Origin: Eledone cirrhosa
Taxonomy: Eukaryota
Assembly: GCA_964016885.1 (NCBI GenBank)
Contig: OZ024743.1
Span: forward strand, 268,770,001 to 268,834,000
Reading direction: 5' to 3'
DNA: 64,000 nucleotides
Shown: piece after piece, positions 1 to 64,000 of the stretch
Layout: each line of letters begins with the position of its first letter
Position numbering within the stretch: the stretch's first letter is position 1
Notes under the pieces: model-generated
What the model saw: the letters and a program-made list of their open reading frames with translations, nothing else
The model's database searches: none
What the model was told of the DNA's origin: nothing
Program-made: the position numbers and the translations under genes

Positions 1-55
1 ATCGAGTGCTCATACAGCCTACCGCATACGGACGCTTTAAGCATCCAACACCAAT

Positions 56-297
<242 letters not shown>

Positions 298-376
298 ATG
301 ATATCATACTCTGCTCTGTAAGAGCATAGAGTGCTCAACCGGCATACCGCCTATGGAAGCTTCTTAGCTACCTTCA

Positions 377-531
<155 letters not shown>

Positions 532-709
532 TAGATAGATATATGCATATAGATATATGTGTGCGTGCTCACATATAGACAGATATTGAAACATCAATTA
601 TGTGTATATATATCCAACCAAAATATTATTGAGTATATTGTAGTGTGTATTGTAGGAGGCCAATACATCTGTGATACCTTGTGTGGTAATTGAATCTTCT
701 ATGTATATA

Positions 710-1375
710 CAGTCATGTTTTCATTTAATGACCGCAGGTCGGTCATTAAAAAAAAAGTGACTAAATTAAACGATTTCGAAGATCAAAATAATTTTTTACT
801 GAAAAATTGAAGAAACCTAATTTTTAAATGTCTTAATATAGTCTGTTATTAGCGGCCTTCTTTTTTTCTTGGTTCTCAGCAAGCTTTCACGCAGTTGACC
901 AACAATTATCAGCACGCTGTTTTCATTTTTCAGAAAATATCTTTCAAGGCCCTCCAAATATGCCAAGGCGTCCGCATATCCAATTGTGCCCTTGGGCGGA
1001 TCTGTGATGCAAGACTCTTCTAGTTCTTCACATTCCATCGTATCCTCATTGAGATTTTTCAAAAAATCGTCATCAATATCAATCCTCTCGTCCTCAGTTG
1101 GGAAGTAGTTTAACTCTGCTTCTTCTACTAGTGTTTCTTCTAGTGCGTATTTTCTATTATCATCTTGAAATTCTGGTTTCCTCACGGCGACCAGACAAGG
1201 GGAGGTAACTCTGCTTCAAACCACGACACATGAGTATGTTCATTGCAATTTTTGTCAAAAAAACGTGGTCATTAAAAAAATAGTCATTAACTCTGATCGC
1301 CTAGAATTAAATGGCTAGGAATCCGATTTATCGGTCATTAAATAAAAAAAAGTCATTAAATAAAAAAAGCCACTG
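710..1375 (-). mobile_element. pogo/Tigger-like internally deleted DNA transposon
   Basis: Imperfect TIRs cagtcatgttttcatttaatgac / gtcattaaataaaaaaagccactg, with TA on the left. ORF 817-1185 resembles the acidic Tigger/pogo C-terminus (ALAYLEGLERYF...KKKRRPLITDYIK). Confidence 0.65.
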
Positions 1376-1443
1376 CATACATATGTATATATATAATGAA
1401 ATGACAGGAGGCTGGATTTGTGTAAATCCTTGAAAGGTTTATT

Positions 1444-1501
1444 ATACTATGATCATTTCAATGACCGGGTTCCGTATGAATCCGGTGATATCTTCAGGTA
1501 T
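1444..1501 (-). ncRNA. Type I hammerhead ribozyme motif, canonical core
   Basis: Minus strand reads AUAC-CUGAAGA-stem II (ACCGG...CCGGU)-GAA-AUGAUCAU-A-GUAU, followed directly by AAUAAA. Confidence 0.8.
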
Positions 1502-1606
1502 TCGAAATATAATACGTGAATGTAATAGATAAAATCCATGGGGCTGAAAATCGAGGGCCCGAGGGCAACCGCTATTCTGTTCCGTCAACCTCAGCCGGTC
1601 GCCCTC

Positions 1607-1641
<35 letters not shown>

Positions 1642-1671
1642 TCGTTGACAAATATATCAATGTGCCCATAA

Positions 1672-2280
<609 letters not shown>

Positions 2281-2281
2281 A

Positions 2282-2426
<145 letters not shown>

Positions 2427-2545
2427 GGAATAGAATGAAACGAAATTTCATTTCTCACTCTTAGTCTGGCACTTACTGCTCAGCCGTTAATTTTCATAAG
2501 GAAAGTATATACTTTCGGACGTTCAACCATCTGGCAGAAAGGTAT

Positions 2546-2588
2546 ACGGGGCTGACGATAGCTAACAAGCTTGAAACTAGTACATCGT
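2546..2588 (+). ncRNA. Type I hammerhead ribozyme motif
   Basis: ACGGGG-CUGACGA-uAGCU aaca AGCUu-GAA-ACUAGU-A-CAUCGU. Stem I pairs 5 of 6 and stem III is palindromic. Confidence 0.7.
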
Positions 2589-2822
2589 TCCTGTGTCAGT
2601 GTTGAACAAAAAGGTGACGTGGTTGCCTAAACACTGTACGGCGTAATTCAGGCTGTTTGTTTGTTTACAAACGAACAAACCGAGCATTATAATAAATGTT
2701 CGGTAAACTAATACGTGCATATATATATATGTGTGCCTGTATGTATATATATACATGCTACTGTACGTCTGTATACATATATGTATGTACGTATACATAC
2801 ATACTTACATATATATATATAT

Positions 2823-3009
2823 ATAGGAACGAGTAGGACCCCGACGGCTGAGTTCAAGGCGTTTCGACGGCTAATTCTGGACTAGCCGTCGAAACGGCTT
2901 GAGCTCAGCCGTCGGGGTCCTACTCGTTCCTATTACCCACTCCACTACCCTAAGTATTGAGTACTTTGGTGCGTTACGGTCCTCCTGGTTCCTTACCACA
3001 TTTCCTTCG

Positions 3010-3011
<2 letters not shown>
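2823..3011 (+). repeat. Hairpin-plus-tail element in (TA)n, copy 1
   Basis: 110-bp palindrome at 2823-2932 centred on gacggcta...tagccgtc, then a ~78-bp tail. An inverted homolog lies at 8550-8741. Confidence 0.8.
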
Positions 3012-3087
<76 letters not shown>

Positions 3088-3104
3088 GTATAGGCAGAAG
3101 GGAT

Positions 3105-3372
3105 ATTCAATCTGTTGGTAATTCAACAAATATAAATGTTATAACTGATTCAGAGCACTCGACAGCTTTTCTGGAGTATAATATTCAATGATATTAAGGA
3201 AAGCTTGAACCGTTAAGGTATTTTCCTTGGTTATGTCAAAATTTATAAAACACACTTGGTATTTTATCTGATGAAAGCGTACCAAAGTTTTGGTAACCTT
3301 GAAATATATATAATAGAATAAATATGGTTTTATAAATATAGTTTCCATTTATTTAATATCATTGAATATTTA
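3105..3372 (+). mobile_element. PLE terminal-repeat remnant with hammerhead-like motif (3261-3313)
   Basis: Similar to the termini of the 25645-28027 Penelope element. Contains CUGAUGA-AAG..UACCAAA/UUUGGUA..CUU-GAAA. Confidence 0.65.
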
Positions 3373-3410
3373 TATATATGTTATGTATATTTATATATAT
3401 ATATAAGTGT

Positions 3411-3456
<46 letters not shown>

Positions 3457-3461
3457 ATATA

Positions 3462-3521
<60 letters not shown>

Positions 3522-3938
3522 CTTATATATATAGGCATATATATATATATACACACATTTATATGTATACATGTATATGTGTATATATATATGTATGTGT
3601 GTGTGAGTGTCTGTGTGTGTTTGTATGTGTGTATGAGTGTGTGTTTGTGTGGGTGTTTGTGTGTGTGTGTCTGTTTGTGTATGTGTGTGTGTATGTGTGT
3701 GTGTATGTGTGTGTTTGGCTGGCAAGACCATCAACCTTCTAATCTAACTAACATCAACGCGTCCACCGTGTTATGAACACACAGCTGGACATTCAATTAA
3801 AATATTGGACAACAACCGATATCTTTTCAGATTGTGACTCTCTCCCGCCTCTAAAGGAAATATATCATACAGCTTTATATATACATGCATACACACACAT
3901 ATATATATCTATATATACATATATATATGTATATATAC

Positions 3939-4028
<90 letters not shown>

Positions 4029-4396
4029 TGTATGTATGTATATATACATGTGAATACATACATATATAAATATATACATATGTATATAAGCTTATATACA
4101 TATATAGTTATGTATGTATGTATATATATATATATATAAAGAAGAGAGAGAAGGGGGAGAGATAACTATACATGAGACTGTGTTTAATTATGAGGAGGTA
4201 TATATATATATTTATATATGTGTAGGTATGTGTATATATGTGTATGTATGTGTATATATGTGTATCTATGTGTAGGTATTTGTGAGTTTAGACAATATAA
4301 GCGTCAATTTCAAAGAGGAATATTTCAAATCAATCTATAATGGAATTTTATTTCTTTATTTCTTCATTTTTGTATATGTGTGAGTTCATGTGCGCT

Positions 4397-4460
<64 letters not shown>

Positions 4461-4884
4461 GGGGGCGAGAGGGAGAGAGAGAGAGAAGGAGAGGGAGTAC
4501 GAAGGAGAGAGAGAGAGAGACATAGATATATAGACAGATAGTGGCTGTGTGAATGGATGTATGAATGTGTGTGCATATACATATGCATATATGAACATAC
4601 ATATATATGCATGTATGCGTTTACATATGTGTATATATATACTGCTGTGAGTATTGATGTCTTTATTTCCGGCATATATTATAAATCTTTGTTTCCCTTA
4701 TCCACTATATGTCCTGTGTATGATGTGTCTATGAGCTTTGTTTTCTGAGTAGCTTCATTTATTATCTTCCTTGCTGATTTTACATTACCGTTATATTTAT
4801 AACAACTTGCAATGAATGATATTAATGAAATGATATGGACAATAATACTAATGTGTTGTTTTTTTTATATCATTTTTCTGTTAT

Positions 4885-5600
4885 TGGCGGCTAATGGATG
4901 CGCAGAGTCATTAGTGCGTCAGATGAAATACATTGCAATATCTCATTACGGACTTCTAATTTCTGATTTCAAATCTTGGCGAGATCAACTTCTGGGGTCA
5001 AGGAAATAACCTACCAGTAATCGACTTTACTCTCCCCCAATATTTCTGGCCTTGTACCTAAAATTGAAATCCTTATTATTATTATTTACAACATGGCGAT
5101 TGATTGGCAGTATCGGTGGAGAGTCGGACGCCATGCTTTACAGCAAGCAGTTACGGCCGTTTATGGTCTGAGTTCAAATCCCGCCGATGTTAACTTTACC
5201 TTTCATCCTAACGAGGTAGATAAAATAAAGTATCAGTAATACACTGGGGTAATTGCTTGTGCTTGTGCCAAAAGTAGAAACAATTATTATTATTTACAAT
5301 ATGCTGTGTAGATTAGAGTTACGGCTCATTACATTCTCAGTTTAAATCCCGCCGAGGTTAGCTTTGCCTTTCATCCATACAGGGTCGATAAATAAAGCAT
5401 CCACCAAATAATGGGATCATTTTAATCGAGGTTGAATTACTCCAAATTGCTGATCTTGTGTATATGTTAAAAAGAATTACTAGGGAAGACAGTAAATTTT
5501 TAGTTTCTTTAGACTATTCGATCCGATTTTCTCTTCTCTGAAGTCAACTTCCGCCGAAATAATCTTTAACTTTCATCCTTTTGCAGTCGATACAATCACT
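4885..5600 (+). mobile_element. Cluster of tRNA-derived SINE copies (best copy 5094-5290)
   Basis: A-box-like tggcagtatcgg and B-box gagttcaaatcc, then a central cctttcatcc..gtcgataaaataaagtaccag resembling the Meta-SINE domain, then a cttgtgcc...agaaac tail. Confidence 0.75.
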
Positions 5601-6229
5601 TACCCACTGTAAAGAGTTTTGGGAATTTTTAAATGTGTCAAGCACCTTTTGTTTCCATCAATACAGTGGCAACATAATACATCACACATCCCTCATCAAA
5701 CTTTAGAACATCTGTTTACATCTGCCGGATTAGTATTTAATATGAAATGATGATAAGCCTAGCTAAAATTGATAAAAGACAACAGTTGAGCTCACCATTA
5801 CCAAGGAGTTTTCTTTCTCCTATCTCCCTGAAACAATGAAAAGACAAAGTCAGCACTTCTGAGAAAGACAACTGGGTGCAGAGTTTGTCAAGGTAGCTAG
5901 CCTAAAAAAGGAAAAAAAACTTGAAGGGGCCGCATTAAATTTGTAGGTTTTTATTGTGATCGTTAACTCATTTTTATTCGTCCTTTCGGCAACACATTCA
6001 CCGCCTCCAACGTATTCGCTTCGGCCACAAGCCCCGGCATCGCGGTCCGCTTCGCAGAACGAAAAATAAACAAATAACAGGGATTGTCCAGCCAAAACTC
6101 CAGAGTAACAACACTATTTAGCCTTAATAAAATGAATATTAAAAAAAACTCTAGTTTGATTCCTTGTAATAATAAATATTACACAGTAACAAGTATGAAA
6201 ATAGCTCAATGTACGAGCCTGAGTAAATG

Positions 6230-6335
6230 AAAGTCAAAGTTAACCACGGTGCAATTTGATCGCAGAACGTAAAGAATCGTAACTCTATGCAGCAAAGCAT
6301 GTAGTCCGACGCTCTACCAATACTGCCAATTCACA
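6230..6335 (-). mobile_element. SINE 5' fragment, same family
   Basis: aaagtcaaagttaacc...gtccgacgctctaccaatactgccaattc matches the family consensus. Confidence 0.65.
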
Positions 6336-6433
6336 GCATTTTGAAAGATAAAACTGATATGATATGCGTATTCTTATTTGTATGTATGTGTGTGCTGTGT
6401 ATAAGTGTATGTGTGTGTATATGTGCATGTGCT

Positions 6434-6506
<73 letters not shown>

Positions 6507-7093
6507 CATTATAAAGAAAGAAGAAACATTAGATATAATTAATAAGATATACCACACCCAAATTCCTTTACTAGTCCTCGACTACGTAGTTTCGTGGCAT
6601 ATTATACAAAAACACTACATCACGGAGATACAGTAATTTTGTGAGGTTTGCCGACTTATCAAGAGGATACCTCATTAAGAGTTTCAAAACACATCCGTAG
6701 GACGCGAGATAGAATCCTGAAAGGCGGAGGGGGAGACAATCACGTGATACAGCGGTCAAGAAACAGAGCTAAGCCTCTTACAACCAAGAAAAAAATACCA
6801 CAAAAGGCGGCGGGGGTATTTATATCGACGCCGTAGAAGAAATGGCTAGGATGGCGAGAAGTTTGAGTAATGATAGCTATCCAGCAGTCACTACACTTCA
6901 ATGGTTACTCTACCATAGGAAGTTATAAACAATATAAAGAAATACACAGATACATGCGGACACATACATATACATGAATATATCCACATATATCCCTGAA
7001 TTTGTGGTGCCAACCTCACCAATGTTGCTCTATGAATAACTGGGACAAAATAATCTGAATAGATTAGATTGATTCAGTATCAGAGCTATATAA

Positions 7094-8057
7094 TCTATAT
7101 ATATAAAACTGTGGTTGTCTGTCTGTCTATCGATTTTTGGCACACATCTCCTCTTAGAATCTCTGACGGAATTGCACCGAAATTGCTATACTTGTACATT
7201 GAGCCCTAGCGAAGACATCGGAAAAAAAATATTTCAAATTGACCCACCCTATGTGACGAAATCGAATATAATGTATCGATTTTTGAGCGTAAGTTATCAG
7301 TTATTTCCCTTTGTTCTGTTTACATTGAGCGTCTTACGTAAAAAATTACGCTGGCTTTCTCAGCGTTTAAAATGACATTAACACAATACACGAACAGTTG
7401 TCGAGCCAGCAAAATATTGACCTGCAAAATTCATCAGTTCGAACACTAAGCTTCCGTTTTGCTTCATTTCCATTTAAAAGCATTTTAAAACAATATTTTT
7501 ACTTGAAAACAAGTCTATTTAAAGACTACGTAAAACAAGCAAATATTTCGTCGTTAGGCGTGCAGACAGACAGTCGTGCAGACAGACAGTCGTGCAGACA
7601 GACAGTCGAGCAGAGAGGTGATATAGGCGTGCAGACAGACAGTCGTGCAGAGAGGTGATATAGGCGTGCAGACAGACAGTCGTGCAGAGAGGTGATATAG
7701 GCGTGCAGACAGACAGCCGTGCAGAGAGGTGATATAGGCGTGCAGACAGACATAACTGATAATTTGGTTACGCTAATGTTTTTCTCTGCGTTGCAGTGTT
7801 TACATTTTCGATCTTTGTTAATAAATAACCAGTGCAGTTTCTATCCCCAGCATCCTCTTTTGTTATAACATTCGGGTTATCGTTATGTTTTCTTAACTTC
7901 ATAAGGCATATTGTTGGTTGAGGGAATATTAATCAAAAACACCACATGCAAGTCTGCACAGTAGACACTACAGTTGTTAAGCCAAGAAAGAAACTTAACA
8001 TTGTAACTTTAACACAGCTACTGAGCGACCCCGAGCAACGCCGGGCTTTACTGCTAG
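7094..8057 (+). mobile_element. Non-autonomous Helitron
   Basis: 5' TCTATATATATAAAA and 3' hairpin cccgagcaacgccggg plus CTAG. Inserted between A and T with no TSD, and removing it restores the direct repeat. Internal CTGT/CAGA microsatellite. Confidence 0.8.
7557..7752. repeat. 16/37-bp minisatellite inside the Helitron
   Basis: Repeated gtgcagagaggtgatataggcgtgcagacagacagtc. Confidence 0.9.
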
Positions 8058-8254
8058 TACATTATAAAGAAAGAAGAAACATTAGATATAATTAATAAGA
8101 TATACCATACCCAAATTCCTTCATTAGTCCTCGATATATATATATATATTCAAAATTAAATTAAATTAATTTAAGGGTGTCATGTCAGAGCGATATGCGC
8201 CATATCCACTGTAGAATATGCTCCAAGATTCCAATGAATAGATCCGACCATTTT

Positions 8255-8515
8255 ATATCAACTAGAAATTGATTGATATATATATCTAAAATAAACATAT
8301 GAAACAATCACAGGGAATAATTTGTAAAAGTGTGTAAGCACACATAGCTATGTAGGTAACTAATTAAAGTGTAACTAGAACTTTAAAGTTGTAGTTAAAT
8401 TTTAATTAGTTACCTACATAGCCCATGTGTGCTTACACACTTTTACAAATTATTCCCTGTGATTGTTTCATATGTTTATTTTAGATATATATATATGTCA
8501 ATCAATTTCTAGTTG

Positions 8516-8520
<5 letters not shown>
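8255..8520. repeat. ~265-bp near-perfect palindrome
   Basis: Arms atcaactagaaattgattg... / ...caatcaatttctagttgat, centre aactttaaagtt. Confidence 0.9.
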
Positions 8521-8549
<29 letters not shown>

Positions 8550-8741
8550 TAACGAAGGAAATGTGGTAAGGAACCAGGTGGACCATAACGCACCAAAGTA
8601 CTCAATACCTGAGGTAGTAGAGTGGGTAATAGGAACCAGTAAGACCCCGACAGCTGAGCTCAAGCCGTTTCGACGGCTAATTCTGGAATTAGCCGTCGAA
8701 ACGGCTTGAGCTCAGCTGTCGGGGTCTTACTGGTTCCTATA
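8550..8741 (-). repeat. Hairpin-plus-tail element in (TA)n, copy 2
   Basis: Reverse-complement homolog of 2823-3011. Confidence 0.8.
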
Positions 8742-8980
8742 ATATATATATATATATAATTAAATAGTAGAGAGGAAAAAGATTTTTTCAGTAGAAAATG
8801 CTGAAGAGATTCTTTCAATATAATATCAAAACATTTATTTATTTATAAAGTGGATATTTCCACATTTAATAATATTGGTTTCAGCATTATATGCTTTTTC
8901 AACTGCGGATATGCAAAATGTAGTTATGTTGCATATTTATACGAATCTATATAATCAACTCATGTGTAACTTTCCTACAT

Positions 8981-9036
<56 letters not shown>

Positions 9037-9141
9037 CTTGTGTATGTATGTTCGTATGTATGCATAGATGTGTGCGAGTACATGGGTAAGCATGTATATA
9101 TGCGACGTGTATGTGCGTACATTTTTACATATAAACAGGTG

Positions 9142-9191
<50 letters not shown>

Positions 9192-9192
9192 G

Positions 9193-9330
9193 GGCGAGTA
9201 AAATTCCCGAGATCCATGGACGAGTTCTCTCCAGTGGTCTTTGTCCCTCATCACCGCTGCTACGTCCTGCGTCTCCAAGAGACCTAAGTCTGTCCTTAGG
9301 GCATCAACACATGTCAGCCACGGTCTGCTA
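9193..9330 (-). mobile_element. LINE 3' fragment with RTE-like C-terminus
   Basis: RPWLTCVDALRTDLGLLETQDVAAVMRDKDHWRELV matches the RP..T..D....D........DR..WR tail of RTE-type ORFs. Confidence 0.6.
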
Positions 9331-9666
9331 TTTTTAGTTTGTCTACGTATGCATATGTACATGAATTATGTATGTGTTTAGTTAAGAATGTGTGTATATA
9401 GCCGCTGTTTCTAGGTCTTGCCCGTTTTATTCTTCTACAATAAACCATGATATTATATCCTCTTTGGAAGGCAACATTCCCCGTAATCATTACAGTGACC
9501 GACAACTATGAATTCAGACCACCACAACCATACTACAACCGTTATAGGACAAAACACACCACCTTATAACCTCCATGTATTTCACAACGTCAACATACAT
9601 ATTCTCGCATACACACACGTACACATACATATATATATATATATACACACACAGAGCACAGAGATT

Positions 9667-9744
<78 letters not shown>

Positions 9745-10192
9745 CCCATGTAGTTATGTACATATGTGTACATAAATGGAGTTAGGTGTATAAAGAGAGA
9801 CAGGGGAGTGAAAGAGAAGGAGGAGATATCAGGCAGATGGTGCCTTGTGTCTCTAGTCCAAGCAGGCAGGCAGAGTCCACAAATGTCCCCGGCCACCTAA
9901 GTCAATATTATTTTCTCTTACAAACTGCAGATTCGATAAGTTAGTGTTGGTTCAGCTGGGGTCAATACGGTTTCGAGACCGTTGGAAAAGCAACAAGTAC
10001 AACGACGACATTAACAACAACAACAACGACATTAACAACAACAACAACAACAGCAGCAGCAATAGAAGCAACAAGAGAAACGGCACCAAGTACAACTAAA
10101 GCAACAAAATAAAGTACAATTAAATGTAAATGAAATTCATAACGAGGGGCGGGGACGTAAATTTTAGTTGAGGTAGTGATAATTATGATGAC

Positions 10193-10229
<37 letters not shown>

Positions 10230-10244
10230 GTGGTGGTGATGATA

Positions 10245-10294
<50 letters not shown>

Positions 10295-10401
10295 AATAAT
10301 GATGAAGAGAATGACGATGGTGACTATAACAACTAATAATAATTTCATAAAACTTTAAGAAAGATACTAATGGAAATGATGATAATAATAATAATAATAA
10401 T

Positions 10402-10560
10402 CGTTTCTACTTTAGGCACAAGGCCAGCAATAACCCAGTGCATTACTGGTACTTTATTTTATCGACCCCGTAAGGATGAAAGGCAAAGTCAACCTCGACG
10501 GGATTTGAACTCAGATCGTAAAGGGACGTAACTATGCTGGAAAGCATGGCGTCCGATCCT
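10402..10560 (-). mobile_element. tRNA-derived SINE
   Basis: gtttctactttaggcacaaggccagc...atcgaccccgtaaggatgaaaggc...gggatttgaactc. Confidence 0.8.
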
Positions 10561-10929
10561 AAGAAGAAGAAGAAGAAGAAGAAGAACTGCAACTACAACA
10601 ACAACAACTACAACAACAATAACGACTAAATATAATTTTTATACTCTAAATTATTACCATAATTAATAAGAACAACAATAACAACAACAGTATTTTCCTA
10701 GCCAGACAAAAGGAAAAAGCTATGTTGTATATAGTGTACTTGTACTGATGGAACCTCGGTGGATTTGGGTGGGTTTCCAGACATCAAAGTGTAATATTTG
10801 TATCACCCACCCAGCCAAACCACACCACACCATACCACCACCACCACCACCATTCACAATTTATTTTAGTGTCTACCAATGAGGTGTGGCAATTGTACTG
10901 GCTCTCTGCGAGTCATATTGGTATTATTG

Positions 10930-11059
10930 ATAATGGTGGTGGTGGTGGTGCTGGTGCTGGTGATGGTGGTGGTGGTGGTACGTGGTGTTGGTGGTGGTGG
11001 TGCTGGTGCTGGTGGTGGTGGTGGTACGTGGTGTTGGTGGTGGTGGTGGTACGTGGTGT

Positions 11060-11090
<31 letters not shown>

Positions 11091-11657
11091 GCTGGTGCTG
11101 GTGGTGCTGGTGCTGGTGGTGGTGCTGGTGCTGGTGCTGGTGGTGGTGGTGGTGCTGGTGCTGGTGCTGGTGGCGCTGGTGCTGGTGGTGGTGCTGGTGC
11201 TGGTGCTGGTGGTGGTGGTGGTGCTGGTGCTGGTGGTGGTGGTGGTGCTGGTGCTGGTGGTGGTGGTACTGGTTGTTGTTGTTGTGGTGGTGGTGGTGGT
11301 GCTGGTGCTGGTTGCGCTGGTGGTGGTGGTGCTGGTGCTGGTGGTGGTGATAGTGGTTGTTGTTGTGGTGATGGTGGTGCTGGTGCTGGTGCTGCTGGTG
11401 CTGGTGCTGCTGCTGGTGGTGCTGGTGCTGGTGGTGGTGGTAGTGGTTGTTGTTGTTGTGCTGGTGGTGGTGGTGGTGGTGGTGCTGGTGCTGGTACTGG
11501 TGCTGCTACTGACGATGATGGTGATGGTGGTAGTGGTGGTTGTTGTTGTTGTTGTTGTTGTTGTTGTGGTGGTGGTGGTGGTGGTGGTGGTGGTGGTGGT
11601 GGTGGTGGTGGTGGTGGTACTGATGCTGCTACTGATGATGATGGTGATGGTGGTAGT

Positions 11658-11688
<31 letters not shown>

Positions 11689-11829
11689 GTGGTGGTGGTG
11701 GTGGTGGTGGCACTGATGCTGCTACTGATGATGATGGTGATGGTGGTGGTGGTGGTTGTTGCTATTGTTGTTATAGTGGCGGTAGTGGTGCTGGAGGTGC
11801 TGGTGATGGTGCTGGTACTTGTGCTGCTG

Positions 11830-11860
<31 letters not shown>

Positions 11861-11985
11861 TGGTGGTGATGCTGGAGGTGCTGTTATTGTTAGCTGTGCT
11901 TATCATTATAGTGATGATTCTGATGGTATTGAGAGTTGTGTTGGTTATGATGTTGATGGTATTGGTGTTGGTGGCGGCGGTGGGA
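10930..11985. repeat. Compound GGT/GCT/GTT/GAT trinucleotide array
   Basis: In-phase triplet repeats open in most frames, with an internal ~120-bp duplication. Confidence 0.9.
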
Positions 11986-12165
11986 CACACGTGTCTGTGA
12001 TCAAGTTGAAGTCAGTGAAAGCTGCCGAAGTAATATGAATATCATAGACAAAGTTAATAGTAAACATATGTATATATATGTATGAACGTATGTGTGTACG
12101 TAAATATATAGGTGTGTATGTATGCCTACACACACACACACACATATATATATATATTTATTTAT

Positions 12166-12240
<75 letters not shown>

Positions 12241-12366
12241 AGTGTGTGTGTGTGTGTGTGTGTGTAATGGACAGCGTTTTAGAAATTATTTTTTTAAGGT
12301 TTGCCCTTCGAAAATTGTCTTTCGTTCATTGTCTTGTCCTCTCTTTGTTAGATTTCTTACACGCAC

Positions 12367-12444
<78 letters not shown>

Positions 12445-12445
12445 T

Positions 12446-12591
<146 letters not shown>

Positions 12592-12837
12592 TATATTTAT
12601 TATGTATAGAAATGATTCCTACAGTTCTAGTTCTATTGAAGTAATTTCCGTTTATAATATATATAAACGTGGAAGTTAGTAAAATCGAAGTTGCGGCGCT
12701 CCGTCAGCATCCACGAAAGAAACATTGTTCGGAGTTTTGCACAAAGCACTTAATAAGAAGATATCAATAAATCGATAAGTTACATCTTAGGGTAATAAAC
12801 TTATATTGGTACTATTGATAATGATGGTGGTGGTGGT

Positions 12838-12874
<37 letters not shown>

Positions 12875-12899
12875 GCAATATCTATTTGAAAAATAATAC

Positions 12900-13080
12900 T
12901 TTCTGATTGAGACAGGAGGCCAGCAATTATTTTCTGGAGGGAGAAGAATCGAAAAAATTGAACCAAGTACTTGACTAGTTCTTTCTTTCATCGATCCCTA
13001 GAAGGATGAAACTAAAATTGATCTCGGTGGGATATGGGCTCCGTGCTTAGAGATCCGAGGCTCTCACGATTCTGCGAGCC
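12900..13080 (-). mobile_element. Degenerate SINE
   Basis: aggccagcaatt...tcgatccctagaaggatgaaactaaa. Confidence 0.55.
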
Positions 13081-13269
13081 CAAAACACCTTATTTCAAAA
13101 ATAATGGCACAACATATATAATTGCATCTACATAAAGAGCTCATTTGTTAGAAGGTCGGATACAAAGCTTTCCGGTTTTAGGTTCGATTCTCTGAGCTAG
13201 AATCTTGCCGGGATCGAAGATAAAATATGCTCACGCTGTAAACACCTTTGTGTGGGCAACAGGTGTGCT

Positions 13270-13323
13270 TGTAAAGGGCCGCATGTGGCCTGCGGGGCGC
13301 GTGTTTAACATGCCTGCTCTAGA
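13270..13323. mobile_element. hAT-Charlie-like MITE terminus
   Basis: gggccgcatgtggcctgcgggg...aacatgcctg followed by ctctagag, a typical Charlie target. The other end was not found. Confidence 0.5.
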
Positions 13324-13545
13324 GCCTGTAGCAGTGGGACTTCCGGCGTTCTTGGTCCCTGGACGACATCTCTACTCACTGCTATCGGAGTGGAGTTGGC
13401 CGCCCGCAATTGCGAACCCTGTGAGGTGGAATATCTGTTCCAGCATGTCTCCCTCGCCGTCTTCCTAGGCAATGCATTCTTCATCCTGTCGGCCGGAACC
13501 CAGAGATGGAGGGTAAGTTAGTTGGTAAGGGGAGGATACTTGTTC
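13320..13545 (+). mobile_element. CRE-clade non-LTR retrotransposon 3' fragment
   Basis: Translates, with one frameshift, to EPVAV-TSGVLGP...EVEYLFQHVSLAVFLGNAFFIL, matching the P.AVET.G..GP...FQR.S.A..RGNA C-terminus of CRE elements. Confidence 0.65.
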
Positions 13546-14629
13546 GGGCGTCACTTTCACTTATGTATTAATTGTATTAAGTTTTTAATCCATTCATTTC
13601 ATTTAATAATTTATACTCTTGTGTTTCTTTACATATTTACTACCTGTGTGATGAGACTTAATAGTGTTCTTATTTCTGAAGTTTTGCAACGACAATTTTA
13701 AATCTTATGGAATGTTTGCAAGCCTCACAAACTACAAACTTCATATTGCTTAAATGAGGATTTATTATAAAACAATGGTTCCTAATTTAGGCGCAAGCCC
13801 TGCAATCTTTTGTGGAGAGTGAGAGGAAATGGCTTATATCTTCCCTAAATGCTTGAATATTCTACCAATTATACGATTATATATTTAGATTACTGCTCTG
13901 TTGATCAAACAAGTAGGACACTCATTCACAAAACAACTGACAATACTTAATTAGAATCGCCCTATAGGCGTCGCTACATAGGATGTCATTCAATGGATAG
14001 AAACACATTAATGTCGAATTGCTGGTTTTATTTAATCTCAATTTCGATCTTATCGAGAAGACATACGTTCAAATAATTTCTAACCACGACCAACATGTCT
14101 TATTTTCAGGAATAATATAACTTTGAATACATTATTAAATGTATCTGTTGCGTAAGATTTACGAAAACAATTTTTAAAAAATGTGGCTGTTATTTCTAGC
14201 AAATAGGGTGGCATTATTCGGTTAGAATTAAATATTTGACATGGTGTCTTAATGTATTATTATCGTGATGCTAAGTTTAAGAGTGAATTGGCTGTTATTT
14301 CTTGCAGATAGGGAGACCTCATTGCTTTAGAATGAAAAACATTGACATGGTGCCTTAATCCAATATGTTTCTGAACTTCACTTCTGACGTTGTAGTAAAC
14401 ATTTACAAACATAGATACGTATATTTACACTTAAATGTGTGTTTGTATGTTAGAAGACAGCTAGATAGAGAGCGCGCACAAATTATGCCTGTGACATATG
14501 GGTGCGTTTCTATGTGTGTGTGTGTTTGGGCTGTTGTTGTTTAACCCCATGTCAGCTATAATCAAGCAGTCATATCAGTTTTTTTTTTTTTTTTTTTTTT
14601 TTCAGATATTTTGTAACCAGGACCATAAT

Positions 14630-14845
14630 ATGGTTTCTTATATAGGCACAAGGCCAGCAATTTTAGGAGGGGAGAAGTCGATTAAATCGACCCAGTACGT
14701 TACTGGTGCTTTATTTTATCGACACCGTAAGGATGAAAGGCAAAGTTAACCTCGGTGGGATTTGAACTCAGACCGTAAAGGACCGTAACTCTATGCTTCA
14801 AAGCATGGTGTCCGACACTCTACTGATACTGCCAATCCACCGCCC
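14630..14845 (-). mobile_element. Full-length tRNA-derived SINE
   Basis: Complete head (ggcggtggattggcagtatc), B box, central domain and tail. Confidence 0.85.
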
Positions 14846-15647
14846 TAACCAGGACCTTAATATGAGCCAGCAAGACAGAGTCGTTATAATGTCGGATAAG
14901 ATGCCTCGTTGTGTGCGTTTCGTTTCTCTATATTCTGGTTCAAATCTCACTGGCGACAACAGTACCTGTCAGATTTTCGAGATCCACTCTTAGACTTACT
15001 CTCTTCTATTTTTCCTTGGATTAGATATATAATTAAATCAACCAAACTACTCAACGGTCTATCGTTCTAATTTGGCCTTAGAGCTGTATTATTGATATAT
15101 ATGGCCATGGATTGCTCAGCCACTTACACCTAAATTTCACCTGTAGCAATATACTTTGCAAGACAATCACAACGAAAGAGAGAATATATATGTGATGAAA
15201 GTTAAAGTATAAAGTATTACAAAATTACTCAATATTCAATATATCCTTTCATTTACGTAAAAGGTTAATGTTAATTTTATCTCCCCACACTACCAAAACA
15301 CACCTATTTCTATATGCGCTACAATTTACGTACATGTTATGTAGAGACGGATGGGAGAGATAAATATAAATATAGAGAATGGAGAGGTTGGTAATAGTTG
15401 ATATAGATTTCTATTTATTTGCCACCAGGGCATCAAAGATTGGGACAAATACAAAGGGGGTAGTTTACATACATTTAAAAAGACGTGTAAAAAACCATAT
15501 AACAAATTAAATTTAACAATCGATGTCCTCAATAGGGAGGGGCGTTGACATGGGTCGCACACACACCCGAAAAAATGTGCAACCCTCCTCTTCAGGAGCA
15601 CAAAGAGTGGGTGCTTCCGTCCTCTTCTCATTCTTCTCCTCTCTCAC

Positions 15648-18600
15648 CTACAGGCTGATATAGAGAGAAGGCCCATTCACTCGGGCCATTCTCGCTACTC
15701 TCACCCATATTTCATAAAACTTGCTGGGGTAGAGCACCTCTCTCTCCATTCTGATCCTTCTTCTAAAGTGGTACTTGAAAAAAAGACCAGTTGTTGGCCG
15801 GAGAGAAAGGTGTCTGACCTCAGCCCTTTCAACCTTGTCCACCATACAACTTCTTTCGCCATGGCTATCACACAGAGGAAAATCGCCTCTCCTTCGTTTT
15901 TGAAAAGGGGAGGCGGTTTGATCGTGACAATGTTCTCGGTGGTCGACCGGATTGGTCCCACCCGCGACAGTAGTCGTTCCACATAGCCCCACAGGTCAGC
16001 AACGCTCGGGCAGTGTACGAATGCGTGTGCGACGGTTTCCTCGTCACGCACGCATCTCGGACAGATCTTCTTCGAGGGGTCTCTACCCGGGCGCCCGTGT
16101 CTGTAGAGCTTGTCCCGAACGGGTAGAGCTACTCGGTAACATTGCCAAGCCAAGGACTTTTGGAAATTGTCCATCGGTCCCGGGCCAAACGTCCTACCGA
16201 ACAGACTGGCCAGCTCGTCTTCCTCCATGCCCAGAGCCTCTCCGAGAGCGTCGTCGCACTTACTGCGCACCAACCCTCTATAGAATGTTGAGGTTGAGAC
16301 TCCACTGATTGCCGGATCCGCTTGCCAGAGGGCCGTGAGCGCCTGGGCACATTCAATGTGGCATGCGCCCACTTTTCTCGGTCTTTGCTTGACCCAGAAT
16401 TGCAGCTCGGTGAGTGAGACGAGTCTCGGAAAGGCTCGCCTCACAAAAGGGGCCCACACCGGCTGACCGGTGAGGAATACCTGGAGGTGCCGTAGCCTTA
16501 ATGCGTGTCTACGCATCGTCAGCCACGGCATCCCCATCCCTCCGTTCGAAGGGTGTTGACAGCAGATGGATCTTCTCACCAAAGGAGCCCGCTTCTTCCA
16601 AAGAAATCGGAAGAGCGCGCGCTCTATTTTGGCGAGTGTTTTCTCTGGACAAGGCACGACGGTCAAGCGGTAGTAGATGACGGACGCTATATAAGCGTTC
16701 GCCACCTCCTCTCGACCTTTCAGGGATAGTTTGCACTCGGCCCACTTCTGGGAGAGTGCAAACACCAAGCCCGTTACCTCGTCCCAGTTTTTCTCCACCT
16801 GGAGGTCCGGTCTGAGCCAGACCCCGAGCAGCTTCACCGGTCCCTCCGTCCAGCGTCCGACGATGTCGTCGGAGGGCATCGTTTTGCCCCTTACGTCCTG
16901 AGTTGCAAACCGACGGACTTGTCCCGGTTCAGCTTGGCTCCTGTGAACCTTTCATATTCCTCTAGTAACGTGCCGATCTGCCCGATTTCCGAGGCGCAAG
17001 GCACCATTACTGTCACGTCATCGGCGTAGGCCGACACCGGTTTCCGCAATCCCGGTTCCAAGGGGATGCCCTGCAACAGCTCCAGCTTCCGCAGTAGTGG
17101 CTCGAGAGCAAGCACATACAGGCGGGAGGAGAGAGGGCATCCCTGTCGGATGGATCGCGTGATTTGGAACGGCTCCGATAGGTAGCCGTTCACCTTGACC
17201 CTCGAGCATGTGTTGCTGCTGTGCATTGCAGCAATCCAGCCCCTGAAAACGGGTCCGAAGCCTGCCGCCGCGAGCACCGCATCCAGGTACCGATGGTCAA
17301 CCCTATCGAACGCCTTAGATTGATCCAAGTTGATCAGGGCCCCACCAAAGCCGGGTTCGTTCCCTACCCTCTCTACGATGTATCGCATGAGGTGGAGGTT
17401 GTCGTGTATGGACCTGGACGGGATTGCGCATGTCTGCGCTTCTCCCACCAGGTTCCCGACGACAAGCGCCAGCCTCTTCGCTAACTCCTTGGCCAAAATA
17501 TTTAACTCTGTGTTTAGCAGAGTAATGGGCCTGAAGTTATCTATGTCATACCCCTTGTTCTCGTCCTTCCTCACCAGCGTGACTACGCCCTTGGTCACAG
17601 AACTGGGAATTCTCCCGTTCTGTTGCCAGTTGCAGTAGACCGCCTCGAGGAGACCGGAAAACAAGCACGGCATCGCTACATAAAGTTCGTATGGTAGACC
17701 ATCGAGACCCGGAGATTTGCGTTTGCCGCATTGGCTCAGCGCCTCCCCTATTTCAGCAGCTGAAATCAACCTCTCGCAGGACTTCGCCTCCCCGTCCGAG
17801 AGCCGCGCCAGACCGTCGAAGTATGGAGCGAAATCCATGGCCCCACCCGGCCCGCCGCCCCTCCCGAACTGTTGTGCAAAGAGCCGTTGAAAGGCCGCGC
17901 TCATCCGCTCAGGTTCAAGGATCACGCGTCCATCCTGGTCCTTCAAAGACCGAATCGTGGACTTGTTTCCACTGTTTGCCTCTGTCACTCGGACCCAGCT
18001 AACAGCTTTGGCTCCCTCGTTACCCAGAGCACGTATTTTACTCCTGACAACGCAGCCCTCGTGCTTCGCATCAAAGAACTGGTCTACGGCCGTTCTTGAC
18101 TCCAGCACGCCGGCCACGTTGCCACTCCTAATCGCCTCTTCTACTCTATTTGTTAATTCCCTTTCAGTTCTATTCCTATCTGATGCTAATTCCCGACTAA
18201 AACCTATCGATTCTATTCTAATTTCTCTCTTGAGAGAGCCCCACCACCTGCTGTTGACAATTGCCCCCGTCAAATGCTGCTTAACTAGTGTGCTAATCCG
18301 CTTACTGTAAGCTTTGTTTGTCGGTAAAAACAAGTTTAGCTTCCAGTAACCGGGTCCCTGTCTATGAGTTCTATCAAGGTTGACCACTCCGGTCACCAAC
18401 TTGTGATCCAACTTGTCAACCATGAACATTCGTGGACAGCTTAATATGTCCCTATCTTTATTTCTAACTAGGAACCTATCTAGGTACGACCTAGATGTTC
18501 CATTGCGATTACTCCACGAACACCGTGGCACAGTCGGAAAATCTAGTCGATATCTATCGGCCAGATCAAATCGGCCGATTAATCGTTTGAGGCTGTTACA

Positions 18601-19084
18601 CCCCCCCTCTATCGGGACATGCCCCTACATAGTCCCAACGTGCATCCAGGATACCATTCCAGTCCCCCACTAAAAGCAAGGAGCGAGACGTTCCCTGGAA
18701 ATTCTCCAGGCGTCGGAAGACGTTCGGTTGCGGTGTCCCAGATGGGGCATACGCTGCCACCAGCCTGAAAGCTCCACCTTCACCACTGCCGACGTCTAAA
18801 ACCACCAGTCGACCCTCCTGGTCCAGGTGTATCTTCTGTGTGGCAAGACCCATGTATTTTCGCAGCAGAATGACAACCCCACCCCCACTCCTCGGCTGAC
18901 AGAGAGATGCGTAGATCTCAAAGTCGTCGAAGATGGGGGCCAGTTGGCGCTCGCTGCTGATCCTGGACTCGCAAATAACCATTACATCCACTCTGTGCGA
19001 CCTGAGGTCATTTAAGAATTTGCCCTGTTTCCAGGACATCCTCAAGCCGTGTGCATTCACACATCCAACTCTTATATTGGCCAT
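15648..19084 (-). pseudogene. Tx1 ORF2: AP endonuclease, reverse transcriptase and C-terminal zinc knuckle, split by frameshifts
   Basis: NIRVGCVNAHGL, ICES and LVGDWNG (APE). KSPGLDGLP, NFRPITLLN, LDQSKAFDRV, RQGCPLS and AYADD (RT). CPRC...ETVAHAFVHC. Confidence 0.92.
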
Positions 19085-19239
19085 GTTGGTGCTGAAGAGT
19101 TAAAAAGGAAGAGGAAAGGAAATTACTTACCTCTTCGTCTCCTGGGGACCAGGCTGCACAATTTCCATGGGGGTGTTGGAAGGGTTGTTTGGTGGGGTGG
19201 TGGTTTGTGGTGGGGTGAGGACATCAGTGTGTGGTGGGA

Positions 19240-20887
19240 TTAGGGTGTTTGGTGGGGTGTGGGGGTGGTGAAACATCTCAATAGGACGCTGTTATGTGGT
19301 TTGGTGCAGTTGGTCCCCACATGCATTGGATGGTTCTTTTTCAAAGTTACATAGGTTTCCGTTGGGACCCTAATCATCATTAGGTGCGGTTTGTTCGCTG
19401 CGTAGGTGAAAGTGATCCCTTCGGTTTCCACCGAAGGGTTATTTTCTATCGCTTTCATCAACGTTTTATTGTTCTTGTTAATGTATGTATAGAGTTTATG
19501 TTGTGTTGTGTTTGTTTTTGTTTGTTGTTCTTGTGCGTGTTTGCGTTTTGTAGTACGTGTTATGTTTTGGGGAGGGGTGGGTTTTTTTATTTGTGATGTT
19601 TGTTCTGTTTGTGCTGGTGGTTGTGTCTTTGTGGCATTTTTGTTAATGTGGTGCCTTTTTTTTTCCTTTTCACCTGTTGAAAGGGTTCTCCCTCGTCGTC
19701 ACTGGGTGACGTTGATACGGAGTCCTCTTCCGTGTTGTTGGGGAGGGGTATATTTTGGGGTTTTGTTGTGGTTGCTTTTGTATTTGTTTTAGGTGGGGAG
19801 GGGTTGGGTGGAACAGTGTTTTGTGTTGTTATTTTTCCGTGTTGTTGTGGTTGTTGTTGTTGTTGTTGTTGTGGTGGTGGTGGTGGTGGTGGTTGTGTTG
19901 TTGTGTTCGGGGCTGGCAGAAGAGCCTTTTTTTTTACTCGTTAATTGAGGACAGGCAGCCCTCAGGTGACCCCTGCTTAAGCAGTGGTAACATGACGGCC
20001 GCCTTCCCTCCACTGAAATGTTTATATAAGTTAGCCCGTCCAGAGGCACGCGTTGTGGGATATTCGCTATTCGTTCTGGGCTCATTTGCACCAGAACTTC
20101 TACGGTGGTCCCACCAAATACACCTCCGGAGGACTTTCCTATTGAAATTATCTTGTCTTCGTCAAAGTCAATGATTCCACATAGTATCCACCAAATATTT
20201 ACATTTGGTGTGATACTTATTATTTTTATTCTTTGTGTCCTTTTTTCCCTGTATGTGGGGAAAAAAGTGAAGCGGGGGGATACAATGGGTGATACCGAGT
20301 AGTTTTGAGCTGTTGTTGATTAGCACCGAAATGCTACCAAACAGTTTACCTTTTTGTATGAAGGTTAAGTCCTTCGTTGCATCTTTTAGAACCAGTCCAA
20401 TTTCATTTTGTGATAATTGAGCTGGTTTTCTTCTTTCGTTCGATATTGTCCTGAAAACCACAGTTTTCAGGTCAGCCTCTCTACGTAATTCCTGTGGAGA
20501 ATTGATGCTAAAAGCACCGTTTTCGCGAAAAGTCACGAATTGTTTTGCGTCTTGTAATAGTTGTTTAGCATTTGTTATGTCTATTGGCGTGTATAGTTCG
20601 TTTTTTTTTACAGTCTGTGCGAATGTTGTTTTGGTGTTGTTGTCTTTTTTGTTGCTGTCACTGTTGGTAATATTGTTCATGTTTTCCTTGGTGTTGCTAT
20701 TGTTGCAGTTGTTGGTTGTGGTGTTATTGTCATTGTTCTTGTTGTTGGTGCTGGTATTATTTACCGGGTTTGGTTTCGTGGTTTCAATATTTTTTTTAAC
20801 GTTTTTCGATAATGCGAGGGGGGAAGGCTGCAAGCTTTGTATTCCTACCTTCCCTCCACCACTTTTCTTAGTGGGCGTGGTACTCAC
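19240..20887 (-). pseudogene. Tx1 ORF1 (gag-like, CCHC), frameshifted
   Basis: CYHCLSRGHLRAACP. The N-terminal part is homologous to ORF 51549-52166 (TFAQTVKK / SFAETVNK, VVFRT / VIFRT). Confidence 0.8.
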
Positions 20888-21118
20888 GACAGTGTGCGGG
20901 TGGAAATGGCATCCATCGCCTCCAAGTCTACAGTTTTGAGATGAAAATGAAAATTTCGCCCCAGAAAGGGGCGAAAATTAGTTGACTCAACGTCTGACGG
21001 CCCAGGCAAGGGGTTAAACTAAACAATGTTATTAAATTGAGCAATAAACTCACAGTTTTTTTTACAATAGTCCGTAAAAGTCCGGAGCAAAGTAATTCAC
21101 ATCTATATTAAGTGTTAA

Positions 21119-21625
21119 TTGATATAGAGAGGGATATTAGAAGAGAGTTCAGTGTAGTAGATATAGAGAGGGGAAGAATTTGGTAGTGATGGAAAGAGTG
21201 AGAGAGAATGCGACAGAGTGTTGTATGGTAGATATAATTGATAAAGAAAGGGGCATTGGAAGACAGTTCCGTGTGTTAGATATATAGAGGGGATTGGATG
21301 AGAGTACCGTGTACTAGATATAAGGAGGGGGAGAATTTGGTGGTTGTAGATATACAAAGAGGGATAATGGGAGAGTGCCGTGTAGCAGAAGATATACAAA
21401 GGGGGAGAGTTTAGGGGTGAGTGTTATAGAAAGGGGGGTTGTAAGTGATAATTGTAGATATTTATAGGGAGTGAGAGAATGTATTAGTCTTAGATATAGA
21501 GAGTGGGATAAGAGAGGCGGTGTCGTGGTAGATATAGAGAGGGATAGAATTTGGTTTTAGTAGATAGAGAGAGTGGGGGGGGGTTTAAAGAGAGTTTTGT
21601 GTGATAGACATATAGAGGGGATGAG
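21119..21625. repeat. Degenerate purine-rich tandem repeat hosting the Tx1 insertion
   Basis: Recurrent tagatatagagaggg motif. Similar sequence lies at 15335-15407 on the other flank. Confidence 0.65.
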
Positions 21626-21989
21626 TTTCGTGGGACTCACGGTTCCCAAGTAATTGGAGGGGAGATATTAATGGGGGAGCTTCGGAAATCAGTAATTGTA
21701 TAGCGTACGTTTTTAAATATTGGATTTCTTGTGATGTTCTTCTTTTGTCATGAATAATGTTTTTGTTTTTGCAATGTAAAATAGAAGTATTCTCCATTAT
21801 ATGAATCACATATAATAACATTTCACCGGAGATAGATTGGCAAAATTTAATAAGCCGGTGGGTGTGGAGGTGAAATAAAAACCGGGTTGGGGTGGGTAGA
21901 AAAAATATGACAAATTAATAAGCGGGAATGGAGACGATTATTAAAAACCTAAGAATATCAAATTATTAATGGACATAAGAATGAAAACT

Positions 21990-22330
21990 CAATACCGAAG
22001 TAGAGTTTAAATATTTATTTATTATGGCTAAGCCTTGTGACTCTGGAGTCTCACCTGCGTACTCACAAGGTCATTATCTATTGAGTGAGAAGGTGAAACT
22101 ATACAGTACCAAACCTCACCAATAGCCATAATAAATGAAGGTTAGTTCTTTCGTTACTTTGGTATTGTGTGTTAGATTTTACCTACCACAATGTTCAATT
22201 TGTCAAGCTATTTAAACGTATGTTATTACTCTAAGGACCTACCTTGTCGAGTGCTTTGCTAACTCATTCATATCGTAGGTCGAATTTGCTTGCACACCGC
22301 CAAAGATTCGATTTTACTAAGCCTCCAATT
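21990..22330. repeat. Diverged fold-back PLE-like remnant with degenerate hammerhead
   Basis: Inverted tttattatggcta / tagccataataaa. ctggagtctcacctgcg is shared with 60035-60080, and the tail is shared with 25460-25625. Confidence 0.5.
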
Positions 22331-22690
22331 ATATATATATATATATAGTAGATGAATAAATTGGGTATAATACCAGTTTCTTACCAAATGCGAGGAAGCT
22401 CCATATACTAAGCGGCACCACAGAGCATATCATTTTTTAATTATATAGAGAGAATGGCGGTGAAACTAGTACAATAACTATATTTTCTCCGCAAATTACC
22501 AAAACACACATCTATTTGGATATGCGCTACAATGTATGTACATATCAAAGTTTTCTGACCATTTTAGAGTGCCATGAGCTTAACCAACCGCAACTAAATT
22601 GTCCAAATTTGCCCCCTCTACACAATTCAGAAATGCTTCCACAGCCCCTGATATGTGTGTGTGTGTACAGACACTCAGACATGTGTACAA

Positions 22691-22741
<51 letters not shown>

Positions 22742-23026
22742 TGCTTGTGTGTTCGTTTGTGGGTTTGTACACGTGTGTATATGAGTGTGTGTACCCACTC
22801 ACATACACACTCACACTAGTGTCATGTCAAAACATCTACATTTTCCCCAAATTTGCTAGATTTAGTAGAAAATATATATATATATTTAAAATGAACCACT
22901 AAAGTCTTACGAAAATGGGATATACGTATTTAGTAATGTTGTAATACTTTAATCTATCTTTCACCATATATATATATAGATATATATATATAGATATATA
23001 TATATATATACATATATATAATATTT

Positions 23027-23222
23027 TTTTTCGGCGGAAGCAGGAGAGCACGTGGCTCTGATGAACGCCAACAAGCGTAAAACAGACTGTCAGCTTCTCT
23101 CCCTTCTTTCGCCGAAAAGAAATAAGTGACATAGTCACTATTTTAAAACTGATAGCGTATGGTCTTCTAAATGTGTTTATTTAAAGATACGGTATATTAC
23201 CAAATCTACTATACATACATTC
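23027..23222 (+). ncRNA. Long-hairpin hammerhead repeat, copy A (G12 mutated to A)
   Basis: GCU-CUGAUGA-ACGC caacaa GCGU-AAA-ACAG a CUGU-C-AGC (23055-23094), inside the outer stem uuuucggcggaag / cuucuuucgccgaaaa. Confidence 0.75.
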
Positions 23223-23235
23223 ATATATATATATA

Positions 23236-23584
23236 TAAACGTTTGTATTTGTAAAGCCAAAACAATGCAGGTATGGATATAGAATATAAATGCAAATGCA
23301 AAAGATGTTGTTGACAATTAGTCTTTTACCTTAAATTTATTTAAATATCCTTAATTTTCGAGATAATATCTCTTCTTTGGAGGGAAGTAAGTTGAGGTAA
23401 GCTATTTAGAACGCTGGTTTAACAACTTTACTACCCTCCGAAGAAGAGATATTATCTCAAAAATTAAGGATATTTAAATAAATTTAAGGTAAAAGACTAA
23501 TCGTCAACAACATATTTTGCATTTGCATTTATATTCGATATCCATACCGGCATTGTTTTGGCTTTACAAATACAAACGTTTATA
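23236..23584. repeat. ~350-bp palindrome with a degenerate minimal hammerhead in each arm
   Basis: Arms of about 150 bp. The arm consensus is CCU-CCGAAGA-a-GAGAU auu AUCUC-GAA-AAUU-A-AGG. Confidence 0.85.
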
Positions 23585-23821
23585 TCTCATTACACAATGC
23601 TTCAAGTGAACTATAACTTCCTCCTATATATATATAGAGAGATATTATAAAGATTCGGGCTGAACTCTTTCGGTTTCAACAGCTAGTTCCAAACTGTTTA
23701 AACGACCAGATTTCAGAAGTATGGGTCGCGGTTCTTTATAATATAACCATACTCTGCTACCCCAAGTATCAATTACTCTGTTGAGTAATGGTCTAACCAG
23801 TTTCATACTGAATCCAACCTG

Positions 23822-23881
<60 letters not shown>

Positions 23882-23944
23882 GTGTGTGTGTGTGTAAGTA
23901 TATATATGTATATTGTTAAACATATTTAAATATATATATATGTG

Positions 23945-24405
23945 TATATTGTTATACTTGGGGAGGGTCATCTTGTTGTAATAATTGTTTCTACTTTAGG
24001 CACAAGGCCAGCAATTACCCAGTGCATTACTGGTACTTTATTTTATCGACCCCGTAAGGACGAAAGGCAAAGTCAACCTCGGTGGGATTTGAACTCAGAT
24101 CGTAAAGGGACGTAACTATGCTGGAAAGCATGGTGTCTGACCCTCTACCGATACTGCGAATCCACCGAATAATATTGCCAGAAATAATAACAGAACACTT
24201 ACTCTTTGATTTATTTTCGCTTCTGCATCTTTATATCTCCATAGTTAATTTATTTGGCAATCAATGCTTATCATTGACTGACCATCGGTTAAAAATGCAG
24301 ATATAAATATATATATATATATAGTCTAACAAAGTTCTTTCGTTGCACATCTGCAACATCATCAGTGGTACCATTATCATGTTCCCTCCTATTGTGTTAT
24401 ATTGT
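23945..24405 (-). mobile_element. Copy of the PLE terminal-repeat family of 61403-62610, interrupted by a SINE
   Basis: tattgttatacttgggagggtcat...ttctttcgttgcacatctgcaacatcatcagtgg. Hammerhead with CUGAUGA core on the minus strand at about 24328-24370. Confidence 0.75.
23982..24167 (-). mobile_element. tRNA-derived SINE
   Basis: Near-identical to 10402-10560. Confidence 0.85.
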
Positions 24406-24429
24406 AATGTTCAGAAGAAAAAAATATAT

Positions 24430-24674
24430 ATCGCTCTGTATAATCAGCTCCTGGTTATTACTGGAATTCTATAAGAATCCAGCTTATATAATTTTCGGCG
24501 GAAGCAAGGAGTGCGTGGCTCTGATGGTCGCCAAACAGCGTGAAACAGACTGTTACCTTCTCTCCCTTCTTTCGCCAAAAAGAAGTAAGTAACATAGTCA
24601 CTACTTTAAAAACGATAGCGTATGGTCCTCAAAATGTTTTTAATTAAACATACGGTATATATACTATACATACA

Positions 24675-24680
<6 letters not shown>
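24430..24680 (+). ncRNA. Long-hairpin hammerhead repeat, copy B (A9 mutated to G)
   Basis: GCU-CUGAUGG-uCGC caaaca GCGu-GAA-ACAG a CUGU-U (24518-24554), with the same outer stem as copy A. Confidence 0.7.
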
Positions 24681-24735
<55 letters not shown>

Positions 24736-24926
24736 TAGTATTGGTGCTCTGAAATAGCGACGTATATATGAATGTATGTTTAGTGTATTTGATAATATAA
24801 TGTATGTTTAATTAAAGATTGAAGACCATTTGCTATGAATTTAAAAGTAGTGACTATACGTACATTGGTATATACATCGCTATTTAAGAGCACCAACACT
24901 AATACCTAATTTTTACTGAACCGGCA

Positions 24927-25180
24927 ACCGCTCTATTTAATCAGCTCATAAATATTACTGGAATTTTATAAGAATCCATGTACTATAACTCTTGGCAGAA
25001 GCGAAGAGGTGAGTAGTCTTGATAACCGCTAACGAGTGAGAAACAGGACTGTCGATTACGCCCCATTGTTTTTGCCGAGAATAAGTACGTGACATTGTCA
25101 CTACTTTAAAATTCATAGCGAATCGTCTTCAAAATGTTTTTAATTAAACATACAGTATATCATCAACTATACTATACATG
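24927..25180 (+). ncRNA. Long-hairpin hammerhead repeat, copy C (U3-A8 core, covarying stems)
   Basis: GUAGUC-UUGAUAA-cCGCU aacg AGUGa-GAA-ACAG ga CUGU-C-GAUUAC (25013-25059). Outer stem ucuuggcagaagcga / uuguuuuugccgaga. Confidence 0.8.
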
Positions 25181-25258
25181 AATGGGCATGTTATTTTTAT
25201 CTAAAGACATTTTTTCCAATTCCAACCCACCCGTCCCCTCAATCTATTTCTCATTCTT

Positions 25259-25294
25259 TCTTCTGATGAAGGACTAGCGTCCGAAACGTTAAGA
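25259..25294 (+). ncRNA. Minimal PLE-type hammerhead motif
   Basis: UCUU-CUGAUGA-a-GGAC uagc GUCC-GAA-ACGU-U-AAGA. Homolog at 31640-31675 with a shared ~90-nt tail ending in microsatellite. Confidence 0.75.
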
Positions 25295-25378
25295 CCCTCT
25301 TCCTGCTATATCAAGCGTTAACTTAATATATCCCTTCTATATACTGTACCGATTGTGTTGTTATTTATGTTTACCTTT

Positions 25379-25460
<82 letters not shown>

Positions 25461-25644
25461 TTCGTTTTTTCGTTGTTTTGGTATTGTATGGTTGGGTTTT
25501 GCCTGCTGCAATTTTCAATTTGTCAAGGTACCTACCCTTATTGAGTGCTTTGCTACTCATTCCTAATTGTAGGTCGACTTTGCTTGGCCACAGCCAAAGC
25601 TTCGATTTTACTAAGCTTCAACTTGTATATATATATATGTAAAA

Positions 25645-27728
25645 GTTCTATTTAAATTGTTGGGATACAACAAGCAAATATTTTTATAACTGATATAAAG
25701 CACTCAACAAATAATTGGAGTAAAAATACGATATTAACAAATGGAAACTATATTTATAAAATCATATTTATTTCATTATACATATTTCAAGGACACCAAG
25801 TTAAATTATGGTGTGCTTTCATCAGATAAAATATAATAAGAGCAGTTTTATAAATAAATATTGACATACCCGTAAAGAATGCAACCATTACTGTTGGAAG
25901 CTCCCGGATAGTGGAGTTATATATTTAATTATACTATTAGGTAAGTTAGTATTGGATATTTTAAATAAGCCGTTGGGTTTCTAATAATAGAAATTTAAAA
26001 CCTAACCAAAATACCACTAATAACCCAAGCAATATCCAATTTGATAAATGTAACTGTAGAAATAAATCTAACTGTCGGTTAAATAACAATTGCTTAGCTA
26101 AAAATATAGTATATAAATTCATTTAATTATGTGGGATCCACTTCCACAGAGTTTAAATCCCGCTTCAATAATCATAAAAATTCTTTTACAGATCCAAACA
26201 AAAAAATCTTCAACTTCTCTATCTAGCTTATTATGGGACCTCAAACTAAAGAAGGTTGAATATTCGTTGATTTGGAATATTATTTCATAAGCTACTCCTT
26301 TTAACACCTCTTCAGAAAATTGTGATCTTTGTATAGAGGAAATATTCTTATATTAAAGACCAAAAATTCCATGAACCTAAGGAAAAATTTATTCAGTTGC
26401 TGTAGACATAGATTGAACTCAACGTTTAAATATAAATTTAAAATGTAATATATAATTAATTAATTAATTCTATTAATATATTGAACCTATCGATAAATCA
26501 TTAGATTCCTTCATTTTTTGACTGCTTATACACTCAAGTAAATAAAACTTTTCTTCCTAAATATAAATAAATATAATAAACTCTTCTAGAGATTTCTCTG
26601 AAAGCTATTAAAAGGGGAAAATATATTTTTTGATAGTTTCTCCTATTTTCGAAAGTTTATCTTTTGAAAGTTTCTTTTTCTTTCTCTTATGGATATGAAA
26701 TTAAGTTAAATATACGTAGAGAATGTTTATACTAAATGTATTAAACATATTATTATTTTGAAATTATAACTTGAAATATTCTATAATATTTTTTAAGTTA
26801 TATTGTTTTAAAGTTATATTGCTTATAATTATATTTCCAAATCGTAATATAATTATTTTGTATTTTATGTACTTCAATTATACTATGTACTGTATTTATA
26901 TATACGTCTCTCTCTATATGTGTGTATATATATGTATGTGTGTATTGATATACATATACATATGTTTTATGCGTGTATGTCTATCTGTATGTATATATAT
27001 ATATGTGATGCATATCTACCTATTTGTGTGGGTACATATATGTATGTATATGTGAGAATTGTGTATGTATATATATGTGTATATGCATACAATTCGATTG
27101 CACTTATTTATAGTGATTATCCCAAGGTTCGTGACAAATAAACATATAATAACAGTCATAATTACATAACAGGTAATCTTATAAAACTTATATAAAAAAA
27201 TTTGTTTAATAACATAAAGTGTGTATAACATAAAGGTTCCTTTAATATCTTAACAATTGTAACATTTATATAACTAAATAACGTAATTTTCCTTCACGCT
27301 GCTTTGATATTACATTGAAATGATTTTCTCTGATTTTATAAGATTCCTATATCTAAAATTAAAAAATCCTTTATATTTTGTATGTATATATTATATACGT
27401 AGTTAGATATGTATATATATTTTTATACGTGTGTATATATATTTATATGTATGTATTTTTGCGTGTGTATATGTGTTATATAATATATAGATTTTTAATA
27501 ATATAGTCTTAATAATAATATATAGATTTCTTAATATATAGATCTCAATATTTTAACTGATTAACTAAACATTTAATCATATTTAAACAATGGTTAAATT
27601 TCTCATATTATATATGTATCTTCCATTCATGATTATTAACATTTCTCATTTTATTTATTCATTTCATCTCAGATGTTAAGATAACTCAACAAGATATGAC
27701 TTAGAGTTTTCGCTCTCTCCTTTCTCTT

Positions 27729-27767
<39 letters not shown>

Positions 27768-28027
27768 GTTGTTCTGCTCTCTCTCATCCTCTTTCTCCGT
27801 AACCCAACGGCTTATTTAAAAATATCCAATACTAACTTACCTAATAGTATAATTAAAGATTATACTCCACTATCCGGGAGCTTCCAACAGTAATGGTTGC
27901 ATTCTTTAAGGGTATGTCAATATTTATTTATAAAACTGCTCTATATTATATTTTATTTGATGAAAGTACACCATAATTTAACTTGGTGTCCTTAAAATAT
28001 GTATAATGAAATCAATATGGTTTTATA
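25645..28027 (+). mobile_element. 5'-truncated Penelope-like element with inverted terminal repeat
   Basis: ~225-bp inverted arms at 25753-25978 and 27801-28027 carrying a hammerhead-like motif, with a GIY-YIG remnant between them. Confidence 0.85.
26043..26430 (+). pseudogene. Penelope GIY-YIG endonuclease remnant
   Basis: CNCRNKSNC...NIVYK-YVGSTSTEFKSRFNNHKNSF...TSLSSLLWDLK...WNII*...CDLCIEE...CCRH. Confidence 0.85.
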
Positions 28028-28588
28028 TGTAACCCATGTGCAACCACGCAGTATTCTTCTTTCTTCTCATGTTTTTTATATATATTTACCTCGGCTGCGT
28101 TTGTCTGTTTCTCTCTTACTGCTTCCCCGTTCTCTCTGTTTCTCTCACCTTCTTTCGCCCCCTCTGTCAGTTACACTTTCTCTCGACTGACCGCTTCCTC
28201 GCACTTCCACTCAATCACTCTCTGTTTCTCCCCTTCTCACTTCCCCCCGTTTGGCTTACAGTGGGTCTCTTTTTGCTTACATCTCACTCACGTCGGACGT
28301 CTGTACCTTTCCTGAAATGCACCCAGCTTATGCTGACCAGGACAACCATGTTGCTTGTTTTTTTTCCTTTCTTTGGTTTGCTTTTATCCTTCTATGTTGT
28401 TCACTTGTCCCCCTCGCTTTACGCGAGAACTGGTCCCAATAACTTTTTTCAGTTATTGCTCGCACCAACCTGAGGTATATGATTTTTAATGCGATGAAAT
28501 ACCAATAATGGTTGGAAAATCACTGACGAAGGACTATTTTTATCATATGTAACCCATGTGCAACCACGCAGTATTTTTCTTGCTTCTC

Positions 28589-28600
<12 letters not shown>
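28026..28600. repeat. ~520-bp unit bounded by a 55-bp direct repeat
   Basis: atatgtaacccatgtgcaaccacgcagtatt...ctcatgtttt at about 28026 and about 28546. Confidence 0.75.
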
Positions 28601-28666
<66 letters not shown>

Positions 28667-28689
28667 TGTATGTATATATTGTCGTCACA

Positions 28690-28875
28690 TGGTACCATGG
28701 GTCCAGTGCTGTGTCAATAATTGTCACAAGTGTAGTGTTTGTACCAGAGTTTTCAAGTCGCTGGCTGGACTAAAAAGTCACACTCGTTCAGCGCATTGGT
28801 AGGAGTTCGCCTACATGGATATAAAGTAGTGGCCGTACTCGAAAACGAGTTGGCAGCCACTATGTATATATGTAT
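28690..28875 (+). mobile_element. RTE-type LINE 3' end
   Basis: HKCSVCTRVFKSLAGLKSHTRSAHW* terminal C2H2-like finger, a short UTR hairpin gtggc...gccac, and a TATG-type tail. Confidence 0.65.
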
Positions 28876-29181
28876 AGGTGATGTGTAGATACATATTAGT
28901 GTGTCGTTCTTTAAATCTGTTCGACGTGTTACTCGTCTTCAATGAGATTTAGTTTTGTTTTTCAATTCTTATTGTTGTTATTGTTGTTATTGTTATGTTT
29001 TTTAAGATCCTGTTATCTGTCCGAACCATTAACGTGACTATAAATTAACACCGAGAATTGGAAGCAGGGTGTAAATAGGGGGCGGAAATTACTGTGCGGG
29101 TGTGTAATTGTATGTATGTATATATGTATATATGTAGATGCGTGTATGTAAGTAAACATATATCCGTGTATGTATGAGTTT

Positions 29182-29213
<32 letters not shown>

Positions 29214-29381
29214 GAGAGCGTAGTATATATATATACACATACGTATATATCTGTGTTTGTGTATATATGTGAGTATGTGTATTTGTGTATGTATATCTGT
29301 GTAGGTGGGTGTATATGGGAGTATTTGGTGAGAAAGAGGCAAGAGGAGATATGCTTGTATCAGCACCAGACCATACTCCTT

Positions 29382-29449
<68 letters not shown>

Positions 29450-29680
29450 TTATATGTCTTATATTACTTGTGATATCATTAATGTCCTTGTTATACATAT
29501 ATTGGTTTAGAATTGGATAGATAATAAAATACCAGTTTCATTGAGTGTCTGTGTCAGTATGTAAGTACACACACACATTTACACATGAATGCGTATACAC
29601 ACAACCCCCCCCCCCACACACACACACACACACAGACACACACACATATGTATATATAAATATATATGTGTGTGTGTGTG

Positions 29681-29945
29681 TGGAGGCACGTGGCCTAGTG
29701 GTAAGAGTGTTAGACTTACGATCATAATGTCGTGGGCTCGATTCCTGAGTTGCGTGTTGTGTTCTTGAGCAAAACACTTCATTTCACGTTGCTCCAGTAT
29801 ACTCAGCTGAAAATGAGTACCAGCAAAAGCTGGAGGTTTAACCCTGCGATGGACTGGCGTCCTGTCCAGGGGGGGAGTCTTGTCGTCTCAGTCGCTTCAC
29901 GCCATGAAACCGGGATAAGCACCGGCCAAATGAGCCTTCTGGCTT
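29681..29945 (+). mobile_element. tRNA-derived SINE with V-domain-like core
   Basis: A box tggcctagtgg, B box ggctcgattcc, and core ccctgcgatggactggcgtcctgtccagggg. Confidence 0.75.
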
Positions 29946-30067
29946 AAGAAAGTGTATATATATATATACACTTCGTTTTTTAATTTGTTTTGCAAAATTT
30001 CTTATCTGAAAACATGTGTTGAAACAGATATTGTTATACTCTGGGAGGGTCATGTTGCCAATAAAAT

Positions 30068-30406
30068 CACACGCACCTGTTGGTTTTCACTTCAATTCTT
30101 TACGAATTTCCGTTTGAGTAGTTCAATAACTGGATGGTATTTTATTTATTGTCAAAGCTCTTCTGTCACACATTCTGTGACCTCCTCAATGACTGATTGT
30201 TATTTTGTGTCTCTAATTTGTTCTGTCCTATAACATCTGGTTTGTGTGTAGGGCAGAACAAAGTAGAAACACAAATTAACAAATCAGTCACTGAGGAGGT
30301 TATAGGATGTGTGACGAAAGTGGTTTGACAATAAATAAACAACCATGCGGTCATTGAACCAACCAAAATTTGTAATAAATTGAAATGAAAATCACAGGTG
30401 CCTGTG
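30068..30406. repeat. Diverged ~340-bp palindrome with minimal hammerhead (30287-30329, plus strand)
   Basis: GUCA-CUGAGGA-g-GUUAUA ggaug UGUGAC-GAAA-gugg-UU-UGAC, then AAUAAA. A mutated mirror copy lies in the left arm. Confidence 0.75.
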
Positions 30407-30499
30407 TTTATATTGAGAGCATTATATATATATAATGATATATATATATATAATGATATATATATATGTATATATATATAATGATATATATATATATAA

Positions 30500-30602
<103 letters not shown>

Positions 30603-31207
30603 ATTATATATATATACCCGCTTTTGATATGGTATCGTATGCTTGAGCCTTCGTGCCGTATAATTAATACACTCACCAACCACCCACAGCCCCACCCCCA
30701 CCCACCCACACACACATACATATGTATGCGTGTGTGTATATATACATTTGTTTATTTACTTATTTACATATGTGTATAAAGACAACGAGAAAAAATAACA
30801 CGGGAGAGAAAGCTGTTAAATTATGATATATGTTAATTTAACGTTTGATATAGTAGGGAAAGATCCTTAACCGCCGTTAGAAATTGATTTGAAATTAGAA
30901 TGACAGATACAATGAAAAAATAGCATAAACGGAAGAAAGAAATGGTAAAACAGACAAGAACTTTAGAAGCAAGTGTGAGCTTAGTCAACCAATATTCGTA
31001 TATATATATATATATATGTAGATAAATCTACCAAAATATACGGTAGTGTCTAATCCGTATGAAGAACTCAATGTAATCCAAATATCATGAAAAGAGAAGA
31101 TGTATTCAAAATTTTTTTCGATGAAAAACACAGGAAAACAGAGTCAAGATAAATTAATAAAAATAATGAATAAAAACAAAGAAACAGTTCCTTATATTAA
31201 AAAATTC

Positions 31208-31339
31208 ATCATTTTACGATCGTTTCTAGGATATATGTGTGTGTTGGTATGTATATCATATAGATCTATGTAAAATTTTTACAAACTATCAGAGGGAATA
31301 TACATACCTACACATATATATGCTGTCTTCAGAAATAAT
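31208..31339 (-). ncRNA. Type I hammerhead motif with ~100-nt stem II
   Basis: AUUAUUU-CUGAAGA-[99 nt including GGUAUGUAUAU/AUAUACAUACC]-GAA-ACGAUCGU-A-AAAUGAU. Confidence 0.7.
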
Positions 31340-31525
31340 TGTTTCTACTTTTGGCACAAGGCCAGCAATTATTCCAGTGCATTACTGGTACTTTATTTTA
31401 TCGACCCCGTAAGGATGAAAGGCAAAGTTAACCTCGGCGGGATTTGAACTCAGATCATAAAGGGAGGTAACTCTATGCTTCAAAGCATGGCGTCCGACCC
31501 TTACCGATACTGCCAATCCACCGCC
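31340..31525 (-). mobile_element. tRNA-derived SINE with 10-bp TSD
   Basis: cagaaataat at 31330-31339 and 31526-31535 flanks a full-length copy. Confidence 0.85.
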
Positions 31526-31639
31526 CAGAAATAATGATATTTGTTTATTGAAAAAAACCCAACACAGATTTAATATAATAGGTCTGTTTGGGAACAGGTT
31601 TTGAATTGACCAATAGAAAGGTAGTAAGTGGTCATTATT

Positions 31640-31675
31640 TCTCCTGGTGAAGGACTAGCGTCCGAAACGTCAAGA
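31640..31675 (+). ncRNA. Minimal hammerhead motif, mutated (A6 to G)
   Basis: CUGGUGA-a-GGAC uagc GUCC-GAA-ACGU-C-AAGA. Confidence 0.65.
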
Positions 31676-31756
31676 TCCTCTTCCTGCTATTTCAAGGGTT
31701 AACCTAATATATTACTTCCATATAGTGTACCGATTGTGTCAGTATTTCTGTTTACC

Positions 31757-31823
<67 letters not shown>

Positions 31824-31875
31824 TATATATATATATATATGCATATATATATATATATGTGCATATATATATATA

Positions 31876-31915
<40 letters not shown>

Positions 31916-32043
31916 TATATATATATATATATATGCATATATATATATATATATATATATGCATATATATATATATATATATATATATGCATATATATAT
32001 ATATATATATATATATGCATATATATATATATATATATATATA

Positions 32044-32085
<42 letters not shown>

Positions 32086-32127
32086 TATATATATATATAT
32101 ATATATATATGCATATATATATATATA

Positions 32128-32440
32128 TATTGTTATATTTGGGGAGGGTCATATTTGCGTAATATTGCCAGAATTAATAACAGAACACACTCACTGTTTG
32201 GTTGGTTTTCGCTTCTCGCTGTCTTTTATATATATATATCTGCGATCTAACTTACTCGGTCCTCAATGTTGCCATTGACTGACCGGCGGTCAAAAATAAT
32301 ACAGATACAATATAGACAAACACATATATATATAGTTTACATAAATCTTTCGTTGCACATCTGCAACATCGTCAGTGGTGTTATATTCATTGTTCCTCCT
32401 GTTGTGTTGTATGTCTACGCCATTTTTTTTTGTTCAGTCT
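32128..32440 (-). mobile_element. Copy of the PLE terminal-repeat family of 61403-62610, within long (TA)n/TGCA arrays
   Basis: Clear similarity to 61403-61700. Hammerhead motif on the minus strand at about 32338-32380. Confidence 0.8.
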
Positions 32441-32455
32441 CTGTATATATATATA

Positions 32456-32639
<184 letters not shown>

Positions 32640-32646
32640 TATATGC

Positions 32647-32729
<83 letters not shown>

Positions 32730-32777
32730 TATATATATATATATATATATATGCATATATATATATATATATATATA

Positions 32778-32818
<41 letters not shown>

Positions 32819-32985
32819 GGATATGTGTTCCTTCACGCACAAGGCGCTAAGGGACGCATGTATTGTCTTTACTTCGGCCCTTGAAAAAATTGATTCCACT
32901 TCATTCACTCTCATCTCAGGAACAGTTTTGATAGCGCTAGTTCGTAATTTAAATTCAAGAATTTTATATTCTTCGAATGAAAAGA

Positions 32986-33068
32986 ACCTTCTGACGAGAA
33001 TCTTTCTTTGCAACGAAGGCCGTATGGTCTCCGTTTATTTTTGGGATTCGAAACCGATCGGTAAAGGT
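32986..33068 (+). ncRNA. Type I hammerhead ribozyme, canonical core
   Basis: ACCUU-CUGACGA-GAAUCUU...GGGAUUC-GAA-ACCGAUCGGU-A-AAGGU. Confidence 0.85.
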
Positions 33069-33135
33069 AACTATAGTAGGTAAAGTCAATTTTTTTTAAT
33101 TTATTTTGAAACTTTTTCATTATTTGCTAAACCTT

Positions 33136-33210
<75 letters not shown>

Positions 33211-35621
33211 CGTGTCTGTCCCTGTAGATCTGTGTATGTGTGTGTACGTGTGTGTTTTACAGCCGAAGAGTAAAGGGGGGAATAGTATATAAAACCAAGC
33301 AACTTATCTAAGAACAAGTAATAAAGTGATAAAAATATTCAATGTGCTTATTCTGAGACCTTACTAAGTCTGTGAAGTATAAATGTGTATATATATATAT
33401 GCATATGTATGTATATATGTGTTTGTATGTTTGTGCGTGTATATATACATATAGATAAACATACATACATCCTTATGACATACCGTTCCAGCCAATCATC
33501 ACCTTTCAGTAGGTTGTTCCGGTAGACTGTTTACTGGGGAACGGTGACACGTATACACATGTCTCCCTTGTATATTTTATCAAAGAGGCGTGGTGCTTGG
33601 CTTTGCCTGAGAAAAATGGACTAGCCACTGCTCATACTACTACTAACGTGCAAACTATGTTGTTATTCGTTGATTTTGTCGTTGTCGTGATTGTGGTTGG
33701 GGTGGGTACTCACACTCGGCTCTAATCGAGGAATATTTTTATCAATGATATTTTATCTGCCAGTGAAAACGCATGGCTTCATGGTTTATGTTTTGAGCAC
33801 ACAATCATAAGATGGAGAGTTCGATTGCCGGTCTGTCTGTTAGTTCATTGAGAAATGTATTTTATTTCGCGTTACTCCAATCCGTTAGTCTGGAAAAAAT
33901 GAGGGTCGACATAATTGGTGCCAAGTTGTATCAACCATTACATTTTCCTTTGTCATTATCGAGGCTGTGAAGGGAGACTTGCAGGCCTTGGAATATGCTG
34001 GTCTGTCACACACAAAAAAACAACTTGTTCAGGCGTAGATTGTGGAGAAGTAGCTATAGAGCAAACCCAAGATCAGTTACTCAATACTACTCCAATCTTT
34101 ATAAGAGTCGTATTGACTTAAAATTGCTGTGGCTGCTATTTCATCATCATTGTAACCAGGTTCCAACGAGGTTCCTTTTAAATCGGGTCCTGAATGCTTT
34201 CAAGACGGAAGACTAGCAGTTGTTTGAATTTATCATTATCAGATGAATTGTTGAATTGGTAGAGTCGTTAGGGTTAGGGTTAGGGCCTTGGTATTTGTTT
34301 CTGATCGCTGTGCTCTGAGGTCGAATCTCGCCTACGTCAAATTTGGCTTTCTTATCACGTGGTCGACAAATGAATTACCAGTTTAATACAGAGGTTGATT
34401 CTTCTTCTGTCTCTTCATCTCACTCCCTCACACACATTCTATCCCTCGCTCATCATCTCCTTAAATGTTCTTGAAAACAAAAACGGGCTGTGTTTCATAC
34501 GGAGAGGAATATACTTCGGCGAGTGTAAAACTCCTAAGATTCGATGAGGAGTTAAGAGAGTTTTACATGTTTTGTTATCCTCATGAGTTCCACACGATCT
34601 TCATGCGTAGGTGTGCATCTCTGTCTGAATATTACTGGATATATCTGAATATGAATCTGTAAGTATGTGTGTATGTATATATGTATATATTTTGTATGCA
34701 TGTATTTATGTATATGTGTATAGATGGATGGATTGATGGTTAAATGGATAGGTGAATGGATAAAAATAATGTTGATCTCAGTGGAATTTGAACTCAGAGT
34801 GCAGAAAACCGAAACAAATAACTTGAGGCATTTTATTCGGCGTCCAAACGACTTTACTTTGTGGGCTTTATACTTTCAAGTTACGTTAGTGTCTTGGTCA
34901 TACCATATTGAGGTATCATATTATCATATCATCATCTTTAGAACACATGACAGAGTTGCACTACGAGAATGAGTAAGGACATTTTTGGAAAGAATATTAG
35001 TTTATTGTAAACGGCTACAACACAAGGTTGACGTTAATATATTCAAACAAATTGTGCATGGAAGCTGGTCCCTAGGGGTTTATATACCCAATTTTGTCAA
35101 TTATGTAACCGTCCAGACTGCGTTGCGGGAGCTTACCTAAAGCTAACATAGATTCACAATTAAAATTCGCACAACGCCTTGCAAAACGATCGATTCTAAG
35201 AAAAGGAAGTGAGTAAATGGACGAAGGTTATAGCGGACAGGACTGCTAAGATGTGAAGGGGAAATGATGTAGGTTGAAATAATTCGGGAATAAATATGTA
35301 ATTGTGAAGGAGTATATATATGGATCTGTCTATGTGCCTGTATATGCGTGTTTGTGTCTCCGTGTATTTGTGCATGTATGTATATGAATATGTCGGTGCA
35401 GCAAAGTTATTATATGGGAAATATATTTCATATGTATGTATATTTGTATGTATGATGTATGTATGTTTGTATGCATGTATTTATGTTTGTATGTATGTAC
35501 GTATATATGAATGTATATATGTATGTATGTATGTTTGTATGTATGTTTGTATGTATGTATGTTTATGTGTATGTTTGTATGTATTATGCATGTATGCATG
35601 CATCTATGTGTATATATGGGG

Positions 35622-35663
<42 letters not shown>

Positions 35664-35762
35664 GTGTTGTAGGGGGAGGGTTGTAAGAGAAAATGTGTAA
35701 GTCAGAATGAAAGAAGAAATAAATAAAGGCAAGAAATAAAGAAGAAGAAAAAGAAGAAGACC

Positions 35763-35794
<32 letters not shown>

Positions 35795-37659
35795 ATTAAG
35801 TATCAAAGAGAAAGTATGAAAGATCCTTAAAGGAACAGAGAGATAGAGGAGAGGAGAGGGAGGGAGAATGAAAGAGACAGATAGAGAATGAAAGGTTGAC
35901 AAAGATAGAGAGAGATGGGAGTAGAGCGAGTGGGTGTAAAAGAATTAGAGAGAGAGAGAGAGGTGTGAAGTAAAATCCATATTATGTTCAGTCGGACGTT
36001 GATTTTATGGGGAACACCGGGTCCTTTATCTTAAGATTTCGTGTATTTTAAAGGTTCTTTAATTCCTCCTGAAATCTGTGGTCAAGATATATTACTGCTA
36101 GATTATATGGAGACGATACAGCTGTTACAATCTATAATGGTCCTCCGTCGGTATTGACGCTGGGTAGTAGATCCAATTGCTCGAACAACAAACAGCTTGA
36201 TCATCGTATTAATGTGCAAGTGGCTGAGCATTCCATAGACACAACACATGTACAATTATTGTAGTGCTAAACTAGATTAAGCATGAGGGGGAGGGAGACA
36301 ATATTGGGCCTTTAAATTACAGTTAAAACTCATTTCGTTTTCCAACTGCGTGGAGTGGAGCAACGCACACCACTGGGAATCGAGCTTACGACTGTACGAT
36401 CGTGACTCGAACGCTCTAATTATTAAGCCCTGTGGCTTTACGATATGCTAATATGTGTGTTGGACCTCCGTCGGTGGTGACGCCAGGTGGTGACGCTATT
36501 TGTTCATATAGCAGAACTGCCTGATCAGGATATGAGATGTAAGTAGCTGAACATTCTACAGATATAACACAGTACTATTAACACAGTACTTATGTAGATT
36601 AAACGTGACACGGTGTGTGACAAAATTGTCATATTAAGTTAGAGGGACAACTCATTTTTTCCATCTGACTGAACTGGAGCCTATCGCCTTAATCGCTAAG
36701 CCATGTTCCAGTGTATTAGAACTCAGTGTTCTAGTTGATTTGATCAAAGGAACAGCCTGGGCTCCGCCAGGTTTTAAAGAAGCTGTAGAAACGCCGTGTG
36801 TCAATACGGTGTCCCTACGACTCTCTCGGGGAAAAGTTACGGGACCATACATACTTACAATACGTACCTGATCGTCTGGGAATATTAGACTAGATGGGCT
36901 GTTTTTATATCATGTTGGATATAAAATTATATTAACTTCCTGCAATGAAACACACAAGAATTCAGAGGAATTTGAAACTTAAACTTAGGACAACTAATTT
37001 ACATAATAAGGGGGACAATTTCAAGTTACATTAACTGTTCTTTTAACGTTAGTGTGTGAATAACATATAAACCTCCTCTTGTACTTGTAACTCCTAGGGA
37101 GTCGTTGGGGCTAGCATGGTAACATATAGTGTGCCATCTGCATCTTTTAAACCTGGCTGGTGGAGACATCTCCTCCCCAGGTCTAAATACAGCAGATTTC
37201 TTCCAGAGGAGGATAGAGCATGTGAGAGAATGTAATTGAAAAGGAGATCTGATTATACTTAGATATCTGGCAAGTTACATCTACTGAATACTCATACAAT
37301 GATTTTAGACATCATTAAACCAAGTCTGTCCAACTGATTGGCCCAAACTCACTTATTGTTACACTAGGCTCTAGCATGAAAATTTGATATTTCTTTTTTA
37401 TTACCCCATTAACGGAACCAAAACATATTTCTGCTATATTTGAGCTAATAAATAGACAAGAGAAGCCCATGCATTCACCCCCTTTTTCTTGTTATCCTTA
37501 TACCGTTTTAATACTAATATCTCCGAGAATAACACAGACAAATTTGCTCATGTCTAAATGAAGATCTCATTCTAAATCTCATCATAACATAAACTATGAC
37601 ATAACGTTTCAGAGAATGATAGAAAGTGATAGGGAAAAAGTGAGAGTGTGATATACAGG

Positions 37660-38125
37660 AAGAATCGATCCCAGTACTGGACTGGTACTCTACTTATCGA
37701 TCGCGATATGGTGAAAGGAAATTTGACTTCAACAATATTTGTACTCAGAGTTCATCGAGCCTGAGCCAATATCATAAATCTACTCCAATTTCTAAGGACT
37801 GCCAATTCACCGCTCATAATTATATACCATTCATGTAAATATTTCTACATCTACTTGGTGATTTTCTCATCAGTAGTTTGGTAAATACAGTTATATCTGT
37901 TTTTGCCTGGGATGTTTAATAAGATTGATACGTTTCCAAAGTTGCCCTCCGTACTTGCTGAACTGATCATTTATTCTTCATCGTATAAGTATTTCTAGGC
38001 GGCGAATTGTCAGAGTCGTTAGAACGTTTGATAAAATGCTTACAGTATTCTTTCTGACACTCAACAAATCCCGTTGAGATTAATTTTATCTTTTATCCTT
38101 TCGAAGTCTATAAAAAGGTACCTGT
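37660..38125. mobile_element. Two degenerate SINE copies (37660-37815 minus, 37998-38125 plus)
   Basis: ctgccaattcaccgc / ggcggcgaattgtcagagtcgttag heads and remnants of the central domain. Confidence 0.55.
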
Positions 38126-38299
38126 ACAGTCTTCCTCACTTCCTCTTTATAGTTTTCCTCCTCCTTCCCTCGAAGAAAGCAGCTGCGTTTAGACATGGCT
38201 AGGGATGGGCTCCCTCAGGTATAAAATACCTAATGCATGTTGTATATTCCTGCGGTGACTCTACGATTTCACCGGAAGTTGCGGGTCTATACATAATTA

Positions 38300-38498
38300 T
38301 AAGATTCGGCTGAAAAGTTCATCGGCTAACCAAGCTACTTTCATCTAATGACCAAATGAGGTTTATTTCTCAACATAGTCTCTGAAAATAAACAATGCAG
38401 TTATTAATAAAAAATAGTTGAAATTAATACTTGCAAGATTACACATGCCTAGCATTCATACTTCAGAGTCAGCATATGAACTTTTCTGCCAACCCTCG
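38300..38498. mobile_element. mariner-like MITE
   Basis: gctgaaaagttcat / atgaacttttc...ccctcgta. Homolog at 59534-59705. Confidence 0.65.
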
Positions 38499-39129
38499 TA
38501 AGTATATTAATTATATATTTGACGCTTACTCCATTGAATATGGCGTAACTCTGACGTAACAATTAATAAACAAAAACCTATCCAGTAATGAGAATACGAA
38601 CTAACTCTTTCTTTACATCGATAACAGTGGGCAGTGTCATTATTTTAATGATGGCCATCAGCTTAGCTTCCTACACATACATACACACATACACTCACAT
38701 ACATACACACATATATACACGCTCCCAGTAACATAATTGCATACATATACGCCCACACACATTCACATACATACACAAATATTTACACACACAGACATAT
38801 TCATACACGTAAACACACAAAATTATACATGCATACACATACGCACACATAGTTACATATACGTCTACATATAGCACATACCCCTGCACATCTCAAACAC
38901 ACTTTCTCTCACACACGCACATGCTCAAACACATACATGTACATGCACACGCAAATACTCACATATCCTCACATACTCTCTCACACACGTAAATACATAC
39001 ACACATGCACACGCACACATGCACACACATACATGCACTGATAAATTCACACATATACACATACAAACATGCATTTTCATTCACATTTACTTTAATGATA
39101 ATATCATATCAATAACCCCCCCACACACA

Positions 39130-39627
39130 CACACACCATTACTCCATTAATAGTGTATCAGCATCATCATCACCATCATCACCACCACCACCACCATCAT
39201 CAACATCATCATTATCATTATCATTATCATCATCTTCATCATCATCATCATCCTCATCATCACCACCACCACCATCTTCATATTTCTCACCATCACTGAC
39301 GTCACCATTTTCATCGGTATTTTCATTAACGATCACCATCATTGCCCTCCTTCCTCCTTCAATCGTCCACTACCACGTCCTCATCCTCATCCTCATCAGC
39401 ACCATTACTATCAGAATCAATATTATCATCATTAGAATCATCATAATGATAAGAAAAAGAATAATCATAACTAGGAACATCTTCAACATCGTCATCATCC
39501 GCATTATCATCATCATCATCATCATCATCGTCACCTTCTTCTTCTTCTTCTTCTTCTTCTTCTTCTTCTTCTTCTTCTTCTTCTTCTTCTTCTTCTTCAA
39601 CATCATCACCCTCATCATCATCATCAA

Positions 39628-39659
<32 letters not shown>

Positions 39660-39865
39660 ACATCGTTATTATCAAAATCATCATCAAGAACATAGTTAAT
39701 TTTATCGGCATCATTATCATCTTCTTCACCATAACCATTATCATCATCACCCCCTCCCCCCATCTTCATCATCATCTTCTTCAGCATAACCATTATCATC
39801 ATCATCATCATTATCATCAGCATCACCATACCCACTTAATCATTATCATCAGCATTATCATCACT
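39130..39865. repeat. (CAT)n/(CTT)n trinucleotide array
   Basis: Direct inspection. Confidence 0.9.
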
Positions 39866-39869
39866 AACA

Positions 39870-42800
39870 ATTACGTTATATCAGAATATGTGAGAATTAC
39901 GTAATATAAGAATATGTAAGAATTACGTTATATCAGAATATGTAAGGATTACGTTATATCAGAATATGTAAGGACTACGTTATATCAGAATATGTAAGAA
40001 TTACGTTATATGAGAATATGTAAGGACTACGTTATATAAGAATATCTAAGAATTACGTTATATCAGAATATGTAAGAATTACGTTATATCAGAATATGTA
40101 AGGACTACGTTATATCAGAATATGTAAGGACTACGTTATATCAGAATATGTGAGAATTACGTTATATCAGAATATCAAAGAACTACGTTATATCAGAATA
40201 TGTGAGAATTACGTTATATCAGAATATGTAAGAATTACGTTATATCAGAATATGTAAAAACTACGTTATATCAGAATATGTAAGAATTACGTTATATCAG
40301 ATTATGTGAGAACTACGTTATATAAGAATATGTAAGAATTATGTTATATCAGAATATGTAAGAATTACGTTATACCAGAATATGTAAGAATGACGTTATA
40401 TCAGAATATGTGAGAATTACGTTATATCCGAATATGTAAGAATTATGTTATATAAGAATATGTAAGAATTACGTTATATCAGAATATGTGAGAATTACGT
40501 TATATCAGAATATGTGAGAATTATGTTATATAAGAATATGTAAGAATTACGTTATATCAGAATATGTTTAATTACGTTATATCCGAATATGTAAGGATTA
40601 CGTTATATAAGAATATGTAAGAATTACGTTATATCAGAATATGTAAGAATTACGTTATATCAGAATATGTAAGGACTACGTTATATCAGAATATGTAAGA
40701 ATTACGTTATATCAGAATATGTAAGGACTACGTTATATAAGAATATGTAAGGACTACGTTATATCAGAATATGTAAGAATTACGTTATATCAGAATATGT
40801 AAGGACTACGTTATATCAGAATATGTAAGGACTACGTTATATCAGAATATGTGAGAATTACGTTATATCAGAATATGTAAGAATTACGTTATATCAGATC
40901 ATGTGAGAACTACGTTATATAAGAATATGTAAGAATTATGTTATATCAGAATATGTAAGAATTACGTTATATCAGAATATGTAAGAATTACGTTATATCA
41001 GAATATGTGAGAATTACGTTATATCCGAATATGTAAGAATTACGTTATATCAGAATATGTGAAAACTACGTTATATCAGAATATGTAAGAATTACGTTAT
41101 ATCAGATTATGTGAGAACTACGTTATATAAGAATATGTAAGAATTATGTTATATCAGAATATGTAAGAATTACGTTATATCAGAATATGTAAGAATGACG
41201 TTATATCAGAATATGTGAGAATTACGTTATATCCGAATATGTAAGAATTATGTTATATAAGAATATGTAAGAATTACGTTATATCAGAATATGTGAGAAT
41301 TACGTTATATCAGAATATGTGAGAATTATGTTATATAAGAATATGTAAGAATTACGTTATATCAGGATATGTTTAATTACGTTATATCCGAATATGTAAG
41401 GATTACGTTATATAAGAATATGTAAGAATTACGTTATATCAGAATATGTAAGAATTACGTTATATCAGAATATGTAAGGACTACGTTATATCAGAATATG
41501 TAAGAATTACGTTATATCAGAATATGTAAGGACTACGTTATATAAGAATATGTAAGGACTACGTTATATCAGAATATGTAAGAATTTCGTTATATCAGAA
41601 TATGTAAGGACTACGTTATATCAGAATATGTAAGGACTACGTTATATCAGAATATGTGAGAATTACGTTATATCAGAATATGTAAGAATTACGTTATATC
41701 AGATCATGTGAGAACTACGTTATATAAGAATATGTAAGAATTATGTTATATCAGAATATGTAAGAATTACGTTATATCAGAATATGTAAGAATTACGTTA
41801 TATCAGAATATGTGAGAATTACTTTATATCCGAATATGTAAGAATTACGTTATATCCGAATATGTAAGAATTATGTTATATAAGAATATGTAAGAAGTAC
41901 GTTATATCAGAATATGTAAGGACTACATTATATCAGAATATGTACGAATTACGTTATATCAGAATATGTAAGAATTACGTTATATCAGAATATGTAAGGA
42001 CTACGTTATATCAGAATATGTGAGAATTACGTTATATCAGAATATGTGAGAATTACGTTATATCAGAATATGTAAGAACTACGTTATATCAGAATATGTA
42101 AGAATTACGTTATATCAGAATATGAAAGAATTACGTTATATCAGAATATGTAAGAATTACGTTATATCAGAATATGTAAGAACTACGTTATATCAGAATA
42201 TGTAAGAATTACGTTATATCAGAATATGTAAGAATTACGTTATATCAGAATATGTAAAAACTACGTTATATCAGAATATGTAAGAATTACGTTATATCAG
42301 ATTATGTGAGAACTACGTTATATAAGAATATGTAAGAATTATGTTATATCAGAATATGTAAGAATTACGTTATATCAGAATATGTAAGAATGACGTTATA
42401 TCAGAATATGTGAGAATTACGTTATATCCGAATATGTAAGAATTATGTTATATAAGAATATGTAAGAATTACGTTATATCAGAATATGTGAGAATTACGT
42501 TATATCAGAATATGTGAGAATTATGTTATATAAGAATATGTAAGAATTACGTTATATCAGAATATGTTTAATTACGTTATATCCGAATATGTAAGGATTA
42601 CGTTATATATGAATATGTAAGAATTACGTTATATCAGAATATGTAAGAATTACGTTATATCAGAATATGTAAGGACTACGTTATATCAGAATATGTAAGA
42701 ATTACGTTATATCGGAATATGTATGGACTACGTTATATAAGAATATGTAAGAATTACGTTATATCAGAATATGTAAGGACTACGTTATATCAGAATATGT

Positions 42801-43686
42801 AAGAATTACGTTATATCAGAATATGTAAGGACTACGTTATATCAGAATATGTAAGGACTACGTTATATCAGAATATGTGAGAATTACGTTATATCAGAAT
42901 ATGTAAGAATTACGTTATATCAGATCATGTGAGAACTACGTTATATAAGAATATGTAAGAATTATGTTATATCAGAATATGTAAGAATTACGTTATATCA
43001 GAATATGTAAGAATTACGTTATATCAGAATATGTAAGAATTACGTTATATCCGAATATGTAAGAATTATGTTATATAAGAATATGTAAGAAGTACGTTAT
43101 ATCAGAATATGTAAGGACTACATTATATCAGAATATGTAAGAATTACGTTATATCAGAATATGTAAGAATTACGTTATATCAGAATATGTAAGGACTACG
43201 TTATATAAGAATATGTGAGAATTACGTTATATCAGAATATGTGAGAATTACGTTATATCAGAATATGTAAGAATTACGTTATATCAGAATATGTAAGAAT
43301 TACGTTATATCAGAATATGAAAGAATTGCGTTATATCAGAATATGTAAGAATTACGTTATATCAGAATATGTAAGAACTACGTTATATCAGAATATGTAA
43401 GAATTACGTTATATCAGATTATGTGAGAACTATGTTATATAAGAATATGCAAGAATTATGTTATATCAGAATATGTAAGAATTACGTTTTATCAGAATAT
43501 GTAAGAATTACGTTATATCAGAATATGTGAGAATTACGTTATATCAGAATATGTAAGAATTACGTTATATCAGAATATGTAAGAATTATGTTATATAAGA
43601 ATATATAAGAAGTACGTTATATCAGAATATGTAAGAATTACGTTATATCAGAATATGTAAGAATTATGTTATATCAGAATATGTAA
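39870..43686. repeat. 26-bp satellite, about 147 units, with higher-order repeat
   Basis: Unit ttacgttatatcagaatatgtaagaa. Diagnostic variants recur at 805-bp and 1195-bp spacing. Confidence 0.97.
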
Positions 43687-43924
43687 GTAGATCAGTACTC
43701 CTTAGAATACTATTTCCAGCCTTAGCTTCCGAAAGCTACATTCCCACCACCCACAACCAGCCCAACCACCACCCATAACCAGTCCAACCACCACCCACAA
43801 CCAGCACAACCACCACCCACAACCAGTCAAGCCACCATCCTAACCACACATTTACCAAGATAGCCAAACCCCAAAAGCAATCATCATCACAATCCATCAT
43901 AATTAAAACATCAACAGCATAATT

Positions 43925-44008
43925 ACTTCACAACATCCATTACAGTCTCTTCCTCTTCATCATCATGATTTTCATGTTCTTCATCATCATCATCATCATC
44001 ATCATCCT

Positions 44009-44048
<40 letters not shown>

Positions 44049-44370
44049 AGAAGCAGAAGTAGTAACATACTTGTCATCAACAGCATCATGATCATCATCA
44101 TCACCATTGCCATCGTCGTTGCAATCATCATCATTATAATCATCATCAGCAGCACCACCACCATCGTGGCCACCACCATCATCATCATCATCATCATCAT
44201 CATCCTCATCATTATCATCACCAACAGCATCACCACAATCACCATTACCACCATTGTCAGTACCAGAACCACCAGCTCTACAGCCGCCACCACCAACACA
44301 TAGAGCAACACAATCATCATGGCTATCCTTATAATCTACATTATCATCATCATCATCATGGCCACCACCA
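43925..44370. repeat. (CAT)n/(CAG)n trinucleotide array
   Basis: Direct inspection. Confidence 0.9.
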
Positions 44371-44571
44371 CTGTAATTTCCATCGCTGATGCATGTGCAG
44401 GTGGGTGGGGTTTGACGAAGGAAGCCCAGTGTAAAAGTGAAAGTCACGATTGATGTTCTAAGCTGACACCTGTATCAACAATGGCGGATGGTAGGAGTGT
44501 TGATTCGAAACAGTCTTCTCCGATATTCTTTGATTTATGAAACAACATATGTACACAGGCAAACATATATG

Positions 44572-44667
<96 letters not shown>

Positions 44668-44809
44668 ATATATGTATATATATATTCTTATATATATATG
44701 TGTATATATATATATGTGTGTGTGTGTGCGTATGTGTGTGTGTGTGTATATGTGTGTGTGTTTATGTGTGTGTGTTTATGTGTTTGTGTGTGTGTGTGTG
44801 TGTGTGTTT

Positions 44810-44880
44810 GTGCGTGAGCGTGAATATGTAAATACATATATTTATGAATACGTACATAAATATATGTATTTATATATTCT

Positions 44881-44913
<33 letters not shown>

Positions 44914-45008
44914 CTGTGTGTGTGTGTGTGTGTGTTTGTGCGTGAGCGTGAATATGTAAATACATATATTTATGAATACGTACATAAATATATGTATTTA
45001 TATATTCT

Positions 45009-45041
<33 letters not shown>

Positions 45042-45053
45042 CTGTGTGTGTGT

Positions 45054-45142
<89 letters not shown>

Positions 45143-45208
45143 TGTGTGCGTGAGCGTGAATATGTAAATACATATATTTATGAATACGTACATAAATATA
45201 TGTATTTC
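44810..45208. repeat. Three tandem copies of a ~60-bp unit separated by TA/TG microsatellite
   Basis: gtgcgtgagcgtgaatatgtaaatacatatatttatgaatacgtacataaatatatgtattt occurs three times. Confidence 0.9.
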
Positions 45209-45511
45209 CATATGTTTCCATCGTTTCACGTCAGTAGTATAATTTATTTTGATATTTATATGAAATGATCATGCACGTGTGTTTGTGTGTGTTTGTGCCT
45301 GTATGTGCGTGTGTGTGTGTGTGTGTGTGCCTGTGTCTATTTGTGTATGTGGGTGCGTATGTGTGTATAAGCGGTTGAGTTACATCTAATATATATGTAA
45401 ATGCAGAAAACACTCGGACAGTCACGAAAACAAACACAGACAGATAGCTGAACACACATAAGTATATGGATATCTATCTATCCATCTATCTATTTATCTA
45501 TCCATCTAATG

Positions 45512-45617
<106 letters not shown>

Positions 45618-45752
45618 CATACATATATATATGTGTGTGTGTGTATATGTATATATATATGGATACATCTATACACACATACATATACACTCACACACAT
45701 AAACACAAATGCACACATGTACACACACACACACACATATATATATATATGT

Positions 45753-45799
<47 letters not shown>

Positions 45800-45829
45800 T
45801 TTATATACATATGTGTGTGTGTGTATGTG

Positions 45830-45891
<62 letters not shown>

Positions 45892-46563
45892 CATTACACA
45901 TTTTCTCCTTCCTGTGCTAGACGTCTTTCGTGTTGAGAAGTATAACTAATGTTACTGATAATGATGGTGTTGATGCTGATGACGATGATGATGATAATGA
46001 TAATGAAGACAAAGATGTTGATACATCTGTTGAGGTTGTCTTTCTTTATTTTGATCATTAAATAGTATTTGTAAAATAGAATAACTTAAATGGCAATGAT
46101 TTTTGCAGCATGAATATTACTTAATTCTTACTTCCGGTCCGACATGTTTTTTCCAGGAAATAAGACGACATCTAAAGAATATATATTAAATGAGCGGCAT
46201 TTATAAAGTAGCTTATATACTGACTAAACTTCCGTTTGGAGTGAATTACTGTTTTCAGATTTGTTTTGTTTTCTTTAGTTTTTAATTCTGGTTGGTTTGT
46301 TGGTGTTATTTTACGAATATTCTTCTAACAATCCTTGTGCTTGGGTAAAGGTATGAATATATACGTTGTTGTGTAGTTATGGTATTAGTTGCACAATTAC
46401 AGGGTCCAATGTTCGATTCTAAAGCACGGTTGTTGGAGGTTCATCAATGTCTTGTGAGTAGCAATCGGTAAAAATAAAGTACTGAGAAGATCCGCTATAT
46501 ATATACCTGTGTGGGGGTACATAAATAGATAGATAAATAGATAGTTAGAAAAGTATATATATA

Positions 46564-46662
<99 letters not shown>

Positions 46663-46723
46663 GGGGCGAGAAATAGAAAGATAGATAGATGATAGATAGA
46701 TAGATAATTAGATAGATAGATAT

Positions 46724-48054
46724 CTTTCTTTATTTGTCACAGAGGCGTACAAAGATGGGATATTACAAGACGTGACGGCGGGGGTTTTACATAAAATCTT
46801 TAACAATAATAATGGATAACAATAAAATATATACAAAATATAACAATCGAAATCCCAATTAGGGGGGAACATTACTGCGGGGTTGTTTTACACCCTGTGG
46901 ATAGAACAACCCTCAACACCAGGAACACGTTTTGTAGGTGTTCACGTCTTCCCTCTGTTTATCTTCCCCAACCTACAGGTTTATATACAGAGAAGGCCCA
47001 TTCACCCGGGCCATTTTCGCCACATTCATCCACCGTTCAGCGAATTTACTGGGGTGTAGCACCTCTCTCTCTCCACTCTCACCTTCCTTCTGAAGTGGTA
47101 CTTAAAGAAGGGGATGAGTTGTTGTCCGGAGAGAAAGGTCTTTGCCCTCAGTCCTTTTAACCTCGTCCACCATATTACCTCTTTCGCCATAGCCACCAGA
47201 CAGAGTAAGACCGCCTCTCCTTCATTCTTAAATGAAGGCGGCGGGGTGATCCTCACGATGGACTCGGCTGACAACTGGATGCGTCCTACACGTGACAGCA
47301 GCTGTTTGACATAATTCCACAAGTCGGTCACCCCTGGGCACTGAACAATTGCGTGCAGAACGGTTTCCATGTCCTGCTTGCATCTTGGACAGGTCCTTTT
47401 GTCAGGATCTCTGCCAGGGTTCCGTACCTGTAGATTTTGTCTCGAACTGGTAGAGCTCCTCGGTAGCACTGCCAGTCAAGAGACTTCTGGAAGTTATCCA
47501 TAGGCCCTGGACGGAAAGTCCTCCCGAACTGGTCAGATCGTCTTCCTCGATGCCTAGAGTTTCCCCGAGAACGTCGTCGCACTTATCCTCCACTAATCCT
47601 CTATAGAATATCGGAATGGAGTCTCCGCTGATTGCCGTTTCCGCTTGGTAGTGCTGTGAACGCCTGAATGCACTCGAGGTGCCAGGCGCCCATTTTCGGT
47701 CTTCGCTTGACCCAGGACTGCAGCTCTGTTAGTGAGACGAGTTGTGGAAGAGCTCGCCTCACAAACGAGAGCCACACTGGTTCCCCGGTCAGGAATACCT
47801 GGAGATGGCGTAGCCTCAGCGCATCTTTGCGCATCTTCAGCCACGGTATGCCCAGCCCTCCGTTAGAAGAGTGTTGACAGCAGATGGATCTCCTCGCCAA
47901 TAGTGCCAGTCTCTTCCAGAGGAACTTGAAGAGTAGGCGTTCCATTTTGGTGAGGTATTCGCGGGTACAAGGCACGACTGTCAAGCGGTAGTAGATCACG
48001 GACGCTATGTAAGTGTTCGCCACCTCCGCTCGACCTTTTAAGGATAGTTTGCAC
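46724..48054 (-). mobile_element. 5'-truncated Tx1 LINE copy
   Basis: KLSLKGRAEVANTYIASVIYYRLTVVPC and CPRC...METVLHAIVQC are homologous to 15701-16879. The 3' end abuts (GATA)n. Confidence 0.92.
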
Positions 48055-48069
48055 ACACATATATATGTA

Positions 48070-48286
48070 CAGGGTGGGCCAAAATTCATGACTCGCTTGT
48101 AAGTTATATTTCTTAGCATGTTTATTTTATTGTTATTGTATCGTTTTAATTTATCATTTTATTTCTTAATATGCTTAGCAGGTTTCTTAATTTATATTTT
48201 TATTATATAACTTAACTTGTTTTATAACATTTTGTGTTAGCAGATCTATAAATAATCAAATGAGTCATGAATTATGGCCCACGCTT
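48070..48286. mobile_element. Tc1/mariner MITE
   Basis: TIR cagggtgggccaaaattcatgactc / gagtcatgaattatggcccacgctt with TA flanks. Confidence 0.75.
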
Positions 48287-50511
48287 TATATAAATACGTT
48301 TGTTTGTGTGTGTGTGTGAAAGTGTGGGTGTGTATATGTTCTCAATAAAGAATACTCTTGTATATAAGGACACATGTACACAAACGCAATCCCGCCAAGA
48401 ACAGTGACAATGGGTTCCAACAATTAATATAATGAAATAAGTACTGAATGCAATATTGACAAATGTATTGACGTTTCTCTAACAGCAAGAGGAAAAATGT
48501 AATCCTAGTGGTAATTGTTTAATAGTCTTGAAACAAGGGGGAGTCACTGGGCAGAAACCATGAATGATTTTTCTAGTTAATTTAGATGTTTAGGAAAAAG
48601 GCCGTTTGGTCTTTTTTTGCACTCACCGGACATCTGTGACATATGTTTCTGTGTATTTGAACTCATCAGTGCAGTGAAGTCAATTACAATCAACAGAGCA
48701 ACGGATGGGATTTTATGTATAAAATTATTTGCATGATTAAACATAACAAAAGAAGATAAGGGCATTTACAGAAATCGAATAACATGAAAATGGACTCTGT
48801 AATTAACCCACTTGATACAAACACACTCATAACCACCCATGGTTATATGAAGCAAAATTAATTTAAAGGGTTAGCAATTAAATTTGAAAAATTTTCCAAC
48901 ATAATTCAATATAAGAATTTTCTTAATATCAACTTAATATTGAGCTTGCCACCTGTCTTGGGAGGTCTAGGATAGACGCACAAAGATTGCGTATCCCGAG
49001 ACGATTTCCTCCGTAAAGTTGGAAAGAGAGCAAAAATGAGCCTCGTGAAGTGAGGTGACTGTTGCAGCAGCTGCCCCTGTCCATTCTCTGCGGCAATGAC
49101 TTTGACATTTTGTTCGAGGGGCACAGCCGAAACACCGTTTAACTGGGGATGTAGGTTCTGTCGCCCACACCCCTCTCCCTTTCTTTGTTGCTCAATTCTT
49201 TTTTCTTTTTCTTCTTTTCCTTATTGCCATGTATATTGTACAGTCTTTATCATATTTTCCATTTAGTAAAATAAATTAGTATTGTGTTTCATATTTATTG
49301 AAATTTCTATCGAAGCTCGACAAAAAAAAACAACAAAAAACAACAACATTATGCCAATTTTTATTGACACGGAAAGAAAGGGAAATTCAATTTCAATAAA
49401 TCAAGAGTTTATATCATGAGTTGATTTACATGCTAAAGGAAAGGAGAGTCTGATCTTTGTTTGCATGGAAGGGCCCATTAAGGATATGCATTTCAGTTTC
49501 AACGTCATTGGGTAATATTAGAGAAATTATGGCCAGACATCAATGCATATATGAGTAAAATTAATATTTTAATAATTTATGTTTATTTCATTGAACCGAG
49601 GTGAATTATCAGAACGTTTAGAGTGATCTTGCACAGAAGATTTTACATATCTTCGGTCTAGTTTGCTGTGAGCTCCAAATTCACTGAAGTTAGCTTTGAC
49701 TTTCACCCTTCTAGGAAGGAAATATATAGTGCTGTACATGTACTGGGGTTGATTTAATTGACTTCAGATCTGTGACAATATGCAACAGATCAGCATGGTA
49801 TTTTTTAATCCCAATCGCCGACTAATGGTGGGGGCACGCCCAGTCTCCTAGAAAATTACGTTGAGGGTACACTCACTTAAGGAATGCTGTTGAGGATAAA
49901 CGTTAAGTTTGTAAGAAGGCTAGCTAATCCATTGTGGAACAACCGGTACACAAACGCCGAAATACAGACAAATGTCTATCCATTAATTCTACTACAGTCA
50001 CACCAATATTATACAATATTTTACATTGGTAACCTATATAAATAAGGTGTTTTAATTTAGGCTCAAGACAGCAAATGGTTTTAGTGGCGAGGTGGGTAGG
50101 TTGATTATATAGATGCTGTAGTTGCCTGGTCTTTCATTATAACGAGCAAGGGGGTATAAAGGCAAATTTAACCTCGTGATTTGAACACACAACAAACAAA
50201 AGTGGAACAGATACCGCAAATAATTTTGTATGAGGCTCTAACGAATTCATTAATCGGCAGAAACATATGAAAATGATTAATAAGATATTCTTTCACTGTC
50301 TCAATAGTTGTCTATTTGTCTGTCTCTCTCTTTGTCACTCACTCTCTCCTCTCTCCAAAGCAAAGACCATTAAAAGAGCGGTGACACACACAAAAATATA
50401 TATATTTATATATTTACACGCATATTTGCTTGCATGTGTGTATATAGATATGTGTGTGTTTTCAACTGTGTGTGCGTGTGAGAGATAGAGATAGAGAGAG
50501 CTATAGATATA

Positions 50512-52500
50512 TTTCTTTATTTGCCACAAGGGCGCAGAAGAAAAGGGGACAATACAAAGACACATGCCGGGGATTTTACATACAGTCGTGTAAGAAAAAA
50601 AAAATGAAACAAACAAACAATTATAACAATCAAATCCCCAATAGGGGGAGACGCCACAAATGGAGCGTGTTGTGCAAGTGCACCTTTCTTCCTTTTGCTC
50701 TCTTCTTCAACCTACAGGCTTACAGACAGAGAAGGCCCAATCACTAGGGCCATTTTCGCTTCATTCACCCACCTTTCAGTGTTTGGGGTGGTATTGGTGT
50801 TGGTTTTGCTGATAGGGATGTTTGACTGTGGTGTTGTCTGTGTTGTTGTTTGTGTCTGTGGTTGTGTGTTGGTGTTGGTGATTGGAGTTTGGGGGGTTTT
50901 GTAGTGTCTCCTTTTTTGTCTTTTAGATTTCCGCGGCTCTCCCGCTTCTTCACTTAAAGAAGGAGAAGCAGCTTCATCCGTCGATGAATAATCATCGCCA
51001 GGAGAGTGGGGTAGGGGTATGTTGTGTGGTGGTGGTGTTTTGGTGTGTGTGTTTGTGGTAGTGTTTGATCGAGTGGGATGTGGTTGGGATGTGTTCTCCA
51101 GGGGTGTGGTCTCTGTCTTTTCTGTTGTTGTTGGTTGAGTGGCTGTTTGTTTTGGTGTGGTTGCTCGTTTCGTCTGTCGTTGTACTTGTGGTGGTGGTGG
51201 TTGTGTTGGTGTTGGTGTTGGTAATAGTGTTTTTTTAATGATGTTGTTGTGGTGTGTTTGTGAAGGACAAGAGGCTTTTAGGTGTGCTGTGCTACCACAG
51301 CGAAAGCAATGAAATTGTCATCCTTCTACCGAAATGTTTATTTTGTTGTTATCATCGATGACGACTCTTTCGGGTATTTTGGAGATTCTCTCCGGCCTCA
51401 TTTGCAACAGAATCTCCAAATGAGTAACCGCCCACCTTTATCGAATAGACTTTCGTATCGAAAGAATCATATCAGTTTCTGGCTCTACGAAGCCAGCTAA
51501 GATCCACCAGATGTTAATGTTTGTTGGTATATTTTTATTTTTTGTCCTTTATCCCATGTATGTAGGGAAAAAGGTGAATGCTTTTGACACTATTGGTGTC
51601 ACAGAATGTTTTTGGGCGAGTGCCTCGCTTTTAAACAGTACGGAAACACTTCCGTACTGTTTTCCTCGTTGGAGAAATTCGATATTTGCTAGAATTTCTT
51701 TCAAGGTATTTTCTATATCTCCTTGGCTAACAAATATCGGCTTTCTCGTGGTATTGGACACAGTCCTAAAGATCACTGATCTTCGAACTGTGTCTTCTTT
51801 TATTTCAAAGGATGAGTTAATTCTAAACCCACCCTTTTCTTCGAAAGTTACAAATGTTCTCCCTTGCTGGAGCATATCTATTGCATTGGAGATGTCAAGA
51901 TTTATAAAATCTTGTTTTTTGTTCACTGTTTCAGCGAAAGACTTTTTCTTGTGTGGTGTTGCTGTTGTTCTTGTTGTTGTTATCGTCGTTAGCCTCGGTG
52001 TTGGAAATCTCAGCTCCTTGAAAAGGTGAAACTTTATGTGTAGATGTGTCTGTGGAGTTGTTGATGTTGTTTTTGTCATGTGTATGTATGTTAATGGGTT
52101 TAATTCCTGTGTTTTCATTTTTTTTTCTGCTTCGACGGTAGAAATTGTATAATCTTCAAGTGGCAATATTTGTTGACAGTGGTATCTATTGCGACGTCCA
52201 TAGTAGCAGAAGCAGATATAACGTTAAAATCTTCCTCTTTCTCTCTCTTTTCTCTGTCGACGTTCTACAGCGTTCCCTTGGTGTTATTCATGTTTTATAG
52301 TTGGCAAAATTTGATATATTAAAACAATTTTTTAATTAAATTTTCGCCCCTAAAGGAGCGAAAAATGGGATTACCACCCAGCTGACAATTCAGCTTGGGG
52401 TTTAATCTACAAAATAATATGTTTCTTTCAAATAATTTGTTCTGTTTTTCGTATATAAATTTACAAAAATTTCTTACCGGCGATGTTCCACGCGTCAAGC
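50512..52500 (-). mobile_element. Internally deleted Tx1 derivative: 5'UTR and ORF1 fused to the 3' end
   Basis: ORF1 homolog at 51549-52166 and knuckle CFRCGSTAHLKASCP near 51265-51310. 50512-50778 matches the ORF2 tail and 3'UTR of the other copies. Confidence 0.8.
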
Positions 52501-52557
<57 letters not shown>

Positions 52558-52558
52558 T

Positions 52559-53517
52559 CTTTATTTGCCACTGGGGCGCACAAAAATGGGACTTTACAAG
52601 ACGGCGGGGGTTTTACATAAAATCTTTAACAATGATAGATAACAATAAAATATATAAAAATAAAACAATTGAAATTCCCATTAGGGGCTGGGGGTAACGC
52701 TACTGCGGTTTTGTTTTACACCCCCTGGATAGAACAACCCTCAACACCAGGAACACGTTTTGTAGGTGTTCCCGTTTTCCCGCTCTTTATCTTCCTCAAC
52801 CTACAGGTTTATATACAGAGAGGGCCCATTCACCCGGGCCATTTTCGCCACATTTACCCACCTTTCAGCGAATTTACTGGGGTGTAGCACCTCTCTCTCT
52901 CCACTCTCACCTTCCTTCTGAAATGGTACTTAAAGAAGGGGATGAGTTGTTGTCCGGAGAGAAAGGAGCTTGCCCTCAGTCCTTTTAACCTCGTCCACCA
53001 TATTACCTCTTTCGCCATAGCCACCAGACAGTTGAAGACAGCCTCTTCTTCATTCTTAAATGAAGGCGGCGGAGTGATCCTCATGATGGACTCGACTGGC
53101 AACTGGATGCGTCCTACACGTGACAGCAGCTGTTTGACATAATTCCAAAGGTCGGTCACCGCTGGGCACTGAACAATTGCGTACAGAACGGTTTCGATGT
53201 CCTGCTCGTATCTTGGACAGGTCCTTTTGCCAGGATCTCTGCCAGGGCGTCCGTGCCTGTAGATTTTGTCTCGAACTGGTAGAGCTCCTCGGTAGCACTG
53301 CCAGGCCAGAGACCTCTGCAAGTTATCCATAGGCCCTGGACGGAAAGTCCTCCTGAATAGACTGGTCAGTTCGTCTTCTTCGATGCCTAGAGTTTCCCTG
53401 AGAACGTCGTCGCACTTATCCTCCACTAATCCCCTATAGAATGTCGAAGTGGAGTCTCCGCTGATTTCTGTTTCCGCTTGGTAGAGGGCTGTGAGCGCCT
53501 GAAGGCACTCGAGGTGC
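52559..53517 (-). mobile_element. 5'-truncated Tx1 LINE copy with (GATA)n on both sides
   Basis: Highly similar to 46724-47680. GATA tracts at 52501-52557 and 53519-53539. Confidence 0.92.
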
Positions 53518-53872
53518 AGATAGATAGATAGATAGATAGCTATAAGTAAACAAAGAAATCCTTCGATATAACATCCGATTATTGCCTTACGTCGTGCAAA
53601 CAATTATATACAGATAATTATATAACATAATTTCACCGGGCTCTAAAGGTATTGTTACTCCCTCAGATAGGTAAACAAAACGGAATCAAGAACCAGCTTA
53701 TCCCTGGATTATCGATAAACCTCCATATATAGTATACATCTTATACAAAATCATTGAGGGGTTAATCCCAATAAAGTAATCTAAAATAATACTTCACAAG
53801 CATATTTACCTGGGGATAAATTCCTAGTCAAGCAATCTAAAGATTGAAGGCTTCACTAAGTTACTTTACTGC

Positions 53873-54001
<129 letters not shown>

Positions 54002-54123
54002 TGTGTGTGTGTGTGTATAAAAAGATATAGTTCAAGAATAAAGGTGAAAAAGCACGTAAGTATATTTAAAGATTACTTTTTCTTTAATCTCACAGGATGA
54101 ATAATGTTATAATTGTTGCATTA

Positions 54124-54166
54124 AATATAATCGGTTTCGATTGGTATAACAATCTTATCAAATATT
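54124..54166 (-). ncRNA. Minimal hammerhead with U3-A8 core
   Basis: AAUAU-UUGAUAA-GAUUG uuauac CAAUC-GAA-AccgaU-U-AUAUU. Confidence 0.7.
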
Positions 54167-54504
54167 AAATATCACATATTAAATATCAAATATTTAAAAA
54201 TGTTCCTTCATGTATTTTGTGTGGAGTTTGAATATATGTGAAACTTCTGTCAAAATGTCTTCTGATATGATGTTCTTTATGAAGGTGCGGTGTTGAAGGT
54301 GGACGTAATATTCCATTGATTTCACTTGGTTCAAAAAACAGAAATGATCTTACCATTCATAATAATGGTCTAGATGGCATTGTTAATGTGTATGCGTTCT
54401 GTATGGGTATTAAGGGGAGGTTCAATTGTCTAAAAAATGTTAGTGTTTGGGGCTTGTGAAAGAAGCTGAAAAGAGTGGATATAGAGTTTTTCTTTTGTCT
54501 TGTG

Positions 54505-54573
<69 letters not shown>

Positions 54574-54789
54574 TGTGCTTGTGTACTTGTGTGTGTGTGC
54601 GTCCCTCTTTCATCAAGAGAAAAAAATGACTTTTAGGGTTTGCAGATAAAACCAAGGATAAAATATAAATATGAATAAAAGTGTAGGTATAAACATGATT
54701 GAAAGGGGTCTGGGGGTGTTGCAGAGGCTGGTTTCTCGGGGAATTTGCAGAAGAGAAACAAGAGAATAAACGAAAGAAGAGAAAATAAT

Positions 54790-54983
54790 GATTTCTAGTA
54801 TAGGCACAAGGCTAGACATTTTGGAAGAGGGAAAGTCGATTAAATCGACAATTTTATCCACCCCATAAGGATGAAGGGCAAAGCTAAACTCGGCGTGATC
54901 TGAACTCAGAAGGTAAAGGGCCGTAACTCTATGCCGCGAAGCATATTGTCCGACGCTTTACCGATTCTGCCAATCCACCGCCA
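54790..54983 (-). mobile_element. tRNA-derived SINE
   Basis: Matches 14630-14845. Confidence 0.8.
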
Positions 54984-55759
54984 ATAAATAAATAAATGGA
55001 ATAAACAAAATAATGAAAATAAAATTTAAAAAGGGAAAGGAAGAAGAGAAAGAGAAAATTGAAGGAAGAAAAGAAAGAGAGAAAGGAAGGGAAGGAAAAA
55101 AAGTCTTTAGTAGAGGTTTCGTTGGATTTATGGGGTTTTTTTAATTTTATTTTCTGATGTGAGTGTGTGTATGGTTTCAAGTGTCTACATACAGGTGTGT
55201 GTGTGAATTGATTATTCCCATCTATAGATCACTATTTATTGTCTTATGGGGGATAATCACCTATTTAATTTTAGTTTGTATTTGTTATTGAATTTTTTTT
55301 TTTTTTATTCTCTGTTGTTGAATGAAAGAGTCTGAGTATTTGTAGAGTGGAAAAATTTCGAAGTTGGGTTTGTCTAATCCTGCACATGTTGCAATGTGGC
55401 TACTTAAGGGGATTTGTCTCGTGTTTTCATCACTGATTTCATGGTAGTGTATAGTCATACTTTTGCGTAATGAAATTCTCATCTGTCCGATATAATTTTG
55501 TAGACATTCATACCATGTAATCACATAGATTAGGTTTTCTGAGTTGCAGGTGAAATTTTCTTTTGTTCTGAAGGTTAGTCCATCCATTAATTTGAATTCT
55601 GGTCCAGCAGTTACGAAAATTTGTTATTCCACATTTTGTAACAGTGGGGTTGGCGATTTGTTTGTGGTTTTCACGCCATGAAAGACCGTCGGATTTGCAC
55701 CTAGAAAGTTCCCTCCGAGGCAGAAGTCTGGGCAAATTTTTTTTTTTTTTAGCTATGTG

Positions 55760-56037
55760 ATTTGTTCGACATGCACGTGGTTCAAAGCTCGATTTCAAGG
55801 TTTAGAGATCCAATGCATGCGATTCTCACCCTCCACGGTTGTTTTCCAGGGAAAAGGCAAAGACCGGTACAGCTTTGCACCAATAATGTTGTAAATCCTT
55901 CATTCTCAGTCCAGAAACGTGGAGCAGTATGAAATAATGTGTCCTGCTGAAGGAGACAATGTGCCGCGCGGGTCTGGAATCGAACTCCCAACCTCACTTT
56001 TGTGAGTTCAACGCTCTAGCCACTAAACCACGTGCCT
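55760..56037 (-). mobile_element. tRNA-derived SINE of another family
   Basis: Sense head ggcacgtggtttagtggctagagcgttg...gagttcgattcc. Confidence 0.65.
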
Positions 56038-56049
56038 AAACTGTGTACA

Positions 56050-56563
56050 CATGCGCGGGGCACTCTTGAGTGCTACCGGTAACATGTAACCCAGTACAAC
56101 CTGTCGCATGGTCGGGTTGTCGACGACTAAACCGCCAACCCCACTAAGTTTACTTGGTGAGGAAGGTGATTTTGGACACCCTGCAGGACAAAAAACAAGA
56201 CCTGACAAAGGACGGAAGAACTCATATGTGTAAATATGTATATACACATGTACCGCGCGGTTAAACCACTGGGAGTGAAGGACCCCTAGCCTTTGTCAGG
56301 GCATTCTTCTAGGAGAAGGTAACTAAGGAAACTGGGATAACTCCGATATAAAACCTGCGGCTCAGTAGTTACCGATGATGTTGATCTTTTCTTCTTTTCG
56401 GGTTATAGTTACTGTCGCTCAGAGAGTGGGATTGGTTCAGTGCACAGTCTTTCCTCACTTTAAAAAATATCTTGTTGCACAGACATTGCACGATAGAATT
56501 AATTAATAATTATTAATAATGGTATATCATGCAATGGCCATACTCGATAGCGAAGGGACAGCC

Positions 56564-56565
<2 letters not shown>
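56050..56565 (+). mobile_element. Possible bipartite non-autonomous RTE derivative
   Basis: RTE-5'UTR-like ctaggagaaggtaact, and a 3' tail tggccatactcgatagcga...cagcc similar to 28830-28860. Confidence 0.45.
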
Positions 56566-56617
<52 letters not shown>

Positions 56618-56993
56618 GATAGATAGAGAGAGAGAGAGATTATATATATCATATGTGTTTGCATGGGTGCGCGTGTGTGTGTGATGGAGACAAACATGTA
56701 TACCTCAAAAATTGTTATAGAAATGCATACATGTGTTCGTACATACACACCTTTCCAGCTACAAATACCTAAAATTCCAAATTTATTTCCTAAATGTTTC
56801 ATCCTCTGTATCTTCGTAAACATTCCTTTTGTATACAAACACGCACGCACGCACCCTACCCCCCCCCCCCCCTCAACCCCCCCACACACACTCTCTCATA
56901 CACATGCACACACACACACACACACACACACATACCTATATATATATATATATATACATACATACATACACACACACACACAAACACACACAC

Positions 56994-57024
<31 letters not shown>

Positions 57025-57402
57025 TACGTGGGAAAGTAAAAAATCGGAGAATAGACCGTTAAAACTTGTTTATTTAAAACAGCATCTACGTACGTTTCGC
57101 CCAGTTGGGGTTCTCAAGGGCATAAATAATTATATTGCTCGGAAAGAGTTTTGGGGGTTAAATCCACATCAAGGTTCATTGCTCGCAAAAATAGCTTGTT
57201 TTGATTTTGCAGCAGGTAAAGGGAGGTAACTCTGGCCGGTGTTAGGGCAGTCTTTTTTTTTTTTTGCCGCATCTGTTTGTCTGAGGCTGAGTCTGGTATG
57301 CAAGGATTGTATCCTGGGTGTTATTTTGCAGCGCCTGCCCGCCGGGGTGTTAAGACTTGTTGCAGGGAGATCCGGTGTACGGTTTCACTCCTCATCCTTA
57401 AC

Positions 57403-58330
57403 CCATCTGCAGAAGGATATTTTTAAGCGATATGTACAACTTATCGCTGTTTCAGCTCTGCTGTTGATGAGCTCGTGGGGTGCAGTTATGATGTGGTAGA
57501 GCTCCATGAGGCAAAGATCGCATTTCCTCTTGAAGTTGTACGGTGCAGCCCTGCCGACAATCTCCCAGTGCGTGTTGAAGCTGATGTTTAAGTCCTTTAG
57601 TGATGTGATGTAGTCCGCGAGCGAAGTGGAGTGCCTTAGTTTTCTATTTGTGAAAGAGTGGAGATGTGTTCGAAACCTAATTTTGAACGGGCCGGAGGTA
57701 GCCCCTATATAATGTTAACGCTATTGTGGCTAGTAATAGTGCATCTATATATAACCCTATCAGTCAAGTAGTATCCTCTAAGGGGGCAGCGTCATCTGTC
57801 GCGGCAATTGCAATTTCTGTCGCGGTTCCGTCTATTTCCCACGGTAAGGCTATCATTGTTGCTGCCTACGTTGTTACCTACACTACCGCAGCTGTCGTTA
57901 GCACCATTACAACCCACAGCACGCGGGGTGGTGCGATTGTTATTGCGCACGTCATGTCCTGCATGTTCCCCAGTCATTTCGCGGTTGCGTCAGCGGATGC
58001 CGTTGCCAACACTATTGGATGCTGCCAGGAAGTTGTTAAGGCCGATATAGTTATTATCAGGTGTAGGTGCGTCTGTGTCGAGGTGCTGTGTCTTGGTGAT
58101 CTTACTGTGGTTCGTTGTTCCTATGATGTCTGCTAGGTTAGGAGTAGTAGAGAAGGATATTTATATATTGTTCCTATTAAGAATTTTTCTATACCTATGG
58201 TTGGGCGGGAAGTTCTTCTCTAAGGCTTCGAAGAACATCCGGGGTATGTTGGAGGCCACACTCCGAGAGTAGGGGGGGGGTAACCATAGGACGTTACGGT
58301 GGCGATTACGTGTCCTTGTACTTTTGCTAC
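57403..58330 (-). pseudogene. Penelope linker and GIY-YIG endonuclease remnant
   Basis: RNVLWLPPPYS...KNFPPNHRYRKILNRNNI; CNCRD..CPL; YIGATSGPFKIRFRTHLHSF...TSLADYI...WEIV...CDLCLME. Confidence 0.88.
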
Positions 58331-58593
58331 GGGTGGTTCCATCTAGGTGACCGCTCTTATGTGTGTTAATGCGCAGTCGCCCGTTCGGTGCCCCTTTCAC
58401 TTTATGCTCGGGTGCACTCTTCCTACCTCTTGCATGTTTATGTACACGAAGATGTTGGTTGGAAGGCGTTGGTAGTAGGCCGTCGCCTTTGTTGGTTTTG
58501 TAATAGGGGAATAGTGCGAGCAATGAACCTTGATGTGGATTTAACCCCCAAAACTCTTTCCGAGCAATATAAGGAACACTTTTGATTATTTAT

Positions 58594-58633
58594 GCCCTTG
58601 AGAAGCCCAACTGGGCGAAACGTACGTAGGTGC
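58594..58633 (+). ncRNA. Hammerhead motif with U3-A8 core in the PLE terminal repeat
   Basis: GCCC-UUGAGAA-GCCC aacu GGGC-GAA-ACGUACGU-A-GGuGC. Mirror copy at 57080-57123 on the minus strand. Confidence 0.65.
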
Positions 58634-58850
58634 TGTTTTAAATAAACATGTTTTAACGGTCTATTCTCCGATTTTTTTTACTATTCCACGTGCTTACGCT
58701 CTGCTAACTCTCTAGCCCACTAAATATTAACACTTCGAATATTTAATACTGCCGGCACTAGTATCGAGCACCTTTGGCATACGCTACTTGGCAAATAACT
58801 ATATGTATCACCTATCCTCCCCTTTTTTTCTCTTTCTCGACACGTAAATA

Positions 58851-58997
<147 letters not shown>

Positions 58998-59404
58998 GCA
59001 TATTCGTATGCGCCTGTGTGAGTCTGTATATTAATTCTTTTCCTCCCTTCATAACCTTTGAACATTGAAAGCTCTCACTGACCGCATATTTTTTACAAGA
59101 GGTTCCAATGCATTACTTGTTTTCAGGGCTATGAAATACGACTGCTGCACTTTTTTTCTTTCTTTCCTATTGTTAAGGTCATTATACACAATGCCAATAT
59201 GCCGAAAGATAGGTAATAACAACTGTTCCTATTGTGACCCAAGCCCAGTGTTGTAATTTGGAAATAAGGAAAAATAACTTAGTTAATATGTATGTCCTAC
59301 AAAGATTTCCGTGTGGTGTAGTCTATGTAAGTAAGTTGTTTTTATTTTTTGTAGGTTGGTGGACAGGGGTTGGGTGCTTGCTTCATGCTCCTGCTATGGG
59401 TTTC

Positions 59405-59530
<126 letters not shown>

Positions 59531-59533
59531 CAG

Positions 59534-59705
59534 GAGGGGTGCTGAAAAGTTCATAGGGGAGAAGAGTTCATGGGCTGACTAAGATACTCACATGGAATGA
59601 TCAAACAGTGATTAATAAGAAGAGATGAAATTAATGCATGCAAGATTTCACAGGTCTAGCATCATCCCTTCATAATCAGCCTATGAACTTTTCAACCCTC
59701 CCTCG
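59534..59705. mobile_element. mariner-like MITE
   Basis: gaggggtgctgaaaagttcatagg / cctatgaacttttcaaccctccctcgta. Confidence 0.65.
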
Positions 59706-61280
59706 TATATATATATATATAAATATATATATAAATATAATTTCGTTTCATTCTTTTCCATTTATATATATATATATATATATACATATATATATCCTTT
59801 ATTTCTTTCCTCAATAACTTACAAAAGTCTTTGGTGCACTGGAGATTGAGATATTGTCTTTAATGTGTGGAAATATCCGAGACCTCCAGTAGACAACTGA
59901 AGAGGGAACCTGTCCCTTGTTTGTGCTTTCCTTTTATTTCTAAATACACTTTATCAAGTAACCACACAGCCCCTTATTCCTTCTATATATATATATATAT
60001 ATATATATTCATTCATCTTGTCTGAGTAGTGAGTCTTGTTATCTGGAGTTTCACCTGCGAACTCACAGGCAGGTCATCACCGAATTCATTCGGGAATGAC
60101 CTGCCGTTACAATAACACGGAATCTACGTGCCTTCTCCGAATCAACGTCAGTCCTCTAATTTGTATTTTCTTTTTTCTATTTCCTGATTGTGTTCGCCAA
60201 AATCTTGTTCTCATATATAACTAATAGTGCAAGTAACACTTGATTATATCACCTGTGTCTTGCATCATATGCGGTTGGATGAGGCTGGAACATTGAAATT
60301 ATAAAGTTTCCAGTTAGTCCTTCCTTTTTTGTTCCTAATGAGTATATGTATATATGTAGTCGTTTGATGTGTACCATTAGGTTACTGGTGGTCCATCTGT
60401 TTGACAACTCAATGTTATTACGTAGGCCCTGGTACCAATGTAAGGCTCGTCATTTGTGTCGTCATTGGTTATTGGTAGCTGTAACATGCAGAGTGTTAAT
60501 AGTAGGCGGGTACATAGTATCAATTTAGTATATTTTACATATTATGTTCACCTCTGATGCGCGTTACTCAATTGATTAGCTCAACGTATCATAGATCACA
60601 ATCGGATCTAATTCTGACGCATGGTTCTATATATATATATATATATATACAAATGTATACCGAAGTTCTTATGGGTTATATGTTGCTGTAGTAAACTTTA
60701 TACTTTGTCCATTTACACTTCACGGGAAGGTAATTCAGTACTTCGGTGAAATCCCTTTCCTCTTTTTTCATTGTTCTTCTTTTCACCCCACCCCACCCCC
60801 CTTCATCATCAACATCATTATCTTCAGGAGCAGCATCAGCATCACTATGATGTCCATTTACTTTTTTCTATGTTTTTTCTTTCGCCATTCTTTACCATGT
60901 GTCTTAATAAAGTCAGTTATCTGGAGGGTAATTGGCGACTCATCTTCAAATATGAAGGCATTCGGCCAATACATTTTCTTTATCATCCAAATGGTTGAGC
61001 TTAAGGATATTAATGAACAAAAGAATGATAATCATAATAGTAATAATACCAATAAAACTTCTTTATTAACTGCAGGGGGCCATACTTAATATAAAAAAAA
61101 ACGTGTCATATGAAAAGGTGTTACACTGTGTTTGGGTATATGCATACATACACATATATACATACATATACATTCACACATATACATACATACATACATA
61201 CATACATACATACATACATACATACATACATACATACATACATACATACATACATAAGTATGTGTGTATATATATATATA

Positions 61281-61363
<83 letters not shown>

Positions 61364-61402
61364 TTGCGAGGTTTTTTATATGAAATCGTGTGTCGAAACA
61401 AA

Positions 61403-62605
61403 TATTGTTATACTTGGAGAGGGTCATATTTGTGTAATATTGCCAGAATTAATAACAGAACACACTCACTGTTTGGTTGGTTTTCGCTTTTCGCTTTTGT
61501 GTCTTTTATATCGGTTAATTTAATTTATTCGGTCCTCAATGTTGCCATTGACTGACCGACGGTCAAAAATACAGATACAATATAGACACAAACACATATA
61601 TATAGTTTATCAAAGTTCTTTCGTTGCACATCTGCAACATCGTCAGTGGTGCTATTGTTTCCTCCCGTTGCATTGTATTTTCTACGCCATCTTTATTTAG
61701 TCTGTTTATATATTTATTTATTTGTTTATTTTGTTGTCTTCTTTGCGCATGCGTTTGCGTGTGTGTATAGTGTTTTGTTTGATGTGTGTTCGTGATTGGG
61801 TGACTGTGTGTTGGTTAATGTATTCTATCTTTAATAGTGTGTATTTATATGTGTTTGTTGTTATTGTGCTTGTGTATGTATTTATTTAACTATACGAACT
61901 ATCAGTACTATACGAACATGCCAAACAACAACACGACGGTAACATAGACAACATAGACATTAGAATAATATGTAAACATAGAAATGACCCAGCAGATAGG
62001 CAAATCATAGAGGCCAGTGAAATAGAACTTAGAAGGCCAAGGCTAAATAGAAAAAAATGAATGGAATAACAACAGCACCCAAACAAACAACACTGACCTA
62101 AGAGAAGTATAAATAAATAAATAGATAAATAAATACATTCACAAGCACAATAACAACAAACACATATAAACACGCACTAGTAAAGATAGAATATATTAAC
62201 CAATACACAGTCACCCAATCACGAACACACATCAAACAAAACACTATACACACACGCAAACGCATGCGCAAAGAAGACAAAAAATAAACAAATAAATAAA
62301 CATATAAACAGACTAAATAAAGATGGCGTAGAAAATACAATGCAACGGGAGGAAACAATAGCACCACTGACGATGTTGCAGATGTGCAACGAAAGAACTT
62401 TGATAAACTATATATATATGTGTTTGTGTCTATATTGTATCTGTATTTTTGACCGTTGGTCAGTCAATGGCAACATTGAGGACTGAATAAATTAAATTAA
62501 CCGATATGAAAGACACAGAAGCGAAAAGCGAAAACCAACCAAACAGTGAGTGTGTTCTGTTATTAATTCTGGCAATATTACACAAATATGACCCTCTCCA
62601 AGTAT

Positions 62606-62610
<5 letters not shown>
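61403..62610 (+). mobile_element. 1.2-kb palindromic Penelope-like element: ~485-bp inverted arms around a GIY-YIG C-terminal fragment
   Basis: Arms 61403-61887 and 62123-62610 are nearly identical. The spacer translates SVLYEHAKQQHDG...KHRNDPADRQIIEASEIELRRPRLNRK-EW. Confidence 0.85.
62363..62404 (+). ncRNA. Minimal hammerhead motif (four copies in the window)
   Basis: acCA-CUGACGA-u-GUUGCA gaug UGCAAC-GAA-AG aa CU-U-UGau. Stem I is weak. Confidence 0.7.
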
Positions 62611-62682
<72 letters not shown>

Positions 62683-62684
62683 TA

Positions 62685-62989
62685 CGAGGGTAATCCCAAA
62701 AGCAAGGTCTCCAAAGTGATGGGGAGCAGAGAAACTGTTCGTACGGCTGTTGGCAACAGTTGTGATTGGTGCTTCCTTCACTCCCAAACAACCATGCGGG
62801 CGGTTCGCTGGGATGCTTGGCAGCCGTTGAGAATGGAACTCCCGTTGAACGCTACCGCCATGTACGAGTTTCGCGCAGTTATTATATACGAGGGCAATCC
62901 CTAAAGTAAGTTCTCCTTCCGAGGAAAATATGGATTTTAACGGAAAAGTTGCAATATCGGAAGGAGACCTTACTTTTGGGATTGCCCTC

Positions 62990-62990
<1 letters not shown>
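62685..62990 (+). mobile_element. mariner 5' fragment plus a 102-bp MITE (62889-62990)
   Basis: TIR cgagggcaatcccaaaagtaaggtctcc present three times with TA flanks. MELPLNATAMYEFRAVI resembles a mariner transposase N-terminus. Confidence 0.75.
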
Positions 62991-63070
<80 letters not shown>

Positions 63071-63814
63071 TATATACATACATTATACGGGTAGTGGCGA
63101 AAAAACTAAATATAATTTAACTGACAGGTTAAGAACAACTTGCACAAAACATATATAAATGAATACAAATAAAAGGCAAATTTCCAAGACATGCATGATT
63201 AGGTTGCCCCATGATTTTCACTATATTATTTTGAACTTGCTGTTCTATCTAATGCTCTTTTGTGCTCTCCTTTTCCATTTGCCTCTGAGCAAAACGCTCT
63301 CAAATGTCATTTACTACCAAACGTTTAACAACTGGGCTTTCTACCTTGCTCCAACAGTCTGATAGGCCATCTCAAAATAATATTTATCCTTACTCCGTTA
63401 TCTATTTCTTTTTTGAAAGACTGTATTATTTACCTGTTTACTTTCGTATTTTGTGCCTTCTACACACAATGTCTAACAGCATAATTTAATCTCATCTGTT
63501 CTAATCTAATTTTCTCCTATATGTCTAGATTTCTATGCCCAGGTCTATATATATTTGTAATTCATTATTCTATTTATATGTACTTATCGCTGTATATATG
63601 CATATATAGATTTATATTAACGTCCTACTACTTATCTATCTGTTGATATGATGATGTTATAAATGAATATATCCTATCAGTTGATAATATTTAGTCATAT
63701 ATTCATCTTAATTTCAGTTGTATGTGATATTTTATGTTTTATATTCCATAACTGATAAGAACATCATTACTCACTATTTTTCATGTTTTTACGTTTTCTA
63801 AGCCTTAACTTTGA

Positions 63815-63965
63815 AGAATTGACAGAGTTGTTAGAACGTCGGTTAGGTTGCTTTGCGGTATTCCTTCCGGCTCTCTGCTCGCTGATTTCAAATCTGGCCA
63901 AGGTTAACATTGCCTTTCATCCTTTCGAAGTCGATAAAAAAATTACTAGTCTAGCACTGGAGTCG

Positions 63966-63968
<3 letters not shown>
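63815..63968 (+). mobile_element. tRNA-derived SINE
   Basis: ttcaaatc...gcctttcatcctttcgaagtcgataaaa...ctggagtcgat. Confidence 0.7.

Positions 63969-64000
<32 letters not shown>

Follow-up and report, generated by a model that had tools for sequence, protein, structure and literature searches.

A high-copy, non-coding hammerhead family of Eledone cirrhosa, probably a non-LTR retrozyme, with inverted multimeric arrays in (TA)n targets

The window analyzed here, a 64,000-nucleotide stretch of Eledone cirrhosa DNA, contains a cluster of related repeats (Table 1). The initial annotation described three copies of a ~250-bp repeat. Three related copies were indeed present close to where it had placed them, but copy C starts at ~24871 instead of 24927, copies A and B are 5'-truncated, the actual unit measures 308-320 bp, and a fourth, inverted piece at 24735-24862 had been overlooked. 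This piece, arm D, is joined to copy C at the 5' ends, and the two form one insertion within the (TA)n tract 3' of copy B; the tail of arm D is a short extension that repeats the first ~33 bases of the unit. The cluster consists of three insertions, and the window copies are non-tandem. Their clustering had been used as an argument for a retrozyme; this was mistaken, because the clustering results from shared (TA)n targeting; the genome is rich in (TA)n.

Table 1. Positions of the family members and their structured parts in the window
Feature	Position	Strand	Description
Copy A	23028-23224	+	5'-truncated, B lineage (A10.1-U11.1 variant); its 3' terminus coincides with that of the unit and is followed by (TA)n
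Copy A type I hammerhead	23052-23097	+	C3 at 23058, G8 at 23063; predicted cut position after 23091
Copy B	24430-24679	+	5'-truncated unit of the B subfamily
(TA)n tract 3' of copy B	24680-24734		Target of the D+C insertion
Arm D	24735-24862	-	Inverted, 5'-truncated C-type arm; tail of ~33 nt at its 3' end (24735-24767)
Copy C	24871-25179 (24872-25183 in the profile search)	+	Almost complete unit; forms the arm in direct orientation of the D+C insertion, which is two-armed; without a tail
Copy C enclosing hairpin	24990-25080	+	15-bp outer stem, 24990-25004/25066-25080
Copy C type I hammerhead	25013-25059	+	U3-A8 core; 10.1-11.1 mismatched (C.A); cut predicted to follow 25053
3' hairpin domain of the unit (copy C)	25085-25179	+	Ahead of two reverse-transcription start sites inferred from the 3' ends of insertions; domain based on folds and alignment

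Each of copies A and B has a core mutation of its own, G12A at 23079 and A9G at 24527, respectively, the latter together with a stem I break at 24556; relatives from a public run have the canonical base at all three positions. Judging from these changes, the ribozymes of both copies are likely inactive. When compared with 200 shuffled sequences, the folds of copies A (z -5.6) and C (z -5.8) were better than all shuffles, and that of copy B was marginal (z -1.75, 10/200 shuffles). Rfam gave no more than a sub-threshold hammerhead match on copy A (HH9, 22.6 bits; cut-off 52); the miRNA matches among the 150 of 264 whole-window matches listed were microsatellite-driven and were discarded. As members of their family, the copies in the window are unremarkable and for the most part decayed.

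Several other repeats were observed in the window and elsewhere in the genome. A very high-copy SINE-like repeat lies between copies A and B (23979-24170, - strand), and we take it to resemble octopus tRNA-derived SINEs; the SINEs and other repeats are suggestive of an octopod cephalopod. A long palindrome with (TA) ends at 23225-23585 looks like a two-armed 3'-end insertion of another Penelope-like family, and similar sequence was found after an ORF at locus L171. Directly after copy C, within ~25180-25380, there is a minimal hammerhead with a palindromic stem III (25260-25293, + strand), which probably belongs, as terminal repeat, to another Penelope-like family of very high abundance. A 26-bp minisatellite of 147 copies occupies 39865-43687. 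Three more hammerhead families were noticed. The second ORF-less family, seen at 2512-2616 (+) of the window, L171:7700-9900 and L172:197-300 and 3222-3328, has a ~490-510-bp unit with an internal (TA)n tract and the octamer ATGCAAAT, and four tandem hammerheads in L171. The third (L170:7760-7900, L176:9700-9850 and L166) has a stem II as in subfamily E of the present family and ends only ~35 nt after the cut, often in short palindromic two-armed insertions. The fourth, a hammerhead-like repeat at L177:3324-3427 and L170:1513-1609, was found through a covariance model.

Five DNA queries of the 3.0-Gb genome yielded 3261, 2475, 3399, 1585 and 49 first-look candidates; the 49 belonged to the E type, and for each of types A, B, C, F and I the first-look candidates numbered in the thousands. 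Forty evenly spaced 10-kb samples (400 kb) contained 3 loci, from which the genome total is estimated at ~20,000-22,000 loci (95% interval ~4,600-66,000). The unit has 34-38% GC, no credible ORF and no LTR. At least five subfamilies (B, C, E, F and I) were distinguished, with references 72-84% identical to one another. Identity among the best-matching copies was 98% within E, 95% within I, 94% within B, 90% within C and 84% within F, and E is the youngest subfamily. The loci taken were the best-scoring matches and not a random sample, and diverged subfamilies are undersampled. Upstream of the hammerhead, the octamer ATGCAAAT occurs in 16/23 F copies (e.g. L010:2365-2690) versus 1/148 others; it is a possible snRNA-type promoter element. 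At L050 a host sulfotransferase frame (PF03567; 2033-3217, + strand) adjoins a B copy.

The family has a type I hammerhead with a conserved core and a 6-bp stem I within a long closing hairpin, and loop 2, a candidate for tertiary contact with loop 1, reads YAANNA in all five subfamilies. The letters quoted in the initial annotation were correct, including the 15-bp outer stem of copy C and the cut predicted after 25053, and its central claim, that hammerhead and enclosing hairpin covary, was borne out. Over 59 natural copies of four subfamilies (B, C, E and F), 88.9% of cells were paired, versus 44-53% for slid partners. No subfamily contributed more than 22 copies, and alignment A2 omits 3 copies with indels. 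Both sides were altered in 20/31 pairs overall, including 9/13 in the outer stem and 4/6 in stem I, where compensatory change had been proposed; these are counts of related sequences rather than of events, drawn from a comparison of five subfamilies, and the shuffle control ignores relatedness. The proposed switch of the core pair also held, with C3-G8 in 30 copies, U3-A8 in 28 and a mismatch in 1. In a tree built without the core (35 rows), the C-G subfamily B grouped with the U-A subfamily I (support 95/99), and the C-G subfamily E stood apart from the U-A subfamilies C and F. Therefore, at least two double core-pair switches, or recombination, must have occurred. Together, the covariation and the core-free tree support selection on RNA structure in the parental subfamilies, as had been suggested.

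Two details of the proposed structure were revised. The stem II change given as ACGC/GCGU to CGCU/AGUG amounts mostly to a shift by one base, with a private G-U pair added, and is for the most part a register error because B and C both have CGC/GCG; true compensation is found in the other subfamilies (E, TTC/GAA; F, CAC/GTG; I, TAC/GTA). Stem III, described as constant, varies across the family. Position 10.1-11.1 was unpaired in 55/59 copies, being U.U in most B and E copies and C.A in C and F; I has G-C and the A variant A-U. The mismatch seen in most subfamilies may slow cleavage. The core pattern is intact in 40/52 B, 24/32 C, 17/19 I, 8/23 F and 42/45 E copies, and U3-A8 is a known, active natural hammerhead variant (PMC3088659). 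When the monomer is opened at stem III, its fold brings both ends together (z -5.0), and a second structured domain, with compensatory changes in I and E, spans the unit junction. The family also offers a natural hammerhead series in which the core pair has switched repeatedly between C3-G8 and U3-A8 and mismatches occur at 10.1-11.1.

The ends of the insertions follow a regular pattern. In B, C and I, 3' ends lie at the unit end or 32-43 nt past it, mostly followed by (TA)n, which defines two fixed 3' ends ~33-40 nt apart. Tails were borne by 10/42 B, 13/30 C and 8/16 I loci; none was detected in 23 F loci. Tandem arrays, which the initial annotation had proposed to look for, are present in the young subfamily E and not in the window; older subfamilies mostly have 1-2 units. 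Among 37 E insertions fetched, 27 were two-armed, 8 single-armed and 2 unresolved (overlapping loci L061-L085, L128, L130 and L272 were skipped in counts). Their arms face outward, run head-to-tail for up to 19 units each and are joined at their truncated 5' ends. A tail was found on exactly one arm in 23/24 complete two-armed E insertions (P = 3e-6), the exception, L256, having two; in older subfamilies a crude automatic count, with three loci counted twice, gave 30/39. At L125/L007 a young E array has inserted into the (TA)n tail of an older C insertion with two arms, a nesting like that in the window.

The units within an array are strikingly uniform. In the 30 arrays with at least 3 units, 196/249 units carried the haplotype of their own array; 21 haplotypes were found among the 30 arrays, each common to both arms and extending over up to 21 units, although polishing of the assembly, or unequal exchange following insertion, may have exaggerated this homogeneity. 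Mixed arrays also occur: one variant appears alternately in L114, the variant changes within an arm in L117 and L120, and a double variant recurs in L111. None of these four patterns is accounted for by a pure monomer circle. The 5' ends of the arms are spread across the unit, and the 4/62 that fall near the predicted cut (178|179 of the E unit) are not significantly more than the 2.4 expected; since arm ends do not pile up at the cut, the template was continuous there. Nearly all of the 249 units continue seamlessly across the cut; one unit in L117 has a 43-nt duplication that starts exactly at the predicted cut. A supposed mutation hotspot at the predicted ligation site (position 179, 5/83 sporadic changes) was dropped, as the events fall in two arrays and are not independent. 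Contigs of four runs containing the head-to-tail joint were set aside as evidence of circles because these runs contain the adjacent SINE and further repeats as well, as would be expected of genomic DNA.

Seven Penelope-like reverse transcriptase (RT)/endonuclease ORFs matched none of 109 upstream flanks of the unit. An eighth Penelope-like fragment matched 3/109; in the two same-strand cases (TA)n and additional sequence lie between the match and the unit, and the third match is on the opposite strand. The possibility raised at the outset that all copies are ordinary termini of a coding Penelope-like element was thereby checked, and no Penelope-like ORF adjoins the unit in these 109 flanks. 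The genome has >10,000 GIY-YIG candidates, several with RT and GIY-YIG frames and a CX4CX2C linker, which is typical of Neptune/Nematis (PMC8557442). Six families termed Neptune-like, on the basis of domain frames and the linker motif, have minimal hammerhead-like motifs, several with U3-A8 or with U.U at 10.1-11.1, and terminate in (TA)n at either of two sites separated by 35-66 nt; their two-armed loci, read by eye, had one end of each kind in 11/11. The unit showed no nucleotide homology to the six Neptune-like terminal repeats (z at most 2.1), and a partner search over 50 loci, including these families and one further fragment, found no sequence shared with it. The tandem hammerheads beside an ORF in L171 belong to a separate ORF-less family. 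Most likely, the partner is one of the (TA)n-targeting Neptune-like families; a further Penelope-like family at L020, with a U.U hammerhead and (TA)n ends, is a rival candidate.

Given the unit without an ORF and the tandem arrays of its young subfamily, a non-LTR retrozyme-like family, as first proposed, is the best reading. The copies are probably insertions of a high-copy, non-coding non-LTR retrozyme whose RNA likely cleaves itself, likely becomes a circle and is likely copied into (TA)n microsatellites by a Penelope-like enzyme acting in trans. In the mechanism that we propose, arrays would be transcribed and the RNA would cleave, probably as dimers via its short, mostly palindromic stem III, a feature that favours dimeric cleavage (PMC4209133). 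A host ligase would close the cleaved RNA into a ~310-nt circle. A Penelope-like reverse transcriptase/endonuclease would be supplied in trans, and its dimer would nick both target strands; two cDNAs would be primed at two start sites on one RNA, each enzyme circling the template for up to ~19 turns, and their 5' ends would be joined, often by microhomology. The one-tail rule would then arise because two subunits prime at two sites on one RNA, and the multimers of both arms would be seamless and homogeneous because the template is circular. We infer transcription, cleavage, ligation and the partner. A Penelope-like protein for which a dimer is predicted has been shown in vitro to cut both strands of AT-rich DNA and to extend each of them; it initiates at two sites inside the RNA, and these define the tail (PMC11167929). 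Whether each young array is the fossil of bidirectional rolling-circle reverse transcription, by a protein dimer on one circular ribozyme RNA with two fixed starts, so that outward-facing multimers enter both strands of a (TA)n break, we consider evenly balanced.

The strongest competitor, which we hold to be unlikely, is a non-autonomous Penelope-like element copied from linear, mostly uncleaved multimers, so that the hammerhead merely trims and a circle is unneeded. It stays alive because uncleaved linear RNA was the main in vitro substrate, and insertion in vitro was unaffected by hammerhead mutants (PMC11167929). The ordered variants of the mixed arrays L114, L117, L120 and L111 also speak for it, as do ORF-less head-to-tail elements of Chlamys, in a clade described without canonical hammerheads (PMC8557442). 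However, the fixation of the 21 haplotypes over many units and both arms means that a single-monomer bottleneck is needed somewhere, arms of 13-19 units would require 4-6 kb of RNA uncut at every unit, and the core is nevertheless under selection. It is much less probable that repeated template jumping on hammerhead-cut linear monomers, without ligation, produced the arrays; the duplication at the cut in L117 and the non-independent changes at position 179 would suit this, but nearly all cut-site junctions are seamless and arm ends are not enriched there. Least probable of all are solo terminal repeats of a coding Penelope-like element followed by satellite growth through unequal crossing-over (a route in 10.64898/2026.07.22.740005), since, even though tail, inversion and hammerhead resemble those of coding elements and a coding parent may exist outside the best 40 candidates scored per search, the flanks held no ORF-linked copy, both arms of the inverted insertions are multimeric, with ends exactly on the two start sites, and variants common to both arms at many dispersed loci are not what satellite growth in place would produce.

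The route by which animal retrozymes return to the genome is hypothetical (PMC7229834; 10.64898/2026.07.22.740005). Here, near-identical young insertions record the event in their ends, arms and shared variants, and this record agrees with the pair of start sites that a Penelope-like protein uses in vitro (PMC11167929). The value lies in young arrays elsewhere in the genome, not in the window copies; these arrays make circle-templated integration directly testable and provide a good test system for retrozyme integration. If the circular reading of the arrays is true, they would be genomic proof that animal retrozyme circles serve as integration template, and bidirectional rolling-circle copying would account, for Penelope elements at large, for the tail being on one side. 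Literature searches listed no paper on cephalopod retrozymes, this family or two-armed retrozyme arrays, although the family may already be recorded in Repbase, Dfam or supplementary data; the main text of PMC7229834 has no mention of octopus or cephalopods.

Set against known systems, the family has the marks of a non-LTR retrozyme: a type I hammerhead, small size and GC <50%, tandem copies and neither ORF nor LTR. From the autonomous Penelope-like elements it lacks the RT and GIY-YIG ORF but has the partial tandem, the inverted 5' arm and the 30-40-nt tail. Metazoan non-LTR retrozymes, as defined in PMC7229834, likewise are ORF-less, GC-poor units of 150-450 bp with a type I hammerhead, range from monomers to long tandems and coexist with Penelope-like elements, through which their mobilization was proposed. 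RNA circles were demonstrated for them in coral, mussel and axolotl and are predicted for the Eledone family; the Penelope footprint on the insertions themselves (two start sites, one-sided tail, inverted multimeric arms and (TA)n targets) does not appear to have been described in that account. For vertebrate non-LTR retrozymes (10.64898/2026.07.22.740005), with many monomers and some multimers, Penelope dependence was likewise proposed, from co-occurrence and terminal-repeat homology. Local tandem growth was suggested there, whereas the junction anatomy described here points to arrays made at insertion, and no such homology to a coding element was found here. Poseidon of Anolis (PMC11167929) and Neptune and others (PMC8557442, PMC4209133) resemble the family in a hammerhead upstream of two start sites, a 30-40-nt tail often at one end, an inverted 5'-truncated arm and AT-rich targets; inverted arms and one-sided tails have been described for coding Penelope-like elements (PMC8557442), and the U3-A8 core occurs in Penelope-like Cercyon (PMC4209133). 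Poseidon and Neptune, however, combine a minimal hammerhead with an ORF, whereas the Eledone element lacks an ORF, consists entirely of the repeat unit and has a stem I of 6 bp. Chlamys elements such as MRC1 (PMC8557442) are also ORF-less Penelope derivatives with multicopy head-to-tail insertions; they generally share 3' sequence with an autonomous family, whereas the Eledone unit, with no shared sequence detected, has kept a conserved hammerhead.
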